DNA of 32,000 bases from Aquifex aeolicus VF5 (GTDB lineage Bacteria; Aquificota; Aquificia; Aquificales; Aquificaceae). This document shows, one piece after another, positions 1 through 32,000 of this stretch (positions are counted from its first letter, which is position 1; each line of letters begins with the position of its first letter). The stretch is from positions 570,001 to 602,000 of the forward strand of contig NC_000918.1 of NCBI RefSeq assembly GCF_000008625.1. The letters are read 5' to 3'. The notes beneath the pieces are model-generated. The model had not been told where the DNA came from. It saw only the letters and a list, made by a program, of their open reading frames with translations, and ran no database searches. Position numbers and translations under genes: made by a program.

Positions 1-884
<884 letters not shown>

Positions 885-931
885 ACCGGCGGGAGGAGGT
901 ACAGGCTTTATTCTGTTGACAAGGAGCCAAG

Positions 932-1004
932 TGGAGGTGGTGGGACTCGAACCCACGACCTCCTGCTTGCAAAGCAGGCGCTCTCCCAGCTGAGCTACAC
1001 CCCC
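932..1004 (-). tRNA. tRNA-Ala (anticodon UGC), CCA not encoded
   Basis: The reverse complement folds as GGGGGTG TA GCTC AGCTGGGA GAGC G CCTGC TT-TGC-AA GCAGG AGGTC GTGGG TTCGAGT CCCAC CACCTCC A. It has a full cloverleaf, the G3:U70 alanine identity pair and a TTCGAGT T-loop. Confidence 0.95.
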
Positions 1005-1020
1005 GAAGGTGCCCCTAATA

Positions 1021-1094
1021 TGGGCCTCCCAGGACTCGAACCTGGGACCTTGCCCTTATCAGGGGCACGCTCTAACCAGCTGAGCTAGAGGCCC
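1021..1094 (-). tRNA. tRNA-Ile (anticodon GAU), CCA not encoded
   Basis: The reverse complement folds as GGGCCTC TA GCTC AGCTGGTTA GAGC G TGCCC CT-GAT-AA GGGCA AGGTC CCAGG TTCGAGT CCTGG GAGGCCC A. It occupies the classical 16S-23S spacer position. Confidence 0.95.
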
Positions 1095-1109
1095 TGCTTT
1101 GCAAGGGGA

Positions 1110-1142
1110 GCAACTGAGTAGAGGGTGAGCCTCTCCTCCTTT
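1110..1142 (-). repeat. 3' arm of the 16S rRNA processing stem (pairs with 2849-2881)
   Basis: GCAACTGAGTAGAGGGTGAGCCTCTCCTCCTTT is the reverse complement of 2849-2881 at 32 of 33 positions. The two arms bracket the 16S gene, as expected for an RNase III-type precursor stem. Confidence 0.7.
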
Positions 1143-1199
1143 TATATGCACTAGACAGGGATGAGCTCCCCTTTTGTGGGGAGCTTTTGTCTCCGTTAT

Positions 1200-2776
<1,577 letters not shown>

Positions 2777-2848
2777 TCAGGGAAATAGGCGCAAGCGATT
2801 TATGGGGAACCAGAAATTGGGATCACCTGATGCTGGACCCCACTGATT

Positions 2849-2881
2849 AAAGGAGGAGAGGCTCACCCTCTATTCAGTTGC
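2849..2881 (-). repeat. 5' arm of the 16S rRNA processing stem (pairs with 1110-1142)
   Basis: AAAGGAGGAGAGGCTCACCCTCTATTCAGTTGC is complementary to 1110-1142 with a single A.C mismatch in the RNA. Confidence 0.7.
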
Positions 2882-2926
2882 CAAGGAGCCTAGGTGGGGC
2901 GTTATTGCCCCGGACACGAAATTTTA

Positions 2927-2954
2927 ATTATAAACATCTTTCACAAAATGTCAA
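2927..2954 (-). promoter_or_regulatory. sigma70-type promoter of the rRNA operon
   Basis: The minus strand reads TTGACA (2954-2949), a 16-nt spacer, then TATAAT (2932-2927). Both hexamers match consensus perfectly, about 45 nt upstream of the 16S processing stem. Confidence 0.65.
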
Positions 2955-3049
2955 GACTTTTTAGCTGCCTTTCTTCAGGTTAATCACCTGTGACATCTCC
3001 TTATTCTATATCCACTCCTACCCCTAGTCAAGAGGTAAATTAATTTCCT

Positions 3050-3706
3050 ATGAAAAAACACGATGGAATAATTGTCCTGCTTTCAGGCGGAATGGACAGT
3101 GCAACGTTACTTTGGCTTGCAAAAAGGGAGTTTAAAAAGGTATACGCTATTTCCTTTGATTACGGTCAAAGGCATAAAGTTGAACTTAAATACGCAAAGG
3201 AACTTGCTAAACTTGCAGAGGTGGAAGATCACTTTATAGTTCAGGTGCCGTTTTATACCTCGCTTAAAGGCTCTGCTTTAATAGACGAGAGTGTTGAAGT
3301 TCCGAAAGGAGAGTACCCTGAAAACGAACCTCCTGTGACCACCGTTCCCATGAGGAATTTGATTTTTCTCTCAATTGCCTCCGCTTTTGCGGACAACCTA
3401 GAGGTAAATTACATAGGGATAGGTGTTCACGCCCTTGATACACCTTATCCAGATTGCAGACCTGAGTTTATAACCGCTGCGGAAGCAGCCATTAACGCAG
3501 GTTCTACTTTTGTTGCAAAGAAAAAGGAGAGAATGCACGTTTACGCTCCCTTTTTGGGTATGAGTAAAAGGGATATAGCACTCCTTGGGAAGGAACTTGG
3601 TGTTCCCTTTGAGAAGACTTACTCCTGCTATATGGGAACTGAACCACCCTGCGGAGAGTGTCCCACGTGTATACAGCGGGAGGAAGCTCTAAGGGGAATC
3701 CTCTAA
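3050..3706 (+). CDS. queC: 7-cyano-7-deazaguanine (preQ0) synthase QueC
   Basis: 218-aa ORF with the PP-loop motif LLSGGMDS near the N-terminus, VPMRNLIFLSIA in the middle, and the C-terminal Zn cluster SCY...CGECPTCIQR typical of QueC/ExsB. Confidence 0.9.
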   Translation: MKKHDGIIVLLSGGMDSATLLWLAKREFKKVYAISFDYGQRHKVELKYAKELAKLAEVEDHFIVQVPFYTSLKGSALIDESVEVPKGEYPENEPPVTTVPMRNLIFLSIASAFADNLEVNYIGIGVHALDTPYPDCRPEFITAAEAAINAGSTFVAKKKERMHVYAPFLGMSKRDIALLGKELGVPFEKTYSCYMGTEPPCGECPTCIQREEALRGIL

Positions 3707-4444
3707 GTACTTTATGCTTTTCATTACTTTGTAATTTGTAAGGTCAAGGTGCAGGGGTGTGACGGAAACGTATCCATTCAAAACTGCCCAGTAGTCTGTC
3801 CCTTCTTCCGCGTGCCAGCCGAATTCTTCAGCCGCGATCCAGTAAAAGGGCTTACCGTATGGGTCTATGTACTTAAAAACCCTTTCTTTGTAAGCCCTTT
3901 TTCCCTGCCTCGTTACTTTTATGCCCTTTATCTCTTCGTACCTGAGGTTAGGGATGTTTACGTTGAGGTATGTATCTTCGGGTATACCTTCGTTTAGGAC
4001 TTTCTTAACTATGTCCACGCACACTTTTGCTATTTCTTCGAACATTATATTTTCTCTGCCAAAAGCAGAAAAGGCTATAGAAGGTATTCCCAGTATCCTT
4101 CCTTCCATTGCTCCCGAAACAGTTCCGGAGTAAGTTATATCTTCTCCGAGGTTAGGTCCTTCGTTTATTCCCGAAAGTACAAGATCGGGTTTCTTTTCTT
4201 CAAGGATAACTCTGTAACCAAGGTGAACGCAGTCCGCAGGAGTTCCGTCTATAACGGTGTAAAAATCCGTGTCTATTTTCCTCATCTTCAGGGGTTCCGT
4301 AAAGGTGAGGGAGTGTCCAACGCCGCTTAAGTTCCTGTCGGGAGCGACTACAACTACTCTCCCAAGGGATTTCAAAGCTTCCCTGAGGGCGTTTATTCCG
4401 GGAGAAAAGTAACCATCGTCGTTTACCAATAAAAACGTAGGCAT
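3689..4444 (-). CDS. surE: 5'/3'-nucleotidase SurE
   Basis: 251-aa ORF. The N-terminal LLVNDDGYFSPGINAL and the SGINEGPNLGEDITYSGTVSGAMEG motif are hallmark SurE signatures. Confidence 0.9.
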   Translation of the reverse strand: MPTFLLVNDDGYFSPGINALREALKSLGRVVVVAPDRNLSGVGHSLTFTEPLKMRKIDTDFYTVIDGTPADCVHLGYRVILEEKKPDLVLSGINEGPNLGEDITYSGTVSGAMEGRILGIPSIAFSAFGRENIMFEEIAKVCVDIVKKVLNEGIPEDTYLNVNIPNLRYEEIKGIKVTRQGKRAYKERVFKYIDPYGKPFYWIAAEEFGWHAEEGTDYWAVLNGYVSVTPLHLDLTNYKVMKSIKYLEDSP

Positions 4445-4447
4445 AAT

Positions 4448-5086
4448 TCACCTAAGTATTTTAACCGTTCCCTCACCTATTATTTTCCCTCGTATCACCT
4501 TTCTGGAAAAGGGAGAAAGGACTCTGATAACTTCTCCGTAATACCCGTTTTCTAAAGCTTTCGTTCTGAACCTGATAACTACGTTTCCGTTTTCATACAC
4601 AGCGTTTACTATCTCACCTCTTTTAACCAGAAATTCCTTTTTCAGGTAGGATCTTCTTACAATTGTCCCTTTTTTTATCTCCTTTAAAGCTACAAAGTTT
4701 ACGAAGTTTTCCTTAAAATTTTGGGGACATCTTTCCAGATAAATTTCTCTCTCTTCTACGTTTGAAAAGTTCAGTCTTTCTCCAGGATATATATCCCTTT
4801 TCGCTACGAGCACCCTGCACTTCCACTCAAGTTCTAAGGCTATCGTTCCAACCTTTGTGTTTTTGAGGTGAAGAAATCCTCTTGGAGAATTTTTGTAAAC
4901 TTTGAGTTCTACTTTTGAAAAGTTATCAGGTATTCCCGTGAGAACTTTATAATTTTTCAGCCTAACTTCTTCACCAAACTCCTTTCTTAATTCATTTTTT
5001 ATCAGGCTTTCTAAGTCAAGGGAGAAAGTAAATAGAAAGAAAAGGAAATTAACGGCGTAAATTAGCCGCTTGAGAGAGCATTTCAT
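4448..5086 (-). CDS. flgA: flagellar basal-body P-ring formation protein FlgA (start uncertain; the ORF extends to 5119)
   Basis: Lies directly downstream of flgG. Has a signal-peptide-like N-terminus from the ATG at 5086 ([19 protein letters not shown]) and a C-terminal SAF-like segment ([27 protein letters not shown]) as in FlgA. Confidence 0.65.
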
Positions 5087-5837
5087 CCGCCGCCTGTATT
5101 CCCTTGGTGTTGAACTCATAGGCTCTTTGGGCTATTATGAGGTTCACCATTTCTTCAACTATGTTGACGTTTGAACTTTCCAGATATCCCTGTAGCAGCG
5201 TTCCGAGTCCTTGATTTCCGGGATTGTCTATTATGGGCTCTCCCGAGGCTGTAGTTTGAATGTAGAGATTATTCCCTATTCTTCTTAAACCCGCGGGGTT
5301 TACGAACTTTGCGAGTTCTATCCTTCCCACTTCTTCAACTTCCGTTGCTCCTTGTCTTAAAACCGAAACAGTTCCGTCCGCGGCTATGCTTACACTTATT
5401 GCGTCCGCGGGAATGGTTATCTCAGGGTCTAAGGGGTATCCGTCGCTGTTCACTATCCTACCTTCTGAGTCTAATCTGAACTGTCCGTTCCTCGTGTAGG
5501 CTATCGTTCCGTCCGGAAGAACGATTTTAAAGAAACCGTCTCCCTGAATGGCTATATCGAGCTGATTGTCTGTTTTCGTGAGGTTTCCTTGAGTGAATAT
5601 ACCGTAAGTATCAGAGACATAAGTTCCTAAACCTATCTGGAAACCGGAGGGGCTTCTCGTCGTTGGAGAAGTAGGTGCACCTGGCTCTTCTACCGTTTGG
5701 TAGAGAAGGTCCTGAAAGGTAGCACGCATTTTCTTGTAGCCCACGGTATTTACGTTTGCCATGTTGTGGGAAATGACGTCAAGGTTTGTCTGCTGAGCCG
5801 TCATTCCGGAAGCTGAGGTCCAGAGAGCTCTAAACAT
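5049..5837 (-). CDS. flgG: flagellar basal-body rod protein FlgG
   Basis: N-terminal [35 protein letters not shown] and C-terminal [27 protein letters not shown] are canonical rod-protein motifs. The ATG at 5837 is preceded by GGAGGTG, so the GTG at 5843 in the ORF track lies inside the SD. Confidence 0.9.
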
Positions 5838-5880
5838 AACCACCTCCCTCTAGGTACTTATTTTAAAATTTAAGCTTAAC

Positions 5881-7305
5881 ATGAAAGTTGTAATAGTAGG
5901 AAACGGTCCCGCAGCTGCAAGCGCAGTGGAAGCCTTCAGAAAGGTAGACAGAGACAGTGAGATTATAATCCTTTCCGACGAAGAGTTCCCAACCTACGCT
6001 CCAAACTGCATGGAAAACGTGATAAGGGACGACATATCAAAGGAAGCTCTCTTTTACAAAGGCGGAGAAAAGTTCTACGAAAAGTACAGGGTTGATTTCA
6101 GGCCGAAAACCGAGGTTGTAGGCATAGATAACAAAAGGAAAGTAGTTATCACTAAAAAAGGAGAGGAAATATCCTACGATAAATGTTTGCTCGCCGCTGG
6201 AGCTTACTCCTTTATCCCTCCCATAGACGGGGTTGACTTGGAAAGGGTCACGACCGCTAAAAACCTTTACGACGCTTACAAGATAAGGAGCTGGATACTT
6301 TCAGGAAAAATAACAAAAGCTGTAATAATAGGTGCGGGGCCCATAGGCATAGAGGATGCGGAAACACTCAGACACATGGGGATAGACGTTACAGTAATAG
6401 AGGTCTTTGACAGGATACTCCCGAGGATGCTGGACCGCCAGATGGGAAAGCTGTACCAAAAGCCTCTAGAAGAGGAAGGTATTGAATTCCTGCTTGAACA
6501 TCAGGTGGTAGCAATACACGGAAAGAATGGAGAAGTTGAAGCGGTAGAGGTAAAAAAGAGGGGAACGGATAAGACCTTTTTCATAAAAACGGATATGGTA
6601 ATAATTTCCACCGGAGTAAGACCGAGGACTTACCTCGTTGAAGGAACGGACATTGAAATACACATGGACAAAAAGCTCAACAAACCAATAGGCGGTATTC
6701 TGGTGAACGAGTATCAGCAAACGAGCGACCCGGACGTTTACGCCGCGGGAGACATAGCCTCAGGAGTGGACATGTGGGGAAACCACAGGTGGATAGCCCT
6801 TTTCCCTCCTGCACAGCAAGCCGGGTACGTGGCGGGCTTTAATATGGCTGGACTAAAAGTAAGGAATAACGGTCTGGTTGATTACAACGCAGTAAAGACC
6901 CGTTCCGTAACTGCCGGAAGCGGAGGATTGTTTGAAGACGCGGACGAGAGCTTCTTTCTCGAGTATAAAGAATACCTCGTAAAAGTTTTCCTAAAAGACG
7001 GAAAAGTAAGGGGATACCAGTTCGTAGGAGTGCCAAAGTATCCAAAACTCAATCCTAGAAATCCTTTAATAAGAGTTTTAAACAAGATAAATACGTGGGA
7101 GGAAAAGGTTTTATTGGATAAAGGGCTCGGTTTGGAGGCTTCAGGAGCTCTCTTTCACTTCTTTGTAAAGTTAAACAGGGAGTTCAAGGAAGTTCACAGA
7201 AGATTGGTGGAAGAAATGTTCGTGAGGGCGATGGCAAACCCCTCACGAGAAATACCACTTTTCACAGTACAGGAAGGAGAAGTCCTAAAAACAGTAGGAA
7301 AGTAA
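5881..7305 (+). CDS. FAD-dependent pyridine-nucleotide-disulfide oxidoreductase, NADH oxidase/CoA-disulfide-reductase-like
   Basis: Two Rossmann dinucleotide motifs (VVIVGNGPAAASA and AVIIGAGPIGIE), a single N-terminal redox Cys in YAPNCMEN as in the Nox/CoADR family, and GDIA near the FAD site. Confidence 0.75.
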   Translation: MKVVIVGNGPAAASAVEAFRKVDRDSEIIILSDEEFPTYAPNCMENVIRDDISKEALFYKGGEKFYEKYRVDFRPKTEVVGIDNKRKVVITKKGEEISYDKCLLAAGAYSFIPPIDGVDLERVTTAKNLYDAYKIRSWILSGKITKAVIIGAGPIGIEDAETLRHMGIDVTVIEVFDRILPRMLDRQMGKLYQKPLEEEGIEFLLEHQVVAIHGKNGEVEAVEVKKRGTDKTFFIKTDMVIISTGVRPRTYLVEGTDIEIHMDKKLNKPIGGILVNEYQQTSDPDVYAAGDIASGVDMWGNHRWIALFPPAQQAGYVAGFNMAGLKVRNNGLVDYNAVKTRSVTAGSGGLFEDADESFFLEYKEYLVKVFLKDGKVRGYQFVGVPKYPKLNPRNPLIRVLNKINTWEEKVLLDKGLGLEASGALFHFFVKLNREFKEVHRRLVEEMFVRAMANPSREIPLFTVQEGEVLKTVGK

Positions 7306-7960
7306 GGGGAAACACCTCGGAAAAGTCCAGATCTTCGTACTTTGGTGCTTCTGCCTTCTCTTCAAAGAATACGGGGGAGAACATCTTAAATCCTACCCAG
7401 AGCCACACGAGCCACTCAATTAAGAGTATAGGGGTGAGAATTAGATTTCCTTTAAATACACCGTAAAGGGTGAAAAAGGCGTAAGCGGGTGCTATTACGA
7501 GTGAGGAAACGAGCGCCACGAAGGCAAGCGTTCCCAGAACAGGAAGATAAGTAGCTATACCTTTAAATTCCTCAACCTCAGGTTTAGCGCCTTGATTCTT
7601 CATGTGGAGGATTAAAAAGTGAATCACCGTCAGGGGAATTGCGAACGCTGAAATGAAGAAGAGCATCTTTTCGGGATGAAGCCACGAGAGTGACGCCACT
7701 GCTATGTAGTAGGTGAGCAACCATTCTTCGTAATTCTGAACTCTAAAGAGCCTGTAAGTATATGCGATGGATGTGAGAACGGCGAGTAGTATCAGGAGTG
7801 TTCCTGCTTTTCCAACCCCAAGGGCTCCTACAAGGACACCTAAAAGAACGAGAACAGGGAAGAAGTAGTTTCTGCAACTTTTACAGTTTTCAAAGACGTA
7901 ATCAACTACGAAACTGAAGGGGATAATCGGAACAAAAAACACACCGAGGAGTTTTATCAT
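7262..7960 (-). CDS. polytopic membrane protein of unknown function, resembling the C-terminal extension of the DabB-like protein
   Basis: 232-aa ORF with about 7 hydrophobic segments. It shows collinear similarity to residues ~560-787 of the ORF at 27975-30338 (see findings). Confidence 0.6.
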   Translation of the reverse strand: MIKLLGVFFVPIIPFSFVVDYVFENCKSCRNYFFPVLVLLGVLVGALGVGKAGTLLILLAVLTSIAYTYRLFRVQNYEEWLLTYYIAVASLSWLHPEKMLFFISAFAIPLTVIHFLILHMKNQGAKPEVEEFKGIATYLPVLGTLAFVALVSSLVIAPAYAFFTLYGVFKGNLILTPILLIEWLVWLWVGFKMFSPVFFEEKAEAPKYEDLDFSEVFPLTFLLFLGLLLPVL

Positions 7961-8039
7961 TCCCTTGCCTCCTTTGAGGTTTATAACGTTTTTTATTATA
8001 CTTGACCCAAAAGTTCCAAAAACCTTACCTTAATACATT

Positions 8040-9707
8040 ATGAAATTCAGGAGTGATAAGGTAAAAAAAGGAATAGAAAGGGCTCCTCACAGGGCGCTTT
8101 TGAGGGCCTGCGGACTTTCTGATGAGGACTTTGACAAGCCACTTATAGGGATAGCAAACTCATACATAGACATAATTCCGGGGCACGTTCACCTGAGGGA
8201 GTTCGTAGAACCTATAAAGGAAGAAGTCAGGAAACTGGGCGGAGTTCCTATAGAGTTCAACGTAATCGGAGTTGACGACGGAATAGCCATGGGACACGAA
8301 GGTATGCATTACTCCCTCCCCTCCAGAGAACTCATAGCTGACAGCATAGAAACGGTTGTAAACGCGCACCAGCTGGACGCACTCATATGCATTCCCAATT
8401 GTGACAAAATAGTTCCGGGAATGCTCATGGGAGCTTTGAGGGTAAACGTCCCCACCGTTTTCATAAGCGGGGGACCCATGCTCGCGGGAGAGGTAAACGG
8501 TCAAAAGGTGGATCTCATCAGCGTCTTTGAAGGTATAGGTAAGGTAAAGAGGGGAGAGATTTCAGAGCAGGAACTAAAAGTTATAGAAGCATCCGCCTGT
8601 CCCACATGCGGTAGCTGTTCTGGAATGTTTACTGCAAATTCTATGAACTGCTTAACGGAAGTACTCGGTCTTGCACTTCCCGGAAACGGAACTATCCTCG
8701 CCATAGACCCGAGGCGTGAAATACTGGCGAGAAACGCGGTAAAAGCCCTCTTTGAACTTCTAGAAAAGGATGTAAAACCGAGGGATATAGTCACGGAAGA
8801 AGCCCTGGACGACGCCTTCACCGTGGACATAGCGATGGGAGGCTCTTCAAACACCATACTTCACTTACTTGCGATCGCGAGGGAGGCCGGAATAGAGTAC
8901 AACCTTGCCAAGATAAACGAGATATCTAAGAGAACACCCACTATATGTAAGATTTCACCCGCATCACACTACCACATTGAGGATCTAGATCGCGTTGGTG
9001 GAATACCCACTATTATGAAGGAGCTCTCAAAACTCGGACTCCTTCACACGGAAAGGAAAACCGTAAGCGGTAAAACGATAGGGGAAATAATAAGCGATGC
9101 TCCGGACGCCGACGGCGAGGTAGTGAGAACCATTGAGAACCCTTATTCCAAGGACGGAGGTATAGCAATACTCTTTGGAAACCTCGCCCCCGAGGGAGCT
9201 GTTGTAAAGACCGCGGGAGTTGATCCCAAGATGCTCACCTTTAAGGGTAAAGCCATATGCTTTGATTCGGAAGAGGAGGCTATAGAGGGAATTCTCGGAG
9301 GAAAGGTAAAGCCCGGACACGTGGTCGTGATAAGGTACGAGGGGCCTAAGGGAGGGCCCGGTATGAGGGAGATGCTCTCACCCACTTCCGCAATAATGGG
9401 AATGGGACTGGGAGACAAAGTGGCACTCATTACGGATGGAAGGTTCTCCGGCGGAACGAGAGGGGCGTGCGTGGGACACATTTCTCCCGAAGCGGCGGCA
9501 GGAGGACCGATAGGAATAGTAAAAGACGGAGACGAGATATTAATAGATATACCGAACAGAAGGATAGAGCTCCTGATTTCCGAAGAAGAGTTCAATGAAA
9601 GGATGAAGAACTTCAAACCTAAGCAAAAGGAGATAAAGAGTTCCTGGCTAAGGCGGTACGCAAAACTCGTGACTTCCGCCTCAAAAGGTGCTATCCTCGA
9701 GGCTTAA
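8040..9707 (+). CDS. ilvD: dihydroxy-acid dehydratase
   Basis: 555 aa, with [10 protein letters not shown], the Fe-S Cys motif [18 protein letters not shown] and [13 protein letters not shown], all IlvD hallmarks. Confidence 0.95.
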
Positions 9708-10882
9708 CCCTGTTTCTTTTTTTCCAAAAACTCCTTCTGTTTCTCCTTTAGTTCTTCCATTTTTTTCATTACTTCTTCAAAGGAAAGGTTTGTCCTGAAG
9801 CCGTCACCTACAAAGTGTGTCCTCACTCCGTTGAAGAACTTTACCGCTATCCTTATAGGGGGCTGAGCCGGAAGTTTTACCTTTTCGGCGAGTTTTGAGA
9901 GGACGTAGAATCCCACCGTCTGGAGCTGTGACTCCTCCTTTATGAGCTTTAGAATCCTCTTTGTTTCCTTTTCTATCTCTTCCCTCTTTTGGGCTTCTTC
10001 GTAAAGGAAGTTCGTAAACTCCTCGTCCCACAGTTTTCCTATCCAGAGGGGTCCTCCTATGTGGAACTTTGAACCGCAGTGAGGACATTTCTCTTTGAAC
10101 TTGTAAAGGTCTGTAACCACTTCCCTGTTCATACAGTTAAAGCAGTACTGAATGTATCCGAACTGCTCAATTAATTTATCAACCTTTTCCACTCCCCTCT
10201 CTTTGACAAAAAAGAGTTTGAAGTAGTGCAGGTGAGAGTAGGCGAATATGGGTATCATAGCTATGTCGTACTGTGCCGCAAGCTCTATAACCTTCTTTAT
10301 TAATATCCTTATTCCCACCTCGTGCTTGAATTCGTTCCTGAGCGGTCTTGCCATGTACCTCCTCATACAGGTTTTTGGGTATGTTCCGGAGAGCGGTGCC
10401 GTGTCTGTAGCGGTTAAGCTCAAGATACCTCCCCTCTTCATGGAAAGGGCAACGCTTTCTATAAAGGGAACGGGTGTTCCGAAGGGATCGAGATCCACGT
10501 AATCGAACCCAAAACCCCACTCCTTCCTCAGGAAAAAGTTCGCCTCCATCCCGTGTATCTCGTACCTGTCTTCAGGTATGTTGTTTAGCTTGAAGTTTTC
10601 CTTCATTATCTCTATCGCCTTTGAGCTTATGTCGTTTGCGTAGGCTTTTTCAACGCATGAAGTTTCAAGTAAAAACCTTATAGCCCTTATACCGCTTGCG
10701 GATAATGGATCCGCTACTTTTACCGGTCTTCCTAGTTTTTTGCAGAGGTATTCGAGTCCCAGAACCGCGAGATCCCTGTTTACCCTCATTCTGGGGTTGT
10801 AAAAAACGGGCATGTCTGAGCTTACCGTTTTGGGGATTTCGGGTACGATTATCTTAGCTATTCCTTCCTGAACGATTTCCAT
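9704..10882 (-). CDS. trm1: tRNA (guanine-N2)-dimethyltransferase Trm1 (archaeal/eukaryal type)
   Basis: Has the Trm1 N-terminal [12 protein letters not shown], the SAM-binding region [21 protein letters not shown], and a CxxC...CxxC Zn motif (CFNC...CPHC). I chose the ATG at 10882; the ORF track starts at the TTG at 10900. Confidence 0.85.
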
Positions 10883-10900
10883 AAGGAAAAATATTAACAA

Positions 10901-11302
10901 ATGGAGCTCTTGAAAGAAGTAATCCTTGAAAGTGAAGAGGATACATACAAACTTGCAGAAGAGATCGCACAGCTTTTAAAGGGAAGCGAGGTAATATGTC
11001 TCAGGGGAACTTTGGGAGCGGGAAAGACTACTTTTGTAAAAGCTCTGGCAAAGGCTTTGAAGGTAAAAAACCCGAGTGCAGTAAGGAGTCCCACCTTTAC
11101 ACTCGTCAACGAGTACGAAACGGATAAGGGAAAACTGATACATATAGACCTCTACAGAGTTCCCGATTTTGACTACTCCGAATTTATAGGAGAGGGTATC
11201 TTAGCCGTTGAGTGGGAGGAGAGGGACAAACCCTGCGATATTATTCTGGAAATAGAGATATTAGATGAAAATAAAAGAAAGGTAAGGATTTACAGAAAAT
11301 GA
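10901..11302 (+). CDS. tsaE: tRNA t6A37 biosynthesis ATPase TsaE (YjeE)
   Basis: 133 aa with the Walker A motif GTLGAGKTTF followed by SPTFTLVNEY and DLYR, the YjeE/TsaE signature. Confidence 0.85.
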   Translation: MELLKEVILESEEDTYKLAEEIAQLLKGSEVICLRGTLGAGKTTFVKALAKALKVKNPSAVRSPTFTLVNEYETDKGKLIHIDLYRVPDFDYSEFIGEGILAVEWEERDKPCDIILEIEILDENKRKVRIYRK

Positions 11303-13393
11303 TCAGTGGTAAAGCCTTTTACAAATTTTAACGCCTTCCACACTCTTTATTTTCTTCATTATCTTTTCCAAGTGTTCCTTATTTTTTACCTCAACGGTGA
11401 AGTCCATAACTGCTTTTCCTTCCCTCGTGTTTGTCATTGAACTCACTATGTTTGAACCGCTTTCCGAAATAACCTTGGTTATATCCGAGAGAAGACCTAT
11501 CCTGTCAGAGGCCACAACTCTTATATCGGTCTGGAAGTATCCCGAAGCCTGAAGTTGAACCTCTTTAACCTTTTCCGGATTTAATCTCAGTACGTTTTTT
11601 AGGTTTGAACAACTCTTCTCATGCAGGACTAAGCCCTTCGTTCTGGTGATTACTCCGAGGATCTCATCTCCCGGAATGGGTTTGCAACACTTTGCCACTT
11701 CGTGCTTTATATTGCTCAAATCTTCCAGAAATACCGTTGAACTTCCTCTCCTTTCCTCTTTTTCTTCCTTCTTCTTAGGAAAGATTAATTTTATGAGGTT
11801 TGCGGAAGATATCTTTCTCTTTCCTAGGGCAAGGAGGAGTTCCTCTTCGGTATCAAACCTCACTCTTTCCCTGATTTTGTTAATTAAGTCCTCGTGAGAA
11901 AGTCCGAGTTTTTCCCTTATCCTCTCTAAAATCCTCTTTCCTTCCGACAAGTACCTTTCCCTTTCCTGTTTCTTTAGGAATTGTTTTATCTTGTTCCTCG
12001 CCCTTGAGGTCTTTACAAAGGAAAGCCACTCGTAACTCGGGGATTTATTGGGATTCGTTATTATTTCTACAACGTCTCCGCTCTTTAACTCGTAATTTAA
12101 GGGAACAATCCTGCCGTTTGACTTCGCTCCCGCACAGTGGTTTCCGACCTCCGTGTGTATCTTGTAGGCCAAGTCCACAGGTGTTGACCCCTTAGGCAAA
12201 ACAACGAGGTCACCCTTAGGGGTAAAAACGAAAACCTCTTCAAAAAAGAGATTACTCTTCAGGTTTTCCAGAACTTCACTGGGATTTGTACTTCCCTGTA
12301 TGCTCTCAACGAGTTCTCTTAGCCAGGAGTAAACGCCGGCGTCGCTTGGATTTTTCCCTTCCTTGTAAGCCCAGTGGGAGGCTATACCTTTTTCCGCCCT
12401 CTCGTGCATCTCCCAAGTCCTTATCTGAAATTCAACCAGCTTTCCCTTATCCGCGATAACCGTTGTGTGGAGAGACTGGTAGAGGTTGGGCTTCGGTAGA
12501 GATATGTAGTCCTTAAACTTTCCCGGAACCGGTCTGAACAGGCTGTGGATTATTCCGAGAACCGTATAGCATTCTGGAACGGTATTGACTATTATCCTCA
12601 CGCCCAATATGTCGTGGACGTCCTCAAGTCTTATCCCCTTTCTCCTTGTTTTCTCCCATATACTGTAGTAGTGTTTTGAACGATACTTTATCTCAGCCTC
12701 TATTCCGTACTTCTCTAGTTCCTTTCTAACCTTTGGTATAACGTACTTCCTGAGATACTCCTCAAGGTTCTTCCTCGATTCCTTTACAAAGTTCCTTACC
12801 TTTTCGTATTCTTCTGGGTAGAGGTACTTAAAAGCCCAGTCTTCGAGCTCGTTTTTTATACTCCATACACCGAGCCTGTGAGCTAAGGGGGCGTAAATTT
12901 CCATAGTCTCCTTTGCTATTTTCTTTCTCTTTTCCTCTCTGAAAACCCATAAGGTCTTTACGTTATCAAGGCGATCTGAGAGCTTCAGAAGTATAACTCT
13001 CGGGTCTTCCGCTGTTGCCAAAATTAACTTTCTGTAGTTCTCAGCCTGTTCGGATTTGTACTTAATCTTTCCTATTTTCGTAACACCTTCCACGAGTTTT
13101 GCAACCCTTTCCCCGAATCTTTCCTTAATCTCTTCGTAAGTTGTGTCCGTGTCTTCTAACGTGTCGTGGAGAAGTGCGGCGATTATTGTTTCATGATCCA
13201 TCCCAAGTTCTGCCAGTTTGAGGGCTACGTTCAAAGGGTGTATTATGTAGGGCTCCCCCGTTTTCCTTTTTTGCTCTCCGTGCTTTTCCTTTGCAAATTC
13301 GTAGGCTCTTTGAATTTCTTCCGCGTGCTGGGGGTAATGGGAAAGGAGTTTTTCAAGATCTTCTTCAAGAGAAACTTCTCCCAATTTTGACAT
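11303..13393 (-). CDS. rel: bifunctional (p)ppGpp synthetase/hydrolase (RelA/SpoT homologue)
   Basis: 696 aa with an HD hydrolase domain (HPLNVA...LLHDTLEDT), a synthetase domain (YQSLHTTV, FQIRTWEMH), a TGS domain (VFTPKGD...LPKGSTPVDLAY) and a C-terminal ACT-like domain. Confidence 0.92.
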   Translation of the reverse strand: MSKLGEVSLEEDLEKLLSHYPQHAEEIQRAYEFAKEKHGEQKRKTGEPYIIHPLNVALKLAELGMDHETIIAALLHDTLEDTDTTYEEIKERFGERVAKLVEGVTKIGKIKYKSEQAENYRKLILATAEDPRVILLKLSDRLDNVKTLWVFREEKRKKIAKETMEIYAPLAHRLGVWSIKNELEDWAFKYLYPEEYEKVRNFVKESRKNLEEYLRKYVIPKVRKELEKYGIEAEIKYRSKHYYSIWEKTRRKGIRLEDVHDILGVRIIVNTVPECYTVLGIIHSLFRPVPGKFKDYISLPKPNLYQSLHTTVIADKGKLVEFQIRTWEMHERAEKGIASHWAYKEGKNPSDAGVYSWLRELVESIQGSTNPSEVLENLKSNLFFEEVFVFTPKGDLVVLPKGSTPVDLAYKIHTEVGNHCAGAKSNGRIVPLNYELKSGDVVEIITNPNKSPSYEWLSFVKTSRARNKIKQFLKKQERERYLSEGKRILERIREKLGLSHEDLINKIRERVRFDTEEELLLALGKRKISSANLIKLIFPKKKEEKEERRGSSTVFLEDLSNIKHEVAKCCKPIPGDEILGVITRTKGLVLHEKSCSNLKNVLRLNPEKVKEVQLQASGYFQTDIRVVASDRIGLLSDITKVISESGSNIVSSMTNTREGKAVMDFTVEVKNKEHLEKIMKKIKSVEGVKICKRLYH

Positions 13394-13430
13394 CCCTAGT
13401 TTAATATAAATTCCTTAAAGGGGATTAGAA

Positions 13431-14456
13431 ATGATATTTGGGAGATTACTGAGAGGTTTTTCGAGCAACATAGGAATTGACCTTGGCACCGCAAACACGG
13501 CGGTTTTCGTTGAGGGTAAGGGGATCGTCCTATACGAGCCTTCAATAGTGGCAATAGACACAAAGAGTAAAAAAATTCTCGCGGTAGGGAAAGAAGCCAA
13601 AGAAATGGTAGGGAAAACCCCCGAAAACATACAGGCTATCCGTCCGCTCAGACACGGTGTGATATCCGATTTCGAAGTTACCCAAGCTATGCTAACTTAC
13701 TTCATCAAGAAGGTTCTCGGTAGGAGCATACTAAAACCGAAACCAATCACAGTAATAGGTGTTCCTACTGGAATAACGCCCGTTGAAAAGAGGGCAGTTG
13801 TGGACGCTGCAAAGAGTGCGGGAGCGAGGGAAGTGTACCTCGTAGCCGAGCCCATGGCCGCGGCCATCGGTGCAGGACTCCCCGTAGAAGAACCAATAGG
13901 AAACATGATAGTGGATATAGGTGGGGGAACCACGGATATAGCGGTTATATCCCTGGCCGGTATCGTTGTTTCAAACTCCCTGAGGGTTGCGGGAGATGAG
14001 ATGAACGAAGCCATAATCCAGTACATAAAGAGGAAACTGCACCTCCTTATAGGTGAACAGACCGCAGAAAGGATAAAGATAGAGCTGGGAAGTGCGATTA
14101 TGGAAGAAGAAGAAAGACAGATGGAGATAAGGGGAAGGGATATGACGGGACTCCCGAGAACGGAGACAATTACAAACCACATGGTAACGGAAGCGCTGGA
14201 GGAGACCGTGAACTCAATAGTGAACGCCGTAAGGACAACACTCGAGAAAACGCCTCCTGAGCTCGCCTCCGACATAGCCGAAAGGGGTATAGTTCTCGCC
14301 GGAGGAGGATCACTCCTCAGGAATCTGGACAAGAAGATAGAACAGGAAACGGGAATAAAGGCGAGGTACGCAGATGAACCACTCACTTCAGTTGCAAAAG
14401 GTCTCGGTATGGTTCTTGAAAATATAGACCTCATAAGGAGAATATCTATGGAATGA
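13431..14456 (+). CDS. mreB: rod-shape-determining actin homologue MreB
   Basis: IGIDLGTANT, VAEPMAAAIGAG, DIGGGTTD and GIVLAGGGSLLRNLD are canonical MreB phosphate and adenosine motifs. Confidence 0.95.
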   Translation: MIFGRLLRGFSSNIGIDLGTANTAVFVEGKGIVLYEPSIVAIDTKSKKILAVGKEAKEMVGKTPENIQAIRPLRHGVISDFEVTQAMLTYFIKKVLGRSILKPKPITVIGVPTGITPVEKRAVVDAAKSAGAREVYLVAEPMAAAIGAGLPVEEPIGNMIVDIGGGTTDIAVISLAGIVVSNSLRVAGDEMNEAIIQYIKRKLHLLIGEQTAERIKIELGSAIMEEEERQMEIRGRDMTGLPRTETITNHMVTEALEETVNSIVNAVRTTLEKTPPELASDIAERGIVLAGGGSLLRNLDKKIEQETGIKARYADEPLTSVAKGLGMVLENIDLIRRISME

Positions 14457-15247
14457 GTCTAAAAAAGCTCAACGTATACTTCTTTTTACTTTCTTCCTTG
14501 AGTCTTCTCCTGCTTTTGCTCCAAAACGTAAACAATCCCTTTACACAATTCATAAGAAACGGAGCTTTCATAGCGCTTTCTCCTATTTTGAAAGTTCAGG
14601 CGGAACTGGAAGAAGAGGTAAGAAAGGGAATAGAGTTCCTTAAGGATTTAAAGGAGGAGAGTAGATTAATAACGAAGTACAACAAGCTCAAGGAGGAGAT
14701 TTTAATATACAAGGAAAAGGTAAATTCCTACGAGAAAATGCTCCAAAAGCTTGAGAAGGATCTGGACTTTAATTTCCCGACACGGGCTGATTACGTAATT
14801 TCCAAGATAATTTTTTACGATACTTCTGGAAAGGATCTCTTCTTCATAATAAGGGACGGCCAGAATAAGGGTATAAAAAAGGGGGATTTAGTTGTGGCGA
14901 GGGGAGGGGTAGTCGGCGTGGTTGACGAAGTTTACTACTCAACGAGTAAAGTGATTTCCCTTTTCAACGAGAACACTTATCTGCTTGCCACGGTGAACAA
15001 TTCTGACAAAGTCTACGTTTACCACGGAGGGTATCCCCACGGAGAACTCCTGTACGTTGACGTAAACGATACGGTAAACGAGGGGGATGTAGTTCTGTTT
15101 AAAGACCTAACCATGAAAGTTCCAGCTTATAAAATAGGGAGTGTGGTATACTCGGGCATAAGTGAAAACCCTTTCTTCAAGAAGGTGAAGGTAGAGCCTT
15201 ACGTTTCTCCCAGAGAAGTGGAGTTCGTGGTAGTTTTTAAAGAATGA
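14453..15247 (+). CDS. mreC: rod-shape-determining protein MreC
   Basis: Overlaps the mreB stop by 4 nt. Has an N-terminal TM segment, a coiled-coil (EN/KL-rich) region and a C-terminal beta-rich domain (GDLVVARGGVVGVVDEV). Confidence 0.8.
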   Translation: MSLKKLNVYFFLLSSLSLLLLLLQNVNNPFTQFIRNGAFIALSPILKVQAELEEEVRKGIEFLKDLKEESRLITKYNKLKEEILIYKEKVNSYEKMLQKLEKDLDFNFPTRADYVISKIIFYDTSGKDLFFIIRDGQNKGIKKGDLVVARGGVVGVVDEVYYSTSKVISLFNENTYLLATVNNSDKVYVYHGGYPHGELLYVDVNDTVNEGDVVLFKDLTMKVPAYKIGSVVYSGISENPFFKKVKVEPYVSPREVEFVVVFKE

Positions 15248-15842
15248 GAAAGATAGTTGTTCTCTTCAGCGGAGGCGTGGAGAGCTCCGCCCTCCTTGCA
15301 CATTACCTCACGAGAAATTACTTGGTTTACCCCCTTTACGTGAGGTTCGGATACCCCTGGGAAAAGGAAGAAATAAAAAGGGCTAAAAAAGTATTTAACT
15401 TCTTTAAGTCCAAGTATCCAAACCTAATGCTTTTAGGTATAAGGAAGTTCAGGCGGTACTCAAAAGATTCAATAAAACTCCGAAGAGTGAAGAGGATTTA
15501 GAAATACCCATGAGAAACTTTATCCTTTGCACCGCGGGAGCACTTTACGGAGTCCCAAAAGGAATAAACACGTGTGCGATCGGGAGTTTGGGAATGTACC
15601 CATTTGAGGATAATAAAAAGGAGTTCTTTGAAAAATTATCCGAAACTATATCCATGAGCTTAGGTAAGGAGTTTTACATAGAAACTCCCTTTATGGGTAT
15701 GCACAAACACGAGGTAATAAAAAGATATGGAAAATTCATTCCCCTTGAACTTTCCCTTACGTGTATCAATCCCGTTAACGGAGAGCCATGCGGAAAGTGT
15801 ATAAAGTGCAAAGAGAGGGAAGAGGCCCTCAGTTTGCTCTAG
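15244..15842 (+). pseudogene. QueC-like PP-loop ATPase paralogue interrupted by a frameshift (ORFs 15244-15501 and 15510-15842)
   Basis: The first ORF carries the PP-loop VVLFSGGVESSAL. The second carries IPMRNFIL and the QueC-type Zn motif C-x8-CGKCIKCKEREEA. The second frame is open back to 15408 (…KTPKSEEDLEIPMRN), so the two frames overlap for ~90 nt. One -1 frame change somewhere in 15408-15498 restores a single protein of about 200 aa. Confidence 0.7.
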
Positions 15843-16056
15843 CCTTCATGTACTCCTGTATCTTTTGTTCTATTAGGTCCTTATAGTAAAGCTTTTCCTT
15901 CTTGAGTTTTTCTATTTCGAGTTCAAGGTCGTGTGTCATGGGATGGTGCTTTTCAAGCTTTCTTATTTTTTTGTCAAGCTCCTCGTGCTTATCCTTCAAC
16001 TCTCTGAACTCTTTATCCTTTTCGTAGAGTTCCTTTACAATTTCTTCTCTCGTCAT
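15829..16056 (-). CDS. small coiled-coil protein, DUF465/YdcH-like
   Basis: 75 aa and highly charged. The pattern KHEELDKKI...LEIEKLKKEKLYYKDLIEQKI resembles the YdcH/DUF465 family. Confidence 0.55.
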   Translation of the reverse strand: MTREEIVKELYEKDKEFRELKDKHEELDKKIRKLEKHHPMTHDLELEIEKLKKEKLYYKDLIEQKIQEYMKARAN

Positions 16057-16080
16057 AGGTCACCTCCCTTAATTAAAAAG

Positions 16081-17379
16081 TTATTCCTCAGAGGAGAAAA
16101 TTAAATCCAGGGCCTCTGTGTCCCTTCCGGCGAGGTCGTAATCCGCAACCTGCGTTACCTTTACCTTGAGAATATCACCGCTCTTTAAATCTCTTGAACT
16201 CTCTACGTAAACGACACCGTCCACCTCGGGAGCCTGGAAGTAAGCCCTGCCTTTCGGAACGAAAGAGAACTCTTCCTCGTATCCGTCTATCAGCACCTCA
16301 ATTTCTTTCCCTAAAAACTCTTCATTTTTCTTCCTCGTGATTCCTCTCTGGATAGCCATAAGTTCTTCTCTCCTCTCTTCTTTCACCTCTCTTGGAATGG
16401 GATCTCCCAAGGGATAGGCGTGAGTTCCCTCTTCGGGAGAGTATGTAAAGACACCGAGCCAGTGGAAGTGCCCTTCCTCTACGAATTTCTTAAGTTCCTT
16501 GAAGTCTTCTTCGCTTTCTGTGGGAAATCCCACTATGAACGTCGTCCTGAATACGGCGTTTTCTATTTTCTTCCTTATATTTTCTATCAGGTTTCTCACA
16601 AACTTACCGTCGTAGCCCCTTCTCATGTCTTTCAGTACTCTGTCGCTCACGTGCTGGAGAGGTACGTCAAAGTACGGGAGAACCTTCTCAGAATTCGCTA
16701 CGTAATCTATTAAATCCTCGTGCACTTCCGTGGGGTAGAGGTAGAGGAGTCTTATCCACTTGATGCCTTCCACTTTTTCCAGTCCTTCAAGCAGTTCCAC
16801 GAGTTTGTACTCTTTGTAGAGATCCTTACCGTAGTATGTAGTGTCCTGAGAGACCACGCAGATTTCTTTTACTCCCTGATCCGCCAGGAATTTCGCCTCA
16901 TCCACTATTTCTTCAATCTTTCTTGAGCGGTGTCTTCCGCGGATCTTTGGAATGGCACAGAAGGAACAGAGCCTGTTGCACCCTTCCGCTATCTTCAGGT
17001 AAGCGTAAGAGCGTGGAGTGGAGAGAATTCTTTTAATTTCCTTTTTTTCCTTTAAACCCAAGTAATTGAGTATCTCGTTCCAGCTTTCCGTTCCGAAGTA
17101 GGCTTTAACTTCCGGGATTTCCTTCTCCAGTTCCTCCTTGTACCGTTCTACTAAACAGCCCATAACGATTACTTCCTTTCCACTCTCGGCAAACTCCAGT
17201 ATGGTTTCTATGCTTTCAAGTTTTGCAGGCTCTATAAAACCGCATGTGTTCACGATAATTACGTCCGCCTCTTCGGGATTCGGTGTTAGCTCTACTCCCG
17301 CCCCCTTGAGCTTTCCCAGGAGTATCTCACTGTCAACTAAGTTTTTCGCACACCCTAAACTAACTACTCCAATTTTCAT
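16081..17379 (-). CDS. rimO: ribosomal protein S12 methylthiotransferase RimO (radical SAM)
   Basis: N-terminal MKIGVVSLGCAKNLVDSE (UPF0004 domain Cys triad), the radical-SAM CNRLCSFC motif and a C-terminal TRAM domain. Confidence 0.85.
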   Translation of the reverse strand: MKIGVVSLGCAKNLVDSEILLGKLKGAGVELTPNPEEADVIIVNTCGFIEPAKLESIETILEFAESGKEVIVMGCLVERYKEELEKEIPEVKAYFGTESWNEILNYLGLKEKKEIKRILSTPRSYAYLKIAEGCNRLCSFCAIPKIRGRHRSRKIEEIVDEAKFLADQGVKEICVVSQDTTYYGKDLYKEYKLVELLEGLEKVEGIKWIRLLYLYPTEVHEDLIDYVANSEKVLPYFDVPLQHVSDRVLKDMRRGYDGKFVRNLIENIRKKIENAVFRTTFIVGFPTESEEDFKELKKFVEEGHFHWLGVFTYSPEEGTHAYPLGDPIPREVKEERREELMAIQRGITRKKNEEFLGKEIEVLIDGYEEEFSFVPKGRAYFQAPEVDGVVYVESSRDLKSGDILKVKVTQVADYDLAGRDTEALDLIFSSEE

Positions 17380-17389
17380 AAAGAATATT

Positions 17390-17806
17390 TTAGGTTTTGG
17401 GCTCGTATGTGATAAGTAGAAGCTTAAACTCCTCGTCGGAGATCCATTTTCCGAGAACCTTTAACGTGCCTCTTTCAAGCTCAATTAAGTAAAGACTTTC
17501 CTCTTCCAGATTTTTGTACTCTTTATCCTTTGGCTTCTTTCCCGAGGTAAACTCGCATACTTTTATAAGCTTTTCTATAAAGCTGTCGCTCACGAATTCA
17601 AGGTAGGGTACTATTTCTAAAATCCTTTCTCTGCACCTTTTTGATAAAAAGATGTTCTCTACTTTTTGAAATATTTTCATTTCCTTTTCTTTCCTCTTAG
17701 CGTCCTGGTAAAGGATTATCAATGTTATTATTAAAGGATAAAGAAAAGTTAAAGAAAGCGTAAGTCCGAGAAGTATGTCTTCGAATCTCAGCTTTTTCAG
17801 AGCCAT
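17390..17806 (-). CDS. hypothetical membrane-anchored protein
   Basis: 138-aa ORF packed between corA (10-nt overlap) and rimO (10-nt gap). It has one N-terminal TM segment (ILLGLTLSLTFLYPLIITLIIL). I recognise no motif. Confidence 0.5.
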   Translation of the reverse strand: MALKKLRFEDILLGLTLSLTFLYPLIITLIILYQDAKRKEKEMKIFQKVENIFLSKRCRERILEIVPYLEFVSDSFIEKLIKVCEFTSGKKPKDKEYKNLEEESLYLIELERGTLKVLGKWISDEEFKLLLITYEPKT

Positions 17807-18756
17807 CCCTTCCGCCTCACCCAGAAGAGGAGAACGAGCGTTACGAAAACCATTAAGAAGAGAGAGTAAGGGTATCCATACTTCCAGTGGAGTTCGGGCA
17901 TGTGCTTGAAGTTCATACCGAAAATGCTCGCTATTAGAGTGGCGGGAAGGAAGATCGTGGCAAGAACGGTAAACACCTTCACGGCTTCGTTCTGTCTTAT
18001 AGTTATAAGACCGAGAAGGGAGTTCTGTATACTGTCTATCTTTTCCATGTAAAAGGATGTGTACTCAAGTAGGGTTGTGAGATCTTCGTATATTATCCTA
18101 AGTTCTTTCTTTGTGTGGGCGTTTATTAGAGGACTTTTCAGGGCTTTTGTTATGATCCTTATCTTCTCATTTATGCTTTCCCTGAGTGTTATGTTGAGTT
18201 CGTCGTAAAAGGCGAGCTCTCTTATCATCTCTTCCGATTGTTCCACAAACATCTGTCTCCAGATGTCCTTAATCTTGTTTCCCAGAAGCTCCAGCCTGTC
18301 GCCTATTCTGTCAACTTCTATTCCGAGAATTTCGGCAAATAGGCTTTCGGGAAACTGGAAAAACTTCCTCTGAAAGTTAGTCCTGTTTTTAAAGATCATT
18401 ATTGAAGGTATGTCCCTGTAGCGAACGGTCACGAAGAACTTTTCCTTTATGTAGAAGACCACGGGTTCTACGAGTATTTCCTCCTTTTGGGGTATTACAA
18501 AGGAAAGTGTAACCTCCAGATAATCCTTATCTTCTATATACTTTGAACTTATCTCTATATCTCCGAGTATTTCCTTAGGGGGCATACTGAAGCCCGTTTG
18601 TTTTCTTAAGAACTCTATTTCCTCCTCGGTAGGATTGAAGAGGTCAAACCATATTACGTACTTTCCCTTGTACTCCTTTAACTTTTCTTCGTCTATTTCT
18701 TCAAATCCTTTGAATGTGTTTACGTACAGCTTTATCACACATTCATATTTTATCAA
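17797..18756 (-). CDS. corA: magnesium/cobalt transporter CorA
   Basis: 319 aa with two C-terminal TM helices and the diagnostic GMNF motif (ASIFGMNFKHMPEL). Confidence 0.9.
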   Translation of the reverse strand: MIKYECVIKLYVNTFKGFEEIDEEKLKEYKGKYVIWFDLFNPTEEEIEFLRKQTGFSMPPKEILGDIEISSKYIEDKDYLEVTLSFVIPQKEEILVEPVVFYIKEKFFVTVRYRDIPSIMIFKNRTNFQRKFFQFPESLFAEILGIEVDRIGDRLELLGNKIKDIWRQMFVEQSEEMIRELAFYDELNITLRESINEKIRIITKALKSPLINAHTKKELRIIYEDLTTLLEYTSFYMEKIDSIQNSLLGLITIRQNEAVKVFTVLATIFLPATLIASIFGMNFKHMPELHWKYGYPYSLFLMVFVTLVLLFWVRRKGWL

Positions 18757-19705
18757 GCAGATCTTCTATGAGCCTTAGAGCGTGCAAAGAAGAGCTTTCC
18801 CTCGCTTTATTTTTCCACGCGATGTCGTAAGCGGTTCCGTGGTCAGGGGAAGTTCTTATAAAGGGCAGTCCAAGGGTAAAGTTTACACCCTCATCAAAGG
18901 CCAGCATTTTGAATGGAATAAGTCCCTGATCGTGGTACATACAAAGAAAAACGTCTTCCTCTGACGGATTTATAAAAGCAACGTCTGGAACTAAAGGGCC
19001 TACCACTTTGATGCCTTCCTTCTTTGCTTCCTCTACGGCGGGAATAATTTCCTCTATTTCCTCCCTCCCTAGTTCGCCCATTTCCCCTGCGTGGGGGTTA
19101 AGCCCCAGGACCTTTATAAGGGGTTCAAACTTAAACTTTTCTAAAAATTCTTTCCTTATCAGTCTTACCTTCTTCAGGATTTCCTCTTTCTTGACGTAAT
19201 TGGGGACGTCTTTTAATGGGATGTGCGTTGTCAGTAAAACCACCTTTAACTTCTCCGAATACATCATCATGGCGTAATCTTTGGTTCCGGAGGCTTTTGC
19301 TAAAAACTCGGTTTGCCCTTCGTACTGAAAGCCTGCCTTCTTTGCCCAGAACTTGTTTATGGGCATGGTCAAAATCCCGTGAATGTTTCCTCTGATGGCG
19401 TCTGCGACGGCTCTGGCAAGGTACGCAACTGCCGCCTTTCCCGAGGATACGGAAGGCTCAACCACTGGAACTTTCAGAACGTTTAAATCTATCAGGTAAA
19501 CCCCTCTCTCCTTTGCCTCTTCTACCTTTTCAATTTTTTTGTAGTTGAGTTTTATCCCTGTTAACTTGCTCGCTTCGAGAAGTGTTTTCTCCTCGCCGTA
19601 TATTACGTAAGTGAATTTTTCTTTAAAGTGTTTGGAAATTTTCAGTATAAGTTCAGGACCTATCCCGGCTGGATCACCGAGGGTTATTCCTATTTTCTTA
19701 TTCAT
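18743..19705 (-). CDS. pdxA: 4-hydroxythreonine-4-phosphate dehydrogenase PdxA (the ORF track begins at the GTG at 19717)
   Basis: MNKKIGITLGDPAGIGPE, GLNPHAGE, the HDQGLIPFK region and RTSPDHGTAYDIA are PdxA signatures. Confidence 0.9.
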   Translation of the reverse strand: MNKKIGITLGDPAGIGPELILKISKHFKEKFTYVIYGEEKTLLEASKLTGIKLNYKKIEKVEEAKERGVYLIDLNVLKVPVVEPSVSSGKAAVAYLARAVADAIRGNIHGILTMPINKFWAKKAGFQYEGQTEFLAKASGTKDYAMMMYSEKLKVVLLTTHIPLKDVPNYVKKEEILKKVRLIRKEFLEKFKFEPLIKVLGLNPHAGEMGELGREEIEEIIPAVEEAKKEGIKVVGPLVPDVAFINPSEEDVFLCMYHDQGLIPFKMLAFDEGVNFTLGLPFIRTSPDHGTAYDIAWKNKARESSSLHALRLIEDLLDKI

Positions 19706-20066
19706 AGTACTCAGCACCGCAGGTTTCCGTTTCCCATACCACTACTTTTACCAGGTTAGGGTACTTCTCCTTTACCTTTTTATACAACCCCTTTGCCACG
19801 TTTTCCGCACTCGGAGAAAAGTCAAAGACATCGTTCAGTAGGGTGTAATCGGGGAGGATATCCTTTAAAAAGTTGTCTATTTCTACAAAATCCACTCCCA
19901 TTCCGCCCTTATCAAGTTCTTCAGCCTTTATGAAAACTTCTACTGTCCACGTGTGTCCGTGAAGGGGTTCCGGCTTACCGTGGTAGTCGGTGAGAAAGTG
20001 GGCTGCATTGAACTTCCTCTTTACTCTGACTATCCAGGGCATGGAAAAGATTTTAAAGGTTTTCAA
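19698..20066 (-). CDS. queD: 6-carboxy-5,6,7,8-tetrahydropterin synthase QueD (PTPS family)
   Basis: 122 aa with FNAAHFL...LHGHTWTVEV (a His Zn triad pattern) and a C-terminal VVVWETETCGAEY, typical of QueD/6-pyruvoyl-tetrahydropterin synthase. Confidence 0.85.
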   Translation of the reverse strand: MKTFKIFSMPWIVRVKRKFNAAHFLTDYHGKPEPLHGHTWTVEVFIKAEELDKGGMGVDFVEIDNFLKDILPDYTLLNDVFDFSPSAENVAKGLYKKVKEKYPNLVKVVVWETETCGAEYYE

Positions 20067-21686
20067 GCTTTTTCAGGAGTCTTTCCTTCTGTCCTCTTTC
20101 TCCCTGTTTTCCCTCTTCAAGGAGTTTAAGTGCTCTCTCGTAGTAATTCCTTGCCTCCTCCTTGTAGCCCATCTTTAGCAGGACGTCCCCTACGTGTTCG
20201 TTGACTACGGGGTCGTCGTAAGCTTCTCTCAGAGCTTTCAAGAGGTACTGCATAGCCCTTTCGTAATCTCCCTTTAGGTAGTAAACCCAACCCATGCTGT
20301 CTATGTAAGCTGGGTTTTCCGGATCCTTTTCCAGAGCTTTTTTAATGAGTTCTTCCGCTTCCTCCACCCTTTCCTTTCCGTACCAGAGAAGGAGTGAGTA
20401 GCCGAGGTAGTTGTAGTAATCTGGATTTTCGGGATCGAGTTCTATCGCTTTTCTCAGGGCTTTTTCCGCATTCTTTATATCACCGAGATTGTCGTAAACA
20501 ATGGCCTCCATGAAGTAAACGCGCGAATCGTTCGGATAATCCTTCTCCAGTTTTTTCAATATTTCCAGTGCTTTGTCATACTGCTTTGTCTTTGAGTAGT
20601 AATCCGCCTCTAGAAATAGTATTTCCTTTTTGTCGGGTGCGAGGACTTTAGCCTTTTCTATTAGCCTTTTTGCATCTTCGTAATTTCCTAAATCAAGGTA
20701 AATTCCTATTAATCTTTCTATTACCTTTATGTTTTCGGGAAATCTGTTCAGGAGGTTTTCGTATATCTCCTTAGCCTTTTTTAGTTCTCCGGTAGCTTCA
20801 AGGGTAAGGGCGTAGGCAAAGGCAACGTTGGGGTTGGAAGGGTTCACGTAGTAAAGTTCTTCTAATATCTTTTTCGCTTTATCAAACTCTCCCGTACTTA
20901 GTAAGAGGAGGGCGTACTCGGTTTTGTAATTTACGTTCCTTGGCTTTAAGTTTATCAGCTTTTCGTAAATCTTTATAGCTTCTTCTATCCTTCCCGAGGC
21001 CGTGTAGAGTTTTGCGAGCTTTTCCAGAATTTTGGGGCTGTTTGGGTACTTTTCAAGTACGCTTTTGTAGAGCTCTTCCGCTTCTTTGAACTTCTTTTCC
21101 TGAAGGTACAAGTTTCCGAGGGATAGCACAGCGGGTGCGTAATACTTTTTCTTTTCAAGGGCTTTTAAGAAGTACTCCATACCCTTTTGAATGTCTCCCT
21201 TTGCGAGGTATATCCTCCCGAGGAGGTAGTATGGGAGCGGATTGTCTGGGTCAGTTTCCATGTATTCTAATAGAACCTTCTCTGCTTCTCTCAATTTCCC
21301 TTTGTTTATGTATTCGTTTGCCAGAAAAAGTACTACGTTTTCGTTGAAAGGAAAGGACTTATAGGCTTCCTTTATGACTTCAAAAGCTTTTTTGTCTTCC
21401 TTTAAGAATTTGTATATGGTGTAGAGATATATGTAAGCTTGTGGCTCGTCTGGGTAGGTTTCCAGAAATTCCTTGGCAAGTTCCTTGGCTTTTTCGTACT
21501 CCTTGTTTCTCAAGAGCACCTTTATCGTGTCTTTGTAAAGTTCGGGAGATGGTATTTTTTCAAGGGCGGAAAGACAGTAGTTTTGGGCAATTTTGGGTTT
21601 ATCGGAGAGGTATGCACACATCAACGCGTCAAAGTAAGGGTTTGAAAAAGAAATACTGAATAGTGAAAAAGCCACTATCCACTTTC

Positions 21687-21690
<4 letters not shown>
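20053..21690 (-). CDS. secreted/periplasmic tetratricopeptide-repeat protein
   Basis: 545 aa with the signal peptide MRKWIVAFSLFSISFS, followed by more than 10 successive ~34-aa repeats with the A..Y..AL..(D)P.N pattern. Confidence 0.8.
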
Positions 21691-23485
<1,795 letters not shown>

Positions 23486-23525
23486 TTTTCTACCTCAAAA
23501 AGTTTTTAAAGGAAAGGAAGAAGGA

Positions 23526-24212
23526 TTAAACCTTCTTCTTACAGATGTACCAGTCTGCACACTCGTATCCTTCTTGTAGTCTCTTGACCGCGTCTTCGTA
23601 AGTAGTCGGTGGCGGTACGATGACTTTTGTATTTTCTTCGGTAAATTCCCAGGTTTGGGGTTCGGGTACCCAGTCCGCGGGAGTTGCCACTCCTTCCCTG
23701 TCTGCGGTTTGGAGCGCATCAACGAGTCTTATAACTTCCCTTATGTTCCTACCGGTTGTGAGCGGGTAGTAAATCATAGCCCTGAGTATTCCCTTGTCGT
23801 CTATCACAAAGAGTGCCCTCACAGTGAAGGTTGTGCTCTGTGCTGGGTGTATCATTCCGTACTTCTTTGCAACTTCCATGTTGTGGTCCGCTATTATGGG
23901 GAAGGGGATTTCAATTCCAAACTTTTCCTTTATGTTCATAACCCACGCTATGTGTGAGAAGTTGCTGTCAACTGAGAGTCCTATGAGCTGGACGTTTCTC
24001 TTCTTGAACTCTTCGTAATTTTTAGCGAAAGCTACGAACTCGGTAGTACACACAGGTGTGAAGTCCGCGGGGTGTGAAAATAGAACTACCCACTGTCCCT
24101 TAAAGTCATCGGGGAATTTCACGGGACCGAAGGTCGTTTGTGCTTCAAAAGCCGGTGCCGGCTCACCGAGTCTCGGCAGAGAAACTACTTCCATTTCTTT
24201 CCTTTCTTCCAT
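23526..24212 (-). CDS. 1-Cys peroxiredoxin (Prx6/AhpC-TSA family)
   Basis: GEPAPAFEA...[18 protein letters not shown] is the peroxidatic Cys motif of the Prx6 subfamily. The ATG at 24212 has AAGGAGGTG 6 nt upstream. The ORF-track start at 24242 would coincide with the predicted transcription start. Confidence 0.9.
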
Positions 24213-24248
24213 GGCTCCCACCTCCTTTAACATTATTTTCATTAATTA

Positions 24249-24276
24249 ATTTTATAAAGATATTGTTAATTGTCAA
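24249..24276 (-). promoter_or_regulatory. candidate sigma70-type promoter of the peroxiredoxin gene
   Basis: The minus strand reads TTGACA (24276-24271), a 16-nt spacer, then TAAAAT (24254-24249). It sits about 35 nt upstream of the SD-supported ATG at 24212. Confidence 0.5.
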
Positions 24277-24330
24277 TAACGGAAATCATAAAAGACGGAT
24301 AAAAAATTTTTTATGGTTAGTGTATAATAA

Positions 24331-24619
24331 GGGGAACGCTTCCTCGGAAAGGACACTGTGCCTCCTATGGACACTGGGATACTCGTCGGCTCAATCCAGC
24401 TCGACTCCACACTACCCCACCAGCAGGTTAGGGAAATAGGTAAGAAAATCGCCAGAATTCTGGAGGAAGAAAAGGAGAGGGGACTAAAGAGATATTACTT
24501 GGCCTTCGGTACGGAACCCGGCACGATCACCATAGGCGGTGGTGGGAACATTCCTGACACTCGTATACGTTCCCATATTCTACATGGTCATCTACAGGAT
24601 AAAGCGCTTTCTCTCCTAG
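24331..24619 (+). pseudogene. eroded relic of an RND (AcrB/CzcA-type) efflux transporter gene
   Basis: Frame 1 (24331-~24540) reads ERFLGKDTVPPMDTGILVGSIQLDSTLPHQQVREIGKKIARILEEEKERGLKRYYLAFGTEPG. This resembles the FLP..DEG....v.lP.G.s...t......e..l.....v......G porter-domain segment of RND pumps. Frame 2 (24536-24619) reads AVVGTFLTLVYVPIFYMVIYRIKRFLS*, which resembles the last TM helix and C-terminus of RND pumps. Only about 95 codons of a roughly 1000-codon gene remain. Confidence 0.6.
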
Positions 24620-24945
24620 CCGTTTTTAAACTTTTCCAGTCTGCTCACCTGAACGTCCGAGACGAACACAACTCCAGAGTGCTTGTTAAAGAAGGGAGTG
24701 AGACCTTCAAGTATAGCTTCAACCTTCTCTTCGGGCATTACGGATATTACCATGTCAAGAACGTCCTCTTCGTTAAAGAGGAGATGCCCCTCGTGAAATC
24801 CGTGGCTTCCCTTTCCCGAAAGGTTGTGTATTATCGTGTATCCCTTTACTCCCGCCTTTTCAAGCAGGTCAAGCACAAAGTCTAAATCTTCACCTCTCAC
24901 GATTATCTCAACTTTCTTCATCTGGTAGAGGTTAAGCTTACCCAT
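24616..24945 (-). CDS. PII-like signal-transduction protein associated with the DAB module
   Basis: 109 aa. MKKVEIIVRGEDLDFVLDLLEKAGVKGYTII..LSGKGSHG follows the beta-alpha-beta/T-loop layout of GlnB-family proteins (compare MKKIEAII..FKLD.V...L...G..G.T...V.G.G). GGAGGT lies 5 nt upstream of the ATG at 24945, and the start overlaps the dabA-like stop by 8 nt. Confidence 0.75.
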   Translation of the reverse strand: MGKLNLYQMKKVEIIVRGEDLDFVLDLLEKAGVKGYTIIHNLSGKGSHGFHEGHLLFNEEDVLDMVISVMPEEKVEAILEGLTPFFNKHSGVVFVSDVQVSRLEKFKNG

Positions 24946-27900
24946 CTTTTACCTCCGTTTTAAGTTCGTTCCAGCTTCCCTTCTTATACCTGTAAAACTT
25001 CTTGCTTTCAGGGTCAAAGATTACGAAGTTCACCCACTCGTTCTGAATCAAGTTTCTGATAGCGTAAACCCTGTTTATAACGCTCAGGGCAAATTCATAG
25101 GGAGCCTCAAGTAGAATTATCAACCTTGCGGGTATGTGGAGAGGTTTCCCTTCTTTGTAAACGGTCTGAGTTGGGAGTCCGGTTCTCAGGTCGCTGAAGT
25201 TTCCGCTAATTACGCCGAACCTTCCCACCACGTTGTGGTAAACCTTACTGCCACTTCCGTACACCTCGTTGTCCGTCGTGGAGAAGTAGTATTCCATGTT
25301 AATCCACTGTCCGACTATCGCGGGACCTGAGAGTATAACTTCCAGAAGAAATCCCCTCCTGTCCACACGGTAGTCGTAAGAGTGAAGGAATACCTTACCT
25401 TCTAGGTTTAGATGTTTTGTGAGTTCTCTCCTTCCTATTACGAAGGCGTAGTTCCCGGAAAGTCCCCACTCGGGTCTTACCTGTGACCAGTCGTAGGCGT
25501 TTTCAACTACTTTGTATATTTTTCTGAGTTCGTCCTCCGCTTCCTCATCAAAGAGTTCCTTGTACCTCTCGGAAGCGGTAAGCATGCTCGCTTTGTCAAA
25601 GTCTTCCTTTATCTCTTTTAGTTTTTCCTTAACTTCTTGGGGAAATTGCTCAAGGTCGTAGAAGTGAACCTCGTCCGTTGTGGTGTTGTGAAGTCCCGGA
25701 ACGAAGTAAGTGTTCTCGGGAATGTTAATACCGAACTTTTCCTTTATCCTTTTCCTGACTTCCGGGTTGTTAGCCATTCTGCAAAAGACTATGGCGTTGT
25801 ATAGTCCAGAAGCACCACCGCAAGCACCGCAATCAAGGGCGGATTCATAAGGATTGTTGTCGGACTTGCTCCCGTGCCCGATTATGAAAACGAAGGGGGC
25901 AAACTCCGTAAGCCCCACCATCTTAAGAGCCCTTCCAATAAGGCTCGCCTGTTCGTCAAGGGTAAAACCGAGTTTGCTGAGTCTCTCAAACAGAATATTC
26001 CAGTAACCTCTGTCAACCTTGTACACCTTTCTCAGTCTTTCAATAAATTCCCTTTGTTTTTCACCTTTAAAGCCGTAGAGTTCCAGTCTTTCAGAGTAGT
26101 CCGTTTCTCCCAGGCACACCTTCAAGGTTTCTTCCAGAAGGGGCTTTTCCGGGTTCTTTATTCCGTATTCGTGCTCAAAAACCCTCTTTAAGATGGTCTC
26201 ATACACCCTGTTCACGAGCTCCTTTACTTCCTCTCTTGACGGCTTGTTTATTATGTAGTCCACATTTTCTTTAGACTCTAAAAGCTTTTCCTTTAGTTTT
26301 GAGTAGGAGTAAGGCATGAATGTCTTTCCTATGAAGTCAAACCCGAAGAGGAAACCTATCGCTTCAACGGTAACGTAGGGGGTGAGCACGTTTTGTTTTA
26401 AGTCGTGAAGTATGTGCTCAAGGAGATGAGTAACCTCGTATTCTTCCTTCATTTCTTTCGGTATCTCAAGAACTACGTTTCTCGGCTTTATGAGGACAGG
26501 GCACAGGAACTCTTCATGTCCTTTGTGAATTTCAACGAAGGCCATAGGGACGCCGAAGAACCCCGCTATTCCGTATGTTTCATAATTCCCTATCTTTTCT
26601 AAGTTTCTCCTGTACCTCTCCGAGCGAACGTCTATACAGAAGAGAGCCTGAGCTTTTGGCTTTTCCTTTTCCTGATTTGCCCTCAGAACGCCCTCTGTTA
26701 GCCTTTCTATTAGACTGTCTTCCAGAGCTTCAAGCCATATAAAGCCTTCCTTTTCTTGAAACTCCCCGTAGATTTCTAAAACTTTTTTAAGTTCTTCCTT
26801 AGAAAGTTCCTTTACCCTTTCACCGAGCCAGTCTTTCAAAAACAGGGCAAAGTTGGAGGCGTTTATGTGGGCTTTCCTTGAAAGGTAGGTGTTTATAAAA
26901 CTTTCAGCGTTTTTCAGGTTTTCCCTTACCTGCGAAGAGAGTTCAGCAGGAACCCTCTTGGTTGCGTACTCGTAGGTGAGGAATGCCTCTTCAATCTTTT
27001 CTTCAAAGAACCTTTTGAAGTTTTCATATGTAGGCTCAAAGGGGTAAACCTTTTTCCTGTGCTCCAGTATTCCCTTTTCCAGAATTAACCTTACAGCAAG
27101 AAATTCCACGAGGTCCGAGGGATAAACCCTCTGGAAGTAGTAGTGTTTGTTGTGAGAACGCCACTTTATGTAGCCCGCTATCCCTTTCAACTTTGCAAGC
27201 TCAAGGGTAATGTAGCGTTCCCACAGCTCCTCGGGAATTCCGTAAGACTTCAGGATATTATCTATTGCTTCTTCAGGCTCTTCAAAACTTTCCATAAGTT
27301 CACCGAGTTCTCTGCCTCCCCTGATTATAAACCTCAGGTTGTACTTGGCAAGTTCCCTGAAGGCTCTAAAGAATCCCTCCTTTCTCCTTGGCATTTCAAC
27401 CACAGACTGCCCTTCGTCCAGAAAGTCCAGGGAAAGCTTTATGAGCAACTCATTTACAGTTCTGTTTACACTTTCTCCAAAGAAAAGGTCCACAAAGTCC
27501 GCTATCGTGTACTTTTTCCCGAACTCTGAAAACAGGTTTTCCATTACTTCTTTCGGGTTTTCTGAAAAGAACCCCTTCAGTTTTTCAACAAGATCTGTGT
27601 CAGCTTCCCTGATAAGGTAGGTGTTCTCGTAAACTTTCAGCTTTTCGTCTTTTATAAGTCTTAAGAGATCCTCATAAGTAAGAGGTGCACCTTCCAGATT
27701 TACGTTTTCCTTTAAAGAATTCAGTAATTTTTCTTCTTTTATTAAGCCTTTGTTTAAAAAGTCTATGTAATCCTTTCTCCTTAAAAAAGCTCTTCCTTTA
27801 AATATTTCTTCTCCTTCTTTTATCGCTTTTGAAAAGTGTTCGCCTTCAAGCTCGTGGAGAGGGTTGTGGTAGACGAAGTTCCGCATAGGCCAGAAGTAGG

Positions 27901-27961
27901 AAAGCGGTTCTCCCGCTACGTTTACGAGTGAGCGTATGTATAACTTCCTTCCAAGTTCCAT
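24938..27961 (-). CDS. dabA: DUF2309-family protein, DabA/MpsB-like (putative vectorial carbonic-anhydrase subunit)
   Basis: 1007 aa and soluble-looking. The N-terminal PLSYFWPMRNFVYHNPL is typical of DUF2309. ALFCIDVRSERYRR (C442, D444) and IIGHGSKSDNNPYESALDCGACGG (H696, C711) reproduce the CxD / H-x14-C spacing of the Zn ligands reported for DabA. SD AGGGGGT lies 6 nt upstream, 13 nt after the stop of the membrane-subunit gene. Confidence 0.85.
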   Translation of the reverse strand: MELGRKLYIRSLVNVAGEPLSYFWPMRNFVYHNPLHELEGEHFSKAIKEGEEIFKGRAFLRRKDYIDFLNKGLIKEEKLLNSLKENVNLEGAPLTYEDLLRLIKDEKLKVYENTYLIREADTDLVEKLKGFFSENPKEVMENLFSEFGKKYTIADFVDLFFGESVNRTVNELLIKLSLDFLDEGQSVVEMPRRKEGFFRAFRELAKYNLRFIIRGGRELGELMESFEEPEEAIDNILKSYGIPEELWERYITLELAKLKGIAGYIKWRSHNKHYYFQRVYPSDLVEFLAVRLILEKGILEHRKKVYPFEPTYENFKRFFEEKIEEAFLTYEYATKRVPAELSSQVRENLKNAESFINTYLSRKAHINASNFALFLKDWLGERVKELSKEELKKVLEIYGEFQEKEGFIWLEALEDSLIERLTEGVLRANQEKEKPKAQALFCIDVRSERYRRNLEKIGNYETYGIAGFFGVPMAFVEIHKGHEEFLCPVLIKPRNVVLEIPKEMKEEYEVTHLLEHILHDLKQNVLTPYVTVEAIGFLFGFDFIGKTFMPYSYSKLKEKLLESKENVDYIINKPSREEVKELVNRVYETILKRVFEHEYGIKNPEKPLLEETLKVCLGETDYSERLELYGFKGEKQREFIERLRKVYKVDRGYWNILFERLSKLGFTLDEQASLIGRALKMVGLTEFAPFVFIIGHGSKSDNNPYESALDCGACGGASGLYNAIVFCRMANNPEVRKRIKEKFGINIPENTYFVPGLHNTTTDEVHFYDLEQFPQEVKEKLKEIKEDFDKASMLTASERYKELFDEEAEDELRKIYKVVENAYDWSQVRPEWGLSGNYAFVIGRRELTKHLNLEGKVFLHSYDYRVDRRGFLLEVILSGPAIVGQWINMEYYFSTTDNEVYGSGSKVYHNVVGRFGVISGNFSDLRTGLPTQTVYKEGKPLHIPARLIILLEAPYEFALSVINRVYAIRNLIQNEWVNFVIFDPESKKFYRYKKGSWNELKTEVKDG

Positions 27962-27974
27962 AACTCTACCCCCT

Positions 27975-30338
27975 TCAAGCGATAAAGAATCCGATTACAA
28001 GCAGTAAGACAAGAATTCCCAGGGCTGGTTTGAACACTCTATCGTCTAAATCCGTGTAAATCAGGTCTTCCCTTTCTCTGTAAAAGAGGAACTTCCCGAG
28101 GGATACGAGAATAGCTGTACTCAGTATCACCCAGCCAATTAGGAAAAGGGCGTATGTGTATAGGTTGAGTTCTATACCTGCGTAGTAGTATGCGTAAAAA
28201 GTTATGAAAAGGGGAGCTCCGTATAAGAAAAGAGCTGTGATAAAGGTAAGTGCGGAAAACTTAGGCGCTTTTTCCAAAAGTCCCGTTATAAATCCAAACT
28301 CAGAAGAGCCATAATACTTTCTAAGGAATTCACCAAGATATACGAGGATTAAAATTCCGAAAGCTACAAATATCCCGAGCCAGAACTTACTCGAAATCCA
28401 GAGAACTGAGGCAGAAGCTCCGAAAATATCGGGTATAAACTCACTTAAGTTTCTGGAAGAAAGACTCCTTAAAGAGAAAAAGGCAAAGGTTATTAAAGGC
28501 ACGAGTGGAGAAAGAGAAATTTCTCCGAAGAATACCACTCCGAGAAGGGAACCAATAAGTAAAAGAACAGAATAGGTGTAGGGATTACCCTTCAGCTTTA
28601 GAATCAGGTAAACGCTTGGAAGAAGAGGAATAAAGAGTCCTAGCAGAAGGGTTTTTACGAAATCTGCGGTGCTCAGCTCAAGGGCTAAGAGGAAAAGTGC
28701 AAAGAGAGATATTCCCGCGAATACGCTTTCTTTTTTCAAAACATCGGAGACTTTTAAAAGAAACTCTTTAATAAACTCGTAAAGGTCCGTAAAGTAGAGT
28801 TCTCTGGAGAGATGGGTGTAAACGAAGGTGTTGAAGGTAAGGAACTTTTCCTTGTTGGCGTAATATATGAAAACCCAACCCGCGAGTATTATCAGTCCTA
28901 TCAGTATCATTTCCGCTATGAGAACTACAGTATTTGCAAAGGAGCTTTCGTAAATTCTCTCTATTATTTCCTGATTGGGGTAAAGGAACTTAGAGAGTGT
29001 ATGTCCCATAACTACGTATCCGAGGAGGAATATAAGGAGTGAGAGTATAGCTATTAATGCTGAAAGCAGGGGCTTTTCCCTTTCCGTCCTGAAGGTGCTT
29101 ATCACGGCCTGTGCTCCCGTAGCCCAAGCGAAAAAGAAGATTATGAGCTGAGTTTCATATTCCAAAAAGTGCTCCTCAACTATCAGGTGTATTAAAACCA
29201 CGAGGAGCAAGGGAACGAGTATGGAGAGCAGTGCGTAAAGCAACCACGGCACGTTTTTCTCAAATTTTATTCCTCTTGTCACTACCTTGTAAACTTCGTC
29301 TTCTGGGATGTTTGGGTCCTTTCTCGCGCTGTGTATGACGTTACCCGAGTAAAGGAATAGGGTCGCCTTGAATATACCGTGTGCCATCATGTGGTAAACT
29401 GCAAGGGCAAAAGCACCTATCCCAAACTCCATAACCATGTATCCCATCTGCCCTACAGTGGAGTATCCCAGAGACTTTTTAACGTCGTTTTGTATAAGCA
29501 TCAGGGCGGAACCGAGTATCGCCGTAAGAGAACCTACGAAGAAGGCAAGGTAAAGTCCCGGGTTTTCGTGCGTAAAGAGAAAAGCAGTTCTGTTTACGAG
29601 GAAGGCTCCCGCGTTTACTATACCCGCATGCATGAGAGCGGATACGGGAGTGGGACCTTCCATACTGTATACAAGCCAGAGGTGAAATGGAACCTGCGCG
29701 GACTTTATCATGGCTGACATAACGACGAGTAGCGGAACTACCCACAGGGTAAACGAGTACCCTTCAAAGGAAAGTACGGCCTTTTCAAGTTCGGGAATGC
29801 TCAGGGTTCTGAATTCAAGGTAGAGGAGAACAATGGCTATAAGCAGGGGAACGTCCGCAAGCCTCTGGGTTATAAAACTCAGGTTGGCGAACCTTACCGC
29901 TTTCTCCTCACGGTAGTTGTGGTTCAGGAGTAAAAACAGGAGAACTCCTACGAGGTGCCAAGCGAAGAATAAAAGGAGCAGGTTTCCGGCAACCACGAGA
30001 AGGATAAGCGTAGCGGTCATTAAGTCCAGAAGGGCGTAAAAGCGTCTGTATCCAGGCTCGTCCCTCATGTAGTTTTCCGCGTACTTGTGTATCACAGAAC
30101 TGACGAGGAGTATGTAAGTAGAGAGGAGCAGCCCCAGTCTGTCTGGAAAGAGCTCTAAAACTCCGAAGAGAGAAAAGTGACCAAATGATCCAGTAAGCAG
30201 GAGAATTAAAGAAATGAGGAAGTTTGTGAGTGTAAAAGAAGTACTCAGCCGCGCTCCCAGAACTCTATTCTCAAGCCTATAGACAAGAAAAGCGGAAACC
30301 AGTTGCAGGAGTATAGGGAGGATGATCATGTATTGCAT
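27975..30338 (-). CDS. dabB: NuoL/NdhF/MrpA-like proton-conducting membrane subunit, DabB/MpsA-like, with an extra C-terminal domain
   Basis: 787 aa and highly hydrophobic. Complex-I antiporter-like subunit motifs are present: SAQVPFHLWL, PTPVSALMHAGIVNAGAFLVNR, SLGYSTVGQMGYM, HMMAHGIFKATLFLYSGNVIH and LSRELYFTDLYEF. No other nuo or mrp genes are adjacent. Confidence 0.85.
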   Translation of the reverse strand: MQYMIILPILLQLVSAFLVYRLENRVLGARLSTSFTLTNFLISLILLLTGSFGHFSLFGVLELFPDRLGLLLSTYILLVSSVIHKYAENYMRDEPGYRRFYALLDLMTATLILLVVAGNLLLLFFAWHLVGVLLFLLLNHNYREEKAVRFANLSFITQRLADVPLLIAIVLLYLEFRTLSIPELEKAVLSFEGYSFTLWVVPLLVVMSAMIKSAQVPFHLWLVYSMEGPTPVSALMHAGIVNAGAFLVNRTAFLFTHENPGLYLAFFVGSLTAILGSALMLIQNDVKKSLGYSTVGQMGYMVMEFGIGAFALAVYHMMAHGIFKATLFLYSGNVIHSARKDPNIPEDEVYKVVTRGIKFEKNVPWLLYALLSILVPLLLVVLIHLIVEEHFLEYETQLIIFFFAWATGAQAVISTFRTEREKPLLSALIAILSLLIFLLGYVVMGHTLSKFLYPNQEIIERIYESSFANTVVLIAEMILIGLIILAGWVFIYYANKEKFLTFNTFVYTHLSRELYFTDLYEFIKEFLLKVSDVLKKESVFAGISLFALFLLALELSTADFVKTLLLGLFIPLLPSVYLILKLKGNPYTYSVLLLIGSLLGVVFFGEISLSPLVPLITFAFFSLRSLSSRNLSEFIPDIFGASASVLWISSKFWLGIFVAFGILILVYLGEFLRKYYGSSEFGFITGLLEKAPKFSALTFITALFLYGAPLFITFYAYYYAGIELNLYTYALFLIGWVILSTAILVSLGKFLFYREREDLIYTDLDDRVFKPALGILVLLLVIGFFIA

Positions 30339-30346
30339 GGAAGGGT

Positions 30347-30352
30347 ATTATA
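30347..30352 (-). promoter_or_regulatory. possible -10 element (TATAAT) 8 nt upstream of the dabB-like ATG
   Basis: The minus strand reads CCCCTTATAATACCCTTCCATG. The -10 hexamer is perfect, but only a weak -35 (TTTCCT) lies at 17-nt spacing, and there is no SD before the ATG. Confidence 0.3.
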
Positions 30353-30392
30353 AGGGGAAAGGGAGAAAAAGGAAAGATGTTTTTTATCAGTT

Positions 30393-30596
30393 TTAGATGA
30401 GTTGTTGTTGTTTTTTGAGGGCTTTTAATATCTTCTTTCTCCTGTTCCTCTCCCTTTTCTTCTTCCTTTCACTCGGTGGCTCGTAGTACTCTCTCCTCTT
30501 TAACTCGGTCAAAATTTGTTCCTGCTCAACTCTTGCCTTGAACCTCTTTAAAACCTTCTCTATAGGTTCTCCTTCCTGAACAATTACCGTAACCAA
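30393..30596 (-). CDS. rpsU: 30S ribosomal protein S21
   Basis: 67 aa. VLKRFKARVEQEQILTELKRREYYEPPSERKKKRE matches the S21 pattern (ALRRFKR...G.L.E.RRRE.YEKP...RK). It uses a TTG start with AAGGAGGTG 8 nt upstream. Confidence 0.9.
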   Translation of the reverse strand: MVTVIVQEGEPIEKVLKRFKARVEQEQILTELKRREYYEPPSERKKKRERNRRKKILKALKKQQQLI

Positions 30597-30626
30597 GCTT
30601 GCATCACCTCCTTTATCGGATTCGTA

Positions 30627-30635
30627 ATTATACCA
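30627..30635 (-). promoter_or_regulatory. extended -10 promoter (TGGTATAAT) for rpsU
   Basis: The minus strand reads TTTGGTATAATTACGAATCCGATAAAGGAGGTGATGCAAGCTTG. The TGnTATAAT element lies ~30 nt upstream of the rpsU start. There is no good -35, as is common for extended -10 promoters. Confidence 0.5.
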
Positions 30636-30655
30636 AATTAAAATCTATTTTAGAG

Positions 30656-30946
30656 ATGTTCAAGTACATAATCTTAATAACATTTTTAATGGTTTTCAAC
30701 CTGGTCTATTCAATCTACTCCCTGAGGGTGTGGAAGGAGTACACTGAAAGTTTCTACTTCTACTCACACCTCGTAAAGGAAAACATGTTGCTTATGAAGG
30801 AAGTTCACGAGAGGATTAATTACAGAAAACTCCTGAAGTACGCAAGAAAGCACGGCTTTAAGGATGTAAGTCCGAAAGACGTCAAAGGAATTTTAGAGAT
30901 ATATCTAACCAGCGAGAAGAGTGAACAATCGCGCCAGAAGAAATGA
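30656..30946 (+). CDS. hypothetical small membrane-anchored protein (doubtful)
   Basis: From the ATG at 30656: MFKYIILITFLMVFNLVYSIYSL (a TM segment) followed by a charged tail. The 3' end overlaps the convergent nadC by 65 nt. I recognise no motif. Confidence 0.35.
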   Translation: MFKYIILITFLMVFNLVYSIYSLRVWKEYTESFYFYSHLVKENMLLMKEVHERINYRKLLKYARKHGFKDVSPKDVKGILEIYLTSEKSEQSRQKK

Positions 30947-31706
30947 AGTCCACACCTTCAACCGCGTAATCCAGAACGTTATCAAGGGTTATGTTTCCCG
31001 AGACCTCTACCAGCGCCCTTCCCTTTATAATTTCCACAGCTCTTTTTACTTCTTCCGGTGTGAAGTTGTCGAGCATAATCACGTCAACACCTGCACTCAG
31101 TGCTTCTTCTACCTCTTCCAAGTTTTCAACTTCCACCTCAATTTTGTAAACAGGGGAAATCCTTTCCCTTACCCTCTTTACAGCCTCCTTTATGCTTCCG
31201 GCCACCCTCTTGTGGTTGTCTTTGATGAGAACCATGTCGTAGAGTCCAAACCTGTGGTTCGTCCCGCCTCCTATCCGCACTGCGTACTTTTCAAAGTAAC
31301 GAAAACCCGGCGTTGTCTTCCGAGTGTCTAAAATTTTCACGTTAGTCCCTTTAAGTTTTTCTACAAACTTTCTCGCCGTTGTGGCGATTCCGGAAAGTCT
31401 CTGAAGGATATTCAGGGAAAGTCTCTCACCGATGAGGAGGCTCTTTGCATCTCCCTCAAGAATTGCAAGTATTTCTCCTTTTTCGAAAACCTCGCCTTCC
31501 CTTTTTTTGAACTCAACACTTACTCCGCCGAGAATTTCAAAAACCATCTCAACGAAGGGAGCACCTGCAAGTACGCCTTCTTCCTTTGTCTTTATTACCG
31601 CCTTTGCTTTTTCACCTCTGTAAATTCCTTCTGTAGTTATGTCGCCTGTTCCTATGTCTTCGAGTAAAAACTCTTTTAGTTTTTCCTTTACGAGGATTTC
31701 GTTCAT
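30882..31706 (-). CDS. nadC: nicotinate-nucleotide pyrophosphorylase (quinolinate phosphoribosyltransferase)
   Basis: 274 aa with DIGTGDITT, ERLSLNILQRLSGIAT, ILDTRKTTPG.R and the GGGTNHRFGLYDMVLIKDNH motifs of NadC. Confidence 0.9.
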   Translation of the reverse strand: MNEILVKEKLKEFLLEDIGTGDITTEGIYRGEKAKAVIKTKEEGVLAGAPFVEMVFEILGGVSVEFKKREGEVFEKGEILAILEGDAKSLLIGERLSLNILQRLSGIATTARKFVEKLKGTNVKILDTRKTTPGFRYFEKYAVRIGGGTNHRFGLYDMVLIKDNHKRVAGSIKEAVKRVRERISPVYKIEVEVENLEEVEEALSAGVDVIMLDNFTPEEVKRAVEIIKGRALVEVSGNITLDNVLDYAVEGVDFISSGAIVHSSRWLDISLKFL

Positions 31707-31713
31707 GGTTGGG

Positions 31714-31801
31714 TGGTGGGGGTGGAGGGAGTCGAACCCTCACGGGCTTTTCGCCCAGGGGATTTTAAGTCCCCCGCGTCTGCCAATTCCGCCACACCCC
31801 C
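31714..31801 (-). tRNA. tRNA-Leu (anticodon UAA), CCA encoded
   Basis: The reverse complement folds as GGGGGTG TG GCG GAATTGGCAGA CGC G GGGGA CT-TAA-AA TCCCC, a long variable arm TGGGCGAAAAGCCCGT, GAGGG TTCGACT CCCTC, then CACCCCC A CCA. This is a class II tRNA architecture. Confidence 0.95.
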
Positions 31802-31816
31802 TAACTAAAGAAATAT

Positions 31817-31845
31817 ATTATACTTATAGAAAGAACTTTTCTCAA
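31817..31845 (-). promoter_or_regulatory. sigma70-type promoter for tRNA-Leu (and probably nadC)
   Basis: The minus strand reads TTGAGA (31845-31840), a 17-nt spacer, then TATAAT (31822-31817). The -10 element ends 15 nt upstream of the tRNA 5' end. Confidence 0.6.
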
Positions 31846-31851
31846 GAAATC

Positions 31852-32000
31852 ATGAGAGAACCCATCGTAGCTATAGCCACTCCTTACGGTGAGAGTGCAA
31901 TAGGTATAGTTCGCCTATCGGGAAAGGGCGTACTGGACTTAGTTAAGAAGTTCTTCAAAACGAAGAGGGAAATAAAGCCGAGGTACGCCCACTTCGGCGT
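31852..32000 (+). CDS. mnmE: tRNA modification GTPase MnmE (TrmE), N-terminal fragment running off the right edge
   Basis: MREPIVAIATPYGESAIGIVRLSGKG matches the conserved MnmE N-terminus (DTI.AIATP.G.ggigi.RiSG). Confidence 0.85.
   Translation, partial: MREPIVAIATPYGESAIGIVRLSGKGVLDLVKKFFKTKREIKPRYAHFG

Follow-up and report, generated by a model that had tools for sequence, protein, structure and literature searches.

The locus considered here raises the question of what a solitary NuoL-like membrane protein, a large DUF2309 protein and a small PII-like protein do together in Aquifex aeolicus VF5. Most probably the three genes form the operon of a DAB1-type vectorial carbonic anhydrase ('DabABC', a three-subunit DAC) together with its CPII regulator. 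The preliminary description had proposed a DAB/MpsAB-type inorganic carbon (Ci) pump with a CPII-like partner in a Rubisco-less autotroph of the Aquificales that uses the reductive TCA (rTCA) cycle, and every feature examined points the same way.

The three genes are located on the minus strand of the window, i.e., the whole 32-kb stretch of DNA analysed, and the ORF list matched exactly the co-oriented frames of 787, 1007 and 109 aa described before. The first gene, Aq_866 (27975..30338, annotated 'NuoL2'), is a dabB-dabC fusion encoding the 787-aa protein (PF00361, 2e-50; PF00662). The second, dabA or Aq_863 (24938..27961), encodes the DabA1-type beta-CA-like catalytic subunit of 1007 aa (PF10070, 3.4e-245), and the third (24616..24945) encodes the 109-aa CPII-type PII-like protein (PF00543, 9.6e-26); the PF10070 and PF00361 assignments suggested earlier for the two large proteins both held. 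The stop codon of dabB (TGA, 27977-27975) is separated from the dabA ATG at 27961 by 13 nt, which contain a Shine-Dalgarno-like AGGGGG (27969..27974, minus strand). The dabA stop codon (TAA, 24940-24938) and the PII start share an 8-nt overlap, and the PII ATG (24945-24943) is preceded by GGAGG (24956-24952). The spacing, the separate Shine-Dalgarno sequence of dabA and the overlap had all been noted before and were found in the sequence. The immediate upstream neighbour is rpsU (ribosomal protein S21; 30393..30596, minus strand; PF01165, 1.1e-16), and the 54-nt spacer between it and dabB carries a TATAAT 9 nt 5' of the dabB ATG and no recognisable Shine-Dalgarno sequence. No convincing promoter emerged from the consensus scan immediately 5' of dabB, and rpsU is possibly co-transcribed with this gene. 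Nothing stronger than a weak 5-bp hairpin was found 3' of the PII gene by the promoter/terminator scan. The order of the three genes was identical on an independent assembly. An RND-like remnant adjoins the operon. All other ORFs with 90 aa or more in the 32 kb were scanned, and neither a nuo or mrp gene nor any gene of Rubisco or the carboxysome was among them, which bears out the earlier statements on Rubisco and carboxysome genes and on complex I and Mrp subunits. These ORFs are of housekeeping type and comprise an rRNA operon, queC, surE, flgA/flgG, ilvD, trm1, tsaE, relA/spoT, mreBC, a miaB-like gene, corA, pdxA, PTPS, a TPR protein, Usp, purN, a wHTH regulator, a peroxiredoxin, rpsU and nadC.

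The criteria of the Scott lab for a DAC are PF10070, an operonic PF00361 gene and residues equivalent to C351, D353, H524 and C539, and all of them are present at the A. aeolicus locus. The features of the DAB1 subtype, i.e., a DabC module and a long DabA1 with an arm insertion after the elbow, were found as well. The PF10070 match covers residues 14-977 of DabA and positions 2-747 of the 747 in the profile; no NCBIfam model exists for DabA. The protein matches DabA2 (PDB 9rd0_A) with E=3e-83. Its predicted Zn ligands C442, D444, H696 and C711 align to C351, D353, H524 and C539 of DabA2 and are invariant across the DabA1 and DabA2 types, as are the elbow/finger residue E533 and L834. Residues D451, E704, D708, C709, G710 and L825 of T. 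albus DabA correspond to D444, E706, D710, C711, G712 and L834. The elbow extends over residues ~528-559 and the flexible arm over ~574-664, and insertions relative to the DabA2 type are found at residues ~110-148, 307-390 and 556-659. The DUF2309 assignment made earlier stood, but a purely soluble protein did not, given the membrane-inserting elbow/finger hairpin. Nor is this DabA enlarged, as had been supposed: it is the ordinary DabA1 form of standard length, as the DabA1 of Halothiobacillus neapolitanus has 1046 aa and hundreds of homologues have 1000-1046 aa.

The DabB portion of Aq_866 (residues 1-~545; 28704..30338, minus strand) is a NuoL-like proton-conducting module according to its alignment to NuoL and DabB2. 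The PF00361 match spans residues 117-344, and the AF2 model of the full-length 787-aa protein (pLDDT 85.5, pTM 0.89) has NuoL as its top fold match. The portion aligns to residues 71-362 of E. coli NuoL and 84-363 of H. neapolitanus DabB2, and residues 53-344 correspond to TM3-TM10 of NuoL. All ten tested DabB2 residues of the proton path are kept: R182, D185, K235, S256 and H260 as R159, D162, K212, S233 and H237, and K310, S316, H339, H343 and K347 as K287, S293, H316, H320 and K324. Mutation of each of these ten residues in DabB2 impairs DAB2 (PMC13144422). His128 occupies the position of NuoL E144 and DabB2 I151, and H336/R339 correspond to H328/R331 of T. albus DabB. TM12-15 of DabB are divergent and without a PDB sequence match, and when the C-terminal 454 residues were searched against the PDB as a single sequence, nothing useful was returned.

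The C-terminal ~230 residues of the 787-aa protein are DabC, a half antiporter-like subunit of the Hneap_0908 kind, fused to DabB. An HMM built from 61 free-standing middle ORFs of ~250 aa in DAB1 loci matched residues 561-785 (27984..28658, minus strand) with E=3.9e-18, and the module was present in 37 of the 38 long homologues versus none of the 82 short ones. In the PDB, the DabC family profile matched the C-terminal halves of ND4/NuoM, ND5 and MrpD (best E=4.1e-9), a relationship detected by the family profile only and not by the single sequence. The AF2 model of the module (pLDDT 87.5) gave Foldseek TMq values of 0.74-0.81 to ND4/NuoM/NdhD/MrpD. No Pfam family matched the module or the free-standing DabC at E<=10. 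The preliminary description had spoken of an extended DabB; the extra length is real, and its nature is DabB fused to the third DAB1 subunit, so that the locus holds four functional modules in three genes. The TM12 Lys/Glu position of the module is hydrophobic in the profile alignment, and the same was reported for DabC of T. albus DAB1 (bioRxiv 10.64898/2026.05.01.722082). DabC is a degenerate half antiporter-like module without the charged channel residues, and it most likely serves as a structural or allosteric brace. In most Aquificota, as well as in Marinithermus, DabB and DabC are joined in a single polypeptide; a phmmer search of the module against 1.84 billion representatives returned 7 matches and was too insensitive for the distribution of fused and split forms. 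The published texts that could be searched contained no statement of the fusion.

The PII-like protein is, judged by its sequence, clearly a CPII orthologue and not GlnB, GlnK or SbtB. It matched PDB 5d4n with E=7.6e-40 over its full length (59.8% identity over 107-108 residues), versus only ~1e-4 for GlnK and SbtB. We take 5D4N to be CPII, the carboxysome-associated PII protein of Thiomonas intermedia. That CPII is reportedly the subject of the work of Wheatley et al. in 2016 (J Mol Biol). An orthologue adjoins dabA in 73 of 75 DabA1-type loci, which together with the match to 5d4n supports the CPII-like partner named earlier. The carboxysome-locus association of CPII is absent from the A. 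aeolicus 32 kb, and the conserved partner is dabA; because no carboxysome or Rubisco gene is found there, the term 'carboxysome-associated' does not apply to this protein. A connection with an efflux pump, raised by a weak match to the NCBIfam model 'PG0541 transporter-associated protein' (score 28 bits, below the cut-off of 45) and by the RND-like remnant nearby, was rejected in view of the CPII orthology and the dabA partnership. As cited in 10.1101/762807, HCO3- changes the nucleotide (ADP/AMP) affinity of the T. intermedia protein. PII is unmentioned in the texts of the DAB2 structure paper (PMC13144422) and of the T. albus preprint (10.64898/2026.05.01.722082); therefore, no CPII-DAB interaction is described there, and the CPII side of DAB1 appears unexplored. 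We put forward only tentatively that CPII could belong to DAB1 as its fourth subunit, dedicated to regulation, and not be a carboxysome protein; in the Rubisco-free Aquificaceae it would gate the pump by cytoplasmic HCO3- and adenylate charge. HCO3- would revert rapidly to CO2 at high temperature, and a proton-costly vectorial carbonic anhydrase would on that account be throttled by CPII. If this were true, the DabB-DabC fusion would offer a simplified, thermostable two-polypeptide DAB1 suited to reconstituting CPII regulation.

Energy-dependent Ci accumulation or rescue of carbonic anhydrase (CA)-free E. coli has been shown for the homologues T. albus DAB1, DAB2 and MpsAB, and a similar function may be expected for A. 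aeolicus by analogy. For the coupling ion, the action of CPII and the metabolic destination of HCO3-, we infer the following scheme. After diffusing into the cell, CO2 would enter the deeply buried, beta-CA-like Zn site of DabA (C442, D444, H696, C711). An ion, most likely H+, would flow down the membrane potential via K212, H237, K287, H316, H320 and K324 of DabB, and the flow would be relayed via E533 in the elbow hairpin of DabA and via the interface E706/D710-H336/R339. Ion flow transmitted to DabA in this manner would make hydration one-directional, so that HCO3- could be released to the cytoplasm above equilibrium. The fused DabC would most likely brace the complex, and the translationally coupled CPII most likely acts as a sensor of HCO3- and adenine nucleotides that modulates the pump. 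The accumulated HCO3- would probably be consumed by HCO3--using carboxylases, such as pyruvate carboxylase and 2-oxoglutarate carboxylase, and by anaplerotic and biosynthetic carboxylations in general.

Bicarbonate supply to the biotin carboxylases of the rTCA cycle is a reasonable expectation. The 2-oxoacid:ferredoxin oxidoreductases use CO2, not HCO3-. In other Aquificaceae the operon is directly downstream of the genes of these enzymes, and therefore the sink may exceed the biotin carboxylases alone. This position also argues against a general CA substitute serving all carboxylations, comparable to MpsAB in the heterotrophic S. aureus, instead of a concentrator dedicated to the rTCA cycle; so does the finding that this protein ranks with the most abundant ones in the membranes of autotrophically grown A. 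aeolicus (PMC10052474). On the other hand, DAB/MpsAB homologues that stand in for CA are frequent in heterotrophs, the DIC transporters of the Aquificaceae reportedly take the place of the multiple CAs of the Hydrogenothermaceae, and the A. aeolicus operon lies amid housekeeping rather than rTCA genes in the window. A general CA substitute is somewhat unlikely on balance, and CA replacement and rTCA-dedicated CO2 concentration are not mutually exclusive.

A. aeolicus is marine, and a marine hyperthermophile with a proton-leaky membrane would suit the same architecture coupled to Na+ instead of H+, as an MpsAB-like Na+-dependent bicarbonate accumulator or a Na+ translocator. It has been argued that S. 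aureus MpsAB uses a sodium gradient (PMC13144422). Furthermore, His128 of the DAB1-type DabB is replaced by Ile in DabB2 and by Glu in NuoL, so that the ion-pair region of the DAB1 type is unlike that of DAB2, the one complex for which Na+ independence has been tested. However, the A. aeolicus protein retains every Lys, His and Ser of the DabB2/NuoL proton path, DAB2 is Na+-independent (PMC13144422), and T. albus DAB1 contains a water chain that its authors read as a proton path (10.64898/2026.05.01.722082). Coupling to Na+ is thus improbable, and H+ coupling is preferred.

That the 787-aa protein is a true extra NuoL or MrpA ('NuoL2') of an NDH-1 or Mrp complex, with unrelated DUF2309 and PII genes beside it, is very hard to sustain and is effectively already refuted: the database names (NADH-quinone oxidoreductase subunit L/5), the NuoL models as best NCBIfam matches and the MrpA-like length favour it, but those matches are below cut-off (282.6 bits versus 556 for the NuoL model NF005141, over residues 5-344 only; 153 versus 937 for the best MrpA model), no nuo or mrp gene is within 32 kb, dabA and the nuoL-like gene are tightly coupled in 80/80 related loci, the C-terminal half consists of DabB-specific sequence plus DabC and is neither the lateral helix of NuoL nor the C-domain of MrpA, and 'NuoL2' was called a misannotation by Prioretti 2023 (PMC10052474). 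The low scores and the missing partners also uphold the earlier view of a lone NuoL-like protein outside the respiratory complexes.

Seven DACs were reportedly tested by Schmid et al. in 2021 (J Bacteriol). Operons of the nuoL-homologue/ybcC/PII class have been described (PMC5700660), and the structure and mutagenesis of H. neapolitanus DAB2 were presented by Lo et al. 2026 (PMC13144422). Aq_866/Aq_863 were named 'probably DabAB' by Prioretti 2023, who detected them by proteomics as highly abundant in A. aeolicus membranes (PMC10052474). DIC transporters, the class that includes DAC, were covered for rTCA Aquificaceae by the Scott-lab surveys of 2024 and 2026. Phillips et al. solved T. albus DAB1 by cryo-EM at 2.13 Å and showed that it rescues CA-free E. 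coli and requires DabC (bioRxiv 10.64898/2026.05.01.722082). The claim that the thermophilic three-gene version is experimentally uncharacterised must therefore be withdrawn, as the system is already known for this organism and its structure for the close relative T. albus. DAB complexes are compact PMF-driven CO2 pumps of relevance to chemoautotrophic carbon fixation and the engineering of CO2 uptake, and this locus places the DAB1 type, together with a CPII partner, in a hyperthermophile that has neither Rubisco nor carboxysomes and relies on the rTCA cycle to fix carbon. Since such a case is already in the literature, the practical value is modest; what is added is the re-annotation of 'NuoL2' as DabB-DabC, the occurrence of this single polypeptide in most Aquificota and Marinithermus, and the pointer to CPII.

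As compared to complex I and Mrp, the DabC module matches the C-terminal half of NuoM/ND4/MrpD in sequence and fold, but no partner subunits are encoded in the window. H. neapolitanus DAB2 (PDB 9rd0) and S. aureus MpsAB consist of the same two core families and share the Zn site, the Leu at the Gln position, the finger Glu and the DabB proton-path residues; however, they have neither DabC nor an adjacent CPII, their DabA is shorter (827-900 aa) and without the three DabA1 insertions, and their DabB has Ile in place of His128. The CPII of T. intermedia, 59.8% identical to the A. aeolicus protein, is encoded at the same place directly after dabA, and ligand binding by the latter is putative. The same subunit set is found in H. 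neapolitanus DAB1, with Hneap_0907 (DabA1), Hneap_0908 (DabC), Hneap_0909 (DabB1, 559 aa) and a P-II gene in the operon; DabA identity to A. aeolicus is ~41-43%, and His is also present at the NuoL E144 position. In the related loci L057 and L060, from other Halothiobacillus genomes, the middle ORF has 250 and 258 aa and the PII gene directly follows dabA. DabB and DabC are encoded separately in H. neapolitanus but fused in A. aeolicus, and the H. neapolitanus operon adjoins a carboxysome/Rubisco locus, unlike that of A. aeolicus. Of 140 flanking ORFs sampled from 20 proteobacterial DAB1-type loci, 5 matched the RuBisCO large chain and 3 CsoS2 or CsoSCA. The closest counterpart is T. albus DAB1, of the same family Aquificaceae and the same DabA1 type, with DabA 52% and DabB(-C) 45% identical; it belongs to a different genus, and 48-55% of the residues differ. 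The preprint describes a heterotrimer and mentions neither a B-C fusion nor a PII gene, but the public record has the DabC module (residues 551-755, E=1.1e-17) within the same 759-aa ORF as DabB. A. aeolicus DabA has both the elbow and the flexible arm, and every residue named in the preprint is conserved.

The three genes lie on the minus strand in the order dabB (27975-30338, 787 aa), dabA (24938-27961, 1007 aa) and a PII gene (24616-24945, 109 aa), and the ORF list matched exactly the preliminary description, which had proposed an inorganic-carbon pump of the DAB/MpsAB type with a PII-like partner. The dabB product is 100% identical to a protein of Aquifex aeolicus, so the assignment to Aquificales was correct, and the gene order was identical in an independent assembly. 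Pfam searches assigned PF00361 (2e-50) and PF00662 to DabB and PF10070 (DabA, 3.4e-245, full length) to DabA, bearing out the expected families of the two large ORFs. The 13-nt spacer between dabB and dabA, with AGGGGG inside, and the 8 nt over which the end of dabA overlaps the start of the PII gene (ATGGGTAA), a start preceded by GGAGG, were both read in the sequence as described. The other window ORFs of at least 90 aa are all housekeeping genes, and no Rubisco, carboxysome, nuo or mrp gene is among them, as had been claimed. The immediate upstream neighbour of dabB is rpsU (30393-30596), whose stop is only 54 nt away; no Shine-Dalgarno sequence is present in 30339-30392, where a perfect TATAAT precedes the dabB ATG by 9 nt. 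These features suggest either that dabB is co-transcribed with ribosomal protein S21 or that its transcript is near-leaderless. A small hydrophobic plus-strand ORF of about 60 aa ('MFKYIILITFLMVFNLVYSIY...', ~30655-30840) is located between nadC and rpsU, divergent from the latter, where the independent assembly has a 96-aa gene without a Pfam match. In the interval between the PII and peroxiredoxin genes, a plus-strand stretch of ~260 nt (24358-24619) resembles a frameshifted remnant of the C-terminus of an RND/AcrB-type transporter, reading '...LAFGTEPGTITIGGG', then 'VVGTFLTLVYVPIFYMVIYRIKRFLS' and a stop in another frame. The stop codons of this stretch and of the PII gene overlap in a CTAG palindrome, and the stretch has no Pfam match and no gene called in the independent assembly.

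DabB had been described as extended. The protein is indeed longer, but it is a DabB-DabC fusion rather than an extension. Most of the 80 genome loci analysed with relatives of the window DabA encode a DabB of 550-613 aa (typically ~559), after which comes a gap of 715-799 nt. A membrane ORF of 234-296 aa occupies this gap in 61 loci from Proteobacteria and one Aquificaceae MAG; it codes for the third subunit of DAB1, which is Hneap_0908, today named DabC (bioRxiv 10.64898/2026.05.01.722082). The remaining loci, all of Aquificota, have a DabB of 754-790 aa at -4 to +4 nt from dabA, without the middle ORF. An HMM built from these 61 membrane ORFs matched residues 561-785 of the window protein (E=3.9e-18) and eight out of eight other long DabB proteins (1e-12 to 5e-28). 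Among 120 database homologues, the DabC module was present in 37 of the 38 with at least 700 aa versus none of the 82 shorter ones. Long DabB proteins are encoded by Aquifex, Hydrogenivirga caldilitoris, Thermocrinis albus, a Sulfurihydrogenibium MAG and Marinithermus hydrothermalis. The public 759-aa T. albus protein carries the module at 551-755, and none of the searchable texts said outright that DabB and DabC share one ORF in Aquificaceae, T. albus included. Marinithermus (homologue P0140; also P0025) is a thermophile of Deinococcota with a fused DabB-DabC of 746 aa, and its DabA shares 48% identity with that of the window; this suggests that the fused operon moved laterally between thermophilic phyla.

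DabC had no Pfam family match. A profile of 30 DabC modules, free-standing and fused, was searched against the PDB and matched the C-terminal halves of ND4/NuoM, ND5/NuoL and MrpD/MbhH, the best match (E=4.1e-9) being onto ND4 residues 274-465. The 'GGL..P' and 'G...D..DL' loops are conserved between DabC and these matches, and the TM12 Glu/Lys position is hydrophobic in DabC. The AF2 model of residues 545-787 (pLDDT 87.5) gave TM scores against ND4/NuoM/NdhD/MrpD of 0.74-0.81 when normalised by the query and ~0.4 when normalised by the target; DabC is therefore, as modelled, half of an antiporter-like subunit. Based on the T. albus structure, Phillips et al. describe DabC as roughly half of NuoM and as hydrophobic at the positions of the NuoM proton-path residues, and they report that it is required in vivo (bioRxiv 10.64898/2026.05.01.722082). 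Our findings are an independent reproduction of this description.

The NuoL-like protein was held not to be a respiratory subunit, and this stands: the NCBIfam NuoL and MrpA models cover residues 5-344 only, with scores far under their cut-offs, and the window has no nuo or mrp gene. With DabB2 numbering reconstructed from the PDB alignment, all ten positions at which mutation impairs DAB2 (PMC13144422) are conserved, namely R159, D162, K212, S233, H237, K287, S293, H316, H320 and K324 in window numbering. Residue 128 (nt ~29955-29957, minus strand), at the position of NuoL E144 and DabB2 I151, is His in all DAB1-type DabB examined, fused or split, versus Ile in the DAB2 type, and by alignment this is a clean subtype signature. 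The ion-pair region holding it was tied to the open/closed switch by Lo et al. (PMC13144422).

DabA matched H. neapolitanus DabA2, whose structure is solved (9rd0_A, E=3e-83), and the motifs FCIDVRSE and GHGS...LDCGACGG could be aligned between them. The Zn ligands C442, D444, H696 and C711, the finger/elbow E533 and L834, the Leu replacing the beta-CA Gln, are invariant in an alignment of 19 DabA1-type sequences and are kept in DabA2-type sequences too. DabA had been called enlarged, but 1007 aa is an ordinary DabA1 size, as most close homologues have 1000-1046 aa and DabA1 of H. neapolitanus has 1046 aa. In the alignment including DabA2-type sequences, the extra length consists of insertions at ~110-148, 307-390 and 556-659, the last corresponding to the T. 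albus flexible arm after the elbow.

The PII-like partner (PF00543, 9.6e-26) was confirmed and could be specified further. It matched PDB 5d4n, which we take to be T. intermedia CPII, over its full length (E=7.6e-40, 59.8% identity) versus only ~1e-4 for GlnK and SbtB, and is by this similarity a CPII orthologue. Of the 75 DabA1-type loci whose 3' end is complete, 73 have a CPII gene directly 3' of dabA, 60 of the 73 with a 4-nt overlap. Proteobacterial DAB1-type loci are flanked by ORFs that include Rubisco, CsoS2, CsoSCA, CbbQ and LysR genes, all absent from the flanks of the Aquificota loci. CPII thus tracks DabA1 rather than the carboxysome. No joint treatment of CPII and DAB1 was found in the searchable texts, and 'PII' occurs zero times in both structure papers.

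Elsewhere in the window, a divergent second gene of the QueC type shares 29% identity with the intact queC (3050-3706) and is divided between two plus-strand ORFs in different frames. The first, of 85 aa (15244-15501), has the N-terminal SGG PP-loop motif, and the second, of 110 aa (15510-15842), matches positions 95-207 of the QueC profile. The pair represents either a pseudogene or a paralogue that is genuinely split. The end of an rRNA operon (1-2783, minus strand) comprises the 5' part of 23S, tRNA-Ala(TGC), tRNA-Ile(GAT) and a complete 16S, with a GC content of 53-63% versus ~43% in the rest of the window; high rRNA GC is expected of a hyperthermophile.

Several Aquificota dab operons (loci L001, L003, L007 and L009) are directly downstream of genes for a five-subunit 2-oxoacid:ferredoxin oxidoreductase, with PF02552, POR_N, TPP_enzyme_C and POR upstream of dabB in these other Aquificaceae. 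Locus L004 has a CobW/COG0523 GTPase (3706-4629) immediately upstream of dabB, a family of putative zinc chaperones. Neither the oxidoreductase genes nor the GTPase occur in this window. The bicarbonate may be consumed by carboxylases that use HCO3- in the rTCA cycle of Aquificaceae, and CPII may regulate the pump; the secondary literature supports each in part.

The operon is real and was correctly interpreted, yet it is already known. Klimchuk et al. described operons of a nuoL homologue, ybcC and PII in 2017 (PMC5700660). Prioretti et al. reported in 2023 that Aq_866 ('misannotated as NuoL2') and Aq_863, both highly abundant in A. aeolicus membranes, are probably DabAB (PMC10052474). The Scott-lab surveys found that rTCA Aquificaceae have DIC transporters (a class including DAC), with genes co-located with OFOR genes. 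The claim of novelty does not stand: Aq_866 and Aq_863 were named in 2023, and Phillips et al. showed in 2026 that the T. albus complex is functional and solved its structure at 2.13 Å (bioRxiv 10.64898/2026.05.01.722082). By homology with DAB2 and T. albus DAB1, the complex would act as a PMF-driven vectorial carbonic anhydrase. T. albus DabA residues D451, E704, D708, C709, G710 and L825 correspond one-to-one to D444, E706, D710, C711, G712 and L834 of the window protein, and T. albus DabB H328/R331 correspond to H336/R339.
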